Of a DNA stretch of 64,000 nt, positions 1-64,000 are shown in pieces. The stretch comes from a virus. The position numbers and the translations under genes were made by a program. The notes under the pieces were generated by a model that ran no database searches, was not told the origin of the DNA, and saw only the letters and a program-made list of their open reading frames with translations. Location of the stretch: positions 116,461 to 180,460 of the IMG/VR virus record IMGVR_UViG_3300032294_002877; one strand, 5' to 3'. Each line of letters starts with the position of its first letter. Position 1 is the first letter of the stretch.

Positions 1-1
1 A

Positions 2-256
2 TCTTGTGGTAGCAGCAAAACGTCTAGATGTATCACTAAAGACGCTATAACACTAAATGCTTCAGTTAAAAAATCTGATAGCGAGCTGAAAACAATCGGA
101 GATTTAGCAAACAGAAATAGAGATAAAATGAGCGAGGACCAAAAGATTAATCTATATAATAAGCACAATGACTATAAAGACAAAACTCCTCAAAAAGAAC
201 TACCAAAAGGAATGACTAGAATGAAAAAACCAGGAGTAAAGAACAAATGGACATGA
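2..256 (+). CDS. 3' end of a small protein truncated by the window edge; possible FmdB-like Zn-ribbon protein
   Basis: Frame 2 is open from base 2 (SCGSSKTSRCITKDAITL...KPGVKNKWT) to TGA 254-256, overlapping the next start. 'CGS' at the start resembles the second knuckle of a CxxC ribbon. Confidence 0.55.
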   Translation, partial: SCGSSKTSRCITKDAITLNASVKKSDSELKTIGDLANRNRDKMSEDQKINLYNKHNDYKDKTPQKELPKGMTRMKKPGVKNKWT

Positions 257-603
257 ATGACATAAATCCAGATTTTAGTAAAATGGATGATGAGACACTT
301 AAAAATTTCCTAAAAGATCATTACTCTTCCCAAGACTATGCACAAAATCTCAGTGACGAACCAGAAAAATTATCATTATCCCCATACGAAATAGTTTTTA
401 ATGTCACGGCTAATGTTTTACAAGAAAATGAGAAAGGAGAAAAATTACGATCAAAACACATCTCTACTAAATTCTATCACATTCCCGTTCCTGTGGACGG
501 CGACTATAATGTATTTATGGAATCTTTTTTTAAGTTTCTGGAAGAAAATCTAGCATCCGCAGCTAATAAGGCGTACGAAGAGAACAACCCCTATAAGAAA
601 TAA
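247..603 (+). CDS. hypothetical acidic protein (118 aa)
   Basis: ORF tightly packed in the + strand operon; no recognisable motif. Confidence 0.7.
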   Translation: MDMNDINPDFSKMDDETLKNFLKDHYSSQDYAQNLSDEPEKLSLSPYEIVFNVTANVLQENEKGEKLRSKHISTKFYHIPVPVDGDYNVFMESFFKFLEENLASAANKAYEENNPYKK

Positions 604-608
604 ATCAT

Positions 609-986
609 ATGGAAAACTTTATTCATCAGCATAGCAAACCTAAAAACCAAAAAAACTTAAATGAATATTATTGCATGATAGGTGAGGAAGATTTTCTTGA
701 TAAAGAGAACTATCCTAGATGCAAAGACGAAGCATCAAAAAATATTTGTGCAAAAAAAGTTATCAGAACAGACGGTACTGCTAGATATAGTATCAAAACA
801 TCAGAAGATAGAAAACTTTTGAATCCTTGGTCTATATTTGACCCTAAGGATAAAAAATTCTTAGATTCTATATCTAGAAACCAAGATCCATTTATAGACG
901 TTAATTACAATGTTTTTGGATTATATATCAAGTTCTTAAAAACAAAAAATGTAGCGTACCTTAACAATGCAGAAAGAGAGATGTGA
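609..986 (+). CDS. hypothetical protein (125 aa)
   Basis: Operon-packed ORF with 5-nt and 3-nt gaps to its neighbours. Confidence 0.75.
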   Translation: MENFIHQHSKPKNQKNLNEYYCMIGEEDFLDKENYPRCKDEASKNICAKKVIRTDGTARYSIKTSEDRKLLNPWSIFDPKDKKFLDSISRNQDPFIDVNYNVFGLYIKFLKTKNVAYLNNAEREM

Positions 987-989
987 TAC

Positions 990-1328
990 ATGGCTAGATT
1001 AAACAAAACGCAAATATATGCAATTCAATGGCTTAATAGTCAAAATAAAAGTCCCGATCAAATAGCTGACGAACTCACACTATCTGTTGAACAAGTTACA
1101 AAAACAATAGAGAAACATTCAACTAGCAAAACAGATGATGATGCTATCAAAACAGGTAAATCGCCAGTTAGTAGGTCTCATAATTTAATGATAACAGAAA
1201 CAGCCAATAAGGGCACAAAAAATGTTGCGATCATGACAAAAGAAGCATCTCAGCTTAATGATGAACTAAAGAATAAGGCAGCAAATCACCCACTAACAGA
1301 GAAAGCTATTTTTAGGCCAAGGCAATAA
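990..1328 (+). CDS. putative helix-turn-helix DNA-binding protein
   Basis: N-terminal LNKTQIYAIQWL...KSPDQIADELTLSVEQVTKTI matches an HTH pattern. Confidence 0.6.
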   Translation: MARLNKTQIYAIQWLNSQNKSPDQIADELTLSVEQVTKTIEKHSTSKTDDDAIKTGKSPVSRSHNLMITETANKGTKNVAIMTKEASQLNDELKNKAANHPLTEKAIFRPRQ

Positions 1329-1763
1329 ATGTTACAAGATCCTAACAAGTATATTTCTAAATACTCTAATGGGAAAGAAGTATCCGCTGCTCAATATATA
1401 ACAGAACTGATATGTGAAAATAAAGCCAGATTACAAAAAATGGATTTACACTTTAGATTTTGGACTAATAAAACATGGTCTAAATTCTATAGAGATCAGA
1501 TAGCAACATCTAATAAGCTGCTGAAAAAATATGAGCCAAAAGCTATTATAGCAGCATTACGGGATCAGGAGGCCTCAAAAATATACTCTTTGCGGGCTCC
1601 TCATCTGATCGCTATTATAGACAAACACAAGGAAATACTTGACCAACAAAACAAAGATTTCACATTATCCGTTGATAGAAAAGAGCAAAAATCTTTTAGG
1701 ACGGAATCTCAAAAAAAATCAGGCATACTATCAAGACTAAAGGATATAGATAATGACAATTAA
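1329..1763 (+). CDS. hypothetical protein (144 aa) upstream of the recombinase
   Basis: Starts directly after the previous stop and overlaps the recA start. Confidence 0.75.
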   Translation: MLQDPNKYISKYSNGKEVSAAQYITELICENKARLQKMDLHFRFWTNKTWSKFYRDQIATSNKLLKKYEPKAIIAALRDQEASKIYSLRAPHLIAIIDKHKEILDQQNKDFTLSVDRKEQKSFRTESQKKSGILSRLKDIDNDN

Positions 1764-2769
1764 AGAAGATATAACTAAAAATTTTGGCGATAATATTGTT
1801 TTAACCGGTAATGCAATAGTAGACAAAAAAGTTCTCACTATACCTGTTAGTCCATCTCTAGATATTATTCTTAATGGAGGGATACCAGAAGGTAGTTTCG
1901 TTATATTAACTGGACAGCCAAAAAGCGGAAAAACTACAACATCACTAGATTTTGCTGCTAATGCTCAAAAATTAGAATATGCACACGGCTCCTTCAAAGA
2001 CGGTAGACAGGTATACTATCTAAATATTGAAGGTAGATTGAAAAAGAGAGATCTTGAGGGCATACCAGGACTTGATCTAACAAGATTTCATGTGATAGGA
2101 AGTCAACAAGGTAAAATTCTACACGCAGAAGAATACCTACAGATAGGCGAAAAAATCATTAATGAGGTTCCAGGATCGGTTGTTATTATAGACTCATATT
2201 CTGCGCTATGCACAGAAGCTGAGATCACTAGCGATATGGATAAAATGCAAAGAGCAGATGGAGCAAAATTACTAGCTAAATTCTGTAGGAAAGTAGCAAA
2301 TGTTATACCCGTAAATCAAAATATTGTAATAGGTATTACTCATTTAATGGGTAACCCAACAGGCTATGGGGCTGAATTTAAAGAAAAGAGCGGTCAGGCT
2401 ATAGCGTATCAGACAGATATTAAATTACGAGTAAAAACTTTCAAGCCTTGGACTTTGAGTGCAGATAATACTCAGATAGGACAAGAAATAGAGTGGCAAG
2501 TAATATGTTCGGCATTAGGCCCTCCTGGAGGTACTATTACGTCTTATCTCAGATATGGCCAAGGCATAGATAAATATATGGAAGCCATATCGTTGGCCTC
2601 TGACCTCGGTTTAATTCAAAAGGGTGGAGCATGGTATACTCTTGTTAATACAAAGGATAAGCCAAAGTTTCAGGGTACAGAGAAGATACGAGCATTTTTA
2701 TTGGAAAACCCAAGCGAATATGAGAATTTAGTCGTAAGTATTAAACAAACTATGGGAATTAAATGCTGA
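1753..2769 (+). CDS. recA: RecA/UvsX-like recombinase
   Basis: Walker A GQPKSGKTT, Walker B VIIDSYSAL, SPSLDIILNGGIPEG, GGAWY C-terminal motif. Confidence 0.92.
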   Translation: MTIKEDITKNFGDNIVLTGNAIVDKKVLTIPVSPSLDIILNGGIPEGSFVILTGQPKSGKTTTSLDFAANAQKLEYAHGSFKDGRQVYYLNIEGRLKKRDLEGIPGLDLTRFHVIGSQQGKILHAEEYLQIGEKIINEVPGSVVIIDSYSALCTEAEITSDMDKMQRADGAKLLAKFCRKVANVIPVNQNIVIGITHLMGNPTGYGAEFKEKSGQAIAYQTDIKLRVKTFKPWTLSADNTQIGQEIEWQVICSALGPPGGTITSYLRYGQGIDKYMEAISLASDLGLIQKGGAWYTLVNTKDKPKFQGTEKIRAFLLENPSEYENLVVSIKQTMGIKC

Positions 2770-3185
2770 TTAAAGATCTGGATAACTTAGGACATACTTG
2801 GCATATTACAGGACATATATCCAAAGGACGGCTGACGAATAAGTCTAGCTTGCATTTGGCCGCCCGAGAGGTTATAGTATCGGTGTTCCCAACGCTACAA
2901 GTTCTTGAGGAAGTAACAATACCTCTCAGGAGGTCTGAGACTTTATATCTAGACTTCTATCTGCCTTTAAAAAAGATGTGCATAGAAGTGCATGGAGAGC
3001 AGCATTATAAGTTCACACCATACTATCACAACAATATGTTGGCATTTTTAAAATCTCAAAAAAGAGATAGAGAAAAAGAGGAGTGGTGTTCTATAAATTC
3101 AATTTCATATATAGTATTCCCTTATGATGAAACTCCAGAACAATGGAAACAAAGGATAATGAGCGATGACACAAAAAACAACTAA
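2763..3185 (+). CDS. Vsr/DUF559-like PD-(D/E)xK endonuclease
   Basis: LYLDFYLPLKKMCIEVHGEQHY...QKRDREKEEWC motif pattern. Confidence 0.75.
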   Translation: MLIKDLDNLGHTWHITGHISKGRLTNKSSLHLAAREVIVSVFPTLQVLEEVTIPLRRSETLYLDFYLPLKKMCIEVHGEQHYKFTPYYHNNMLAFLKSQKRDREKEEWCSINSISYIVFPYDETPEQWKQRIMSDDTKNN

Positions 3186-3660
3186 AGAAGAAATACAATA
3201 TTGGGATAATATATTAGATGAATATGAGACATCATTAGGTCTCAGCAAATATTCCGATACACATAGTTTTACTGAGCAGGAACTCAATGAATATTTTTCA
3301 ATGAATAGAGACGCTATAGAAAAACTTAATCCTGAAGATTGTGCTCAAATAGCATATAGACTTGCTCAGTATGCATTTTTCTTACAAAGGACCATCAACA
3401 GAGAAATAGCCAGATATAACTGGGCGGATGAAAGCATCAAGGAAGTAATCGCTCCAGAGATCAACAACTATAAAGGATATGGATATATTGAAAAATCCTA
3501 TCAAGCAATTAAACAAAACGATAGAGCGTCCGGACTCAATAGTATAAGAAAATACGCCAAACAAAGAATTGACAGACTATCATATCTGGCTAACAATATT
3601 AAAAATCTATCAGACGTCATCATGTCTGTACAAAAGAATAAGGTGAAACATGGATCTTAA
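3166..3660 (+). CDS. helical protein, possible UvsY-like recombination mediator
   Basis: All-alpha/coiled-coil pattern, size and position just downstream of recA; function is inferred from context. Confidence 0.4.
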   Translation: MTQKTTKEEIQYWDNILDEYETSLGLSKYSDTHSFTEQELNEYFSMNRDAIEKLNPEDCAQIAYRLAQYAFFLQRTINREIARYNWADESIKEVIAPEINNYKGYGYIEKSYQAIKQNDRASGLNSIRKYAKQRIDRLSYLANNIKNLSDVIMSVQKNKVKHGS

Positions 3661-4057
3661 TGATATGTCCAAAAATCCAGAACAGATTAAGCAGTTAATA
3701 TCTCTTTTACAGCAACTATTACCACAAGAATCAGATAACCAAGCTGATGAGTCAGATTCAAAATCTGAGACACAAGATAGTGGTTATAGCGATGTTATGA
3801 GAACTAAAGGTCAAAAATCACGGAAAAATCAACACAACAATAAGTTCTTAAGTATGAGAGAAAAGGATATGCATAAAGAAGACACGAAAGTGGATAAGCT
3901 ATTATGTAAAAATAATCCTGTTTCTAGAAGTAGGGAATTTTCTTTGGTTAAAGTTACATGTCGTGTATGCGGTAAAACAGAAGAAATAAATCCTGTCTTA
4001 CTGTTTGATAGTCCTAATAGATACAAATGCAACAATTGCTCAACAACTTCAGGGTGA
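3650..4057 (+). CDS. hypothetical protein with C-terminal Zn ribbon
   Basis: CRVC...CNNC pair; sits directly before the helicase. Confidence 0.65.
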   Translation: MDLNDMSKNPEQIKQLISLLQQLLPQESDNQADESDSKSETQDSGYSDVMRTKGQKSRKNQHNNKFLSMREKDMHKEDTKVDKLLCKNNPVSRSREFSLVKVTCRVCGKTEEINPVLLFDSPNRYKCNNCSTTSG

Positions 4058-4064
4058 TTATTTT

Positions 4065-5534
4065 ATGATTTTGTGTGACCCGTCAGCTGAACGTGCTGTT
4101 CTCAGTGGGATCTTTCATTATGGAGAACAAGTATATTTAGATATAGCCGATCTTGTCAAAGAGTCTACTTTTACTATTGATAGCAATCAATATATATTTA
4201 AATGCCTAAAAACTATTTGCGAAACCACACAACCCAAATCGGCAATAGATATAGCATCTATCTACTCGGTTGCTCAGGACCTTGGTTTGTCGCATGTATT
4301 TAATCAAAAAGAAGAGGTTCAGCACCTAAAAGCAGTCAAAGACTTTCCTGTTAATATAGAAAATATACGAAAATTTGCAGCCAAAATTAAAAAATTGGAA
4401 ATAGCCAGATCTTTACATAAAGAGATGGAAGTTATACAAGAAAAGCTTTTGGATGTTAACGGATCAGAGTCTGTTACAGCTATCATGAGCATAGCAGAAG
4501 ATTCCATATTCAACTTTGCCACAAATATTTCTGGCGACAGCGATGAATCTCCAAGCCAAATCGGTTTAGGAATAGAAGAATATATACAGTTTTTACAAGA
4601 AAATACTATTGATCAGGTTGGTATTCCAACAGGATTTCCTGTATATGATCAAGCTATTGGCGGAGGTTTACGTAAAGGCACAATTAATGTTATAGGGGCA
4701 AGACCAAAAGTTGGAAAGACATTATTATCAGACAATATAGGATTTCATATCTCAAATAAGCTTAAAATTCCTGTCTTGAATATGGATACAGAAATGAGCA
4801 AAGAAGATCATATTCATAGAATTATAGCAATGAACACAGAGATAGAAGTAAATAAGATAGAGACCGGTAAATTTTCAGATTCTCCAAGCAATATAACAAA
4901 AATCAAAGATACAGTAGCAGAATTAAAGCAAACACCATTATATCATAAAGTCATAGCCGGTAAGCCGTTTGACGAACAGCTAGCGATAATGAAAAGATGG
5001 CTCATCAAAGAAGTTGGTCTTAACGAAGATGGCACAGCGAAGGATTGCGTAATAATCTATGATTATCTAAAGCTTATGGATAGTACAGGAATATCTCAAG
5101 ACATGAAAGAATATCAAGTATTGGGCTTTATGATGACGGCACTTCACAACTTCGCTGTCAAATATAAAGTTCCTATACTAGCATTTATCCAATTAAATAG
5201 AGATGGTATTACCAAAGAAAGTACCGATTCTGCTAGTGGATCCGATAGAATTATATGGTTGTGTAGTAATTTTAGTATTTTCAAACGAAAAAGCGATGAA
5301 GAAATAGCCGAAGATGGTGGTAAGTCTGGAAACAGAAAATTAATACCGATTATCTCAAGACACGGTGGAGGTCTGGACGATAACGACTATATTAATTGTC
5401 ACATGAAGGGTTGGTGTGCTAAGATTACAGAAGGACAGACCAAACTGGAAATAATGAACAATAACAAAACTGAACAAGATGGATTTATAGTTGATGAAAA
5501 CAATAATGAAGAACAAGTCATACCTTTCGTATAA
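4065..5534 (+). CDS. dnaB: replicative DnaB-like DNA helicase
   Basis: Walker A GARPKVGKTLL, MDTEMS, IYDYLKLM, QLNR, ASGSDRI. ATG 4065 is preferred to the ORF-track start 4005, which overlaps the upstream gene. Confidence 0.9.
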   Translation: MILCDPSAERAVLSGIFHYGEQVYLDIADLVKESTFTIDSNQYIFKCLKTICETTQPKSAIDIASIYSVAQDLGLSHVFNQKEEVQHLKAVKDFPVNIENIRKFAAKIKKLEIARSLHKEMEVIQEKLLDVNGSESVTAIMSIAEDSIFNFATNISGDSDESPSQIGLGIEEYIQFLQENTIDQVGIPTGFPVYDQAIGGGLRKGTINVIGARPKVGKTLLSDNIGFHISNKLKIPVLNMDTEMSKEDHIHRIIAMNTEIEVNKIETGKFSDSPSNITKIKDTVAELKQTPLYHKVIAGKPFDEQLAIMKRWLIKEVGLNEDGTAKDCVIIYDYLKLMDSTGISQDMKEYQVLGFMMTALHNFAVKYKVPILAFIQLNRDGITKESTDSASGSDRIIWLCSNFSIFKRKSDEEIAEDGGKSGNRKLIPIISRHGGGLDDNDYINCHMKGWCAKITEGQTKLEIMNNNKTEQDGFIVDENNNEEQVIPFV

Positions 5535-6651
5535 TCAATTTCAACTAAAACATTTATCGGATGTTTTATGCGACGATATAACGAATTTATTAGAAGCTCT
5601 TGGTGTCGATTTGTATAAAGATTTTGGTAAAATGATAGCTATGAGCTGTCCAGTTCATGGAGGAGACAATGAGTCGGCATTTAACTTATATCATCAAGGA
5701 GAACACTATAGAGGCAATTGGAAATGCAGAACACATAAATGTGAAGAAACATTTAAGGGTTCTATTATAGGATTTATTAGAGGCTGTATATCTCATAGCA
5801 AATACGGATGGCAAAAACCCGGAGATGAAATGTGTTCTTTCCAGGAGGCCCTCCAGTTTGCAACAGATTTTACTAAACAAGATCTAAAATCTATTAAAAT
5901 TTCCAAAAAAGCAAAAGAAAAGAACAGCTTTATTAACTCCGTTAGATATATCAAGAATACCAATAGTAGTATACTCAATAAGGTTAATAGGTCTTTTATA
6001 CGGCAGAATTTATCAATTCCGTCGGAATACTTTGTATCAAGAGGATTTTCTTCAGAGATTCTACAAAAATACGATATTGGTGAATGTACGAACCCAGATA
6101 AAGAAATGTATAATAGAGCGGTAGCGCCGATATACGACAACGATCACAAGTATATGATAGGGTGTACTGGTAGGAGTATATTTGAAAAATGTGAAAATTG
6201 TAAAGGTTTTCATGAGGTATCAGTAGTTTGTCCATCAAAGGAAGAAGCCTGGAAATACTCGAAATGGAAACATAGCTATAAATTCAAAAGCGAAGAACAT
6301 CTATATAATTTCTGGTTTGCTAAAGATTCCATAAAAGAATCATCTACAGTTATATTAGTAGAAAGTCCGGGAAATGTATGGAGACTAGAAGAGGCCGGTA
6401 TCCATAATTCTGTGGCTATTTTTGGATCATCACTAAGCGATAGACAGAAAATGATACTGGATACCTCAGGAGCAATGACTATATTTACATTAATGGATAA
6501 TGATGACGCCGGAATAAAAGCAGAAAACCAGATTATAAATAAATGTGAAAAAACCTATAACATAAAGAAGATCCCCTTTAATTATCCAGATATTGGGTCG
6601 ATGACAATAGCGCAAATACAACAGGAAATCTCACCACTACTAATAGGATAA
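5491..6651 (+). CDS. dnaG: DnaG-like DNA primase
   Basis: Zn-binding CPVH...CRTHKC, YFVSRGFS, IGCTGRS, TOPRIM ILVESPGN and MDNDDAG. The true start may be ATG 5506. Confidence 0.88.
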   Translation: MMKTIMKNKSYLSYNQFQLKHLSDVLCDDITNLLEALGVDLYKDFGKMIAMSCPVHGGDNESAFNLYHQGEHYRGNWKCRTHKCEETFKGSIIGFIRGCISHSKYGWQKPGDEMCSFQEALQFATDFTKQDLKSIKISKKAKEKNSFINSVRYIKNTNSSILNKVNRSFIRQNLSIPSEYFVSRGFSSEILQKYDIGECTNPDKEMYNRAVAPIYDNDHKYMIGCTGRSIFEKCENCKGFHEVSVVCPSKEEAWKYSKWKHSYKFKSEEHLYNFWFAKDSIKESSTVILVESPGNVWRLEEAGIHNSVAIFGSSLSDRQKMILDTSGAMTIFTLMDNDDAGIKAENQIINKCEKTYNIKKIPFNYPDIGSMTIAQIQQEISPLLIG

Positions 6652-6654
6652 ATA

Positions 6655-7437
6655 ATGCTAATTTTAGGAATATCAGGAAAGAAACAATCCGGTAAAACAA
6701 CATCCGGTAACTTTATTTTATCTGTGTTTATGACTAATTTAAATATTAGCAAAAAAATACATATAGACAATGATGGACAAATAGTTATCTCCGATCTTTT
6801 CGGAAATGAACAGTATGCTGGGGTATTCGATCTTGCTAAGAATATCAACAGTACAGACTATCTTATACAAAAAGCAATAGATACACTAAATCCACATGTT
6901 AAACTATATAGCTTTGCAGATCCGCTCAAACAAAACATATGTATGGATATGCTAGGATTATCATATAATCAATGTTATGGTACTGATGAAGATAAAAACA
7001 CATTAACATCAATACGGTGGGAAAACATACCAGGATATAATACATCTTCTAAATACGGATCGCATGATCCTAGCGGATTCATGACCGCGAGACAAGTAAT
7101 GGAAATCGTTGGTACTAATATTTTCAGATCAATGAAAAAAGACGTATGGGTCAACGCAACACTAAATAAAATTGCCAAGGAAAAACCTAAACTAGCGATT
7201 ATTACAGATTGTAGATTTCCTGACGAAATCACAGCTATAAAAAATCAAAACGGAAAAACAATAAGACTAACAAGATCAAAGTTTATTTCTGATCACGAAA
7301 GCGAATTAGTGCTAGATAAAGATAGATACGATTGGTCTAATTTTGATTTTATTGTCGAAAACAGCGAAACAAGTATATATGATCAATGTATCGAGTTACA
7401 AAACATTTTAACACAATTATCTAAAGCGACATCATGA
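6655..7437 (+). CDS. deoxynucleoside monophosphate kinase
   Basis: P-loop GISGKKQSGKTT, SFADPLKQ, TARQVMEIVGT, IITDCRFPDE, H-x-SE, as in T4 gp1-like dNMP kinases. Confidence 0.85.
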   Translation: MLILGISGKKQSGKTTSGNFILSVFMTNLNISKKIHIDNDGQIVISDLFGNEQYAGVFDLAKNINSTDYLIQKAIDTLNPHVKLYSFADPLKQNICMDMLGLSYNQCYGTDEDKNTLTSIRWENIPGYNTSSKYGSHDPSGFMTARQVMEIVGTNIFRSMKKDVWVNATLNKIAKEKPKLAIITDCRFPDEITAIKNQNGKTIRLTRSKFISDHESELVLDKDRYDWSNFDFIVENSETSIYDQCIELQNILTQLSKATS

Positions 7438-8477
7438 TAGTAACATATTTTCGTAGTTCTTCGTATAATACCCATTCTATGTGTGAGCAGCAGTACTTTG
7501 CTGAATACGTCTTGGGGTGGCGAGGTCTTTCCGGACAAAAGGCCGATAAAGGCACTATTGTGCATAAAGTTTTAGAGATTTTAGCCGTGATAAAAAAGGC
7601 TCTTCAAGATAAAATTACTAATGTAGAAGATGATATTATTGGTAAAATAGACTGTAATAAATATGATTTAGATAATATTATTAAGTCTGTATATAAGTAT
7701 TATTCAGAAGCGAACGCTCATCATAAGTGGTCTCAGAAAGACTACAAAGATTGCCATGCATGGGTCTATAAGGCTATAGAATTTAATAATGGGATGTTTG
7801 ATCCAAGGAATCGGAACATATTGTGCCCAGAGCAACATTTTGATATAGAGATCAAAAAACCCTGGTCTGCGTATTCTTACGACACAGATGAGGGGAAATT
7901 AGAAGGATATTTAGCCATTAAGGGCACAATAGATTTAATCACACTATTAGATTCAAATACCATAGAAATTATTGACTGGAAAACCGGTAGAAGACTGGAT
8001 TGGGCAACCGGTCAAGAAAAAACACAAGAGAAACTGGAAAATGACCCTCAACTAAGAATATATCACTATGCTATCAGTCATCTTTATCCCGAAATAGACC
8101 ATATCATATTTTCTATCTATTTTATTAATGATGGTGGTCCGTTCTCTATTTGTTTTGATAAATCTGATTTGCAAAAAACAGAAGATATGCTACGCAGAAA
8201 ATTTGAGATTGTCAAAAACACTAAGCGTCCCAAACTTAATAAAAGTTGGATGTGCAATAAATTATGTCATTTTGGTAAAACAACATTTGAAAACACTGCG
8301 ATTCAGCCACAAATAGAATATAGAGATAATCAAATTTGTAAGACCGGATCTGTAATGACTAAATGCGAACAAATAAAACACGATATGGACTTGCACGGCA
8401 TGGATGCTGTGGTAAACTTATACAAAAATCCTGGTCACTCGTTTGGTAAATACAAAGCACCCGGAAGCACAGAATGA
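7434..8477 (+). CDS. PD-(D/E)xK exonuclease (RecB/AddB/Cas4-like, probable Fe-S Cys ligands)
   Basis: GTIVHKVLE, GTIDLI, IIDWKTG, QLRIY; one N-terminal Cys and a C-terminal Cys cluster (CNKLC...C). Confidence 0.82.
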   Translation: MIVTYFRSSSYNTHSMCEQQYFAEYVLGWRGLSGQKADKGTIVHKVLEILAVIKKALQDKITNVEDDIIGKIDCNKYDLDNIIKSVYKYYSEANAHHKWSQKDYKDCHAWVYKAIEFNNGMFDPRNRNILCPEQHFDIEIKKPWSAYSYDTDEGKLEGYLAIKGTIDLITLLDSNTIEIIDWKTGRRLDWATGQEKTQEKLENDPQLRIYHYAISHLYPEIDHIIFSIYFINDGGPFSICFDKSDLQKTEDMLRRKFEIVKNTKRPKLNKSWMCNKLCHFGKTTFENTAIQPQIEYRDNQICKTGSVMTKCEQIKHDMDLHGMDAVVNLYKNPGHSFGKYKAPGSTE

Positions 8478-8487
8478 CCCCCTATTT

Positions 8488-8495
8488 AAAGGAGA
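8488..8495 (+). promoter_or_regulatory. Shine-Dalgarno site for ATG 8505 (true start of dnaE N-part)
   Basis: AAAGGAGA, 9 nt upstream of ATG 8505. Confidence 0.8.
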
Positions 8496-8504
8496 CAGAC
8501 TGAG

Positions 8505-10399
8505 ATGGACGTGAATAAAAGGTATGTGCCTTTACACGTCCATTCCTAGGTGAATCTCATTATTCACTTTTGGATGGACTTTCAAAACCCTCGCAGATAG
8601 CAGAAAGATGCGTCAATATTGGCGTAAACTCCTGCGCACTTACTGATCATGGAACCATATCGGGATGTGTTCAATTCTATCAAGAATTAAAAGCTAAAAA
8701 GATTAAGCCTATTCTTGGTTGTGAGCTATATTTATGTCATCAAAATGCCACAATAAAGACTAAGGACAATTCATCCCTAAGTCATTTCATAGTTTTGGCT
8801 AAAAATTTTGCCGGTTGGAAAACACTGATCAAGATAGTATCTGAAGCCAATAAACCAAATAAATTTTATCATAAGCCAAGATTAAGTATGGCTGAGTTAG
8901 CAGAATATTTAGACGGTAATATTATTGGGTTCTGTGGACATCTAGGATCATATTTGTCCAATATAATAGAAAATAAAGACGGGTCTGAATCAAAGAAGTT
9001 GGGTATAGATTTTATCTCACAGATGAATGATATTTTTGGTAAAGGCAATTTCTTTTTAGAGTCTCAGCTAATGGACCAACAGCACAATCCTGCTCAAGTA
9101 CAACTAACAGAATACATAAGAAACTTAGGTAGTGCGACAAATACAAAAGTAATATGCACTCCCGATGCTCATTATTGTGAGAAAAGCGATGCTGTTGATC
9201 AGCGCATACTCCTATGCAACAATCTAAAGACTACTCTTGTTAATATAAATAAGAGATTATTAGATAATGAAGATGTTCCGATGTCGTGTTTTTTCAGATC
9301 GGACAACTATCATATTTTATCGCCAGAAGAGATGATAGATATTCATACAGAGGAAGAAATAGATAATACAAATTATCTTAACTCATTATGCGAAGAATAC
9401 TCCATTCTTAGCAAACCATTACTTCCTCCCTTCTCTTGCCCAGACGGATACGATCCAGATGAGTATCTTAGGGAACTGTGTCGCAAAGGCTGGAGAGAAA
9501 AAATATCTAGTGTTATTGCTGAAAATGAGCAACAAGAATATCTTGATAGAATCAAATACGAACTAGAAATTTTACAGGGTGCCGGGCTTAGTAGTTATTT
9601 TTTGATTGTTCAGGATATAGTCGAGTATGTTCGTCAACAAAATTGGCTTCCGGGTGTCGGTAGAGGTAGTGCTGCCGGATGTCTGGTGTCATATTTAATC
9701 GGAATTACTAATATTGATCCAATCAAGTATAACCTTCTATTTGAAAGATTCTATAATGTTGGAAGAAATTCAGCTGATAGAATCTCAATGCCAGATATCG
9801 ATGTTGACGTTCCGATCAACAAACGAGAGCTGATCATAGAATACATAAAAAATAAATATGGTCAAGAAAAAGTATCTCAGATGATAACATATAATACTAT
9901 GAAGGGTCGCGGTGCTCTAAAAGAAGTTCTACGAGTATATGATAATATAACTTTTGAAGAGATGAATAAAATAACCAAAAATATACCTGATGAGGCTAAA
10001 ATAGCGGACGAATTACAAGAGATGAAAGAAGATACTGGCGAATCCTCGATCATACGCTGGGCATTAGAAAATAATGTTGACAAACTCAAAGAGTGGTGCT
10101 ATATTAATACTGATGGCACCCTGGCTGGGCCGTTGTCAAAAAGGTTTGAGCAGGCTATTCGTTTAGAGGGAACTAAATCTAATCAATCCAAACATGCGGC
10201 TGGAGTTGTGATATCTAGTCAAGAATTATCGAGTGTTTGTCCGATGGTTTATGATAGCAAAAATGATCAAGCAATAGCTGGTATGGAGATGCAAGATTTA
10301 GAAGCGATTGGTGTAATCAAGTTCGATATTTTAGGTATCGCTTTATTAGACAAAATGATGAACATATCAGACGTACTAAAAAATGGAGACTCTTTATGA
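8505..10399 (+). CDS. dnaE: DNA polymerase III alpha (DnaE), N-terminal part (PHP + palm). Coding is discontinuous: 8505-8546 joined to 8558-10399.
   Basis: 8505-8546 encodes MDVNKRYVPLHVHS, then TAG. The frame from 8558 encodes HYSLLDGLSKP...LTDHG...LGCELY...TPDAHY...GRGSAAG...SMPDIDVD...KFDILG. Joined, they give a canonical PHP N-terminus. Confidence 0.9.
8544..8557 (+). other. candidate translational bypass element (take-off TCC 8544-8546, stop TAG 8547-8549, landing TCT 8555-8557)
   Basis: An 11-nt non-coding insert inside the conserved HxHS-HYSLLDG motif, with matched Ser codons and a stop directly after the take-off codon. Confidence 0.6.
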
Positions 10400-10575
10400 T
10401 TAAAACATTTGCAGAATTACCGGTTGGTGCTAGATTTTCGGTAGATAATATTGAATATATAAAAACAGAAACAATCAGAGTTAGCTGCTGTCAAAGCATA
10501 AATGCTGAACAAGTAGCCAATGCGTCAGTTAAGAACTTTTTTGCAGACGATAAAGCGGTAAATATTAATGCCTAA
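10396..10575 (+). CDS. small 59-aa protein not in the ORF track (MIKTFAELPVGARF...VSCCQ...NINA)
   Basis: ATGA overlap with the dnaE-N stop, GGAG upstream, overlaps the exonuclease start by 8 nt, fills the gap exactly. Confidence 0.7.
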   Translation: MIKTFAELPVGARFSVDNIEYIKTETIRVSCCQSINAEQVANASVKNFFADDKAVNINA

Positions 10576-11263
10576 TTTCCAAAAAATTTGTGTCTTTGAT
10601 CTGGAAACGGACGGATCGAATCCAGACAAGTGTAGTCCTGTACAAATAGCGGCTGTGATGGTTGATCCATTGTCTTTGGATATTGTTCCAAATTCAGAAT
10701 TCAATATTAATCTCAAACCAGAAGCTATTGAGGACAATCCTGAATATGCATATGCAGATAGCGATGTGTTAGACTTTCATGCTAAAGTTAGGGGATCTTC
10801 TAAGCAGGAGATTTTGAACGAATGGAAAGGATATCAGAAACAGGATCTAGGATGGAAATTATTTGTTTCGTATCTAGAGATGTATCATATCAGATCCGAT
10901 AAAAAATCTTGTTTTACGGCTCCTATTGCTGGTGGATTTAATATAAATAGGTTTGATCTAAGAATTATAGATAGGCTTAGCGTGAAATATAATAATCTAA
11001 ATAAAGAAGGTAGAAGCTCCTTATTCTATCCTAGAGATGTTATAGATGTAATGAATATGTTATTTTATTGGTTTGAAGGCAATAATGAGCTCAAGAACTA
11101 CACACTAGATAATCTTAGAGATTACTTAGGATTAAGCAAAGAAGGGGCTCATGACGCATTGAAGGACGTCAAAGATACGGCCCAGATACTTGTAAGGTTT
11201 CTAAAGTTACACAGAAATTTATCCAAGAAAGTAAAATTTAAGGGATCGTTTGTTAATGTCTGA
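10568..11263 (+). CDS. dnaQ: DEDDh 3'-5' exonuclease (DnaQ/epsilon-like)
   Basis: ExoI VFDLETDG, ExoII GFNINRFDL, ExoIII AHDALKDV. Confidence 0.85.
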   Translation: MPNFQKICVFDLETDGSNPDKCSPVQIAAVMVDPLSLDIVPNSEFNINLKPEAIEDNPEYAYADSDVLDFHAKVRGSSKQEILNEWKGYQKQDLGWKLFVSYLEMYHIRSDKKSCFTAPIAGGFNINRFDLRIIDRLSVKYNNLNKEGRSSLFYPRDVIDVMNMLFYWFEGNNELKNYTLDNLRDYLGLSKEGAHDALKDVKDTAQILVRFLKLHRNLSKKVKFKGSFVNV

Positions 11264-12884
11264 ATACTTTGTTTTTGACTGCGGATGCAAATTCCGTGTT
11301 TTGGATAACAGCGGAGAATTTCCTCTGATAGATTTTTCTCCAAAATTAGAGAATATTAATTTATCATGTTCTAGAACCTGGGATCTGATTAGTTCTGGAA
11401 ATACTAAGGGTTGTTTTCAGTTAGAGTCTAGATTAGGACAAATGATGGCTAAAAAATTAAAGCCAGAGAATATAGAACAACTCTCGGCCTTAATTGCTGT
11501 GCTCAGACCAGGAACATTGGAGGCCATACGAGACGGTAAAAGCGTCACCAATCACTATATAGATAAAAAGAACGGTCTTGAGTCTATAGACTATTTCCAT
11601 ACTGCTTTAGAGCCTATTCTAGATAAAACGTATGGAGAAATGATATATCAAGAACAAGCGATGGAAATTGCACAAACCATAGCGGGCTTCGATCTAAAAG
11701 AAGCGGACATGTTACGTAAAGCTATTGGTAAGAAAAAACCCGAGGAAATGGCCAAATTGAAAAACAAATTCATAGATGGATCTGTGAAGCAAAATATAGT
11801 CACGGAATCACAAGCAGAAGAAATTTTCGGATGGATTCAGAAAAGCCAACGATATAGCTTTAATAAATCGCATTCTGTTAGTTATGCTATTAATGCATAT
11901 GTATCTGCGTATGCAAAAGCTCATTTTCCGAGAGTTTTTTTTGCTTCTTATCTAAAATTTGCTAAAGACAAAATAGACCCTCAAAGAGAAATTAAAGAAT
12001 TGGTTAGAAATGCTAATGAGATGGATATTGGAGTAAGAACACCAGATTTCAGGAATCTAAACAGGTTCTTTCTGATTAAAAACAAAGAGATCTATTTTGG
12101 ATTAACCGATATTAAAGGTGTCGGAGACTCTGTATATAAAAAAATAATAGATCTATGTAAGGATATAGATTTATCCAAAGCTAGCTGGCTAGACATTCTA
12201 TTTAAAATATTATTGAATATTAATTCTACTGCGAGCAAAGCACTGATAAGCAGTGGAGCTATAGATTATTTTCATAAAAATAGAACAGAAATGCTATTTG
12301 AGTATGAGGTAGTATCTTCTTTTACTAAAAAAGAAATAGAAAAACTAATTGCTCTATATGAACAAGATCATAATATATCAGATTTAAATAAACTAATAGA
12401 ATTAGGTATTAATGGTTCTATAGCGAATAAAAATAGAATAGAGATTTTTAAGAATTTACTAAAATCTTTACGTCATCCTCCGTATTCACTAACGGATAAA
12501 ATAGAGTGGTTGTCTGATTCTGAAAATTCTTTACTAGGAGTATCAATAACTTGTTCGAAGCTAGACTCATACGATATAGAGATGACTAATACTAATTGTA
12601 AAACTTTTAAGACGACTCTATTATCTGATAAGATTGTTATAGCAGGAGAGATAACGAATATAAATGTTGTTAAAACAAAGACTGGTAAAAATCCGGGACA
12701 AGAGATGGCTTTTATAAGTATAGAGGATCAGACAGGCATACTGGATTCAGTCATAATGTTTCCGGAGCAATGGTCTAATTTCAAATCTCATTTATTCGTT
12801 GGAAATGTTCTGATTTTTGTAGGGAATAAGGCGAAAAACAAGGACGGTCTTATAGTTGAAAAGTGTTTTGTTCCGCGAACTTGA
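11256..12884 (+). CDS. dnaE: DNA polymerase III alpha (DnaE), C-terminal part (fingers, HhH, OB fold)
   Basis: GCFQLES, LRPG, IYQEQAM, ADMLRKAIGKKK, YSFNKSHSVSYA, FGLTDIKGVG, OB fold AGEIT...MAFISIED. ATG 11256 is preferred. Confidence 0.9.
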   Translation: MSEYFVFDCGCKFRVLDNSGEFPLIDFSPKLENINLSCSRTWDLISSGNTKGCFQLESRLGQMMAKKLKPENIEQLSALIAVLRPGTLEAIRDGKSVTNHYIDKKNGLESIDYFHTALEPILDKTYGEMIYQEQAMEIAQTIAGFDLKEADMLRKAIGKKKPEEMAKLKNKFIDGSVKQNIVTESQAEEIFGWIQKSQRYSFNKSHSVSYAINAYVSAYAKAHFPRVFFASYLKFAKDKIDPQREIKELVRNANEMDIGVRTPDFRNLNRFFLIKNKEIYFGLTDIKGVGDSVYKKIIDLCKDIDLSKASWLDILFKILLNINSTASKALISSGAIDYFHKNRTEMLFEYEVVSSFTKKEIEKLIALYEQDHNISDLNKLIELGINGSIANKNRIEIFKNLLKSLRHPPYSLTDKIEWLSDSENSLLGVSITCSKLDSYDIEMTNTNCKTFKTTLLSDKIVIAGEITNINVVKTKTGKNPGQEMAFISIEDQTGILDSVIMFPEQWSNFKSHLFVGNVLIFVGNKAKNKDGLIVEKCFVPRT

Positions 12885-12908
12885 CACCCTCTCGGTTTCT
12901 TTTATCAT
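12881..12908 (+). promoter_or_regulatory. sigma70-like promoter upstream of ssb
   Basis: TTGACA (12881-12886), 16-nt spacer, TATCAT (12903-12908); SD AAGGAG at 12937-12942. Confidence 0.6.
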
Positions 12909-12948
12909 AGAATGTTGAGTTTTTCTTTTTTTAATCAAGGAGTTTGAT

Positions 12949-13320
12949 ATGAACATAACTATTTTGCGTGGTAATCTAGCACGAGATCCTGAGCTTAGGT
13001 CTGTTAACACAGGCGGTAAGCAAACTTCTGTAGTCAATTTTACAGTAGCTGTTTCTCGTGAATACACCAAGGCTTCTGGTGAGAAGGACAAGGTAACATC
13101 CTTTATCAATTGTGAAGCATGGGATACCGGCGCAGAAATTATTGGGTCTTCTTTCAAGAAGGGCGATCTGGTTCTGGTAGAAGGATCTCTAAGGAATGAC
13201 ACATGGGAAAAGGACGGCGTGAAGCATAGTAGTCTAAAGGTAAGAGTTAATAACTTCTCTAAGATTACTAAGTTATCTAAGCCCACAAAGAACGAGGAAA
13301 CAGAACCAGTAGCATTCTGA
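12949..13320 (+). CDS. ssb: single-stranded DNA-binding protein
   Basis: ILRGNLARDPELR, FTVAVSR, FINCEAW, GDLVLVEGSLRNDTW, C-terminal PVAF tail. Confidence 0.93.
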   Translation: MNITILRGNLARDPELRSVNTGGKQTSVVNFTVAVSREYTKASGEKDKVTSFINCEAWDTGAEIIGSSFKKGDLVLVEGSLRNDTWEKDGVKHSSLKVRVNNFSKITKLSKPTKNEETEPVAF

Positions 13321-13340
13321 GGCAAGGACGCTACTATCGA

Positions 13341-13374
13341 TAATAAGTAGGGGGCTTCGGCCCCTTATTTATTA
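13341..13374 (+). terminator. intrinsic terminator after ssb
   Basis: GGGGC-TTCG-GCCCC hairpin (13351-13364) with a UUCG tetraloop, followed by TTATTT and flanked by A/T-rich arms. Confidence 0.8.
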
Positions 13375-13396
13375 TGTATACTTACACATAAAATAT

Positions 13397-15061
13397 ATGA
13401 AGAATAAACTTAAGATTCTAATGTGTTCCGAGGCTAGTTTTCTTAGTTCTGGCTTTGGTATTTATGCGAAAGAGATATTATCCAGACTACATAATACTGG
13501 TAAATATGAGATAGCAGAATTTGCATCTTATGGTGTGGTAAATGATCCAAGAGATAAGACGATACCATGGAAATATTACGCCAATGCCGTTAAAGAAAAC
13601 GATCCAAGACATAAAGAATATACTTCTAGAGGAGATAACCAATTTGGTAGGTGGAGATTTGAGAAAGTTCTATTAGACTTTAGGCCAGATGTGGTTATAG
13701 ATGTTAGAGATTACTGGATGAGTCATTACGAAGGAATATCTCCGTTACGCAAGTTTTACCATTGGATACTAATGCCAACTGTTGATTCCGAACCTCAGCA
13801 AGAGGAATGGATGGATACATATTTGTCTGCTGATGCTATTTTTACATATTCGGACTGGGGAGCTGAAGTGTTAAAAAAACAAAGCTCTGACAAAGTTAAT
13901 TACATAGCAACGGCGTCTCCGGGTGTGGATTTACAAACTTTCAAAATTCTACCAAATAAAATAGAGATTAAAAAAACTCTTGGACTACCTTTGGATTCTC
14001 TTATAATTGGATCGGTCATGAGAAACCAAAAACGTAAGCTAATACCAGAGTTAATGATTTCTTTTAGAAAATTTCTTGATATACTAGAACAATCTGGTAA
14101 CCCATTAGGAGAAAAGACATACCTATATCTACATACTAGCTATCCAGATATGGGTTGGGATATTCCCGAACTATTGAAAGATAACAGATTGTCTAATCGT
14201 GTGCTATTCACTTATGCTTGTAGAAAATGTTCTTTTACAGAATCAACTGTCTATTTAGGGCCGAATAGAACATGCCCAAGATGTCTAAACAAGTCGATGA
14301 CTATGCCATCTGTAACTAATGGTATTACATCAGAAAAATTATGCGAAATATATAATACTTTTGATTTGTATGTTCAGTATGCTATATGTGAGGGTTTTGG
14401 TATGCCTCAAGTAGAGGCTGGAGCATGCGGTATTCCTATTGCGACTGTTGAATACAGTGCGATGGTGGACATTATTAAAAAACTAGATGCCATGAGCATA
14501 AAACCAAAAACACACTTTAAAGAATTAGAAACAAAAGCGATTAGGGTATACCCAGATAACGATCAACTAGTTGATTGTATGATCGAAATAGCCTCATTGT
14601 CTGAATCGAAAAAAAATGAGAGAAGACTAAATACAAGAAAATTAACAGAAAAATATTACAACTGGGATGATATAGCTTCAGTATGGGAAAGATACCTAGA
14701 TCAAGTGGATCTGCACTATAGATCAAATTGGGATTCTCCTCCTCAATATATAGCAGACTCCCTACCTGATCCTTCTCAAGTAAATAATACTATTTTTTTC
14801 CATACAATGAAAACTATAACAGAAAATATAGCAACACATCACAACAAATTATCTTCTATGCAAATGTTATATATGTTACAAAATTGCGACTATGGATTTT
14901 CTGGTGCCGGTGCAGGGCTGCAGAATTACAATTATAACAATGTGTTGGAACATTTTAAAATAGAAATTGATAATATCAACCAGTCAGAAAATGTAAGATA
15001 CAATAAAACAAAATTTAATGATGATTTTATTCAATACGCTCATATCAAAAGCAATACATAA
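13397..15061 (+). CDS. GT-B (family 4-like) glycosyltransferase with inserted Zn ribbon
   Basis: KILMCSEASFLSSGFG N-terminus, IGSVMRNQKRK, EGFGMPQVEAGACGIP, internal CRKC-x14-CPRC. Confidence 0.85.
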   Translation: MKNKLKILMCSEASFLSSGFGIYAKEILSRLHNTGKYEIAEFASYGVVNDPRDKTIPWKYYANAVKENDPRHKEYTSRGDNQFGRWRFEKVLLDFRPDVVIDVRDYWMSHYEGISPLRKFYHWILMPTVDSEPQQEEWMDTYLSADAIFTYSDWGAEVLKKQSSDKVNYIATASPGVDLQTFKILPNKIEIKKTLGLPLDSLIIGSVMRNQKRKLIPELMISFRKFLDILEQSGNPLGEKTYLYLHTSYPDMGWDIPELLKDNRLSNRVLFTYACRKCSFTESTVYLGPNRTCPRCLNKSMTMPSVTNGITSEKLCEIYNTFDLYVQYAICEGFGMPQVEAGACGIPIATVEYSAMVDIIKKLDAMSIKPKTHFKELETKAIRVYPDNDQLVDCMIEIASLSESKKNERRLNTRKLTEKYYNWDDIASVWERYLDQVDLHYRSNWDSPPQYIADSLPDPSQVNNTIFFHTMKTITENIATHHNKLSSMQMLYMLQNCDYGFSGAGAGLQNYNYNNVLEHFKIEIDNINQSENVRYNKTKFNDDFIQYAHIKSNT

Positions 15062-16083
15062 TGAATATACTCTATCTAGGACCGTATAGGCAAACCGATT
15101 ATATAGGGCAGGTATCGTCTTTGCATATAGATTCTATAGCTCGTAAATTAAAAAAAGAAGATCGCCTAATTACAAGGGCCGTATATCTAGACTATTCTTT
15201 GTCAGATGGAACTTACACGACAAAAAAATATGAAAAAATAGATAATATTAACAAAATAGATACGATAGTGCAGTATTTGCCTATAGACTGTATGGCTATA
15301 AATACAGATACTTTCAATGTTGCGATACCCATTCTCGATGCAAAAATACACAATATAACAAATAATCCAGTATACAAAACATTAAATTTTTATGACAAGA
15401 TCTTGGTTGATGACGATAAACAAAAAAATATTATTAGAGCAGTATGTTCAGATAAAAAGATCGGTATCTATGATGAAAAAATAACTGATTCTAAAATGCA
15501 GTTATTGAACCTTAGTCCAGAAAACGACCAAGTTTATAAATTTGGCTTTATAGGACAATATAATAAAAATAAACAAATCATACAAAAAATACTCACTTCG
15601 TTTTTACTTTCAGTTAAAAATAATGATAATATCAGATTATTTTTATTTTTGAGAGCTTTAGATAATGAAAAAAATGAACTTGTATCTTTTATTAAAGATC
15701 TACAAAATCAATTAGGAATACCTGAATATATAGACAGAATACAGAATATTTTTAGTATGTGGAATTTGGAAGAGAGTATTATTGCATTAAATTCAATTGA
15801 TTGTCTAATATCAATTAATGACGACTACAAACAAACTCTTTATGAAAAATATTTTATAAATAGAGGAAACAACAACTATCTGATTAATAGAAATAATTTA
15901 ATCAGCGTGGAAACACCAGTGACAAATACGCCATTCAGTCAGTCTTATTCCGATACTGTTAGTTCAGTATCCACCCAAGATCTGATTCAAAAAATTTCTT
16001 CAGCATCAGTAAATAATATTCAGAAAAATAAAAAAACAGAACATCAGACTCTAGGCGAACACATATGCAAAATTCTAGCGTAG
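15061..16083 (+). CDS. divergent glycosyltransferase-like protein
   Basis: MNILYLGPYRQ start and YKFGFIG...KQIIQKIL pattern resemble GT-B; catalytic EGFG motif not seen; adjacent to a GT4. Confidence 0.5.
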   Translation: MNILYLGPYRQTDYIGQVSSLHIDSIARKLKKEDRLITRAVYLDYSLSDGTYTTKKYEKIDNINKIDTIVQYLPIDCMAINTDTFNVAIPILDAKIHNITNNPVYKTLNFYDKILVDDDKQKNIIRAVCSDKKIGIYDEKITDSKMQLLNLSPENDQVYKFGFIGQYNKNKQIIQKILTSFLLSVKNNDNIRLFLFLRALDNEKNELVSFIKDLQNQLGIPEYIDRIQNIFSMWNLEESIIALNSIDCLISINDDYKQTLYEKYFINRGNNNYLINRNNLISVETPVTNTPFSQSYSDTVSSVSTQDLIQKISSASVNNIQKNKKTEHQTLGEHICKILA

Positions 16084-16964
16084 CCAACAATATTACAAAA
16101 ACAGTAAAGTCATGCTGCACAACAAGCGGTTCAAAACTACACATATTGTATGACGGAGCCGTATCATTATTCGATGATTTGTTAGATAGTTTAGACTATC
16201 TTAATATTTTCCCTTTAATGGCAGAGGATAAAAGGAAGTATACGGATTTTATAGGTTATGATTTATTTTTATCTAATAATCCAGTGTGGGCTTCTTCTAA
16301 TATAAGTCAACTATTAAGTTTTCATCTCAATATTGTGGTCTTTTTTCATAGTACATGTCCTAATAATTTCAAGAAGGAAGATAAGTTTCTTTTAAAGAAT
16401 TCCTTAAAATATGTACATAAAATATTTTCTAGTGATATCGTAATGAGTAGTTGGGGTTTTGACACAACAGATGATAGATCATACACTATTGATTATGGTA
16501 TTCGTAAACTGCCAATCAATCAGCCTAAGAATATAGATATTTGTATTTTGAATATTAACAGCAACCCGTCTGTTAAAATGCTATATAACTATATCAAAAA
16601 TGTCTATCCAAATACTATATTAGTAGACAATAGTAATTATACCAATATATATGAAACACTACTTAAATCTAAAATATGTATCGAAGCAGAATCAGAGTTT
16701 AATATTTATAGCGCAATAGCACATAAATGTTATGTTATATCCTCTATGAAATCGTTATCGTGTGAAGGACTGATTAATATTCCCTCATATGACAATATAC
16801 AAAAAGCTATAAATAGCATCTTATCTAACTATAATGAAGATATGACAATACTTAACTCGGATTCTATACTAAAAAAGTATAGTCTGGATGAATTTGCTAT
16901 GTCATTTGAAAAAATACTACGTAATATAATTAAGGAACCATATATTTATGCAAAGAACATATAA
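16065..16964 (+). CDS. divergent glycosyltransferase-like protein
   Basis: C-terminal KSKICI...SAIAHKCYVIS resembles the GT-B nucleotide-binding segment; cluster context. Confidence 0.45.
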   Translation: MQNSSVANNITKTVKSCCTTSGSKLHILYDGAVSLFDDLLDSLDYLNIFPLMAEDKRKYTDFIGYDLFLSNNPVWASSNISQLLSFHLNIVVFFHSTCPNNFKKEDKFLLKNSLKYVHKIFSSDIVMSSWGFDTTDDRSYTIDYGIRKLPINQPKNIDICILNINSNPSVKMLYNYIKNVYPNTILVDNSNYTNIYETLLKSKICIEAESEFNIYSAIAHKCYVISSMKSLSCEGLINIPSYDNIQKAINSILSNYNEDMTILNSDSILKKYSLDEFAMSFEKILRNIIKEPYIYAKNI

Positions 16965-17379
16965 CATATATCATAGTAAATATAATAAAAATTTCATAGA
17001 TAACTGTCATAATATTGATTTTTATGATATTGATAATATAATTAATTATTCTGTAGATTTTATAAGATCGGATAGCTTCGAGTACTTAGATATAAGTTCC
17101 GTAAAAACAACCATAGATACACTTGTACATAAATTGAGAGTCGGTGGTGTCATGATGATATCTTTTTCGGACATGAAAAATTTATGCAAATCTTATTGTC
17201 ATAACGGTATGTCTGACAATGATTTATTATTATCTATTCAAAATAAACATAGTATTCTGTCCGTAGACTTTTTACAGGATCTCATCAAAACAGCATACAA
17301 AGATGTTGGTATATCAAAAATAGAATTTGATCACAAAAATAACAAAACCTACGTCTCTATAGAGAGAAAATCTATATGA
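16948..17379 (+). CDS. class I SAM-methyltransferase-like protein (degenerate)
   Basis: FEYL...LVHKLRVGGVMMISFSD resembles the EH..L..LKPGG.L.I..PD segment; glycine-rich motif I absent. Confidence 0.45.
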   Translation: MQRTYNIYHSKYNKNFIDNCHNIDFYDIDNIINYSVDFIRSDSFEYLDISSVKTTIDTLVHKLRVGGVMMISFSDMKNLCKSYCHNGMSDNDLLLSIQNKHSILSVDFLQDLIKTAYKDVGISKIEFDHKNNKTYVSIERKSI

Positions 17380-18110
17380 ACACACCTTGTGAAAAATGCA
17401 TCTTTTCTGACTATGCTGATAGTCAAGAGCCATGCAAATTTAATGTAATTCCATCAGCTAAAAAATATCATACTATCACAATCAAAAATAATTTTAACTA
17501 TATACAAAATTACCGTTGTCCATACGCATTTAGTATTGAATATTATAAGAGTAACTCAGACACTATTGGCGATATAGACAAGCTAGAGTCAGAACTTTTA
17601 AAAAGGGCGAGCATAGCGTACTATCTTATGATAGATATTCATAACCCAGATAGCATAGCAGATACTTGTAAAAAGGTCAACAGCCTATCACCAGTACCAA
17701 AATTCGTATCTTTTATTTTGCATAAAGAAAATACCACGAATTCTATCATAGACTCTATCAAGAATAAACTGGATCCAGAAATCCAATGGAAAGTACATAA
17801 TTTTTTGGAGGACTCTTCAGTAGATCATATTATCTCTACTGTATTAGATACTAATATTGAAAATAATGATTCGAAATATTTTTGGTTTAATACAGATGCC
17901 GATATTCAACTGCTTGATAGCGATATAAAGTCTATAGGCAAAATTATAACTCTGGAGCAGCCTGAATGCAGTGCCATGTTTAGGACTATTGATCATAGCG
18001 GACTGTTCATATCATTTGATGTTTATAAAAACGTAAGATCCATGATTGATATTAATATTTTTTATGGCTTAAAAGCTATACCTAATGTAAAATTTAATTA
18101 TTATGCTTAA
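17376..18110 (+). CDS. hypothetical protein (Cys-rich N-terminus, possible GT-A-like remnant)
   Basis: ATGA overlap with the previous gene; CEKC...C...C at the N-terminus. Confidence 0.6.
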   Translation: MNTPCEKCIFSDYADSQEPCKFNVIPSAKKYHTITIKNNFNYIQNYRCPYAFSIEYYKSNSDTIGDIDKLESELLKRASIAYYLMIDIHNPDSIADTCKKVNSLSPVPKFVSFILHKENTTNSIIDSIKNKLDPEIQWKVHNFLEDSSVDHIISTVLDTNIENNDSKYFWFNTDADIQLLDSDIKSIGKIITLEQPECSAMFRTIDHSGLFISFDVYKNVRSMIDINIFYGLKAIPNVKFNYYA

Positions 18111-18780
18111 TGCTTTAATAGTAGCTCCAGAAATCACGAAAGGTATGAAGAGCATAGGGTCAAAAGCGCTTCTAAAACTAAAAAGCTCTACTACGATTAT
18201 TGAGTATCAAATACAAGAACTTAAAAAAATAGATAAAAAAGTCAATATAACTATAGTTACGGGATTTGAATCAGAAAAAATTAAAAAGATATTACAAAAA
18301 CAAAATAAGCTAAATATACTATATAATGACAATTATTTAAATACGAACCAAGCAAAGTGCGTAGATATTTTTTTAAAAAACTATGACGTAGAAAATCTAC
18401 TCATAATTAGTAATGGTGTGCTATTTAAGAATTCTGTTTTCAATATATCAGATATCGATAGATCCAAAATTTTCTTGATAGACAAACCAAAAACAAACTT
18501 TAACATAGGATGTTGTGACACAGGTAGCAATGAGAATATAGATTATCTGTTTTATGATTTACCAATATTGTGGTCGGAATGTGTCTTTTTAAATAATATA
18601 GCCATAAAGAAAATAAGAGAAATTTTTAAATCTAATACTATAGATCAACTATACATATTTGAACTAATAAATATTTTGATTCATAATAATTTAGACATAC
18701 AGAAAGTCTATATACCCAAAAAACATATCATGAAAATCAATACTATTAAAGATCTTTCAAGAGCTAAAACTTTTATATGA
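18103..18780 (+). CDS. nucleotidyltransferase-like protein (NTP transferase fold)
   Basis: ALIVAPEITKGMKSIGSKALLKL...TIIEYQI...IVTGFESEKI...YNDNYLNTNQAKC...LLIISNGVLF follows the sugar/phosphocholine NTase layout, with an atypical signature loop. Confidence 0.7.
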   Translation: MLNALIVAPEITKGMKSIGSKALLKLKSSTTIIEYQIQELKKIDKKVNITIVTGFESEKIKKILQKQNKLNILYNDNYLNTNQAKCVDIFLKNYDVENLLIISNGVLFKNSVFNISDIDRSKIFLIDKPKTNFNIGCCDTGSNENIDYLFYDLPILWSECVFLNNIAIKKIREIFKSNTIDQLYIFELINILIHNNLDIQKVYIPKKHIMKINTIKDLSRAKTFI

Positions 18781-19484
18781 AAATTTTTATACAATATACA
18801 GACAATAGATTCATTAGTAATTTGGTATTGAATCAAATTCCCGGTCTAGACTTGCTATCCGGAGTATGCAAAAACTCATTATATAAAATACATCATCAGT
18901 TTAATCCAAATTCTTATGTATTTTCTGTGACTAATATAGATACAGAAATACGTCAGTTCATAGAAGAATACGATAATCAAGTAAAAATATTTATATATCA
19001 TGATACATTTACGGATCAATATCATGATTCGGTTTCTATGTTTCCGAGATGTACTCATCTTAGTCATCAAAAAATATCTCAAAATAATGTTGTTATTATA
19101 CCAGATTTATTAAATCAAAATATTTTTCACAATTTACAATTAGCTAGAAATGATTCTATTTTATTTTTTATGGACGATATGATGCGAATGCCAGAGAATC
19201 TTTCTAGTATATTATATCCTAAGTCAAAAATCAAATTAAAAATGTTTGGTGGTTATACTAGTCATAATCAAAATTTGGGTACAGTAACAGAGAGAGAGAA
19301 AGCCACTCTTTTAAATAAAAATAAATACTATCTGAGTATTAATGGATATTATGAAAGCGAAGCTATCGCTTGCGGATGTGAAATATATACCTTAAATGAT
19401 TTATTAGAAAACAAAAGTCCACAAATACCAAAACAATTGAAACCTATCGAATACTCCGATTTTATTATCTCAATATTAACATAA
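18777..19484 (+). CDS. divergent glycosyltransferase-like protein
   Basis: C-terminal YESEAIACGCEI resembles the GT-B EA.ACG motif. Confidence 0.45.
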   Translation: MKIFIQYTDNRFISNLVLNQIPGLDLLSGVCKNSLYKIHHQFNPNSYVFSVTNIDTEIRQFIEEYDNQVKIFIYHDTFTDQYHDSVSMFPRCTHLSHQKISQNNVVIIPDLLNQNIFHNLQLARNDSILFFMDDMMRMPENLSSILYPKSKIKLKMFGGYTSHNQNLGTVTEREKATLLNKNKYYLSINGYYESEAIACGCEIYTLNDLLENKSPQIPKQLKPIEYSDFIISILT

Positions 19485-19485
19485 C

Positions 19486-19953
19486 ATGAAAAATATTATA
19501 AAAGACTTAGGCATCATAGATATCGTTTTATCCAATGATAAAGAATCAATGGATATTATTAATTTTGCAAAAGAGTATTATGCAAAAAATCCATATAGTC
19601 ATGTTTGTATATTTAATAGTTTTTCTCAATTAGTAACATCTTCTGCTGTTCCGATACTACATCTAAGTCAAGCTAAATTTTTCTATGGTAGTATTATTGC
19701 AACTGATATAGATTCTTTAGAGATGTGTATAGATTTTCCTAATGTAAATAAAATAATATTTTTTGCTCAATCTATTCCTTGGGCTAATGAATTGAGTGAA
19801 TACTCTCGATGGAATAAGTTATTTGAATCCGATAATCTAGAAATATTAGCACAAAACCAATACATATACGACATATTAGATATATGCTGGAAAACACCTA
19901 TAGGTATATCAGAAAGGTTGGATTATGAGTCAGTATCCAAAATCATACAATAA
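19486..19953 (+). CDS. hypothetical protein (Rossmann-like half, GT-cluster associated)
   Basis: Operon-packed ORF; FYGSIIATDIDS. Confidence 0.6.
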   Translation: MKNIIKDLGIIDIVLSNDKESMDIINFAKEYYAKNPYSHVCIFNSFSQLVTSSAVPILHLSQAKFFYGSIIATDIDSLEMCIDFPNVNKIIFFAQSIPWANELSEYSRWNKLFESDNLEILAQNQYIYDILDICWKTPIGISERLDYESVSKIIQ

Positions 19954-20740
19954 CTTGACGGATCCGGAAAAATTGTCTCTGATCTCAAAACTATATACCG
20001 AAGAAAATAAAAGTTTTGCAGATATAGCTTCGTTACTAGAAACTTATCCCAATAAAATTAGAAGAGATGCTATATCTCTAGGCATACCTATAAGAAATAA
20101 ATCCGAAGCACAAAAAAACGCACTCAGTTCTGGTAAACATAAGCATCCTACAAAGGGACACTCCAGAGACAACGAGACAAAAAGCAAAATAGGACTTGGG
20201 GTTATGAAGTCTTGGGAGAATCTAACAACACAAGAATTAGAAGAAAGAAAAGAAAAAAGCAAAGAACAGTGGGATAGTTTAGACCAAAATGCAAAACAGA
20301 ATTTGATAAAAAAAGCCAATGATGCTGTAAGAGTAGCTAGTAAATTAGGATCCAAACTAGAAAAATTCATACTCAACAAACTAATATCAGATGGATACAA
20401 AGTAGATTTTCACAAAGAGCAGACGCTATCAAATACCAAGTTGCAGATCGACCTGTTTCTTCCTAAAATAAATACCGCTATAGAGATAGATGGGCCTTCT
20501 CATTTTTTGCCTGTTTGGGGTGATGACGCTCTTACTAGAAACAAAAGATACGACAACAAAAAACAAGGATTGATCTTAGGTAAGGGTTATGTGTTGATAA
20601 GAATTAAGCAAACCAAAGATTTTTCAAATACTAGGGCATTATTAATATATAATGAATTAGTCAAGATATTACAAAGTATCGAGTCAAATTTTCCAGAACC
20701 TGACGATAGAAACTATACCATAGAGGACACAAATGGCTAA
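19925..20740 (+). CDS. endonuclease with N-terminal HTH/basic linker and C-terminal Vsr/DUF559-like domain (possible homing endonuclease)
   Basis: KSFADIASLLETYPNKIRR (HTH), basic GKHKHPTKGHSRDNETKSKI linker, LQIDLFLPKINTAIEIDGPSHF. Confidence 0.65.
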   Translation: MSQYPKSYNNLTDPEKLSLISKLYTEENKSFADIASLLETYPNKIRRDAISLGIPIRNKSEAQKNALSSGKHKHPTKGHSRDNETKSKIGLGVMKSWENLTTQELEERKEKSKEQWDSLDQNAKQNLIKKANDAVRVASKLGSKLEKFILNKLISDGYKVDFHKEQTLSNTKLQIDLFLPKINTAIEIDGPSHFLPVWGDDALTRNKRYDNKKQGLILGKGYVLIRIKQTKDFSNTRALLIYNELVKILQSIESNFPEPDDRNYTIEDTNG

Positions 20741-21464
20741 AAACACTAAAAAAGACATTGAGTTAGTAACGGAGCAAACAGAAGAAAATACGACTAAAAC
20801 TGTACTACCTAATGATCTGGATTGGACCGACCATGTTCTGTCATTATTATCAGATGACGAAAAAATATCTGGTAATCCAACAACAGACGGCCTTAGAAGA
20901 ATTTTCGAATCTGCACTAAATTGCTCTGTTATCTCGGCTACAAGCGATGTTGTTCAAGCTCCTAGTCCAGATAATGAAAAAAGAGCCACGGTTGTTCATA
21001 CAATTCAGTACGTATTAAAAAACCCAGAGCCTGTGGATGATTCGATTAAATACAGGTCTGTGAGCGGCGCTGCGGACGTTTACTGGGGAAATTGTGATAA
21101 GGTATACAGAAACCATCCAGTTGCTGTGGCCGAAACGCGAGCCGAAGGAAGAGCTTTAAGAAGGGCTTTGAAACTAAGGAAAGTAGTTGCAGCAGAAGAA
21201 ATTGCAAAGGATATAGAGGACCACCCGGATGAAAATTCTGTATCAAAAATCACAAATAATCAAATCAATTTCATTGACGTAATAGCAAAAAGACTTAATA
21301 TAAATGTAGTCGAACTTCTAAAAATTAACAATTTAGAATCGGCCAATATTTATACTTTGTCCCATGAGGATGCTGTCACGATAATAAGACTATTATCATC
21401 ATATCAACAAAATATGGACAATATTCCTCAAGGGGTTGTGGGCTATAACAATGAATGGAAATAA
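20733..21464 (+). CDS. Rad52/Sak-like single-strand annealing protein
   Basis: DGLRRIFE...ATVVHTI...GAAD...VAETRAEGRALRRALKL...AAEE, followed by a small C-terminal helical domain (KITNNQINFI). Confidence 0.6.
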   Translation: MAKNTKKDIELVTEQTEENTTKTVLPNDLDWTDHVLSLLSDDEKISGNPTTDGLRRIFESALNCSVISATSDVVQAPSPDNEKRATVVHTIQYVLKNPEPVDDSIKYRSVSGAADVYWGNCDKVYRNHPVAVAETRAEGRALRRALKLRKVVAAEEIAKDIEDHPDENSVSKITNNQINFIDVIAKRLNINVVELLKINNLESANIYTLSHEDAVTIIRLLSSYQQNMDNIPQGVVGYNNEWK

Positions 21465-21466
21465 TT

Positions 21467-21790
21467 ATGAAAGTAACATACAAAGCAAATGATAAATTAG
21501 CGTTTGAATTGGAGGGTGCTGGTCAGAAAGAAATTTTTAAGGAATTAGCTCTTATTCAAGAGATTTTTTCTGAAGAAAAGTGCGGTCTATGTGGTAGTGG
21601 AAACCTAAGATATATTGTTAGAAGTGTCGATGGTAACGACTACTACGAAATCAGATGTAACGAATGCGGAGCTGTGCTAGCATTTGGTCAGCACAAAAAG
21701 GGTGGCACATTATTTCCAAAACGCAAAGATGACGATGGAAATTATTTGCCAAACAAAGGATGGCACAAATGGACCAAAGATTCGAAATAA
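21467..21790 (+). CDS. Zn-ribbon protein
   Basis: CGLCGS...CNECG; ATG 21467 follows the upstream stop. Confidence 0.7.
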   Translation: MKVTYKANDKLAFELEGAGQKEIFKELALIQEIFSEEKCGLCGSGNLRYIVRSVDGNDYYEIRCNECGAVLAFGQHKKGGTLFPKRKDDDGNYLPNKGWHKWTKDSK

Positions 21791-21791
21791 T

Positions 21792-22199
21792 CTATTTCTG
21801 AATCTTACCCCATTTACCAACAGGACATTCTTGATCGGCCCAGGCTAGTTTGCTTACAAATTGTTTTGTGCGAACTAGTGGACACCCACATTTTGAACAA
21901 GTATCGTCTTTAAAGAATTCGCAACCAAGACAAATATTATGTCTTTGGATGATCTCTTCTTCTGTACACATTGGTAAACCATTACTAATATGCTCTGCTG
22001 TTGCTTTTGCAAAATTTTTTAATTTTGTAACAAACGTTACCTCATCGCCGGGAGCACGATGAAGAGGCTTTCGACATATAAATACCGGCATTGTTTCTTG
22101 TTTCGTTTCCGAACTAATTTTTAATCCACAATTGATACATTCGAAATTGTATCCGTCTTGAGTTATAAAACTACAAAAGATATTCTCAGAAGTATTCAT
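21792..22199 (-). CDS. small Cys-rich protein, last gene of the late arm
   Basis: CINCG and CLGC...CSKCGCP...WADQECPVGKW; ATG at 22199 overlaps the upstream stop. Confidence 0.7.
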   Translation of the reverse strand: MNTSENIFCSFITQDGYNFECINCGLKISSETKQETMPVFICRKPLHRAPGDEVTFVTKLKNFAKATAEHISNGLPMCTEEEIIQRHNICLGCEFFKDDTCSKCGCPLVRTKQFVSKLAWADQECPVGKWGKIQK

Positions 22200-25100
22200 A
22201 AGGAATCCACTCCCATATTTCTTTAGAGTCCATGATATCATTCTTATTCTCTACACCATCAGTACTACCAAAAAATCCTCTAAATATCATTTCGTTCATC
22301 CACTGGTAAAATGTTGGCGTTGGTATTATCTGGCCATCTGTTTTGTCCGGGTATGGATCGTTTGGATTGCCAGTATTAACCTTTACGCATCTCCATCCTA
22401 GATAATTATTGTACATTGGTCCCCCCTTAGGAGGAATAATATCAGGTCCTAATCTACCATAGTAATCGTATACGTATCTACTATATAGATTATCAGTGGT
22501 TTTTAATTTTCTGGGAATATTTCTAAATTTAATAAAAACTTGTGAAGAATCATTGAGATTAAAAATATTTTTGACTTTTCCTCTAATATTAGCCGGACTT
22601 CTTGGTACAATATATGTTTCTCTAACTTTAACTAGTGTATCCCTAATATTATTATCACACGATAAGAAAAACTCTCGGTCCATAGTTATCAGATTTTCTG
22701 TTTCACCCCAATCTACTCCTGGATATTTGGCTTTTTCTTCAGCGACTCTATTATTTGTATAACTCAAACCATTACCTGTCAATATTTCGTCAGCCGCAGG
22801 ATTAGGAGATGTAACTTTGTCTTTACATACAGCATCGCATTCTGGGAATTGATAGAATTCTACCACAGGAAGACATTCGTATGTTACGGTCTTTAAAATT
22901 TTGACATTAACATCGTACGATAACGAGCACTCTTGCTCTGGATCAATTGAAATAAAATAATATTGTTTGGGTATATAATTAATATTAATAGCTTGTGATA
23001 CTGGATTTTGAGCAATATTTATATCATAATATGGCAGAACACCTGATGGCGTTTTGTTATTCTCTTCGAATACTGATAAAATCTCATTTCTCTCAGCATA
23101 TAATTCAGAAAGTTTTTTCTTTGCTCTATAACCCGAACATTTTACATTAAACTCATCGGTAGGATAATAGCCTTTACGAAAACATCCTGATGGATCAGCA
23201 GGCAGATTACTATAGAATAGCTCCAAATCCGTTATGCTAGAGATAGTATCAAAATTGATATTACTAGCATCCAAAGGAGTATCCGACTGAGAATTTAGAT
23301 TAGTTAATCGCGTATTAAGAACACCAGTTTGATCAGGAAGAAGTCTAATTGTTGGAATATTTATATTATAATCATTCTCTATGATTATCTCTCCTGTAGT
23401 GGCCGGTGACAGTTGAGTTTTAAATTTGTCCGACTTTAAGTCTATAAAAGAATATTCTTCGTTATTTATAAGTAGATTGTTTTGAATATTTCTTTTTAAT
23501 CGATCCAAATCTATGCCTGTTATCGGCACCCCACTAGTAAATTTTAGTGACGTACTATCTAAAGATAATCCGCTAGAAAAAATTAAGCTATAATTATTTA
23601 AAGCGTCTAGAAGATATGCAGCACTATTTAATCTATACGGATATGCTACCAATAAATCTTTTTTAACATCCTGATCAGAAAAATCTATTTTTAAAAATGT
23701 TGTTGTCCCAGACTGTTGAACCATAATACTATTGAATTTATTTTTATTATTTTCGTGGTTGTTTAATATTTCGTCCGTATCAAATATTTTGTTTGGATGA
23801 GAAGAGTCTATAAAAGAATACATGGGAGGCTCTAGATATTGTGATCCATAACCTATAGAACCTTCTGCTGTAGCTACAGAATGTACGTCTAGTATAGATT
23901 TATTGATATGATTTTGTTTAGCATTAGATTTCGTTAGCCCCCATTTGCCAACAGTTAATTTATCGTTTTTAGTTACATTATCTTTGTATATAACAATACT
24001 GTTAGAATTTTCTAATGTTTTGCCAATATACCCAGAATCGACACCATCAGGTAATGGGCTGTTTAGAGTTAATACGGTATTGTGCTGGTCATTAAAATAT
24101 ATCAATGCTTTTTGTGCTATAGTATTAGTAAATAAATCATTTGTCCCTGTTGCTCCTGGTTGTTTCATCACCGCTATTGTATCATCTATATCATAAAGAT
24201 TATATAACCTAGATCCTGGTATAGTAATAATTTTTTTAGCTTCAATATTACTATTTGTTATAGTATTATTGCCCCACAATCTATCATATTGTAATGTTTG
24301 TCTAATCCCAGGATCAGGATATCTAATCCAGGAACCCGATCTAGCGTAATACACTCCATTTTGTGAAACTGTTGTCTGATTGGCTACATAAACAAGGTCA
24401 TTTTCTTTGAGTGTTACAGATGAAGTGGTTGATAGCGGAACTGTCAATCCGGTTAATGGAACATTCATAGTAGTGTCAAGAACTATAACATTTTTATTCA
24501 CTATCTCGTATATATTTGCAACCCTAGTAAAAGAAAAATTAGAGAGAGGAGTAATCATATCTTTGTGAAGTCTTATATACTTATATCGATTTTTGGCCAA
24601 TATGGCTGTGTTATTATACTTATATATAGGAACCTCTAGTCTGTACCAATTGAAACGATCTTTACTAATTTGAATCAAAGCTTTTGAAGATGATCCCGGG
24701 TATGTTCCATCGTACACTGGCTTAAAATAGAATCTTTCTTGTTCTTGCTGTTGTCTCTGAAACCTAATATCGTAAAGCATACTAATTATAGGATCTCCTC
24801 TACCTCCTATAGCAAAAGAGGCTTGTAAAATAGAGATCTCAGCCAAAGCGCCAACTAGACTATAGAACGGAGTAAAAAACCAACCAACAAAAGGAAATAA
24901 TATTTGTCTATATGTTAGCGGTTTTGACAATTCTATATTACCAGGATATCTACAAGTATTTGTGCTGATATAGTTATATGGAGCATTAAGATTAATTTTA
25001 GGTAGAAGATATTCTTTATTTGTAAAATCTGCTATATAATTATATCCTGTCCTGCTAACTTGTTCCGATTCATAATCTATAGTACCCAAGTAATCTTGTG

Positions 25101-28100
25101 TTGTGTATTTTATGGTCGAAGCTGTGTGTGCTATAACAGACCAGTTGCATATGCTACTTAGTATAGTGTTAGAAGATATTCTACTTTCATATACATTTAA
25201 TCCCGACAGTTCGCTATTATGTACGGTATTATCTAGAGATTGTATTTTTTCTTCTGGTCCAAGAACATACAGTTTTAATGTAAAAACAGTATTTCTGAGA
25301 GGAAGATTTTTAAATTTAGCCAATGCTGTATCTATAAGATTAATTCTATTATTCTTGATTATCTGTTTATGGAGGATAGTTTGTTTTTCAGAGTAGCCTG
25401 TTGGAGACAGAGTCGGCTGTACAACACTATCATTTGCGATAGCTTGGCTATGAACAGAAACTCCGGAAACAGATGTTTTGTTTTCATCGGAAAAGGTATT
25501 GTTGAATGTCATATTGTCAGAAAAGGTCAAACTAAAATGATATCCATAGTTATCAAGATTTTCTTGATTATAGAGATATAGAATACTTGTATTAGGTTTA
25601 TTAGTTGTGTTAGTGTTTTTAAGCTTGTCTAAAAAGTCTAAAACAGTAACGTCCGATAACGAGCTGCCATTTGATCTTAGTGTAGAGAGCCAGGAGATTG
25701 GGGGAGATGTTCTATCTGTGTCTTTATCGAAAGGAATAAATATTTTATCCTTATAAATGTTGTTATTAGACGATACTATGCTATCTAATGTAGGATTATA
25801 TACTTCCAAAGCCATGACTATATTTTTAGGGTTTGGAATATTCATTAAATTAATTTTAATTTCTATATCTTTTAGTTTGAGAGCATTCATACTATCTTTC
25901 ATCAAAACATATTGATAAGTAGGAGTATAATTACAATCAAATTCAACCGGCGCTTCCTCGTATTTGATCAGTATAAAATCATCAACCATCTCTTGATTTT
26001 TATAGTCTAATCCATTGAAGTTTCTTATACCGTAGTTCCTGTCTTGATCATACCATTCTGGACTACTAGCATCAGCGTAACTATCTACTCTTACGGCACT
26101 TCGATACTCCATAGGAACATTATTATCGCTATTATTTATTGATCTGAGATTATAAAATCCAGGACCGATAAAGTTGTATGACTTATATTTTTCTACATCA
26201 AACTTTTGAATAGAGCTAATATTAGGACTGCTAATAGCAGAAACATTAGAATATGTTCCATTATATCCTAATGGATTATATCCTGTTGGAGTGTAATAAT
26301 ACCAGCCAGAATTTGGATGAAAAAACCCTTTATCAAAAGTTGTATATCCAGTCACTGGGATATCCACAAGATGACATCTATAAAAAGGTTCAATACCACC
26401 ATAATTATTATGTCCGGACATTACAGCTAATGGCGCAGCAGCAGAAGCTAAATATCCGCTTGCGAGTTCTTGATCAATAACGGGTTGAGTTTTATCTGTT
26501 GGATCTACTCCCCATGGCGTATTAAGAGGAATTTTATCGTATGATTGGATGGTGTTATTTGTTTTGATTGGGTGGTATGGGATTTCTACTCCTATTTTTT
26601 CGACAATATTTTTTGAATATCCTCCATAGGTATATATATTTGGGGCATAAACTGTTGATACCTTTGGTAGGCTAAAACTAACTCTAGTATCTCTTTCCCA
26701 ATTTTCACCTACCTTTTTATATGCTCTAACATCAAAAGAATCGAACTCTCTATTTATTCTATAGAATCTGGCGGCGCCAGTTATAATACCGGCCCCAAAT
26801 GTATCTCGTTGTCTAGCTAATCTTGGCTCGTAATAGCTTTTACATTGAGATAATCTGTCGTCGCTATCTCTCATTAATTCTATTTTAATAGATTGTAATT
26901 TAAATACGGTATTATTCGGCTTAAATGTTATGTGTAAATCATTTGTTAATGTGTCTGGCTTTTGATAATTAGTAATACTAATTTTTTTATCTACGAACCG
27001 TCTGTCTACAACAAATATTGGATTTGAATTGTCTGATACATACATATCGCTATCTATAAACCAAACCATTCCGTTTTTATTGAACGCTATTTTCCTGAAA
27101 TTCGGCACCATAGCTCTGTATTTATTAGGAACAATATCCTGATTATAGCTCATTAGTGTCGGTAAGGTTTTACCTGGCTCATATTGATTACTGTTATCGT
27201 GAACATATACTCTAATATTTTCTATAGATTTTAGAGTAGAACCAAATGATGTTATTCCTTGTATAGTATATAATCCTGTTTGTTTTACAAAAATACTCGG
27301 ATCAAAATCGGCAGAAGTTCTGTTTCTTCTCATAACGTCAGTATTTCCGTTTGTTGCAAAATCAGAAAATCTCAAACAATCCGGACCATCTACAAGGGAC
27401 CAAGAATAAGATACGTTCTCGGATAGTGAATCGTCAACATTCGCTGTAATGTCTATTTGAATATGATTACCATTATGTATTTGATCACCCTCGCCCCTAT
27501 CTAAATCTTCTGGTAATTTGATACTGATATCCTTATTAAATATTGTATAAATTTTTTCTGGTATCTTAGGCATAGCCATATTAGCTAATGGTACTGTGGT
27601 TATCTTATTGGGATCGTTTACATCTCCAATTTTACATAGACAACCACTAGCAGATAACGTCGGATCCATCTGCGATTCTGTATAAATATCTCCAAAATCA
27701 ATTCTCATATCATTATATATGACATCATCCGGAGTCAGTGTTTTACTTATAAAAGTTTTGATTTTACAGTCGATCAGGGCGTGTGGGCCGTCACAATTGA
27801 TAAGCTTATTATATTTAATTTTTGTGTTTGTGTTTATTTTTATATAGCCGCCGTATTTATTTAATAATTGCTGATACAATTGTTTTTTATTAGTAATATA
27901 ATTAGTAGCCAATGTCTGTTTTTGTAAGAAGTATGATTGTTGTTTGTAGTATTGTAAAATCTTAGCTACTATTGTAATTAATTTTCTTATTTCTGTATTA
28001 GTATTGGTATCGGCTACAGTATTTACATACTCATTATATATCAAGTTTTGCAAAAAATCATCTTGTAAATAATTAATATTAACTCTGTCTATCAAAGGAG

Positions 28101-29142
28101 ATGTAGCAAGTATATAGCATAATTTTTTAAGTTTTTCTAGTTTGTATACAGATCCTAATCCATCGAAGGTTTTTATACGATTAATCGTTAGGCTATTATA
28201 TATAGCCCTATATACATGGTATAGACTTGGAGATAAATATGATCTGCTTGGTAGTTTTGTTGTAGAGAATACCTGTCTATCATACTTGTCTTTCCCTCCT
28301 ATAAAATAGGAATAAAATTCTCCATTACTAATCCATAAATCATAATCTTTAATATTATCATGAACATAATTAGTATTATCTTCGATATAAAACTTCAAAC
28401 CGTTAGTAGAGTCCATAATAGATAAAGGCACGAGTTCCAATTCTTCGTTGGTATTAAATACAAAAGAACCATTATCCAGAATACTCGGATCGGCAATAAA
28501 TTTAGAAGAATCTTTATCTAATCTCTTGATTGTATTATTATCTATCTTGATGACAGTATCTGTTGTTGCTATTGTGTATGAAATATTATTTCTTTTATAT
28601 GTTAGATTAATATTGGGCTTGATACGAGTACCAGGAATAATCTGATCAAAATTATACAATGTAGAAGATTTATGTATAGCATTTTTCTTGTACCAAAATA
28701 AAACACCATACTCTACATCATATGCAGATAAATTTGTGTTTATGATCCAGTCTACACACAAATCCATAGATCCGGACTCAATATCCCAATTATTAAATTT
28801 AACCGCAGGAAATTTGAATAACTCCTCTACACCATAGACTTTTGCTCCAATAACACTATTTAAATATGTTTCTTTATTGTAAATATAATCATTATGAGAT
28901 ATTATTGCTGGCAACCAAACATCATCTAATTCCGAAATAGATATACCGTCAGGAGTATTAGAATCCATAATAGTTTTTAATATATTTGTGCTGGTGGTTG
29001 CTATGGATTCTCCATCGTTGGTGTTGTTATATCGTATCTTAAAGGAAGTAGCGTCTTCTACTAGGGTATGAGGTTTGAGATCATAACATAAAATTTTGTC
29101 ATGAACTATACAATTTTTTTTATAGTTTTTAGGATATCCCAT
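22186..29142 (-). CDS. giant putative virion/tail protein (2318 aa)
   Basis: Long ORF with a TAATG-coupled start; PKD-like YSWSLVDGP segment, possible P-domain-like segment, fibre motif LKENDLVYVANQTTVSQNGVYYARSGSW. Confidence 0.7.
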   Translation of the reverse strand: MGYPKNYKKNCIVHDKILCYDLKPHTLVEDATSFKIRYNNTNDGESIATTSTNILKTIMDSNTPDGISISELDDVWLPAIISHNDYIYNKETYLNSVIGAKVYGVEELFKFPAVKFNNWDIESGSMDLCVDWIINTNLSAYDVEYGVLFWYKKNAIHKSSTLYNFDQIIPGTRIKPNINLTYKRNNISYTIATTDTVIKIDNNTIKRLDKDSSKFIADPSILDNGSFVFNTNEELELVPLSIMDSTNGLKFYIEDNTNYVHDNIKDYDLWISNGEFYSYFIGGKDKYDRQVFSTTKLPSRSYLSPSLYHVYRAIYNSLTINRIKTFDGLGSVYKLEKLKKLCYILATSPLIDRVNINYLQDDFLQNLIYNEYVNTVADTNTNTEIRKLITIVAKILQYYKQQSYFLQKQTLATNYITNKKQLYQQLLNKYGGYIKINTNTKIKYNKLINCDGPHALIDCKIKTFISKTLTPDDVIYNDMRIDFGDIYTESQMDPTLSASGCLCKIGDVNDPNKITTVPLANMAMPKIPEKIYTIFNKDISIKLPEDLDRGEGDQIHNGNHIQIDITANVDDSLSENVSYSWSLVDGPDCLRFSDFATNGNTDVMRRNRTSADFDPSIFVKQTGLYTIQGITSFGSTLKSIENIRVYVHDNSNQYEPGKTLPTLMSYNQDIVPNKYRAMVPNFRKIAFNKNGMVWFIDSDMYVSDNSNPIFVVDRRFVDKKISITNYQKPDTLTNDLHITFKPNNTVFKLQSIKIELMRDSDDRLSQCKSYYEPRLARQRDTFGAGIITGAARFYRINREFDSFDVRAYKKVGENWERDTRVSFSLPKVSTVYAPNIYTYGGYSKNIVEKIGVEIPYHPIKTNNTIQSYDKIPLNTPWGVDPTDKTQPVIDQELASGYLASAAAPLAVMSGHNNYGGIEPFYRCHLVDIPVTGYTTFDKGFFHPNSGWYYYTPTGYNPLGYNGTYSNVSAISSPNISSIQKFDVEKYKSYNFIGPGFYNLRSINNSDNNVPMEYRSAVRVDSYADASSPEWYDQDRNYGIRNFNGLDYKNQEMVDDFILIKYEEAPVEFDCNYTPTYQYVLMKDSMNALKLKDIEIKINLMNIPNPKNIVMALEVYNPTLDSIVSSNNNIYKDKIFIPFDKDTDRTSPPISWLSTLRSNGSSLSDVTVLDFLDKLKNTNTTNKPNTSILYLYNQENLDNYGYHFSLTFSDNMTFNNTFSDENKTSVSGVSVHSQAIANDSVVQPTLSPTGYSEKQTILHKQIIKNNRINLIDTALAKFKNLPLRNTVFTLKLYVLGPEEKIQSLDNTVHNSELSGLNVYESRISSNTILSSICNWSVIAHTASTIKYTTQDYLGTIDYESEQVSRTGYNYIADFTNKEYLLPKINLNAPYNYISTNTCRYPGNIELSKPLTYRQILFPFVGWFFTPFYSLVGALAEISILQASFAIGGRGDPIISMLYDIRFQRQQQEQERFYFKPVYDGTYPGSSSKALIQISKDRFNWYRLEVPIYKYNNTAILAKNRYKYIRLHKDMITPLSNFSFTRVANIYEIVNKNVIVLDTTMNVPLTGLTVPLSTTSSVTLKENDLVYVANQTTVSQNGVYYARSGSWIRYPDPGIRQTLQYDRLWGNNTITNSNIEAKKIITIPGSRLYNLYDIDDTIAVMKQPGATGTNDLFTNTIAQKALIYFNDQHNTVLTLNSPLPDGVDSGYIGKTLENSNSIVIYKDNVTKNDKLTVGKWGLTKSNAKQNHINKSILDVHSVATAEGSIGYGSQYLEPPMYSFIDSSHPNKIFDTDEILNNHENNKNKFNSIMVQQSGTTTFLKIDFSDQDVKKDLLVAYPYRLNSAAYLLDALNNYSLIFSSGLSLDSTSLKFTSGVPITGIDLDRLKRNIQNNLLINNEEYSFIDLKSDKFKTQLSPATTGEIIIENDYNINIPTIRLLPDQTGVLNTRLTNLNSQSDTPLDASNINFDTISSITDLELFYSNLPADPSGCFRKGYYPTDEFNVKCSGYRAKKKLSELYAERNEILSVFEENNKTPSGVLPYYDINIAQNPVSQAININYIPKQYYFISIDPEQECSLSYDVNVKILKTVTYECLPVVEFYQFPECDAVCKDKVTSPNPAADEILTGNGLSYTNNRVAEEKAKYPGVDWGETENLITMDREFFLSCDNNIRDTLVKVRETYIVPRSPANIRGKVKNIFNLNDSSQVFIKFRNIPRKLKTTDNLYSRYVYDYYGRLGPDIIPPKGGPMYNNYLGWRCVKVNTGNPNDPYPDKTDGQIIPTPTFYQWMNEMIFRGFFGSTDGVENKNDIMDSKEIWEWIPYEYF

Positions 29143-32100
29143 TATATTTCCTTAGTAGCTGTTAATGTCCATTTCCCATTCATAAATGTAAATAATCCTT
29201 TATTTCCGGATATAACATTAAAATCAAAAGGATTATCAAAGTTCACAAGCATCGTAGGAACAGTTTCTCCTTTCTTCCTGCCTGGAATATATGACAATTC
29301 AATTGTTGCATTATTTCCCATTCCTAAAATTCCTGGAGTAACAAAAGTTTGTTTACTGACAGGTTCGTAGTATCCTGTATCTTTATCATACCGACAAAGC
29401 AGTTTAGCACCTCGTGGAGCAGTATATCCTCCGCGGTCTTTTATAAATATTAGCCTGCGTAAACCGTTAGCTAATGGTTCCGTTGAATACTGAACATCGT
29501 CTAAGAATGCTCTTGCTGGATAAGTCTCGTCATTATCTGCGTCTTTAACCAAATCTTCTTCTAAAGTAGCATAAACCATTTTATATATGGAAGAAACGCT
29601 GTCAGCTTTTGTCGCCCAAACCTTTCTGCCTTCGTCCCATCTAAAGTCTATTGGTCCAACCGGCCAAAGGTCTGGTCTTTCCGCCCAGTTTAGATAAAAT
29701 TGTTTGAGTTTTTTCTTTGCTGTCCACTTACCGTTTTCATATTTTTGTGTTTTGCTGATAATTGATCCTTGGTAGCTTGTGGTTCTATCTCCTGGTTGTA
29801 TTGTTACAGAATCGTCGGGTGGAAATCCGCCAGGATCACTTAGATCATCTTCGTAAGCAACTTGACTAACACTACTAGTATTTGTTATACGAGTTCCTTC
29901 TATGGTCAAAAAATCACTATCGCTTAAAACTCTATCTTTTACGTACTCATTAACAGAATTGCTAAGTTTATATACATCTCCGATCTTTAAATCTTTAAAT
30001 GTGACCGGTTTTGGAAATCCATCCTTAGCTTTAACTTTGAATCTTTTGGGTCTACCATACTGGTCTATTTCGTATGGTTCATCGGCAGCATTTGGAACAG
30101 GATAACCCTCCAGATCGTATCCCCATCCATGTAGTACTAATGGTCCTCGTAATCCCATAAACCTTTGATTATTTTGATATGATCTTATTTCTCCATTATT
30201 CCTATCTTTAATCTTGTTTGATAGCCTCATATCCTTATCATAATAATCAGCATTAATAGTTATAGTCCCGTCTGTTTCATATTTTGTTAATGAATTGCTC
30301 AATGTTAGGTTTTTGGGGTTCACTGCTCCTCTGCCGACTATTTCTATACTGTGTCTGCATCTATCATAAAACGTTCTAGGTTTAGATGAGCTATATACAT
30401 TTATAGATAAATCTCCATGTACTCCGGAGCCTTCCGGATGAACGCCCTCATAATGCTGTACATTAGGATTTCTGAATTCCCCATAAGGAACCACTATGGG
30501 TTGCAAACTAACCATATTTATAGCAATAGAAACTCCTGCTTGACTAGAAGTTGTTGAAGCTGCTGTAGAAGCTGTAGAAGCCGTAGAGGTAACAGCTGTA
30601 GCATTGTATTCTAATAATGCCGATAGATCTGTACCGCTAGTTATAATATATGGTGGTAGTGTCTCTAATGATTGAGATGAAGCACTGCTAGTTATACTAG
30701 ATTTTAGTTTAATATTGAGTTTTTCTTCAGGATTTATACATTTATCGCAGTGTAAATTGTATACTCCGCTAGTTCCGTATCCGCTATTTAAATATCTCAG
30801 ATAAGATACTTGTATTTTCTTGGTTCCACTACAAAATGGACATAAGCTTCTATCATAGTATCCAAAATTGTATGTGCTGTGTTTTAAAGTAGGATAAAAA
30901 GAAACAGGAGAAAAGATACCATCTAAGCTCATCATGGATTGTAGTCCATAATCACTCGCTATCTGCGCTCTAACCTCTTTCTCTTCGTATAAACCAACGT
31001 CGGTTCGTTGTCTGATCTCGTTGCTCAAAGCAGGGATTGTGATGGCCGGGTCTGATATGTAAGATGTAGCATCTCTCCATCTTTGAGCATTATCACCAGG
31101 ATCATTTCCATAGTTTATGGAAAAACTAGGGTTGTCATCCCTAAACCTACCTGCGCCACCAGAAGAAAATATTATGCCAGTAATAGGATTTGGATCTCGG
31201 GTTAATCTAGATAAATATGGATAAGATTGCCCTATTAGTACTCTAACCGGACTCCAGCCGTATAGTTTACTTCTATAGTCTTTGGTATCGGGAGCATTGG
31301 ATAATCTTTGTTGTTGTAGAGCTCTTGTTTGATTATAAATATTATTTGCTGTTTGTTGTGACATTTTAGATAATTGCTTATTACGTTTCAAATTATCTAA
31401 ATGCATTTTTTTAACTCTATCACTATTTTCTTTATTGAAAAATCCTAATTTCCTTGTGTAAGTTCTGAAGCTATAAGTAGTTGTTATTCCTTGTTGACCG
31501 ACGGTGGTCTGTATATTGGTTATAATTGGACCTCCAGTAACATTGCCATCGGACTTTACAACTAAAACCTGATATTCTATATCCTCCGTCTTATCTGTTG
31601 GTATAAGAGGAGTAAATAATGTCGGCATACCATTAGGAAGACTTAGTATAGGATTGGTGGTATTGTATTTAACATCAGTATACAAATAACCCGTACTAAC
31701 CACTCCGGAAGGTATAGAAGCATAGTAACTGCTTCCATACAGGAATCTTCCTCCTAAATTGAACAGTGGTAGGCCGGGCATATCTATCTGTGCAGTCTCT
31801 ATAATATTCTGATAATTTGTACGACTTCTAGCATCGTTCATAGCTACATAATCCAAAAACGCCATACCTCCATAATTCCATGGCGTATAATCGTCAATAA
31901 AGTCTACATCGGTAGATAATATCCAATTATCAACGGCTTTTTGAGCTTGATCCGGACTTATAACCACATTTGTGTACGTACACACTGGGGGTATAGCATC
32001 CGATTGTGTTATACTCAATCCTGATGGAAAAACACTACTAGGATTCACTAAATATTCTATATACGGATAATTTGTCCATGGTCCATAATTATATATATTC

Positions 32101-35100
32101 GATTTTAATGGTATACCAGCAAAAAACGGATGAGCCATTTTAGGAGCTAACTGAGCATATGCGGCTGATTTATTAGCAGGATTAGACGCATTTCCTACGA
32201 CAAATCCCGGATCTTCTGTAACAGTAAATATATGAGATAGCATTTGTCTTATCCATCTCAAATCTCTTTGTCCGTCATCTGTCATATGCAAATAGATATT
32301 CAAATCCTCCATAGCTATATTCGCTATAATAGTTCTATTAGGATCTTTAGAAAATTCATCACTACTATTATTTAGAGTAATACCAGGAGCGTCTATCAGT
32401 ATTCTTGGTTCTTTAAGATTTTCGGGATCTAAAAATACTATCTTTTCGTCTATTTGTGTAGTTACGAACAGCTTTTTCATGGGCATATCCGTACCGTTGG
32501 CTCTCAAGATTTTTCTGCCAAAAGGATCAATAGCTTTCGATCCAACCAAACTCAGCGAGAATGGAGTAAATGTTGTAGGACTTTCTATACCATATTGATT
32601 ATATATAGCAGGTAGGGATATTGGCGAAGCAGATCCAGAAACTTCGACTAATATATAGTCGGATGGAGACAATGAAGAATAGTCCAATACAGGATATGTA
32701 AAAGTTCCCTCGGCACAAGCACTATCTCTGCGATCTTTCATGATATCCCAATTTTCGAAACTCCAATAAGGATTGAGTTTTTCTGCGGTAAATTTATTAA
32801 ATTGCTGCTGACTAAGCATACATATTTCGTATCGCTTATAATCAAATGCATCAGTAGCATTATATCCTAATACTGGTTTAATTTTACCCATTTCATCAGA
32901 TATATTATACCAGTCTCTACTGCCTACTGCTATACAATTATCTATAATGTTTCCGTATTCCTCCCATGCTCCATCATTAGTTGGAGTATAGCTATAATGA
33001 AGTTCTCCACCGCCACTAAAAACAAAGGCGGTGCCCGCCTCCGTAGGTAAAGCTATATTAGCAAAAGACGAATCTCTGTAACCAGCCAGATAAGGGGCTG
33101 TAACCATATATTTTTTACCGTAGTATTTACCAATATCAGAAACAAAATTATGCAATATTTGCAAATCTTTTAGTGCTGATTCATCAATCGAGAAAGATGC
33201 ATCTGCTTTATCTGGTATTGGCTCAATAGTTTGGAGAAAAGCCCCGCTCATATTTGTTCCCAAAGTATATCCCTCCGCTAATAGCCTCCAATACCAATTA
33301 TGTTTTTCTTTGGCTCTCGCTTCAGCTACGTTAGCAGCTAGTCCTTCGTTCTGATACTTTATTTTATCTTTAGCTATATATGCTTTACGTAACATCTCAA
33401 CAATATCTGTTTTAAAGGTCTTAGCTAATGAATATACCAAAAATTCATCAAAACCAGCGTGAGCAGCTCGAATCTCTGATTCTGATATCAAAAAATATGA
33501 GACTCCTGATATATTATAAAAGCTCTCTAAATTAACTGATGTTGCTGGCAATTCCGGAATTCTGAGCAATACAACTATTTGTCCTGTCCATGTATCAAAC
33601 CATACTGGTCTTATTCGTCTAAAGTCTGTATTCCCTCCCTCTATATTCACATCTATTTCGTTTTCCAAAATATATCCGAAAAATGGACATATAACATCCT
33701 TGAATAAAGGAAAAAATCTTTGTTCGAAGACAGTACCCCATGTGGCATTGTCAGCATTTTCTGCTTTTATAACTTTTCCCTTGTCGTAATTGCCTGTAGA
33801 TTTACCAGCTATGCTAGATCCCAAATAGTCCTTATCTGCCCAATCGATATCGGCATCCTTAAAGGGATAGCTTATATTAGCCGCTAATTTTATTTGATCA
33901 TTATGTTTATATATACCAGCATATCCAGGATTAATGATACTTGACAATTCCGGATTATGCAAATCTATGGCTGATGGGGTTTTTATTTTACCGTAATGAA
34001 ACTGTTTCGTTACCCCGTTTGTTGTTATTCTGTTAAAATTAGCAGATATTCTGCCTAATTGCATATAGTCAATAAAGCTATTATCTCTTGGGCTATAAAT
34101 ATAATTGCTTTGAGTATATGCTAATCTATAACTTTTTGCTTGATATAGTCTTTGTACGGGTCCACCAACTATCATTGCTCTGGCACTAGTTTCGTTTTTT
34201 TCTTTCCCTATTGTTAATGAGCTCAAAGGATATTGATTACATTGAAATTGTTTTATTGTAGTTTCTATCTCGTTTTGTCTGGGTTGTGCTAATCTGGATA
34301 TGGTTCTAACTTTTATAACATTGTATATTTTTCCATTAGAAACCAACGGTACCAAATCTACATAATAATCGAATCCGGCTTGTTCTGCTACGGCATTGAG
34401 CAAATCTGTGATACTGATCACTGGACCACTAATTCTAAAATCGTCTGGAAGTCGAGGAATTTCATTAAGATCCAATAAAAATTGACATCTTTTCGTAGGA
34501 GTACCATCCTCATTATCAACAATTGTTGGTGGTATAACTCCAAATCTTTTAAATTGATCGCTGATAGGATTATACGTATCATTTTCTTGCATACTCTTAG
34601 CTAAAATTCTACCAAAAGGAGAAAACGCTGTTCTTTTGGCATAATCACTAAATGGTACTGCACTTGATGGTGTTTTTAATAATGGGCCAACATCTGTTGC
34701 TGATGTTAATACGCTTAAAGCATCTAATATAGCATTAGCTGATATGCCATTACTATTAGACTTAGAACCACCAAATGAATCTCTTCCAAAAGATTCTAAA
34801 AATCCATAAACATTAAAAACATTAGGTATATTTCCTTCGTATAATCGTCCATAATACTCTACTCCTAATTTACCTCTATAATTTCTTGGTCCTCCAAATA
34901 ACGAATTGTTTGGTGCAGTTAGTGGGGCGGGTGTGGAGTTGGCTAATTTACTATAAATAGCTCCAGCATATCCGCCAATTATGACATAACAAGAATTCAA
35001 TAAAGACTGCATGCTATTAATAGTAACGCTATATGTATTACCGCCAGATCCTACTTGCCTAGTCCAGGATTGAACAAGTCCTCCGAATGAAAAGTTTCTT

Positions 35101-35717
35101 ATCCTAAATAATACAGGAGTATCTATTATGTCGTATCCTTTATTCAGATTCGAGTTATCTAATTGCCATGCATTATTGTAAGTATTATCTGGATTGATCC
35201 GGTTCGGTTGTCCAAAAAACCCGGGGTCAGGATTGTACCAGTATTTTGATAAAAATGATGGGGGTAAATCTACCTGGCTATTGGGACTAAAGCTTCCACC
35301 TCCATTTGTAAAAAATTCATAATATACTTTGCCAGGAACCATACGCTTAGAAATATCCATAGTTGTAGAGCTAAAAGAATTTCCTCTTTCATCTATATAA
35401 CAATCATTTCCGGCACAGGCATGATAATGGTTGATAGGAAACCTGTCTGTATCAATCGCCGGTTTGAGCATACCATCATCTTTTGCAGATAATGGAAATT
35501 GGGCAGCGATAGTGCCGTTTACGACATTGCTGTTAGCTGGTGCTCCAATAATACAACCCCTAGCAGCGGAATCATCCACAAGAGTTACCGTTAATTGAGC
35601 TGGTTGTCCTCCCCATCCCATACTAGTATTAAATCCGTTTATACTAGCTCCCAAAAATAATGTTTGGGCAATAATATCACTACCTACTTGATTGTCAGGA
35701 CATGGTTGTGTTGGCAT
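29142..35717 (-). CDS. giant putative baseplate/tail-tip protein (2191 aa)
   Basis: Long ORF in the structural arm, beta-rich N-terminus, internal CPFC...CDKC, short beta-rich C-terminal module. Confidence 0.65.
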   Translation of the reverse strand: MPTQPCPDNQVGSDIIAQTLFLGASINGFNTSMGWGGQPAQLTVTLVDDSAARGCIIGAPANSNVVNGTIAAQFPLSAKDDGMLKPAIDTDRFPINHYHACAGNDCYIDERGNSFSSTTMDISKRMVPGKVYYEFFTNGGGSFSPNSQVDLPPSFLSKYWYNPDPGFFGQPNRINPDNTYNNAWQLDNSNLNKGYDIIDTPVLFRIRNFSFGGLVQSWTRQVGSGGNTYSVTINSMQSLLNSCYVIIGGYAGAIYSKLANSTPAPLTAPNNSLFGGPRNYRGKLGVEYYGRLYEGNIPNVFNVYGFLESFGRDSFGGSKSNSNGISANAILDALSVLTSATDVGPLLKTPSSAVPFSDYAKRTAFSPFGRILAKSMQENDTYNPISDQFKRFGVIPPTIVDNEDGTPTKRCQFLLDLNEIPRLPDDFRISGPVISITDLLNAVAEQAGFDYYVDLVPLVSNGKIYNVIKVRTISRLAQPRQNEIETTIKQFQCNQYPLSSLTIGKEKNETSARAMIVGGPVQRLYQAKSYRLAYTQSNYIYSPRDNSFIDYMQLGRISANFNRITTNGVTKQFHYGKIKTPSAIDLHNPELSSIINPGYAGIYKHNDQIKLAANISYPFKDADIDWADKDYLGSSIAGKSTGNYDKGKVIKAENADNATWGTVFEQRFFPLFKDVICPFFGYILENEIDVNIEGGNTDFRRIRPVWFDTWTGQIVVLLRIPELPATSVNLESFYNISGVSYFLISESEIRAAHAGFDEFLVYSLAKTFKTDIVEMLRKAYIAKDKIKYQNEGLAANVAEARAKEKHNWYWRLLAEGYTLGTNMSGAFLQTIEPIPDKADASFSIDESALKDLQILHNFVSDIGKYYGKKYMVTAPYLAGYRDSSFANIALPTEAGTAFVFSGGGELHYSYTPTNDGAWEEYGNIIDNCIAVGSRDWYNISDEMGKIKPVLGYNATDAFDYKRYEICMLSQQQFNKFTAEKLNPYWSFENWDIMKDRRDSACAEGTFTYPVLDYSSLSPSDYILVEVSGSASPISLPAIYNQYGIESPTTFTPFSLSLVGSKAIDPFGRKILRANGTDMPMKKLFVTTQIDEKIVFLDPENLKEPRILIDAPGITLNNSSDEFSKDPNRTIIANIAMEDLNIYLHMTDDGQRDLRWIRQMLSHIFTVTEDPGFVVGNASNPANKSAAYAQLAPKMAHPFFAGIPLKSNIYNYGPWTNYPYIEYLVNPSSVFPSGLSITQSDAIPPVCTYTNVVISPDQAQKAVDNWILSTDVDFIDDYTPWNYGGMAFLDYVAMNDARSRTNYQNIIETAQIDMPGLPLFNLGGRFLYGSSYYASIPSGVVSTGYLYTDVKYNTTNPILSLPNGMPTLFTPLIPTDKTEDIEYQVLVVKSDGNVTGGPIITNIQTTVGQQGITTTYSFRTYTRKLGFFNKENSDRVKKMHLDNLKRNKQLSKMSQQTANNIYNQTRALQQQRLSNAPDTKDYRSKLYGWSPVRVLIGQSYPYLSRLTRDPNPITGIIFSSGGAGRFRDDNPSFSINYGNDPGDNAQRWRDATSYISDPAITIPALSNEIRQRTDVGLYEEKEVRAQIASDYGLQSMMSLDGIFSPVSFYPTLKHSTYNFGYYDRSLCPFCSGTKKIQVSYLRYLNSGYGTSGVYNLHCDKCINPEEKLNIKLKSSITSSASSQSLETLPPYIITSGTDLSALLEYNATAVTSTASTASTAASTTSSQAGVSIAINMVSLQPIVVPYGEFRNPNVQHYEGVHPEGSGVHGDLSINVYSSSKPRTFYDRCRHSIEIVGRGAVNPKNLTLSNSLTKYETDGTITINADYYDKDMRLSNKIKDRNNGEIRSYQNNQRFMGLRGPLVLHGWGYDLEGYPVPNAADEPYEIDQYGRPKRFKVKAKDGFPKPVTFKDLKIGDVYKLSNSVNEYVKDRVLSDSDFLTIEGTRITNTSSVSQVAYEDDLSDPGGFPPDDSVTIQPGDRTTSYQGSIISKTQKYENGKWTAKKKLKQFYLNWAERPDLWPVGPIDFRWDEGRKVWATKADSVSSIYKMVYATLEEDLVKDADNDETYPARAFLDDVQYSTEPLANGLRRLIFIKDRGGYTAPRGAKLLCRYDKDTGYYEPVSKQTFVTPGILGMGNNATIELSYIPGRKKGETVPTMLVNFDNPFDFNVISGNKGLFTFMNGKWTLTATKEI

Positions 35718-35720
35718 ATG

Positions 35721-37751
35721 TTATGTATCCAGATAAGATCTCGCTATTGTGCATGGTTGATAGGTCCATCCTATTTGTCTAGTATATCTTCCTTCAACCG
35801 GGTTCCAAGTTTGATTATCTTGGTTAACGTACACTTGTCCGGGATTATTTGTTTGTCCTCCTGTTCGTGTATCACTACCCATATTACCAAAGATACTCAC
35901 AGTCCTATCTCCATACGGTTTTAAACCTTCTATCATGCCGGTAATCGTTTTGTATACTGTACCTCCTGTCCATAACGGACATTCCTTACTGGTCATAACG
36001 AAACCAGCCATACTACTGGGAGGCAGAACAGCCACTTCTATAGTCAAATCTCTTTTAGCGGCGGATCTTGTACCAAGAGCCTGTAAAATAGGACCTAGTC
36101 TTCTTCCTAATACGAAGGTTTCATTTATCACATCTGTTGGGCCCGTATCTGTGATAGTAAAGTTTTCGGATAATGCGCCGCTAATAAATACGAATCTGTT
36201 ACTATATTCGTAACTATATGAAATAGTACCTTTTCTAGGATCGTGACCTTCTGTTGTAGATATAGGAATAACATTTAAGAAATTTTCTTTGCAATAAATA
36301 GGATTTTTAGGATCGGGTGGCGGCTCCGTTGTGGGACTAAGATATTTTTCATTCCTGTCAGGAGCATTATTTAATACCAAGCTGGCTCTTCTATACAAAT
36401 ATGGTTTAATATCGTTTACCCAACCACTTAATGCATTTAAATATTTTGCTCCTTGAAACTGGGTCACAGCGCTTGTCTGTGTAAAATTATCTAAAATTTT
36501 AGGCACCGACGCATAAGGTTCCGATCCGCTAGATATAGTATGATCCAAACCTATTCTTGCTGGTTGTATGCCGGTTGGTATCAAACCAGAACTTCCGCTC
36601 ATAATATTTATCGGAGTAAAACTTAACCCTTTAATATTGCCTTGAACTCTGACTCTTTTAATATATCTTTCGTCTGTTGATGTTTCTAAGCTATAATCCT
36701 CAACATATCCTATTCCTGTTGGCATAGCAAGCCAAGTTTCATTAACTTCATAAGATCCTTCGGAAACACTAAAATTTATTGTTCTTAGGTGATTAAATAA
36801 ATAGACTTTGGATAAGCTTGAAAAAAATACATTATTTTCGTTCTCTACCCAAGACACAAGTCCGGAAGGAAAATTATTAGCTGATGTGGACGCTTTGAAA
36901 GATTCTGCTAATTTATATTGTACCCAGTCTCTAGCCTGTAGATAAGCGGTATAATTACCGCTAGGACTATAGCATCCGCTGCCTAGGCCTGACATTATAG
37001 GAAAACCTACTGCTGATAATCTTCTTGATATTTTATACTGAGGAATATTAATAATATCTAGAGTATTAGTACCGGCAGTAGGCGCACCATTGGTAGGAGC
37101 TCCAGGCTTAAGCATAGGATTACTGTATTCTGGTTTTCCGCTAACCTGAACACTAAATCTAGTATAAATATAATCCTCTAAAGGCTCTATATTCCATGAA
37201 TCAACAGTATTTTTAACCGGTGGAGCACCACTGATTCCGGGCTCGTTGTATTCTAATTGAACCTCATAATCAGCAGTAAAAACCCAATTATCTTCGGATT
37301 TGTTTATATTAAAACTATTTACACGAGCACCAGATATTGTTATACCGCTCTCTGGAGGACTACCATTACACTTTACCTGAAAAAGACCAGCAGTGCAAGA
37401 AAATAGTTGCTGTAAGTTTTTAACAGCTCCTAATAATACTTCCGTCCCTGTCCCTGGAGGCATTAGCTCAGGAATTTGCGCTCCTGGACTAACTGGGGCT
37501 CGTACAATTTTTCCGTTTATTGTAACATTAGTCTGAATGTTTTCTACTATTCCGGCACCGTTTCTATTATAACTCTTACTAAAATTAACGAACGGTGTAG
37601 GCCCAGCTATCTTGTGTAATCCTGTTCCATTAAATGATACTATAACAGTTGGCTCTCTTGGCGTAAGAGTCCCTGCAACATTTCCTCCACCAGCAACAGA
37701 AAACGGTAGATTTTCTCCATCTACTAGCTGTTCTGGACTAAAATATACCAT
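35721..37751 (-). CDS. putative tail/baseplate structural protein (676 aa)
   Basis: Beta-rich with related segments (FTADYEVQLEY, GSYEVNETW, GTISYSYEY, GRYTRQIGW); late-arm context. Confidence 0.55.
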   Translation of the reverse strand: MVYFSPEQLVDGENLPFSVAGGGNVAGTLTPREPTVIVSFNGTGLHKIAGPTPFVNFSKSYNRNGAGIVENIQTNVTINGKIVRAPVSPGAQIPELMPPGTGTEVLLGAVKNLQQLFSCTAGLFQVKCNGSPPESGITISGARVNSFNINKSEDNWVFTADYEVQLEYNEPGISGAPPVKNTVDSWNIEPLEDYIYTRFSVQVSGKPEYSNPMLKPGAPTNGAPTAGTNTLDIINIPQYKISRRLSAVGFPIMSGLGSGCYSPSGNYTAYLQARDWVQYKLAESFKASTSANNFPSGLVSWVENENNVFFSSLSKVYLFNHLRTINFSVSEGSYEVNETWLAMPTGIGYVEDYSLETSTDERYIKRVRVQGNIKGLSFTPINIMSGSSGLIPTGIQPARIGLDHTISSGSEPYASVPKILDNFTQTSAVTQFQGAKYLNALSGWVNDIKPYLYRRASLVLNNAPDRNEKYLSPTTEPPPDPKNPIYCKENFLNVIPISTTEGHDPRKGTISYSYEYSNRFVFISGALSENFTITDTGPTDVINETFVLGRRLGPILQALGTRSAAKRDLTIEVAVLPPSSMAGFVMTSKECPLWTGGTVYKTITGMIEGLKPYGDRTVSIFGNMGSDTRTGGQTNNPGQVYVNQDNQTWNPVEGRYTRQIGWTYQPCTIARSYLDT

Positions 37752-37806
37752 AATTCCTTAATCCTTATTATATCCTGTACTAATACTAATTATAACAAAT
37801 CTTATT

Positions 37807-38046
37807 TCATGTGAACTGATAGTAAAATGATATAGTTTTTGAAATATTTTCTGCTACAAAACTATAACTACTAGGAAAAGCTCTGACTGGAGTTTCATTG
37901 AGACTATTCAAAAAAATAGTATATTTCCGACCAACTACAAGATTAGTCGCCACAATATCCACCTTATTAGGACATCGACAGCTATTATTATCTATAGATT
38001 TGACATTACCGTCTGGAAAAACTAACTTTAAATCCGGATTTGGCAT
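37807..38046 (-). CDS. 79-aa single-module protein (member of the repeated NL..G..Y...PSS family)
   Basis: SD AAGGAG upstream; ATNLVVGRKYTI...FPSSYSF. Confidence 0.75.
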   Translation of the reverse strand: MPNPDLKLVFPDGNVKSIDNNSCRCPNKVDIVATNLVVGRKYTIFLNSLNETPVRAFPSSYSFVAENISKTISFYYQFT

Positions 38047-38085
38047 AATTTTCTCCTTACCATAACTAATACACCAATTTCAGAA

Positions 38086-38844
38086 CTATATATTTTCTAT
38101 CACTATTGATCTATTTTCTGTTAGATTATCATTAGTGTAATTATGAATAGTGTAAGCTAGTAAATTATTCGATATGCTACATTTATAAATATCATAACCT
38201 TGATTATTTGTAACTATTCTATTAAGAGAGAAATCGCTATTTAGCAAGTACGATACATATTTTCTTGTAAAGTCTTTAGCAGTCACGATTATTTTGTCAC
38301 TATTGAAAACTGATGAAACTCTCAATATCTCTACCATATCTAGATTACTATTTATTGTATTTGTTCTATTAGTATCAAGATTTTTTATCATAAGACGATC
38401 TTGATTAAGTTCTTTCTCGATAAATATTAAATTATTATTAGAGACAGTACCACTGAATGTTTTTTGTACTATTTGAAAATCTCTGATATTATGAAAATTA
38501 GTATTGTCAGCAATAAAACTGCATAAATAATATACTATAGGACTATCACAACTTTCCATAAATCCAGCGGTATAGTATATTTTAATATAATTATTACTTA
38601 CAATAATTTGAGGATTACATTCAATTATGACATTACCTAAATCTTTATGACTTTTTATAGTATTAACAACAAAAGATTCTGAGTTATCTATATTATAAGA
38701 ATAAATTTTCCACGGTTTTACAGAATAAGGTTGGTCTCCAAATTTTAAATTGATGCTTTTATTTGCATAACAATATAGCATTTTATCGATTTCGCCATCC
38801 TTAAATAGATATGGCTGGCTACTATTGTGAATTATTTTTGTCAT
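38086..38844 (-). CDS. hypothetical beta-rich protein (252 aa)
   Basis: SD AAAGGA upstream; short beta-strand pattern, possibly propeller-like. Confidence 0.7.
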   Translation of the reverse strand: MTKIIHNSSQPYLFKDGEIDKMLYCYANKSINLKFGDQPYSVKPWKIYSYNIDNSESFVVNTIKSHKDLGNVIIECNPQIIVSNNYIKIYYTAGFMESCDSPIVYYLCSFIADNTNFHNIRDFQIVQKTFSGTVSNNNLIFIEKELNQDRLMIKNLDTNRTNTINSNLDMVEILRVSSVFNSDKIIVTAKDFTRKYVSYLLNSDFSLNRIVTNNQGYDIYKCSISNNLLAYTIHNYTNDNLTENRSIVIENI

Positions 38845-38862
38845 TTGGAGCTGTTCCTTTGA

Positions 38863-41478
38863 TTATGGAATATCTAATAACAATAGCTCTGTGCAGTATG
38901 GCGATTTATAGCTAAATACCAAATTAATATCTCCAGGATTATTAAATGGTCCGGAAATCGAGTTCTGTCCCTCTATAACAAAATATTGAGGCTCGTCATT
39001 GTTATTATATATTGTTGTGGCATACTTCTGAATTTTGGATAAGTCTATAAGAGTGAAAGGTTTATAAGATTGTTTGGGGAATGGCTTGTTTGGTAAGTTA
39101 GCAGAAAAATCATTACTATATCTACTATAAGATTTAGTTATTCTTAGTTCGTTAATATATCCTTTAAGGTGTTTGCGTAAACCATTAAAATATGGATAGT
39201 TTCCGATCTCTAAAACAACACCACTAGAAATTGCAAGACTACTATTAAGTGCTCCTACTATGGCGCCATTTACAAATAATTTAATACTTGTTCCGGTTCT
39301 AGTAACAGCTATATGGACCCATTCTTCTATTGATGGAGTATAAGCGCTATTTATAGTAACCGACCAATTCGGATATCCAATAGAAGACCCATAGAAATAC
39401 AAAGATCCGTCCTTTAATGTCAACAACCATCCTGTAGCATCTGCATTGTTGTATGTGGAAATTAAGGCTTGAGTCCCCTCATTATTCAAGAAATAGAACC
39501 AACCCTCTATAGTAAAATCAGCATCAAAAGCCAAAGAAACTCCAGCATCACTGATGGAATATCCTCCATCTTTGTATGATCCAGATATAGCATCATATAA
39601 ATTAGGAGACGATACTGTATTAAAGTTTGTGTTTATAAATTTTCTTCCATAGTTAGAAAAATCTATAATACTATTATTTCTATAAGATACTAATAAAGAC
39701 ACATTATCAAATATATTATCTGATATATTTGGATTATATGGTTCGTTATTGGGTTGTAGTATTCTGAATCCAAGAGGATCCGAATTCAGTATAGTGGTTT
39801 TGACAGATAGGGCTCCTATGTTGTCTGATCTTTCCGTATCGTTTGTTGCTAGTTGTAAATAACCCTCTGATTTAGATAGAGCTTTTAGATACTCTCCTAT
39901 ATAGAAAGGCTCTCCATCCAATCCTATTCTTCCTATTAAGGACTGATGAGGGAATCTGGTATCGATAGAAGCTCCACTAAAACTGACACCGGTTGCTGTG
40001 GCCATATCTCCACTATTATTCCATCTAAAAGATCCTGTAGCTTCTATGAGCATTCTAGCATTATTTGATACATATGCCCCTGTATTTTGCCAGCTTTGTG
40101 TACTGCTAATAGAATGAACGTTAGTTTCAGAAACCTTGGTAATATTGATAGTATTGATTGTATTTTTCTTTATTACATTATTTAATGTACTATTTGTGAC
40201 ATTAGAGCTAAAAATAATTTTTAAATCATAACCAACACCAACGCCATAGTTATCGATTACTGCAAGAGTAAATGAGTCAGTATCACACACAAAAGAATAA
40301 TCAACAGCACCAGCAGATGCACATGGTTGTGGATTAACCGGCGTCCCATTAACTATCAAATTATCGTCTGCACTACCAACTATTCTTACTGTGGCCGGAA
40401 GAGTGATTCCTTCCGGAATACTAATAGTAGACAATCCATATATCGAAGTTTCGCACGAAGTGGGATTGTTAACAACAGGCTGGCCAAAATTGTAATGTTG
40501 GGATATACTAGACTTAATACCAGAAATAGACACCGCAGGAATCTCATAACATAATCCTGTTAGATCTGTTCGTATAACTAACGGATCTGTTATATCTCCT
40601 GGTCTTACATGATTAAGTATTAGTTGACCATTCATATCTATATTTACAGGACATATAGGATGGTATCTATTAAATACATGATCACTATTTCCTACTAAAG
40701 ATATCCAAGATTCAGACGTTACCCAGGTATTGTTGCTGTGGAATTGCAACTGCATATATCCTGGGTAGCTCTCGGTATTTGGACCATAACTCGCCGGTAA
40801 TCCTACTGGAGAACCATCGATGATATTTCCGCTAAGATATACTTTATTATGACCAACTTCAATAATTCTCCACTGAGTACCGTTAGCGGTTTTGTTGATT
40901 TTAAAGATCTCTACTGAAGACTGATGGTCTATGGATATAGATCCTCCTTGAATAGCTTTTTGCGGATCAATAGGATCCCAAGGAATATCGAATATACCTA
41001 TAGGATCATCAACCTCTTTTGGTATAACCGTAATATTAATATTATTTGTTGTTCCTGCACTTTCAATAGAAGATATAGTATTATCGTATAATAATACTAA
41101 ACATCTGTACTTATAATTATTTTGACTGAATAATATATTTTTAATTTGTAAATTAGCTGTGATATTTTTACTATTAGCTATATTAAATTCTGATAACTCT
41201 AAATCAACAAGCTCGTCTTTTAAAGACGAATATAATATTGTCTTATTGGTATTATTTACAGATAATGGATGTATTGATTCTCCATACGGTATATCTCTCC
41301 ATGTGATTCCATCGGCAGATTCTTGCCATCTATATATTAAAAATCTTTGTGATGCTCTTGAATCAACCCATATAAAAGATATTCTTGCTGACAGATCCAC
41401 AGTGTTTCCTGCTGTGGTTGTCAAAGCAGTAGACTCTGCTGTTGCTAAAATAGTATTAGATGTATAAATTTGTGTCAT
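38863..41478 (-). CDS. putative adhesin/fibre: Ig-like + PA-IL(LecA)-like lectin + LamG domain
   Basis: YRWQES...YKYRC (Ig); WQNTGAYV...IEATGSFRW...SLIGRIG...LQLATND..RSDNIGALSV (PA-IL-like); DFTIEGWFYF...WVHIAVTR...KGYINELRITK (LamG). Confidence 0.75.
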   Translation of the reverse strand: MTQIYTSNTILATAESTALTTTAGNTVDLSARISFIWVDSRASQRFLIYRWQESADGITWRDIPYGESIHPLSVNNTNKTILYSSLKDELVDLELSEFNIANSKNITANLQIKNILFSQNNYKYRCLVLLYDNTISSIESAGTTNNINITVIPKEVDDPIGIFDIPWDPIDPQKAIQGGSISIDHQSSVEIFKINKTANGTQWRIIEVGHNKVYLSGNIIDGSPVGLPASYGPNTESYPGYMQLQFHSNNTWVTSESWISLVGNSDHVFNRYHPICPVNIDMNGQLILNHVRPGDITDPLVIRTDLTGLCYEIPAVSISGIKSSISQHYNFGQPVVNNPTSCETSIYGLSTISIPEGITLPATVRIVGSADDNLIVNGTPVNPQPCASAGAVDYSFVCDTDSFTLAVIDNYGVGVGYDLKIIFSSNVTNSTLNNVIKKNTINTINITKVSETNVHSISSTQSWQNTGAYVSNNARMLIEATGSFRWNNSGDMATATGVSFSGASIDTRFPHQSLIGRIGLDGEPFYIGEYLKALSKSEGYLQLATNDTERSDNIGALSVKTTILNSDPLGFRILQPNNEPYNPNISDNIFDNVSLLVSYRNNSIIDFSNYGRKFINTNFNTVSSPNLYDAISGSYKDGGYSISDAGVSLAFDADFTIEGWFYFLNNEGTQALISTYNNADATGWLLTLKDGSLYFYGSSIGYPNWSVTINSAYTPSIEEWVHIAVTRTGTSIKLFVNGAIVGALNSSLAISSGVVLEIGNYPYFNGLRKHLKGYINELRITKSYSRYSNDFSANLPNKPFPKQSYKPFTLIDLSKIQKYATTIYNNNDEPQYFVIEGQNSISGPFNNPGDINLVFSYKSPYCTELLLLDIP

Positions 41479-41481
41479 TAT

Positions 41482-44400
41482 TTATTCCTCTACCGTAATA
41501 GTAGAAAAGGCGTCTTGTATGACCACCCTGTATTTTTCTAAATTATTTGTATAGTTAAGATTATCTAACAATAGTATTGATCCTGTAGCATCCGGAATAT
41601 TCTCATACTGATTAGTATTATAGGTAAAATTATATGTATTATCTATTATAGCATCTGGTATAAATGATACCATATATTTTGCAACACCTATGGTGATCTT
41701 TACATTATCAACAAATCCTTTCATTCCATAGTTAGTTTCTGCTGTACTGATAGATGTAGAGCTAGATGCTCCTATGACCACATAAGGAGCAGAGTCATCG
41801 AGAGGATCTCCGTTAGTGAAATCGCCTATTAGAATACCGTCTCTAAATAATCTATACGTATTATTATGTCTAGACAATGCCACATGATGCCACTGATTTG
41901 GTTCTATATTTTCTAGATTTGCGGAATCATCTATCCAGTCGTCTCTCCATGTTGATCCTATTTTTGCTCTAAATTTTGTTGCACTAATCACCCAACCATT
42001 ATCTCCATAGTCTGGCCACGATTTATTTATTCTACGAGAAATACCAGCCATATCACTGTTATACTCTGTTGGTCTATACCAATATTCTATTGTAAAATTT
42101 TTATTTAATAATTGTAGTTTATTTCCTGTGTCCAATACTCTCATATGAGTATATATATCGTTGAACTTAGCGCTCGTTGGACCAGATATAAACGAGGTAT
42201 TGGATAGAGATATATCTCCACTCATATAGAGGTCATTATTTCTATATAAGCCTACTGGTATTTTATTTTTACTAGAATCAATGAATACCTTTGATGTATT
42301 AGAGCCATTCATATCTAGATTCAGGGCTACGCTATCATAAAAAATATCATTATTTACTAATTGATAATTTAGGGTATTTTTTGTTGTTTTAGAAACTTGC
42401 CATTGGTAAGTTAATGGAAGATATTGACTAGTAGCATCTATGGATAATTCTATTGCATTATTAGGATAGTTTATTCTCTTAACTTTGGGCAAATTCTTAT
42501 TAAGAAAAATTGTTTGTGGATTTACTAATAAAGTAGCTGTATTAGACACAACCTGTCGCGCTCCATCTACGTTAAGTTTAGCTCTGTATTTTATTCCGCT
42601 ATCGATTGGAGATAGAGACAGATTAATCAGACTAGACTCCGCTCCGCTAACAGCAGCAAAAACCGATGAGTTCGGGTCGGATTTTTCCCATGAGTATTTT
42701 ATAGTTCCTCCAGTAGTGGCTCCACTTACCGATAGCGTTGTGTTGTAACCTTCTAAACTGTACACAGAGTCTAAATCTTGGGTTAAACTGACTTGAGGAG
42801 TAGTATCAACGTATGCGGATGAACTAAATAAAAATCCCCTATCGTCTGTTAGTTCGGCCCTGTAATAGGTATTATCGTCCGCTAAAGTTAGATTATCTAT
42901 TGTGATGGACGAGCCTGTAGCATTTACAATATCCGTATATATTCCTTTTTGGGTATTGGATTTCTGCCACTGATAACTTAATGGAGGATTTGTTGTAGAG
43001 GCATTTACCGAAAAAGTCGCAGTACCGCTAATAGAAACGGTATTAGCTGGTTGAGAATTTACAACTATAGTATTGGGAACTGATAGTTTTGCACTATTTG
43101 TATAAATAATATTGTTTTTAATATTTGATATTAATTTTGCTCTAAATAGCTTATTATCATCTGCAATCTTTAAATTTGTAAGATTTAAAATACCACTAGT
43201 TATTAAGTTTCCATAAGGAGCATAAGTTGCGCCATTATCTACAGATACTTCCCATTGATATTTCAGTCCTCCGTTATCACAAACTCCGGAAGTTTGGAAA
43301 GTTGCTGTTTCAGATAATGATGCTGTCTGGTTGGTTGGTTGCAGCACAACTGATAGTTTGGGATTAATTGTTAGTTTACTTCCTGGAGATGTGTATTTTT
43401 CTCCTGCTCCGTCCTGAACTATAACCCTATATAAATCTGCATCATCTTGTTCAGTCAAGTTTGTTAATACTAACGATGAAAGATTTCCGCTCGGTACAGA
43501 GTTGTAATTTTTTCCGCTATCATCAGACTTCTCCCACTTGTAAACTAATGGACTAACTCCCGTAGCCAATACCGAAAATACAGCCTCCAAGTTTACAGCA
43601 GATTGATCAGAAGGTGGACGAGAAATCTTTAGAGTATCAGGAATAACCAGTTTAGCAGCATTAGATGTGATATTGTTATCAATTACTACTCTATACAGAC
43701 TGTTATTTTCGCCATTTGAAACAATTAAATTATTAGTATTTGTTTGCGATATATTTGACCAAGTAACACCTTTATCGATAGATTTTTGCCACTGATAAAC
43801 AGTACCGTCAGAAAATTGAGTAATCACACTGAATGTCGCTGTTGATTGGTTATTGACAACAAGAGCAGATGTATCTTGTGGATGTTTAACAATAGTGTTT
43901 ATTCTGACTGGTACTACTTCTTTTACCTCGGCCTGATTATTTGTGTTATTATCAATTGGTATTTTTTTACCGTTTAACAGTAGAGATAATTCATTCCAGA
44001 ATTTGGAATTATTCTTGATGTTTTCTGTAATTTTAGACAATCCTTCTTCGCTATATACCGATTTAACTATCTGTATATTGGTGACAGATCCATCTGATTT
44101 TGTCCATGATCTGGCTAAATCCGGAGATGTTGAAGCACCAGAAGAAGACGCATAAATCAATTCGATAGGATTTCTGCCGGTACCAGTGAGATTTTTATCA
44201 AGAGTTATTACGCTTCCATTGATTGCTGATATGTTTGCGGTGTCCGTTAGCGAGCCCGGGATTCTTATCTGTTGACCAATATAAAAATCTTGGCTATTAA
44301 AATTTTCCGGCATAGTTACCGTATTAGAACCAGATACAGTATTAACAAAATATCCGAATGTGGCAGAGCCGTCACCTGTAATTGACCCGTTCGATATTGT

Positions 44401-46215
44401 GATTTCTGCTGTTATATTTTCCTGTTTTCTGTTTTCCCCGTGAGGTGTTCTTGGATCCCATATTTCTGTGAATACTATACTAGAAATAACAGGATTACCT
44501 GTAATAACTGCAGATTTAACTCCAAGACCAACCGATAGACTTTCAGCATCTATATATTTAGAAAAACTTATACTAAACTTAGAATTAGAAACTCTTTTAA
44601 ACTGAACTCCGGACAAAGTTCTTGTTCCAATATTCCATGAATTGCCTATATCTAGTATAGAATATGCACTATTATCTTTATTATATCTTATAGCGCTTTT
44701 ACTGTCTTTACTGTGTGATATATACAAACCATCAATATTTTTTCCAGCTCCAATAATTCTAAGGTTTTCGGTTTCAAAATCCTCTCTAATTAATCCGTAA
44801 GGAGCCAAACCAATACCTATACCATCAGCTGTAATGAATCCTATATACGGCCAACCAATATTGGTAAATAATGGATTTCTCTTAAGATATTCGATCAAAG
44901 ACTTACACATCCAATACCACACTCCTCCAATAACAATATTAAGATTTTGGGTTTTGGAGATATTATCAGATTCGATACCTGTCCATCTTAATCTAAAGTC
45001 TCCTGATGACCCCTCAATCCGTAGCAAATCCATAATATTAAATTTGCCATTTTGTATTGTCTGAACAATTTGTCCGTTTTCCTTTTGAATATATGTTACT
45101 TTTTCTATCGAGTACGGAGCAGATAGTCCAAATGATCCTGTATTTTTACAGGCAACAATGTGTTCGGTATTGGTATCTAAATTTTTAACATATACCATTA
45201 TAATTTCTTTATGGCCATTAGATATAGGATTATCATCAAAACCATATGTCCAATCTTTGATGCCCGGCCCTAACATACGATAATGAGGGTCTCCGCCACC
45301 ACCGCCACCACAATTTAAGCACGGTGTTGGGGTGTATGCTCTTGCTGTAATACTTGTAACGGATGATCTCGTGTCTGATATTATTACTCTGAATTGATCG
45401 CTATTAGCAGCATTAGATATAATAAAATTTTGCGAATATAGTCTTGATGAAATGCTTATATCAGATGTGGTTGTGGTGGCGGCGCCTGTTGTGTTTGTCC
45501 ATACTCCATTAACCAATTTCTGCCATGTAAAAGTTACCTGAGGATAAGTCGTATTCGGAAAGGTCTGCAAAGCAGATACTTGTGCAGAAATATTGAAGGT
45601 GACGGAGTTGCTATTGATTGTACTATCAGAAATATTGTTTGTAATAATTACGGTTTGACCGGGCACTATGACCTGTAATGCGGCAAGATTTGACGACTTT
45701 GTTATTGGAGCTGTTCCACAACATTGAGCCGAAGCAACAACTCTATATTGAGTATTATTATCGTTAATAGATGACAGATTAGTTAAACTCAATGTTGGCG
45801 TCCTTGATCCACTCACCTTTCCTGCTTCATCCTGTAAATTTAAGAAGCATGGATCAGAAATGCCTGGGGAACACAGTGTTCTTTTTTGCCACTGATACGA
45901 CAATACTCCAGTATTAACAGATCCCGAAACAGAAAATGCTGCGCTGGTGTTTGATGTATTAACATCTTGCACTGTACTGAGTGTTATTGTCGGCACAGTA
46001 AATAAAGTTGCTGCTCTACTAATAATCGGAGGAATATCATAGTCTGTACTCCCTATAATAACTCTATATTTTTTTGCATTTTCTTCTGGTGTTAAAGTCT
46101 TTAATATAAGAGTATTTGTATTAAGGCCTTCGTATAGTATACTATTAGCCGGAATATCTACGAATACAGAACCGGTACTGTCTGTTGATACTTGCCATTT
46201 ATAAGTTAATGCCAT
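41482..46215 (-). CDS. Ig-repeat fibre protein (about 9 Ig-like domains) with GDPH-initiated domain and LamG
   Basis: Nine Y/F-x-W-[QE]-[KV]-S-type strands with matching YR(V/A) strands; GGGGGGDPHY; FTIEYWYRP...WHHVALSR...GFVDNVKITIG. Confidence 0.8.
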   Translation of the reverse strand: MALTYKWQVSTDSTGSVFVDIPANSILYEGLNTNTLILKTLTPEENAKKYRVIIGSTDYDIPPIISRAATLFTVPTITLSTVQDVNTSNTSAAFSVSGSVNTGVLSYQWQKRTLCSPGISDPCFLNLQDEAGKVSGSRTPTLSLTNLSSINDNNTQYRVVASAQCCGTAPITKSSNLAALQVIVPGQTVIITNNISDSTINSNSVTFNISAQVSALQTFPNTTYPQVTFTWQKLVNGVWTNTTGAATTTTSDISISSRLYSQNFIISNAANSDQFRVIISDTRSSVTSITARAYTPTPCLNCGGGGGGDPHYRMLGPGIKDWTYGFDDNPISNGHKEIIMVYVKNLDTNTEHIVACKNTGSFGLSAPYSIEKVTYIQKENGQIVQTIQNGKFNIMDLLRIEGSSGDFRLRWTGIESDNISKTQNLNIVIGGVWYWMCKSLIEYLKRNPLFTNIGWPYIGFITADGIGIGLAPYGLIREDFETENLRIIGAGKNIDGLYISHSKDSKSAIRYNKDNSAYSILDIGNSWNIGTRTLSGVQFKRVSNSKFSISFSKYIDAESLSVGLGVKSAVITGNPVISSIVFTEIWDPRTPHGENRKQENITAEITISNGSITGDGSATFGYFVNTVSGSNTVTMPENFNSQDFYIGQQIRIPGSLTDTANISAINGSVITLDKNLTGTGRNPIELIYASSSGASTSPDLARSWTKSDGSVTNIQIVKSVYSEEGLSKITENIKNNSKFWNELSLLLNGKKIPIDNNTNNQAEVKEVVPVRINTIVKHPQDTSALVVNNQSTATFSVITQFSDGTVYQWQKSIDKGVTWSNISQTNTNNLIVSNGENNSLYRVVIDNNITSNAAKLVIPDTLKISRPPSDQSAVNLEAVFSVLATGVSPLVYKWEKSDDSGKNYNSVPSGNLSSLVLTNLTEQDDADLYRVIVQDGAGEKYTSPGSKLTINPKLSVVLQPTNQTASLSETATFQTSGVCDNGGLKYQWEVSVDNGATYAPYGNLITSGILNLTNLKIADDNKLFRAKLISNIKNNIIYTNSAKLSVPNTIVVNSQPANTVSISGTATFSVNASTTNPPLSYQWQKSNTQKGIYTDIVNATGSSITIDNLTLADDNTYYRAELTDDRGFLFSSSAYVDTTPQVSLTQDLDSVYSLEGYNTTLSVSGATTGGTIKYSWEKSDPNSSVFAAVSGAESSLINLSLSPIDSGIKYRAKLNVDGARQVVSNTATLLVNPQTIFLNKNLPKVKRINYPNNAIELSIDATSQYLPLTYQWQVSKTTKNTLNYQLVNNDIFYDSVALNLDMNGSNTSKVFIDSSKNKIPVGLYRNNDLYMSGDISLSNTSFISGPTSAKFNDIYTHMRVLDTGNKLQLLNKNFTIEYWYRPTEYNSDMAGISRRINKSWPDYGDNGWVISATKFRAKIGSTWRDDWIDDSANLENIEPNQWHHVALSRHNNTYRLFRDGILIGDFTNGDPLDDSAPYVVIGASSSTSISTAETNYGMKGFVDNVKITIGVAKYMVSFIPDAIIDNTYNFTYNTNQYENIPDATGSILLLDNLNYTNNLEKYRVVIQDAFSTITVEE

Positions 46216-46246
46216 AAATTAAGCCTTATTATAGATATCTCTAATA

Positions 46247-49200
46247 TTAGTTACACCTTGATGTATAAATTCTGCCAAGCACAAGGTTTTGAGTTTGATT
46301 TACAGAATATGCGCTAAGAATTAATCTATTACTATCGATACTACTAACAATCTTTCGTCCAACAACATTAATCGCGGGATCTGTATCATCGTTTATTTTT
46401 TGTGATATTGTCCACGTATTACCTTGGTCCAAACTTACATAGGCAAAAACAGCAGATACACCAATTATTCTTGTACCATTATTATTACTTTTTATATATC
46501 CAACGATAGGTATAGGCTTAATAGTATAGGTTTCTCCGCCATCCAAACTAATAAATAGTTGATTTGTATTATTTTGTGTGAATGTGCGAGTTATTACCAT
46601 TCCATTATCCGATATTGTTATAGGATTATTATAATCAAATACAATATTTTGTGCTATCTCATTCCATGTTATACCGCCGTCTATACTTCTATATATAGGA
46701 TATCGGTTATACCATGAAGGACCTCTATCTAATACCGCAATCAGTTTAGTGCCATCCTTGCTCATTGCAATTTGAGTCCATTCTAGATTATTTATAGGAT
46801 TTGGAGCGGTTATACTATTAGTCCAGTTTACGCCGCCATCTGAACTCCTGAGAATATAACTTAAGAAGCCACCTGGATCATTTGCGCTTCTAGTAACTAT
46901 TACTGCTACTTTCGAACCGTCACTACTACATACTATATTACCAGTATAAAATCTTCTTACAATATTGTCATAATATCCTATTGTACTTATAATATTCCAT
47001 GTTGATCCGCCGTCCAAACTTCTCCAAATATAGCTATTATTTGATGCTGCAATTATTATATTGCCATTATCACTCATAGCTACTCCTGTCCAGTCGGTAT
47101 TATAGTTATAAGCCTGACTATTCCCAAATCCTGGAGTCGCAGATGTTGGTGTAGTCCATGTGTCTCCGTTATTAGAACTAATAATTATTCTGCCACTTTT
47201 GCCTTGGTTATAAAGAGTGCTATACTGATCTGGTACATAACTAGATACAGCCGTTATTTTCATACCGTCACTACTACAAGCTATGTCTCCCCATACCTGA
47301 TTAATAGCACTGCTATTGACTTCATATGGAGTAGATTTACGAGACCAGCTCAATCCAGCAATGCAAGGCGGAGTTGGGGTTGGTGTTGGTGTCAAACTTA
47401 TCGATTTTGTTGGCGTAACTGTTTTTGTTGGACTAGGAGTAACTATCGGAGATTTTGTGACGGTAATTGTTGGCGTTATGGTAGGAGTAATAGTTGGGGT
47501 AACGGTAGATGCTGGTGTAGTTGTAGGAGTAATGGTTAATGTTGGCGTTATGGTTGCCGTAACGCTTGGTGTCGGTGTTGGTGTCAGATCTATACCGCTA
47601 GTACAAGATGGTGTTACGGTAACGGTAACGGTTGGAGTTACTGTAGGTGTCACTGTTGGCGTAACAGTGCATGTGGGGGTAGGGGTCGGATTGAGTTCTG
47701 CTACTACGGTAAACGAAGCCCCACTATTAGTAGCATAAGTATCTGTTGGCTGTTGCAATATTACTATCGGTGAATTTGTAAATACATTCAGGGTTACAGT
47801 AGACGATGTTAATACCACGTTTCCAGATGTTAATCTAACATAATATCTATTACCGTTTTGTGCCGATGTAATATTATTAATAGATAATATATTAAGTGTC
47901 GCACCAGTTATAGGATTAAAAGGCCCGTTATTGATCGATTCGAACCACTGGTATGCTATATAAAGCCTGCTTGTGGCTTGTACAGTAAAGTTCGCTATAC
48001 CACCACCATTGTTATCTGCAACCAGAACAATATCAGCATTTCTCGGTTGTTGCGTTATAGTTATTCCATTATTTGTAGGGGTGTTTGTTATTGTAGGAGT
48101 TGGGGTGGGTGTGGATCTTATATCGGTATAACTAATAGCACCCCTATAATCTCCTACTGCTACGAATAAATTATTTTTACTAGCCAATCCTTTCCATGTC
48201 TGACCATTCAATGTAGAAGAATTGACAGTGGTCCAATTTATACCATCGGTAGATTTCCATAATATATTTGTAGATAACGGAGCTTGCGGTATAATTAAAT
48301 ACATACCATTATTATATATAGCGGCTCCTACACTAACAGACGCATTATTTAAAACGGGTAGTGTTCCTTGATTGAAAATAATACCGCTATCATAATTAGA
48401 TGAATAACTAATAGGATCTGTATAAATATACGAAGAACTCGCATTTGAAGCTAGATTAGAGACTATTATAAGGACCCTATTATCGTCCCCGAATAAGATA
48501 TCGGTACGAGATCTGAGTCTTGTTCCTATTTCGAGCGCAGACAATTTGTACATGCTCCAAATTGGTGTTTCTCCCGGTATCATGTTTCCAAAAAAGACAT
48601 AATTGTTACAGACCACAACTGCCAAGCCATCTTTGCGTATTTTAATGGCCGGTATCTCGTTTATATTTTTAGGAAATATATTTTCTACTATATTCGTTTC
48701 GCCTACCCTAGATTCTACTGGCACAATAGAGTCAGATTGAGTCGCATATCTCCAATATCCTGCGTTTGTACCGCCACCCTTATAATATGCCGCTTTATGC
48801 CACTCATTAATATTTGGTAAGAAATAGTGCGGCGAGGAGCCGGTATTTGGATTGGTAGTATTTCTCGTAGGAAATTGTAGAGTAAGGTTATATGCTCCGT
48901 TTTCTGTTGTTGTACTGATTCTATTGCCCACAGGTTTACCATTTGATAGCCAATTACAATATCTAGCCGCATTGTACCAGTTTACAAAATTTATCGGATA
49001 GTTTTCTTTTCCTCGTATAGCAGAATACTCTTGGGTCAAAAGATAAGTAAATAGATTTGTGGAAGCTGATGGCCCATTAGTATTGATATAATATACAGTT
49101 TGGTTGGTAGGATCTATATCAAAGTCATATACTCCCGGTGCTCTTATTGTATCAATTACTGCTAAGGTCTGTAGGTTCAACACCTTGATTCCTTCGTCAC

Positions 49201-52200
49201 TAAGTCCATCAACATATATTCTATTTCTTGTAGTGTCAATTTTGATAGACCTCGTAGGAAATAGTGGTATAGTTACGTTTGCTATGGAGTTTCTCGATGC
49301 TGTATCTATAGCATAGACTCTGTTGGTTGAAAGAGCGGCAACGTAAAGAGTATTACCATCTGGACTAATAGCCATTCCCCATAAAACACCAGAACTAGCT
49401 AAAGATATTGTAGCCGTTCTAGATCCTGATTGATTTAATACGTATATATAATTATTTCTAAAATTATCAGCAGTCGAAAGAGCCACATAGATTTTAGTAC
49501 TATCAGGACTAACTACTATGCTTATGGGGTTAGCGGGCACGGAGGAGCTAAATGCGGCTGTGGTCACAACCGAATTATTAACTGTGGATATGATACTAAT
49601 ATTATTACCGGTACTGTTAGCAACATAGACTTTATCTCCATCTGGAGATATGGCTAATCCTCGTGGACCGTTGCCAACTGCTATGCTGGCTATCTGAGTA
49701 TTAGTAGTTGTATCTATAACTATAACTCTATTACTATTAAAATTTGATATATATAATCTGTGACCAGTTGGGCTAAAAACCATATCTTGTGGATTAGATA
49801 GCTCTATATTATTATTTCTATTTAAAGTAATATATTCTCTTTGAGGATTATTTGTAACTATTGTGAGCACATTAGAAGACCGACTCAAGATATAGATTTT
49901 ACTCTTATCTGGATTCAATTTGACCACCTCTCCAATGTATGGTACCGATGCAGACGAAGTGATAGAACGAGATATCGTAGGATCAGAACTATTAACACCG
50001 GTATATAAATCATCGTTAGGAGAAACAGAATTTAAAAATTCCACATACTCTCGACTAGTTATAGGATATTTAGATATTCTATATGTGCTTGTTACCGATC
50101 CTATTCCGTTCGTATCAGACGAATTATTTGGATTACCAACAGTAATAAATTCTCCGTAATTATTGGCGGGATTTGTTACGCTGGCTACTCTAAATCCTAT
50201 GTTAGCCAAAGAGCCAGTAGGAGATACGATTCCACTAATTTGTGAGACGGTGTTGAGGGAGCTATCATAAGATCCTCCACAATGAACTATCGAACTACCT
50301 CCAACAAATGTATCTGTATACTCATTAACGTTGCCTGTTTGGTCGTAAGTGCCGTATGCACTCGGACCGCCATTATATCTAATATCAGTTATTCGTCCTA
50401 TACGATTACCAATATTAGCACCGAATGGGTCTATTATCACTCTACCACTAGAATTTATAAATGGAGACAGATTGCTTTCTTGAGTAATTGAATTTTGAGA
50501 CAATGCGCTGGATACGGTTAATTTTTTATATCTTAGTATATTAGCATACGTAGCATAAGACGATCTTACCATACCAACCATAGCCATATGGCCACTGTTA
50601 GAAACAGCAGAAGAATATGAATCCATTGATCCCAAAGTGCTTTCGGTATAGTCTGTCATATTATACTGGTTCCAATTAAGAGCATCATAGGAATAACTAA
50701 CAGAAGTGGATGACGAACCAATTGAAGATATTGGCTGATAAGACACAACACAATGCTTGGCATCTATAACCTCAGGACTAGTAAAAGACGTATTTTGAGC
50801 CGCAGTATCCCTCCAAGAAAAAGCATTCCCTATATCCGTAACAGATGATACATAGTTGTCTGATGGTACGGCCAAAAATCTATCTAATTTAGCAAAATAG
50901 GCTACGGTATTAAATATTTTATTTGGTAAGGTCACCCTGGTCCATGTATCTCCTATAATAGATGCTTTTGTTGGAGTTGGAGTTGTCGTAGGAGTAGGGG
51001 AACTAGTTTGAGCAGGAGTGGTGGTTTTGGTTGGAGTAATACTGGGCGTTACTGTTTTAGTCGGAGTAATAGTTGGAGTAACAGTAGGCGTGTTTGTTAT
51101 AGTAGGAGTAATAGTAGGCGTTATTGTTGGTGTGGGTTGATTAGCTATGTCGTCTAATTTAGCAATACCATGATTCAATCCGGCGTCTGCGGAGAGAAAT
51201 CGTTTATCTGGACTAACCAGCGAAAATACTGTTTTAAAAGTAGAGTTATCGTTTGATCCTAATTGACCATTAGCATTATCACCAGCAGCATATAACATAT
51301 TATTGCCAAGAGAAGTATTAGCAATAATAAAACTATGATTTTTACCACAGGCTATTCTTTTTTCTGCATCTATTGTAATACCAGAAAGACCCAAACCGGT
51401 GTTCCCGCTTGAAACTGCTGTTACTCTCGTTGGGATTAATATTTTTTGATTGGCGCTATTCAATCCGCATTGACCCAAACCATTGTATCCCCATGCCCAT
51501 AGACTACCATCATTTTTAAGAGCCAAGCAATGACTATCACCGCAAGCTATATCAACCCATGTATTATCATTCCCTATTTGTGTTGGAACAGCATTATATG
51601 TTGCTGTAGAGTTGGTTCCTAATTGACCATATGTATTATCTCCCCAGCTCCATAGGGTGCCATCTGCTCGTATGGCTATATTAAAAAATGATCCTGAAGC
51701 TATTTTAGAATAGTTATTGTTTGTTTCAGGAAAGGGTGCGGATAGTAAAACAAAAGGATCCACATATCTTGCAACACCTGTTGTTACTCTAAATTCATCA
51801 ATATGCCCTCTAAACGGAGAGGTTCCTGCTGGAGAATATGCTGCTCCTCCTATGTGTATTGTTCCGGACGTATGATTGATGGTAGAATTTTGAGTATAGA
51901 TCAGAACACCGTCAATAAATGTTCTTAATACTCCTGATTTTCTAGAAAATGCTATATGTATCCATTTATTTGTCGGTATAGGAGATGCTATTGTTTGCTG
52001 ATCTTCTACAAATAGATAGCCTGTGCTACTTATATAAGCATATGATCCTAGTGTTCCAGATGTTGTTCTTGTATCAAATAATACATTGTCTGAACTATTG
52101 GTAGTTAAATAGAAGTATCCTTCTATAGTATAATCGCCGGTTCCGAACCTAAGACTATTATAAGATGTTGTTGTATAGATAGCTCCATTATTACCACCCC

Positions 52201-52801
52201 AATAATAAGCACTACCACCAAACTTACTGTTTGATGTTGATATCTTACCGGTACCTAAAATAGCTAAACTTTTCGGATCGCTTGAAGAGTCGCTTATAGA
52301 TGTACTATTATTTGATCCATTTAAATGCAATAATAGTGAAACATTTGAAAAAGCGGGCTCCGATATTCTTACAGGGATATACGACGGAAAATTTATAGCT
52401 ACAAGATTACCCAGCTGGCCAAATTGGTTATTTCCCCATGCCCATAAACTACCGTCTGTTTTTATACCTAAAGTATGTCTTGCTCCGCAACTAACAGAAC
52501 TCCAATTACTATTATCTAATAATAGCATATCAGAAGATGAAGATACCGAAGTTCCAACACCAAGCTGACCATAAGAGTTATCGCCCCAAACGTATAATTT
52601 ATTTGATGAGTTGATTGCTGCTGAATGTTTGAAGTTGACAGAAGCAGAGATCCAAGATGAATTTTCTAATGCTCCATCATTGCCTAATCTTGAAACGGTA
52701 TTTTTATTCGTACTTTCTCCGAAAATGTATAAAGTATCACTAGAATCTGTTAGACCTAGTACGATCCCATTGCCAGTTATAATATTTCTAAAATTAGCCA
52801 T
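46247..52801 (-). CDS. giant multi-domain fibre/adhesin (2184 aa): RCC1 repeats, LamG, PT linkers, permuted FGE-sulfatase with YVTN propeller, Ig-like, Asp-box repeats
   Basis: LWAWGNNQFGQLG repeats; FTI-type LamG; GNGPRGLAISPDGDKVYVAN; WYNAARYCNWL; SSDGGVNW/RSLDGGSTW repeats. Confidence 0.85.
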   Translation of the reverse strand: MANFRNIITGNGIVLGLTDSSDTLYIFGESTNKNTVSRLGNDGALENSSWISASVNFKHSAAINSSNKLYVWGDNSYGQLGVGTSVSSSSDMLLLDNSNWSSVSCGARHTLGIKTDGSLWAWGNNQFGQLGNLVAINFPSYIPVRISEPAFSNVSLLLHLNGSNNSTSISDSSSDPKSLAILGTGKISTSNSKFGGSAYYWGGNNGAIYTTTSYNSLRFGTGDYTIEGYFYLTTNSSDNVLFDTRTTSGTLGSYAYISSTGYLFVEDQQTIASPIPTNKWIHIAFSRKSGVLRTFIDGVLIYTQNSTINHTSGTIHIGGAAYSPAGTSPFRGHIDEFRVTTGVARYVDPFVLLSAPFPETNNNYSKIASGSFFNIAIRADGTLWSWGDNTYGQLGTNSTATYNAVPTQIGNDNTWVDIACGDSHCLALKNDGSLWAWGYNGLGQCGLNSANQKILIPTRVTAVSSGNTGLGLSGITIDAEKRIACGKNHSFIIANTSLGNNMLYAAGDNANGQLGSNDNSTFKTVFSLVSPDKRFLSADAGLNHGIAKLDDIANQPTPTITPTITPTITNTPTVTPTITPTKTVTPSITPTKTTTPAQTSSPTPTTTPTPTKASIIGDTWTRVTLPNKIFNTVAYFAKLDRFLAVPSDNYVSSVTDIGNAFSWRDTAAQNTSFTSPEVIDAKHCVVSYQPISSIGSSSTSVSYSYDALNWNQYNMTDYTESTLGSMDSYSSAVSNSGHMAMVGMVRSSYATYANILRYKKLTVSSALSQNSITQESNLSPFINSSGRVIIDPFGANIGNRIGRITDIRYNGGPSAYGTYDQTGNVNEYTDTFVGGSSIVHCGGSYDSSLNTVSQISGIVSPTGSLANIGFRVASVTNPANNYGEFITVGNPNNSSDTNGIGSVTSTYRISKYPITSREYVEFLNSVSPNDDLYTGVNSSDPTISRSITSSASVPYIGEVVKLNPDKSKIYILSRSSNVLTIVTNNPQREYITLNRNNNIELSNPQDMVFSPTGHRLYISNFNSNRVIVIDTTTNTQIASIAVGNGPRGLAISPDGDKVYVANSTGNNISIISTVNNSVVTTAAFSSSVPANPISIVVSPDSTKIYVALSTADNFRNNYIYVLNQSGSRTATISLASSGVLWGMAISPDGNTLYVAALSTNRVYAIDTASRNSIANVTIPLFPTRSIKIDTTRNRIYVDGLSDEGIKVLNLQTLAVIDTIRAPGVYDFDIDPTNQTVYYINTNGPSASTNLFTYLLTQEYSAIRGKENYPINFVNWYNAARYCNWLSNGKPVGNRISTTTENGAYNLTLQFPTRNTTNPNTGSSPHYFLPNINEWHKAAYYKGGGTNAGYWRYATQSDSIVPVESRVGETNIVENIFPKNINEIPAIKIRKDGLAVVVCNNYVFFGNMIPGETPIWSMYKLSALEIGTRLRSRTDILFGDDNRVLIIVSNLASNASSSYIYTDPISYSSNYDSGIIFNQGTLPVLNNASVSVGAAIYNNGMYLIIPQAPLSTNILWKSTDGINWTTVNSSTLNGQTWKGLASKNNLFVAVGDYRGAISYTDIRSTPTPTPTITNTPTNNGITITQQPRNADIVLVADNNGGGIANFTVQATSRLYIAYQWFESINNGPFNPITGATLNILSINNITSAQNGNRYYVRLTSGNVVLTSSTVTLNVFTNSPIVILQQPTDTYATNSGASFTVVAELNPTPTPTCTVTPTVTPTVTPTVTVTVTPSCTSGIDLTPTPTPSVTATITPTLTITPTTTPASTVTPTITPTITPTITVTKSPIVTPSPTKTVTPTKSISLTPTPTPTPPCIAGLSWSRKSTPYEVNSSAINQVWGDIACSSDGMKITAVSSYVPDQYSTLYNQGKSGRIIISSNNGDTWTTPTSATPGFGNSQAYNYNTDWTGVAMSDNGNIIIAASNNSYIWRSLDGGSTWNIISTIGYYDNIVRRFYTGNIVCSSDGSKVAVIVTRSANDPGGFLSYILRSSDGGVNWTNSITAPNPINNLEWTQIAMSKDGTKLIAVLDRGPSWYNRYPIYRSIDGGITWNEIAQNIVFDYNNPITISDNGMVITRTFTQNNTNQLFISLDGGETYTIKPIPIVGYIKSNNNGTRIIGVSAVFAYVSLDQGNTWTISQKINDDTDPAINVVGRKIVSSIDSNRLILSAYSVNQTQNLVLGRIYTSRCN
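47370..47695 (-). repeat. longest Pro/Thr (TPTxTP) mucin-like tract in the 2184-aa fibre
   Basis: Imperfect TPT[VI]TP coding repeats with varied synonymous codons. Confidence 0.85.
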
Positions 52802-52829
52802 AATTAATTGTTCCGTATGTGTTATTAAT

Positions 52830-55800
52830 CTATAGTATTCCTAAAGACCTTATAGACCAAGATATTCCATTATTACCGCTTATTAAATAATTACTGTTAT
52901 TGACTCCGATTACAATAATATTATTATTATACGATACTATATTAGACCACTGAGGATTTGATACATTCGACGGTCTTTCTACCCATGTATCACCGTTATT
53001 ATCGCTAGTGTATATATTGTTCTGATCAAGAGCTATAGCTATCCATCTATTATTAGAGAATATTATTTTCTCCCACTCTGCCGTTATTGGCATATTAATA
53101 CTAGACCATGTTAATCCATTGTCTGTACTTCTTGCTGCTGTCCTAGAATTTGATCCAATCGCTATAATAATACTACCATTGCTATTAGTTGCAGCAGATT
53201 TCCAGAATACATTTAATGAGCCAATATTTAATGATATGTCTGACCACGATATTACTCTGTTAGAAGATATTGTTCCTGACAAAACATTGTTACTATTACT
53301 GGCAAAAGCGAAAATTTTATTTTTGGCCTGAACCAAGTGCGTCCAGTTTCTTGATTGTGGCGCTATAAATGTATACCATGTATTAGCCGCGTATCCAGCA
53401 ACAATATTAGAATCATTAGCTAATGCTAGTATAGAATACTGATTAGTGGCTGCTGCCGCTCCGCCTGTAGACGTATTAGTATTCCATCCCAAGCTTGTGG
53501 TCCAATTCAATGTTGTTCCAAGACTATGATTGGTCCAAGTAATCGTATCTCTTGACATACTAACATTACTAGAAGCAAATCCAAAAATAGCATATTGATT
53601 ACTAACAGTATCATAGCAAACAGTTGTTGGACTAGTTACCGACTGACCAGTAGCGGTTTTGGATGCCCAAGAAGCATATCCAACCTGACCTCTATCATTA
53701 TTTCCCCAACCCCATAATCTATTATTTGAGTCTATAATAAGATTATGACTACCTAATGAACTAGCTCTAATACCATAATTCAAAGTTGTTCCTGATGGCG
53801 CAGAAATTGGCTTAAGTACGGACGATGCAGAATATGTACCGTCGCCTAACTGTCCAACATCATTAGCTCCAACAGAGGCTATAATATTATTAATAAAAGC
53901 TACAGGAGGTTTTTGTGATGGGGTAATACTTGGAGTAACCGGTACTGTCGATGTAACAGTGGCGGTTGGTGTAGGTGATGGTGTTAGGGTTGGGGTTATA
54001 CTAGGAGACGGAGTAACAGTTGGTGTAGGTTGTGGAGTAGGGGGTATCGGAGGAGCATCGCTATCGAAACCCATATCAATAATAGAGTTGCTGTTAAAAT
54101 TTTGAGATATGATACGCGATGGTCTCAACTGCTTATTCCATGTGTCTATTGTAGACAATCCATTGTCTGTCAATGTATACATAATATCATTATTATTAAC
54201 AACATTCCTGTGTGTCGATGATATGTATGACTTATATACTATAGAATATATTTGATCACTAATAGTATTAATAAAATATATAACATCTGTATTCAATAAT
54301 AAATTATTTCCATATAATACAACATTATTATAATTATCAACAAGAAGTTTAATGTTAGATAAAGATAAGGTTGTTGCCGTGGTACTTGAACTCAAACCAT
54401 AAATACTTAAACTTTTGCTTTGACTGCTTAATAAATTGTAAGAAATAATAGATTGGGCATTTCCTGTACCATTCTCCAATGTTACATATATCTTGTTTCT
54501 ACAATAAACAATCTTGCTTGGTTGTGTTAAATTATGAGTAAATAAAGTAGTGTTAGTATATAGAGTATTATTGATAACTGTTTTTATTACTGTTCCATTT
54601 GAAGATGTGGTATATATAGTATTGTAGTTTTCGCCGTTACAGAAATCTTGAATCTGAATATTGTTTGGTTTGAAATCTATTATGCATCTTACCGCATATC
54701 TAGGATTACTCAACAAGTCATAAACAGTTATAGTATTATCAGAATAATTTAAGCAATACAATTTACTGCTATCTTCACTTATGAGTATCTTGCGAGGACT
54801 TCCTCCTGTTACTATAGATCCAACACGAGCCCATAAAGAAGGATCAGCATCAACAGAATTAATAATGTCGATCCTGTTCTGAGAATTAGATACAAAGGTT
54901 TGTGTTCTATCATATCCTATAAAAATACTAGTTGGCGTTTGATTAATATCATTGATTATTTTAATATCAAATGGATTTGTAACATTGATAGCATTCAATT
55001 TAGTACTATCGGCACAAACCAAATAACCAGTATCTCCGGCGGCATTTGTGGTGAACGCTCCGTCTCCTGATGAATTCAAGGTTGATGTTAACGGAGTAGT
55101 ATTATTTTGATTACCGTATAGCGTATATGTTTCACTAAGAGGAGAATAGAATGCGGCTTTATACCACTCGTTTTCTGTTGGAATCCAATATCTAGAGCCA
55201 GAGTTTCTAACTACTGCGCCAGCATCTGATATAGAATACGCTCCTGTTTCGGTATCACTAGAATCTGTAGCTCCATTATGTAGCCAATTACAGTATCTGG
55301 CACAATCTATCCAATTAACATAATTTACAGGCTTATTTCCAAAATTTCTTTTTGACACATAATAATAACTACCAGCAGATCCCGCTCTAATTATACCTCC
55401 CCTTTGAGTATCTGTTGCCATGTTGCTATTATATAGAGCTCTAGTATCAAGCTTAGCTTTACTGTTTAAAAATGCGCAATATTCATCATTTGTAACAGGA
55501 AATCTGCCTATTTTGTATACATAAGATACGGCGCCATAACTGGTGCTGGGGTCTGCTATGTTGTTTGTATTAGAAACAGTAGAGAAATTTCCTAATTCAA
55601 TAGGATCTCCATTAACTCCGGATGTTGCTATTCTAAACCCAGTAGCAGCATCGGATACTGTGGCCGCTGCAACTACTCTTCCGTTTTTAGATATCCCTTG
55701 AGCGTTCGAAGAAAAATTACCTCCTCTTATAGCAAAAGAAGTAGCGTCTCCTACCCATTCTCCGATATTACCACTCATATCGTAACAATTATAAAAACTT

Positions 55801-57581
55801 TTAGCCCCATTGGTTCCTACTGTACTAACATTCCCTCCACTAGTTATACCATTAAATAATGACTGATTATTATAATTAGCCACATTCGGACTTAGTAATG
55901 GGCTTGTTGTTGGAGTAACAGTTGGAGTTAAAGTCGGGGTCGGTGTTTTGGTTGGAGTCGCTGTTGAAGTTACTGTTGGCGTTACTGTTGATGTTGGCGA
56001 AATAGTTATTGTTGGAGTTAATGTGGGTGTGAGCGTAGGCGTTCTTGTTGGAGTAATTGTGGGTGTTAATGTTCTAGTAGGTGTAGGGGTAACATCAGGA
56101 GCTGTCCATAATACAAACGGATTATTTGGAATAATCAAATAACCAACACCGGGTAATAATGATGTTAAACTATTGAATTGGCTGTTAGGATCATAGCTAA
56201 TGTATGCTGTACCATCAGAACTAATACCATAAATTTTTGATACGCTAAATTTAAATGGAGCAGTATTAAGATTTAATGGATCCGTTCCCATGTACGTTTC
56301 CATAGCAAATGCTGTATCTATATTAATACTATTTCTATTATCTTTATTTGTTAATCCAGCAAATAATACATAGTTTGGATTATTAGAATTACTAATTACT
56401 AGATATGTTTTTTGTGATTCAAGAGCATTTAGACTATTAAATGAGCTGTTGCTCCACGATATATAAGCTGATCCATTACTAGATATTCCGTATATTATAG
56501 AAATTTGACTAGCAATCTCAGCTGGTAACGAAGATAGATTTAAATTAGTATCACCCTGATATTTAATAAATTGTAATTTTTTATTGATTATAAGAGTAGT
56601 AAATAGTGTTGGACTATAGTCTGTGGGAGTTGGGGTTAGTGTAGGAGTTGGCGTTGGGGTGAAATACTGAACGCTACAAACATAGGAAGACGATACCGGG
56701 CCATCACCGACACTGCTAGCGCTAACGCATGCTGGGCCAGTATTAGACTGAGTTGCATATGTCCAATATCCAGCATTCAAATTTCCTGATTTATAATATG
56801 CTGCTTTATACCATTCATTTTCTGTAGGGATATAATACCTAGCCCCAGGATTCCTTACTATATTATCGCCAACTAAACTAAATGTATAAGCACCATTTTC
56901 TGTGGTATTATTATTTTGAGTTCCTGTTGGTTTTCCGTTGTGTAACCAATTACAATACCTGGCAGCATCAAACCAAGAAACATAAATTATTGGTTTATTT
57001 GCATATGACGATCTAACCGTATAAGTATAACTGCCACTGGTTCCCGATCTGTCTATTCCACAGCGACCAAGGCTAGAGCTCATTGAGATATTATATAGAT
57101 TATTGGTATCGGTTCTAGCTATAGCGTTTAAAAATTCTACATATTCACAAACTGTCACAGGAAAAGCAGAAATTTGATACCCGTAATTTACGCTTCCGTA
57201 TCCACTAGACGGATCGGAAGTATTATTAATATCTCCTACTGTAACAAAGTTAGGGATATTTAATGTATTATCTATTGAAGCTATTCTGAATCCAAGATTA
57301 CCATTTTCTGATGATCTTATTAATGTAATTCTACTATTGGACGATAATGCAGCGGATATGTCTGCAGCAGTTTGGCTTAACCAACTACCACCCCTGGCAC
57401 ATCTTAAAGAACCGACAGCATTATCCAAATCATTCCATTCTATGACATTACCTGTCTGATCGTATGTTCCGTAAGCGCTAGGACCTCCGTTAGTACCAAC
57501 AGTAGTCACATTACCATCGACACCATCCCAGTCCGCACATAATGCAAAATTTGCTGTATTTGTTCCTGGATTTACTGGCAT
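52830..57581 (-). CDS. multi-domain fibre/adhesin (1583 aa): two permuted FGE-sulfatase domains, PT linkers, propeller, RCC1 remnant, Asp-box repeats
   Basis: YGTYDQTGNVIEW/RGGSW/GFRIAS placed before VTVGD/PVT/WFDAARYCNWL/PTENEWYKAA, twice; RSTDNGLTW, TSDNNGDTW. Confidence 0.85.
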   Translation of the reverse strand: MPVNPGTNTANFALCADWDGVDGNVTTVGTNGGPSAYGTYDQTGNVIEWNDLDNAVGSLRCARGGSWLSQTAADISAALSSNSRITLIRSSENGNLGFRIASIDNTLNIPNFVTVGDINNTSDPSSGYGSVNYGYQISAFPVTVCEYVEFLNAIARTDTNNLYNISMSSSLGRCGIDRSGTSGSYTYTVRSSYANKPIIYVSWFDAARYCNWLHNGKPTGTQNNNTTENGAYTFSLVGDNIVRNPGARYYIPTENEWYKAAYYKSGNLNAGYWTYATQSNTGPACVSASSVGDGPVSSSYVCSVQYFTPTPTPTLTPTPTDYSPTLFTTLIINKKLQFIKYQGDTNLNLSSLPAEIASQISIIYGISSNGSAYISWSNSSFNSLNALESQKTYLVISNSNNPNYVLFAGLTNKDNRNSINIDTAFAMETYMGTDPLNLNTAPFKFSVSKIYGISSDGTAYISYDPNSQFNSLTSLLPGVGYLIIPNNPFVLWTAPDVTPTPTRTLTPTITPTRTPTLTPTLTPTITISPTSTVTPTVTSTATPTKTPTPTLTPTVTPTTSPLLSPNVANYNNQSLFNGITSGGNVSTVGTNGAKSFYNCYDMSGNIGEWVGDATSFAIRGGNFSSNAQGISKNGRVVAAATVSDAATGFRIATSGVNGDPIELGNFSTVSNTNNIADPSTSYGAVSYVYKIGRFPVTNDEYCAFLNSKAKLDTRALYNSNMATDTQRGGIIRAGSAGSYYYVSKRNFGNKPVNYVNWIDCARYCNWLHNGATDSSDTETGAYSISDAGAVVRNSGSRYWIPTENEWYKAAFYSPLSETYTLYGNQNNTTPLTSTLNSSGDGAFTTNAAGDTGYLVCADSTKLNAINVTNPFDIKIINDINQTPTSIFIGYDRTQTFVSNSQNRIDIINSVDADPSLWARVGSIVTGGSPRKILISEDSSKLYCLNYSDNTITVYDLLSNPRYAVRCIIDFKPNNIQIQDFCNGENYNTIYTTSSNGTVIKTVINNTLYTNTTLFTHNLTQPSKIVYCRNKIYVTLENGTGNAQSIISYNLLSSQSKSLSIYGLSSSTTATTLSLSNIKLLVDNYNNVVLYGNNLLLNTDVIYFINTISDQIYSIVYKSYISSTHRNVVNNNDIMYTLTDNGLSTIDTWNKQLRPSRIISQNFNSNSIIDMGFDSDAPPIPPTPQPTPTVTPSPSITPTLTPSPTPTATVTSTVPVTPSITPSQKPPVAFINNIIASVGANDVGQLGDGTYSASSVLKPISAPSGTTLNYGIRASSLGSHNLIIDSNNRLWGWGNNDRGQVGYASWASKTATGQSVTSPTTVCYDTVSNQYAIFGFASSNVSMSRDTITWTNHSLGTTLNWTTSLGWNTNTSTGGAAAATNQYSILALANDSNIVAGYAANTWYTFIAPQSRNWTHLVQAKNKIFAFASNSNNVLSGTISSNRVISWSDISLNIGSLNVFWKSAATNSNGSIIIAIGSNSRTAARSTDNGLTWSSINMPITAEWEKIIFSNNRWIAIALDQNNIYTSDNNGDTWVERPSNVSNPQWSNIVSYNNNIIVIGVNNSNYLISGNNGISWSIRSLGIL

Positions 57582-57597
57582 ACTTCAACTTTCATGA

Positions 57598-58896
57598 TTA
57601 AAGATTATAATTTCCGGTATTAGGTGGAAATATTCCATTATATGATAATCCTGTGGCAGCCCTAAAGTATCTGAATGGTTTACCGACATAGGAAGCGGGG
57701 TAGTCTACTGATGCCACTTCCTGACCTGGATTACCTGAGGATGCGCCCACAACCAATTTTATATTATTAGCGGTACCTGAGACTACCTCAGGATTATAAA
57801 ATAATCTGTCTCCGGCACTAGCATTGAAGGTTAAGCCATTAGCGGTAATAGCAACATTGCTAGTTACTATAGTTATTTGACTCAATAGATTAGGTGTTGG
57901 AGTTGGAGTAGGGGTCTTTGTCGGAGTAATCGAAGGCGTTACTGTTGGACTAATTGTAATTGTTGGAGTAACAGTTGCAGTAATAGTAGGCGTAATTGTA
58001 GGTGTAATTGTTGGAGTAGGAGTTAATGATTTTGTAGGAGTTATAGTGATAGTCGGAGTAACTGTAGGAGTTATGGTTGGTGTGGGCGTTGTCGTATTAG
58101 TCGGTGTCGGAGTAGCTGTTTTAGTGGGAGTAACGGTTATAGTAGGAGTGACTGTTTGTGTTGGTGTTGGGGTCGGTGTTGGATCCAATAAGCACTCGTC
58201 GCATTGTATCAACATAAGATCAACTATTTTTGGACAATTGATTTCCTGTGGAGAAGTTAAGGAAATTTCAATCAATGCGAAAAGATTATTGCGATCCAAC
58301 TGCAATAAATCCGTTCCCGGAGGAAGAAAAGAATTATAGTCAACAACACCATTGTCCCAATCAAACCTAATAACAGACATTATATTATTGCCGGCTTGAG
58401 AACTAGTGATAGATCCTGATGATGGATGTGCTGTAACTGGCCAATTACTGTCTAATACTCTAACTTGGTATGTGTACGGATATCCAATATTCAAATTAGA
58501 AACATCACTACTAAAATAATAATAATTCCCAGACTCTCTTGTTAGTGTAATTTTAGCAGGGATGACGTCTACTGCTGGGCAGTTTCTGTAAGGGGCGGGA
58601 ATAATAGCGCCAGAATATGGTATATTATATGGAAAAGTTACATTACTCTTACTAATAAAATAATATGATTGCTGAGGTTCTAAAAATTGTAATGAAGATC
58701 TTCTATCTGGCACATTGTTTGTTTTATAAAAAATTGGAACCAGTCCATTTACTGCTTGAGTACCGTATATGGTAGATATATTGCTTAAAAAAGATGAGTA
58801 TGCAGTATTGCTAGTAAGACTAGAAGGGGCATCGAACAATGGAAGTCTTTGACTTCCTAGATATGTTTTGATCGCAAAAATATTATCAATGATCAT
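57598..58896 (-). CDS. PT-linker virion accessory protein (432 aa)
   Basis: About 95-residue Pro/Thr tract; N-terminal modules paralogous to neighbouring genes. Confidence 0.75.
57895..58180 (-). repeat. Pro/Thr mucin-like tract
   Basis: [20 protein letters not shown]... about 95 aa. Confidence 0.85.
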
Positions 58897-58906
58897 TGTA
58901 TTGCCC

Positions 58907-59530
58907 TTAGAATAATATTGTGTTTAAGAATGTAATATTTCCATTAAATGTTGTATTATCTATAGTAAATGATAATCTCTTATTCTCAAAAATTGGTCCA
59001 TTATAAATTAATTGACCATAATTATTATTTCCATATACAATATTAGATACACTAGGCAGACTATTATTTGGAATAAGACTTACTTGATTCGATACTATGC
59101 TTATAACAGCCCCATTTTGAGAATCTGACTGTGGAATAAATCTTAAAATAGTATTATTATCTAGGTTAAAAGTCCAATTGTTTGCACTGTTAAGAACTAT
59201 AGATCCTGCTGGCGTTGGAGTTGGTGTGCGTGTTGGAGTGGTTGTGGGTGTCGCTGTCAGCGTTACAGACGGTGTTACTGTACTAGTAGGTGTAGGAGTT
59301 GGAGTAACACTAGTTTGAGTTATAGTTGGTGTTGGTGTTATTGTACAAGTTTGAGTGGGTGTTACTGTGGAGGTTATCGTTGGTGTTGGGGTTAGTGTTT
59401 TTGTTGGAGTAACTGTGGGGGTAACAGGAGGGATGCATTCTATAGATAAGATATCTTCTGCGAGCCTACAATTCGAGTTATCAACAGCATGCTCTAACAG
59501 TGTTATTTTAAATAGAAGAAAGTCGCTCAT
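58907..59530 (-). CDS. PT-linker virion accessory protein (207 aa)
   Basis: Central Pro/Thr tract and beta-rich C-terminus. Confidence 0.75.
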
Positions 59531-59546
59531 ATTAGTTCCCTATAAT

Positions 59547-62500
59547 TTATACCCCGGAAGATGGAGTAACAGTTGGTGTGGGTGTTGGAGTTAATGTTTT
59601 TGTTGGTGTAACAGTCAATGTAGGCGATGGAGTTGGAGTGATAGTGGTGAATGTTCTTATTGGACATTCTAATGAGTATTCCCAAGCTGTACCTTCAAGA
59701 GGAGCATCCACAACTACCTTGACATAAATACTACCATCAGGTTTATCGATTTGAACAACTCCGCTACCAACCCCACTAACACTAAGCTCTGGAAAAGAAT
59801 AACCTTGTCCTCTATACCAAGTATCATGTAACAGTACTTCTGGTCTTCTAGAGTCCAACGGAACCGAGAATACCATGAATCTGTCCGGTACGGCATACGC
59901 ATCGTATCTAAAGGTCATCGTTCCTGGCCAATATGGCACCTTAATTAAACGAACATCAGTAACATATACCGTTACTTGTCTGCCTAAAGGTATATTTTCA
60001 GTTAAAGAATTATTCAGAGTAATCTTCTTATATACTATTCTGTCATTAAAATTAGCAAAGAAATTTTCTATTTTTGTTACGTGAGAACCGCGAGGTATTC
60101 CATTAGCAAGAACAACGGAATATACATCTAGTCCTGGAACATTTTCTACTATAACATAGTTTTGACCAGATACTGCATCTTGTATTGTGTTAGTAAAAGT
60201 AATCGTATTAACCCCACCAGCACTTTGTAAAGAATTACATCTTACCGCTTCTGAGGCAGATGGAGTTATTGTTGGTGTTGGGGTAGGCGATGGCGATGGT
60301 TCTGGTCCAACAATTTCTAGAAAATTATTGTTATTAAATTCTACATATATAGAATCCGTTTGTCCTGTCCCGGTTAGAGTTTGTAATCCTGATGGAGAAT
60401 CGGTAAATCCATATCCGGGATCGGTTAATACTATTGCTAAATCAGTAAAATTATTAGCGTTAAAACTTACTCCAGCAATCGTATCTCCTCCTAGTTTGGT
60501 TAATGTGGGCGATGACGTATATCCACACCCAGCATTAAGAACAACAAACGATACTACAGATCCATTATTAGTCTCTGTGATCTTGATTCTACCTCCAGAT
60601 CCTCCTCCTCCTTCAGCTATAAGCTCTTCGCCCATAGTAAATGTAGACTTGCCTATTAAGCCAATAACAGAATTATATGTTATGCCTCCCTCGCAAGGAA
60701 TAGTAAAGTTATCATCATTAAATGATGCGGTAGCTCCCGATCCGTTTCCACTCTTGACTACAAATCCAGTTGGAGCAGTTGTATATCCTGATCCGCTGTT
60801 TATAACAATATAAGCATAACCACTATACTTATTAAAATCAAACGATGATGATAATCCTGAGCCATCTCCATTACTAGAAATAACGCCTGCGGGCTCTCCA
60901 ACATATCCACAACCTTGTGTTATAACAATATAGCTATTTTTTGTATATCTGCTAATATTCCAAGTAGGTTGAGAACTTATAGGTTGTTGATTTTCGCCAA
61001 ATAACTGAGGAGCAGAATAGTACCCTGATCCGCCGTTCAACACTTCATACCCTGTTATAACACCATTAGTAGTAGAAGTAACTTGTATAACACCACCCGT
61101 CCCTCCTCCTCCTACAACAATTAGCCTATCTCCTATTGTAAATCCATTAGAGCTATTAGTTAATCCACTTATACTAGCTTTGGTTATCGATCCCTTTGAT
61201 GTTATAGAAAAATTATTAGCATTACCACCAAAAGATGGAGAGATTCCAGTACCTAATATATTAGATATTCCTGTAGGAGCAGAGGTGAACCCGTATCCGG
61301 GATTTATAATCTCAAAACTGGATATGGCTCCTGATACTCCTGTAGACGCTATTTGTATCACCGTATCACTACCGCCACCGCCTAATGTGGATAAGAGATC
61401 TCCAACTTGATATCCTGTTCCTCCGCTTAGAGTTATCGATGTAGGGGTCAAGGATCCGGTTAGTACTTTGACTTGGGCTCCTTCTCCTCCTCCTCCTACT
61501 ACATTTAGAATTTCACCGATATTATATCCATTTCCCCCATATAAATTAATAGAGTCATTAGTAATAGCTCCTTTGCATGGTATGCTAAAATTATCAGCAT
61601 TAAATATAGCAGTAGCGCATGAGCCATTTCCAGCTATTGAAGTTACGGATGTGGGAGTATTAGTATAACCATAACCAGGATTAATAACATTGTACGATAA
61701 AATACTTCCATTAACTCCTGTTGCAGTTACACTGATTAGTGCATCTTTGCCTCCTCCTCCTCCGATAGTTGTCAAAAGGTCACCAATATTAAACCCGGCG
61801 CATCCTGTCAATGATGTTATAGAGTTATTTGTTATGCCTCCAGATGTTAATTTTATTAGACCATCTTTTCCTCCCCCTCCTGTAATCTCTATAAAATCAT
61901 TAATATTGAATCCAGATCCTCCAACCAAACTACTAATAGTACTCTGAGTAATACCTCCAGATAATATTTCTATTTGTGTTCCATAACCTCCTCCTCCGGT
62001 GGTTGTTAGTGTATCTCCTATACTAAATCCTTGACCGCCATACAACGAAGATATACTGTCTATAGTTAAGCCTCTTTTAGAGCATTTCTTGAATACTGGA
62101 ATATCTCCAACAACACAATCTACTCCTGTTGGAAGCACAACATCACACGGATTAGTTTGATAACATTTCAATAAAACAGGTTGGCTGTATCTTACTATGC
62201 CAGTACTGATTTCTGTAGCTTTGGAATGAACAAAAACATAAGGATATCCTGTTAATGCAACTTGAGAATTAATATTTTGATTCACATCACCAGCATATAC
62301 CGTTCCGCGTTTATTATCAAAAACTAAGCCTCCAGCAGGATTATCAAAAAATTCATAATCGTACTGTCTTCCGATTACAGCGTCTCTAATTACGCTGACC
62401 AAAGGAAAAGTATTAGCACAGCTACCAACGTCTATCACATTGTCAGGAGGTAATGGTTGAAGATCGGGGTCTAGTATTTCTAAACGAAATGTAGGTTTAT

Positions 62501-62885
62501 CTAGTCCGCATATTAGATTAATTTGAGTAGATGCTGTTGCAGTAGTTCCCTCCGTTATATCTCTTATTGTTGCTTTTAAAATATAATTATTAACAGTATT
62601 TATGGAAGCAAAAGGCAGCTTAGCGGATGTCACAAGATTTTGGGTAGAAAAAGAAGCATATAAATCTGATACTGACGGATTAAAAACGTTTTGTGTTGTC
62701 GCCGGACTAACTAATTCGTATGTAGTTCTATAAGCATGTCCCGGAATAAGATTTTGGGCTAATAAAGCTACGATAAAACCATCCCCAGCACAATTGGTAC
62801 TGTCTAATTGTACCGTGCCGGCGTTTAAATCTTGATCTGGTAAATAGTGTCTAAAATCAAATTTAATAGAAATTGGAGATGGCAT
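59547..62885 (-). CDS. Gly-rich repeat tail/baseplate-type fibre protein (1112 aa)
   Basis: About 7 G[FY]x[IV]GDxLxxxGGGG repeats and about 7 xNxGxG[YF]TxxP repeats; C-terminal YDAYAVPDRF...GTAWEYSLECP module; PT tracts. Confidence 0.8.
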   Translation of the reverse strand: MPSPISIKFDFRHYLPDQDLNAGTVQLDSTNCAGDGFIVALLAQNLIPGHAYRTTYELVSPATTQNVFNPSVSDLYASFSTQNLVTSAKLPFASINTVNNYILKATIRDITEGTTATASTQINLICGLDKPTFRLEILDPDLQPLPPDNVIDVGSCANTFPLVSVIRDAVIGRQYDYEFFDNPAGGLVFDNKRGTVYAGDVNQNINSQVALTGYPYVFVHSKATEISTGIVRYSQPVLLKCYQTNPCDVVLPTGVDCVVGDIPVFKKCSKRGLTIDSISSLYGGQGFSIGDTLTTTGGGGYGTQIEILSGGITQSTISSLVGGSGFNINDFIEITGGGGKDGLIKLTSGGITNNSITSLTGCAGFNIGDLLTTIGGGGGKDALISVTATGVNGSILSYNVINPGYGYTNTPTSVTSIAGNGSCATAIFNADNFSIPCKGAITNDSINLYGGNGYNIGEILNVVGGGGEGAQVKVLTGSLTPTSITLSGGTGYQVGDLLSTLGGGGSDTVIQIASTGVSGAISSFEIINPGYGFTSAPTGISNILGTGISPSFGGNANNFSITSKGSITKASISGLTNSSNGFTIGDRLIVVGGGGTGGVIQVTSTTNGVITGYEVLNGGSGYYSAPQLFGENQQPISSQPTWNISRYTKNSYIVITQGCGYVGEPAGVISSNGDGSGLSSSFDFNKYSGYAYIVINSGSGYTTAPTGFVVKSGNGSGATASFNDDNFTIPCEGGITYNSVIGLIGKSTFTMGEELIAEGGGGSGGRIKITETNNGSVVSFVVLNAGCGYTSSPTLTKLGGDTIAGVSFNANNFTDLAIVLTDPGYGFTDSPSGLQTLTGTGQTDSIYVEFNNNNFLEIVGPEPSPSPTPTPTITPSASEAVRCNSLQSAGGVNTITFTNTIQDAVSGQNYVIVENVPGLDVYSVVLANGIPRGSHVTKIENFFANFNDRIVYKKITLNNSLTENIPLGRQVTVYVTDVRLIKVPYWPGTMTFRYDAYAVPDRFMVFSVPLDSRRPEVLLHDTWYRGQGYSFPELSVSGVGSGVVQIDKPDGSIYVKVVVDAPLEGTAWEYSLECPIRTFTTITPTPSPTLTVTPTKTLTPTPTPTVTPSSGV
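60330..62060 (-). repeat. Gly-rich tandem protein repeats
   Basis: Alternating GFxIGDxLxxxGGGG and INPGYGFTSAPT-type units. Confidence 0.8.
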
Positions 62886-62937
62886 TATATATCCTTTGTT
62901 ATTTAACTAATACTCTATACACTAAAAATTAAATAGG

Positions 62938-63675
62938 CTAACAATTACCACAACTAAAAGCAGCAGCCGATTGAACCGTATTTGTTCCGTCTGATAGGCC
63001 AAATTCTACAGTATAATTCTTGCAAGATTCTGGCAATGTTATTGTTGTATAAACATAGGTGGGATTTTCCAAAATTGTAATAAAGCCAGACGGATTTGAT
63101 ATTTGCAGATCTGTGCCAACCATATCCGTACCAAAAGAATAGGCATATGTTTGATTAATGTTACCGTATGCTTTCCCTCTGATCAATACCTGATTACAAC
63201 CCGATAACTTATTAACCAGTCTATCAAACGAAGCTCTAAGATTGAATAGCGGCGAAGGAGCCGGAGGTGTCATTGTTGGTGTTAATGTTATGGTTGGAGT
63301 AATAGTTGGTGTTGGAGATGGTGTAGGAGATAAAGGTATACCATCACCACACAAATTTTCACAAACTATTGATTTGTAGTCCTTATAGATCAATTCATTT
63401 GATGAATTATATATTGATAAACTAATTAAATTAGTGCTAGAATTGTCAGATATATTACTTTTGCCAGTAAAAAATGTTACAAAAGAAGGCGATGTCTCAG
63501 AAGGAGTTAAAAAATATCCCGAAGGATTTAGCTTAACAACAGAGGTGTTCGGTATAGAATTAACATTGTCAAATAATATTCTGTATGTTTGGTCTAAAGA
63601 TAAATTTGCACCGCTAAAAAATACCAGAACACCGCTATTGCATCCTGATCCTGAATAGTATAATTTTTCTATCAT
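62938..63675 (-). CDS. two-module PT-linker protein (245 aa)
   Basis: Two related modules separated by [12 protein letters not shown]. Confidence 0.75.
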   Translation of the reverse strand: MIEKLYYSGSGCNSGVLVFFSGANLSLDQTYRILFDNVNSIPNTSVVKLNPSGYFLTPSETSPSFVTFFTGKSNISDNSSTNLISLSIYNSSNELIYKDYKSIVCENLCGDGIPLSPTPSPTPTITPTITLTPTMTPPAPSPLFNLRASFDRLVNKLSGCNQVLIRGKAYGNINQTYAYSFGTDMVGTDLQISNPSGFITILENPTYVYTTITLPESCKNYTVEFGLSDGTNTVQSAAAFSCGNC

Positions 63676-63998
63676 GAGGTGCTCGCGCAGTTAGTACAGC
63701 ATATATTGATTATTTTTTCTGATCGTAGCATTTCTGTGTCTATATTATTAACGCTCAACACCTCGTATATACTTACTTTAAATAAAGAAACGCTTTGTTT
63801 ATCTTTGTCTATATTAATATTTATAGCTGTTGATCTGTCTGATTTGTTTAGCGGTAGTAGCTGAGAAGATACTGGGGACAGTATCGCTGTTGAACCAGTG
63901 ATTAGATCAACAATTCTGCACTGATATCTACGATTAACTAATAGATTACTCACATAAACACTCAGACTATCTCCTCCACAGCAAAAGTTTGTTACATC
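63672..63998 (-). CDS. 3' part of a gene truncated by the window end (module-family member)
   Basis: The frame is open upstream of the ORF-track GTG up to the window edge (DVTNFCCGGDSLSVYVSNLLVNRRY...); its stop overlaps the next ATG. Confidence 0.7.
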   Translation of the reverse strand, partial: DVTNFCCGGDSLSVYVSNLLVNRRYQCRIVDLITGSTAILSPVSSQLLPLNKSDRSTAININIDKDKQSVSLFKVSIYEVLSVNNIDTEMLRSEKIINICCTNCASTS

Positions 63999-64000
63999 AC

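Follow-up and report, generated by a model that had tools for sequence, protein, structure and literature searches.

A structured 11-nucleotide gap in the sole DNA polymerase gene of an uncultured phage: a candidate miniature translational-bypass cassette

The window analysed here comprises 64,000 nucleotides (positions 116,461 to 180,460 of IMG/VR record IMGVR_UViG_3300032294_002877) of an uncultured 180-kb phage and contains its sole DNA polymerase gene, dnaE. This gene is broken after codon 14 by 11 bases, which are led by a stop codon (Table 1). Removal of these bases joins the short leader ORF in frame to the sequence HYSLLDG..., giving the canonical PHP motif of DnaE. The Shine-Dalgarno sequence, the start codon, the 14-codon leader, the TAG and the gap whose removal restores the motif had all been described in the original prediction and were confirmed base for base. 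In aligned relatives, a motif of the AAGGAG type is found 8-10 nt 5' of the leader ATG. Downstream of the gap the frame is intact over 613 codons, and Pfam detects PHP and Pol III alpha palm in this part, the PHP match being without the first 6 profile positions. The polymerase is encoded by two genes, dnaE-N and dnaE-C, in a gene order that is alike in interrupted and uninterrupted relatives. In the latter, dnaE begins at precisely the ATGA where the window has a mini-ORF, which is probably a remnant of the native dnaE start.

The genome is rated complete by CheckV and contains one Pol III alpha gene. Neither a family A or B polymerase nor a second polymerase of any kind was found in the genome, so dnaE must be expressed. 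A nucleotide search against cultured phages gave a single match of 59 bases (83%), and in a protein search against the phage records of one collection the best identity was 34% or less. No published description of this gap cassette in dnaE was found in the literature.

Table 1. Features of the interrupted dnaE locus (positions in the window)
Feature	Position	Strand	Remarks
PD-(D/E)XK nuclease gene	upstream		stop overlaps ATG of mini-ORF (ATGA)
Mini-ORF MTPYLKETD*	8474..8503	+	probable leftover of native dnaE start
Shine-Dalgarno sequence AAAGGAGA	8488..8495	+	for leader ORF
Leader ORF, 14 codons, MDVNKRYVPLHVHS	8505..8546	+	first PHP strand and HxH metal ligands
5' hairpin, 5' arm AUGGACGUG	8505..8513	+	includes start codon; pairs with 8535-8543
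5' hairpin, inner stem	8518-8522 with 8529-8533	+
5' hairpin, 3' arm CACGUCCAU	8535..8543	+	abuts take-off codon
Take-off codon UCC (TCC in DNA)	8544..8546	+	Ser14
Coding gap, 11 nt, TAGGTGAATCT	8547..8557	+	UAG stop, AGGUGA complementary to anti-SD, landing codon
Stop codon TAG	8547-8549	+	directly 3' of take-off codon
3' (take-off) hairpin	8548..8569	+	8548-8555 AGGUGAAU with 8562-8569 AUUCACUU
Landing codon UCU (Ser)	8555..8557	+	end of gap, before resume codon CAU 8558
dnaE-N body, resuming at CAU (His)	8558..10399	+	HYSLLDG..., frame 2, open to 10399; PHP remainder and Pol III alpha palm
Context: 59-aa ORF, exonuclease, dnaE-C	10396..12884	+
DEDDh/RNase_T exonuclease	10568-11263	+
dnaE-C	11250-12884	+	fingers, HhH, OB

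The same architecture was recovered from 54 IMG/VR contigs and 41 JGI/ENA contigs, two sets that partly overlap, and this recurrence is far above chance. About 50 distinct versions of the cassette are present in the IMG/VR and JGI contigs, all keeping the leader, a UAA or UAG stop and the gap. The presence of the cassette in numerous independent contigs rejects both a misassembly and a mutation confined to this copy. It is present in 13 of the 38 relatives found by protein match, which also removes the case, considered in the original prediction, of a single disrupted copy among relatives with uninterrupted genes only. At this place the uninterrupted relatives (identity up to 77%) have ...PLHVHSHYSLLDG, with zero extra residues. 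In a quick tree of DnaE-N, interrupted and uninterrupted genes interleave and the well-supported branches require at least four changes; the distribution among close relatives is patchy.

Among 52 unique relatives, the leader residues Tyr (52/52), Leu (52/52, with 6 codons), Pro (50/52, with 4 codons) and H.HS (52/52) are kept. This conservation is indicative of selection at protein level, so that the leader peptide would be both translated and needed. The take-off codon is UCU or UCC in all 52 relatives; one search pattern required TCY at this position and another left the codon free. For the stop, all 52 have UAA or UAG and none has UGA, even where UGA was permitted by the search pattern. 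The comparison of dnaE 5' ends suggested together with the original prediction brought out conserved gaps of variable length (9, 10, 11, 12, 14 or 15 nt) that contain a stop and end on a UCN landing codon in 25 of 36 junction types (37 with L144). A UCN landing codon is found in 18 of the 20 junction types without in-frame start codon (Fisher p = 0.004 for UCN landing against start absence, junction types not being phylogenetically independent). Unmatched landing codons (ACU, GCU, GCC, UUU) occur in 11 junction types (12 with L144), 10 of which have an in-frame GTG or ATG. Neither a matched landing codon nor a start is present in TAGGTGGGCT before GAA or CAT (L160 and L144, both single contigs).

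Two hairpins accompany the junction. The 5' hairpin is formed by two 9-nt stretches, one opening the leader and one immediately preceding the take-off codon; 7-9 of the nine positions pair in all unique cassettes compared to 3-6 of nine in uninterrupted genes, and compensatory changes are seen at positions 5, 6 and 7. The His codon before the take-off codon is CAT in 52/52 relatives and hence pairs with the AUG. This hairpin had been recognized in the original prediction and is real, but it is longer than drawn there (Table 1). The small hairpin ATTCC/GGAAT that had been proposed around the UAG is not the one that is conserved; this is the 3' hairpin listed in Table 1. Within the 6-nt loop of the latter (8556-8561) lie bases two and three of the landing codon, followed by the resume codon, while the first landing base, 8555, closes the stem. 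In the relatives it begins at the stop codon and extends as far as codons +2 to +4, the landing and resume codons being mostly in the loop. Its pairing amounts to 98.9% on alignment A1, and no variant lacks it, not even L123 and L140, whose arms are wholly different. Both hairpins co-vary, and the covariation includes an amino-acid-changing swap (MD/HVH with GAC:GUC versus MA/HCH with GCA:UGC). The gap also holds the purine-rich AGGUGA (8548-8553; AGGGGA/AGGAGA in L123/L140, 5-6 nt before landing), which is at the same time hairpin arm and is spaced 0-6 nt from the landing codon. No known RNA family, promoter or terminator was detected in 8300-9000. RNAalifold and the MFE fold also returned an outer helix (8538-8545 with 8572-8579), which we do not claim: it never varies and involves the same codons in the uninterrupted gene of L104, so it may be mere coding sequence. 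This outer helix and the 5' hairpin compete for GUCC.

The cassette is linked to a homing endonuclease, which had been missed in the original prediction. In L004, L042 and L165, an ORF encoding an HNH-type endonuclease of 240 aa (PHROG endonuclease 7e-22, HNH 7e-17) lies between the leftover native 5' exon and the leader. In L004 this ORF occupies 2239-2961. Full copies are also present in L051, L060 and L070, C-terminal fragments in L144, L064, L117 and L045, and a partial match of 103 aa, on a short upstream stretch, in L069. The endonuclease-bearing relatives have longer leftovers of the native exon, e.g. MKNYIPLHVHAH*. The window has a 27-nt spacer where L004, L042 and L165 have the endonuclease and no homologue of it was detected in the genome of this phage, indicating that the window is an endonuclease-less derivative. 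The series of full, fragmentary and absent endonucleases agrees with the stepwise decay that has been described for MobA of T4 (bioRxiv 10.1101/2022.08.31.505936). The gap is apparently what remains of a selfish nuclease cassette, conserved and structured. Shielding of the site from the endonuclease would be a more natural origin than the rate-limiting of polymerase synthesis that had been put forward.

We consider it fairly probable that the 11 nt serve as the coding gap in a miniature cassette for translational bypass. A ribosome hop, proposed in the original prediction from the matched Ser codons, the stop after take-off and the stem-loops, appears after comparison of about 50 natural variants to be the best-supported explanation. 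The ribosome would initiate at AUG 8505 and synthesize MDVNKRYVPLHVHS, whereupon peptidyl-tRNA-Ser would stall on UCC 8544 with the UAG occupying the A site. The tRNA would then release the mRNA, 11 nt would slide through, and after re-pairing at UCU 8555 decoding would start again from CAU 8558. The product would be a single DnaE-N chain with an intact HVHSHYSLLDG motif and the junction peptide YVPLHVHSHYSLLDGLSK. The two co-varying hairpins are likely stimulators: as its 3' arm abuts the take-off codon, the 5' hairpin could re-zip only while the mRNA exits the ribosome, which may provide a forward bias. The cassette would have come with an HNH homing endonuclease splitting dnaE at the PHP motif and with a 5' exon to replace the native one. 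Probably the nuclease target is destroyed by the gap and the protein left unaltered, and the nuclease gene would have been deleted later in the phage studied here. That the ribosome hops, how efficiently it does so, what the hairpins do and that the target site becomes immune are in each case inferred from the sequences.

A caveat for the hop is the leader of only 14 aa, the conserved part of which is the PHP motif itself. A chain of 14 residues has no room for a signal of the nascent peptide located some 14-30 residues away from the P site, and a long signal of the kind essential in gene 60 is therefore impossible here. None of the 11 tRNAs encoded by the phage is a tRNA-Ser for UCN; the sole tRNA-Ser has the anticodon ACU. 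A scan of the genome for the Ser stop-hop pattern yielded scattered matches only, of which the dnaE site alone was examined further.

Gaps of 9-15 nt with UCN kept before the resume codon mean that all three frames are in use, so one hop accounts for all gap lengths and no single frameshift does. The prevalence of UCN in junction types without start codon likewise fits a hop better than frameshifting. It is improbable that the ribosome instead performs a -1 frameshift at CAU UCC UAG, by which tRNA-Ser would slip to UUC and LGES would be inserted between HVHS and HYSLLDG. The -1 frame is open through all 11- and 14-nt gaps, UUC is near-cognate for the anticodon GGA and slippage is favoured when the A site holds a stop, but the site (C AUU CCU AG) does not have the form X XXY YYZ. 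Moreover, readthrough would be required at 9-, 12- and 15-nt gaps, and at gaps of 10 nt a +1 shift that is blocked by UGA in L062, L127, L045 and L051. Furthermore, the would-be inserts, 3 to 5 aa long, are alike in neither length nor sequence and vary with the hairpin partner, not with codon degeneracy, and the PHP motif of uninterrupted relatives tolerates no insertion. A +1 frameshift of the RF2 type was rejected, as the +1 frame reads AGG UGA at 8548-8553 (TGA at 8551); UGA lies inside the gap in this frame in the window as well as in TAGGTGATCT (L062, L127). Decoding of TAG as sense or readthrough was rejected, too: frame 0 gives VNLIIHFWMDFQNPRR and then a second TAG, with no DnaE sequence, and the earlier statement that readthrough alone is insufficient holds. 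Least probable of all is that the 11 nt are excised or edited from the RNA by an unknown micro-step, or that the gene copy is dead or misassembled. Nothing positive speaks for excision, which, given the UCY...UCN direct repeats flanking the gap, would be equally precise. There was no Rfam match on 8300-8800 (E up to 1), and 11 nt is shorter than any known self-splicing intron. The same architecture across many independent assemblies argues against an artefact, and a dead gene is at odds with the only polymerase gene of a CheckV-complete genome, its intact 613-codon frame and the purifying selection on the leader.

Alternatively it might be that the leader is released at the UAG and that translation restarts nearby, resulting in two polypeptides. 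We regard this as unlikely for the window, although less so than a frameshift. Restart would use either a start codon, namely TTG 8570 in the window and GTG or ATG in relatives, or re-pairing of deacylated tRNA-Ser at UCU without initiator tRNA; the 14-aa peptide would be dispensable or supply the first PHP strand in trans. Sliding and reinitiation of 70S ribosomes are documented (PMC11194080), the gap contains an SD-like AGGUGR, the hairpin would couple both ORFs, and the polymerase is already a non-covalent enzyme of two genes. Where decoding resumes at ATG, single-base deletions (GGGTCT to GGGCT) are tolerated, and the in-frame GTG or ATG is nearly always there in the unmatched relatives, in which reinitiation is for this reason a live alternative. 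This suggests that lineages with an unmatched landing codon and an in-frame start can do without a codon-matched hop. However, in the window, as in 17 further junction types, no ATG, GTG or TTG stands in frame ahead of the HYSL codons, and in the startless types these codons are still conserved, with synonymous changes at the Ser. The leader PLHVHS is intact in all 13 sequences of the ATG type, and a free 14-mer acting as barrel strand with two metal ligands would be unprecedented. A start at TTG 8570 is itself unlikely, as it has no SD and the HYSL codons upstream of it are conserved; nor is it conserved, since some relatives have CTG as second Leu codon, and in these the next start lies 43 codons downstream.

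To our knowledge, the T4 gene 60 family is the only established case of programmed translational bypassing in bacteria and phages. The gene 60 bypass lies within a MobA element (Manning & Atkins, bioRxiv 10.1101/2022.08.31.505936; Atkins et al. 2016, PMC5009743), and the element in dnaE resembles it in several respects. As in gene 60/MobA, a stem-loop starts at the stop and a second one lies 5' of the take-off codon; the 3' hairpin begins one base past the take-off codon like the take-off stem-loop of gene 60, and the gap holds a possible SD-like purine run. In both cases the cassette is carried by a homing endonuclease whose insertion divides a conserved and essential gene of replication and supplies a homologous exon in place of the old one, and, as with T4 mobA, there are relatives in which the endonuclease is decaying or lost and the gap persists. 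In contrast to gene 60, the gap is 9-15 nt (50 nt there), the take-off tRNA is Ser (Gly there), the interruption follows codon 14 of dnaE (codon 46 of a topoisomerase gene there) and the landing codon is at and in the loop of the take-off hairpin. The likeness to the gene 60 cassette is one of organisation, read from the sequence and without shown sequence homology.

Synthetic 'stop-hops' of E. coli (Weiss et al. 1987, reviewed in PMC5009743) are artificial constructs of low efficiency in which, as proposed here, the peptidyl-tRNA quits a codon beside a stop and re-pairs a few bases 3', independently of frame. The site in dnaE, if hopped, would differ from them in being natural and conserved, with two selected hairpins, in an essential gene. 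According to the review (PMC5009743), no natural in-frame stop-hop is known, and shorter natural counterparts of bypassing have been 'long presumed'. The byp elements in mitochondria of Magnusiomyces capitatus (27-55 nt) are likewise short mobile bypassed inserts in essential genes, and their take-off and landing codons match at times in two of three bases only, comparable to the ACU and GCU variants here. They are, however, mitochondrial and not from phages or bacteria, the A site holds a sense codon that is otherwise unused and not a stop, bypass is thought to be context-independent, and an endonuclease is absent. Candidates in terminase genes of Streptomyces phages (PMC10732093) are also short gaps in a phage gene that have been put forward solely on the basis of sequence, but they depend on a rare UUA codon, a role in regulation has been suggested for them, and they involve no cassette of a homing endonuclease.

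If the hop takes place, it would be a very rare mode of gene reading and an independent second origin of programmed bypassing. The fuller picture, on which our judgement is evenly poised, is that of a natural minimal bypass: 9-15 nt would be hopped at a stop without a long nascent-peptide signal, driven essentially by two hairpins, and evolved by a homing endonuclease to make its own target uncuttable with the protein unchanged, some lineages having drifted to termination-reinitiation. The cassette family would then be a natural series joining bypassing and coupled restart. About 50 natural variants represent a ready mutagenesis series, differing in how long the gap is, in the landing codon and stop used and in the arms of the hairpins, and an element of less than 90 nt is easily moved into a reporter, so that the features sufficient for mRNA release and landing become testable. 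The finding is also a warning for annotation, as such phage polymerases are routinely labelled truncated. For homing endonucleases, bypassing may be a second way, beside inteins and introns, to reside inside an essential gene.

The original prediction had proposed an 11-nt programmed ribosomal hop in dnaE from the sequence alone, and on re-examination of the window its description of the gap proved exact (see the table). By Pfam, the Pol III alpha palm and a PHP domain lie in the ORF from CAT 8558, with profile positions 1-6 of PHP left unmatched. In the record containing the window (180,460 bp, complete by CheckV), Pol III alpha is encoded by a single gene, and no polymerase of family A or B was found in this genome. 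Therefore, the dnaE gene has to work. Reading TAG 8547 as a sense codon was rejected, as it gives a nonsense product and then a second TAG.

Features of the interrupted dnaE region (window positions)
Feature	Position	Description
Mini-ORF	8474-8503	MTPYLKETD and stop, nine codons; begins at the ATGA where uninterrupted relatives start dnaE; 1 nt separates its stop from the leader ATG
Shine-Dalgarno	8488-8495	AAAGGAGA, upstream of ATG 8505
Leader ORF	from ATG 8505	14 codons, product MDVNKRYVPLHVHS; last codon TCC 8544-8546
5' hairpin	8505-8513 with 8535-8543	leader's first nine bases including AUG pair with the nine bases directly before the take-off codon
Stop codon	8547-8549	TAG, directly after the leader TCC
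Gap	8547-8557	TAGGTGAATCT; omission yields the canonical motif ...PLHVHSHYSLLDG...
3' hairpin	8548-8555 with 8562-8569	from the stop codon's second base onward; gap pairs with codons +2 to +4
dnaE body	8558-10399	HYSLLDGLSK..., from CAT; different frame from leader, open throughout

In the window dnaE is split into two genes (8505-12884): dnaE-N (PHP and palm), ending at 10399, and dnaE-C (fingers, HhH, OB) at 11250-12884. A 59-aa ORF and then an RNase_T/DEDDh exonuclease lie between them, and every junction overlaps. No intein signs were found at the split, and interrupted and uninterrupted relatives share this layout. The uninterrupted relative L030 has two additional ORFs of 146 and 191 aa (5736-6751) between the exonuclease gene and dnaE-C. 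More than half of the window (22186-57581, minus strand) is occupied by very large ORFs of 2318, 2191, 676, 252, 871, 1577, 2184 and 1583 aa.

A protein-based scan of IMG/VR yielded 38 relatives (65-77% identity), 13 of them interrupted as in the window and 25 uninterrupted. In the latter, dnaE and the nuclease gene before it overlap, start ATG on stop codon, and the reading is e.g. MKNYIPLHVHSHYSLLDG. By junction pattern we detected 54 true cassettes (leader plus stop-led gap) in IMG/VR; a pattern fixing downstream codons only added more divergent ones, and a loose pattern applied to JGI/ENA metagenomes yielded 41 more. Distinct cassette sequences number about 50-55 overall, the two collections overlapping in part. 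The dnaE gap is a conserved cassette and not an accident. The closest phage record in a collection of cultured isolates and uncultured assemblies is at most 34% identical. Within the leader, Tyr (52/52), Pro (50/52, via four codons), Leu (52/52, via all six codons) and H.HS (52/52) are kept. Such conservation of residues across varied codons indicates that the leader is translated and that its sequence matters, and the peptide is under selection at the protein level.

Gene order around dnaE is identical in both classes, and in a quick polymerase tree interrupted and uninterrupted genes are intermixed. In some cassette-bearing relatives an ORF of 238-253 aa ends within the leader. The one in L004 has an N-terminal HTH, matches PHROG endonuclease (7e-22), HNH endonuclease (7e-17) and endonuclease VII families; upstream of it lies a remnant of the native 5' exon, which reads MKNYIPLHVHAH followed by a stop, and L042 and L165 carry similar remnants. 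Full endonuclease copies were found in six relatives and a divergent copy in L140, C-terminal fragments adjoin the leader in L144, L064, L117 and L045; in L069, where the upstream stretch is short, the match is partial. The cassette evidently originated from a homing-endonuclease element. Organisation and decay series are those of T4 MobA/gene 60, where the gap shields the invaded allele from the nuclease (bioRxiv 10.1101/2022.08.31.505936). The window has no nuclease at the cassette, only a 27-nt spacer and the mini-ORF remaining, and no homologue was found elsewhere in this genome; this copy has lost its nuclease. Through the mini-ORF, initiation at the leader AUG, which the 5' hairpin buries, could be coupled to translation of the preceding nuclease gene. 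Some relatives have a second HNH-like ORF (L003 1296-1829, also L008, L041 and L064), which is shorter and shares 35-42% identity with the cassette endonuclease's C-terminal half. It lies between the dNMP kinase and nuclease genes, some 1.2-1.5 kb upstream from the leader, and appears to mark a further homing site of the replication module.

Both hairpins are under selection. In the 5' hairpin 7-9 of 9 positions pair in every cassette, compared to 3-6 of 9 in uninterrupted genes. Compensatory pairs occur at position 5 (A-U 29, G-U 12, C-G 6, U-G 3), position 6 (C-G 41, A-U 9) and position 7 (G-C 28, A-U 18, G-U 3), and paired swaps alter amino acids jointly (Met-Asp with HVH versus Met-Ala with HCH). 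Preceding the take-off codon, His is invariably encoded by CAU, which thus pairs with AUG. The 3' hairpin, whose stem is closed by the first landing base (8555) and whose loop holds the other two landing bases and the entire resume codon, is 98.9% paired in alignment A1 and kept in L123 and L140 despite wholly different arms. Variants with 14- and 15-nt gaps carry rebuilt hairpins. The region folds better than shuffles (z = -2.7). A larger outer helix (RNAalifold) is not claimed, being invariant and present in an uninterrupted gene too.

Every gap begins with UAA or UAG, and the lengths are 9, 10, 11, 12, 14 or 15 nt. A Ser codon UCN directly precedes the resume codon in 25 of the 36 junction types (37 with L144) and is present at all six lengths (TAAGTG-TCT, TAGGTGA-TCT, TAGGTGAA-TCT, TAAGTGAGA-TCA, TAGGGGAAAAA-TCA, TAGGAGAGAAAG-TCA), so that all three reading-frame offsets occur. 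A single mechanism, in which peptidyl-tRNA-Ser pairs again at a matched codon, would cover every UCN gap length. Frameshifting, in contrast, would require -1, +1 and readthrough among close relatives and would add 3-5 variable residues within the domain's most conserved motif. Across the window gap the -1 frame is open; a -1 shift inserting LGES is improbable. The +1 frame meets a UGA in TAGGTGATCT and in the window gap (TGA at 8551). That the gap is an artefact or is removed from the RNA, or that the gene is dead, is very improbable for this conserved cassette in the sole Pol III alpha gene.

Release of the leader followed by restart, giving two chains, is a more serious alternative, albeit an unlikely one for the window. 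Unmatched landing codons (ACU, GCU, GCC, UUU) occur in 12 junction types, 10 of them with GTG or ATG in frame at the junction, whereas UCN landing is found in 18 of the 20 types with no available in-frame ATG, GTG or TTG (unmatched landing versus in-frame start: Fisher p = 0.004, the types being mutually related). Nevertheless, all 13 ATG-type sequences retain an intact PLHVHS leader. The junctions of L144 and L160, single metagenome contigs with TAGGTGGGCT before CAT or GAA, lack both a Ser landing codon and any start in frame and fit neither hop nor restart; they may reflect G-run sequencing errors or a landing tolerant of a 2-of-3 match.

A true ribosomal hop is the probable explanation, although the very short nascent chain and the unmatched landing codons count against it. 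From the sequences we infer the mechanism and the roles of the hairpins as follows. The ribosome would take off from UCC with UAG in the A site, slide 11 nt, land on UCU and resume decoding at CAU. At take-off the 3' arm of the 5' hairpin would lie inside the ribosome and could not pair with the waiting 5' arm before the mRNA exits; the re-pairing would bias movement forward by about one gap length, a role made plausible by the hairpin's position. The same idea is proposed for gene 60 in the accessible part of a 2024 preprint (10.1101/2024.12.09.627546). The 3' hairpin resembles a take-off stem-loop. Of the 11 phage tRNAs (ARAGORN), none is a tRNA-Ser reading UCN codons; one tRNA-Ser with the unusual anticodon ACU is encoded outside the window (G000:C1:19951-20037).

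Bypassing is described for gene 60 (PMC5009743) and the yeast mitochondrial byps, with a Streptomyces phage candidate in the accessible part of PMC10732093, and natural stop-hops are reported as unknown (PMC5009743); full-text searches for bypassing in connection with dnaE or the PHP motif found no paper. Within one family, the dnaE cassettes suggest two modes of expression: a hop between matched codons and, possibly, a restart in some lineages.
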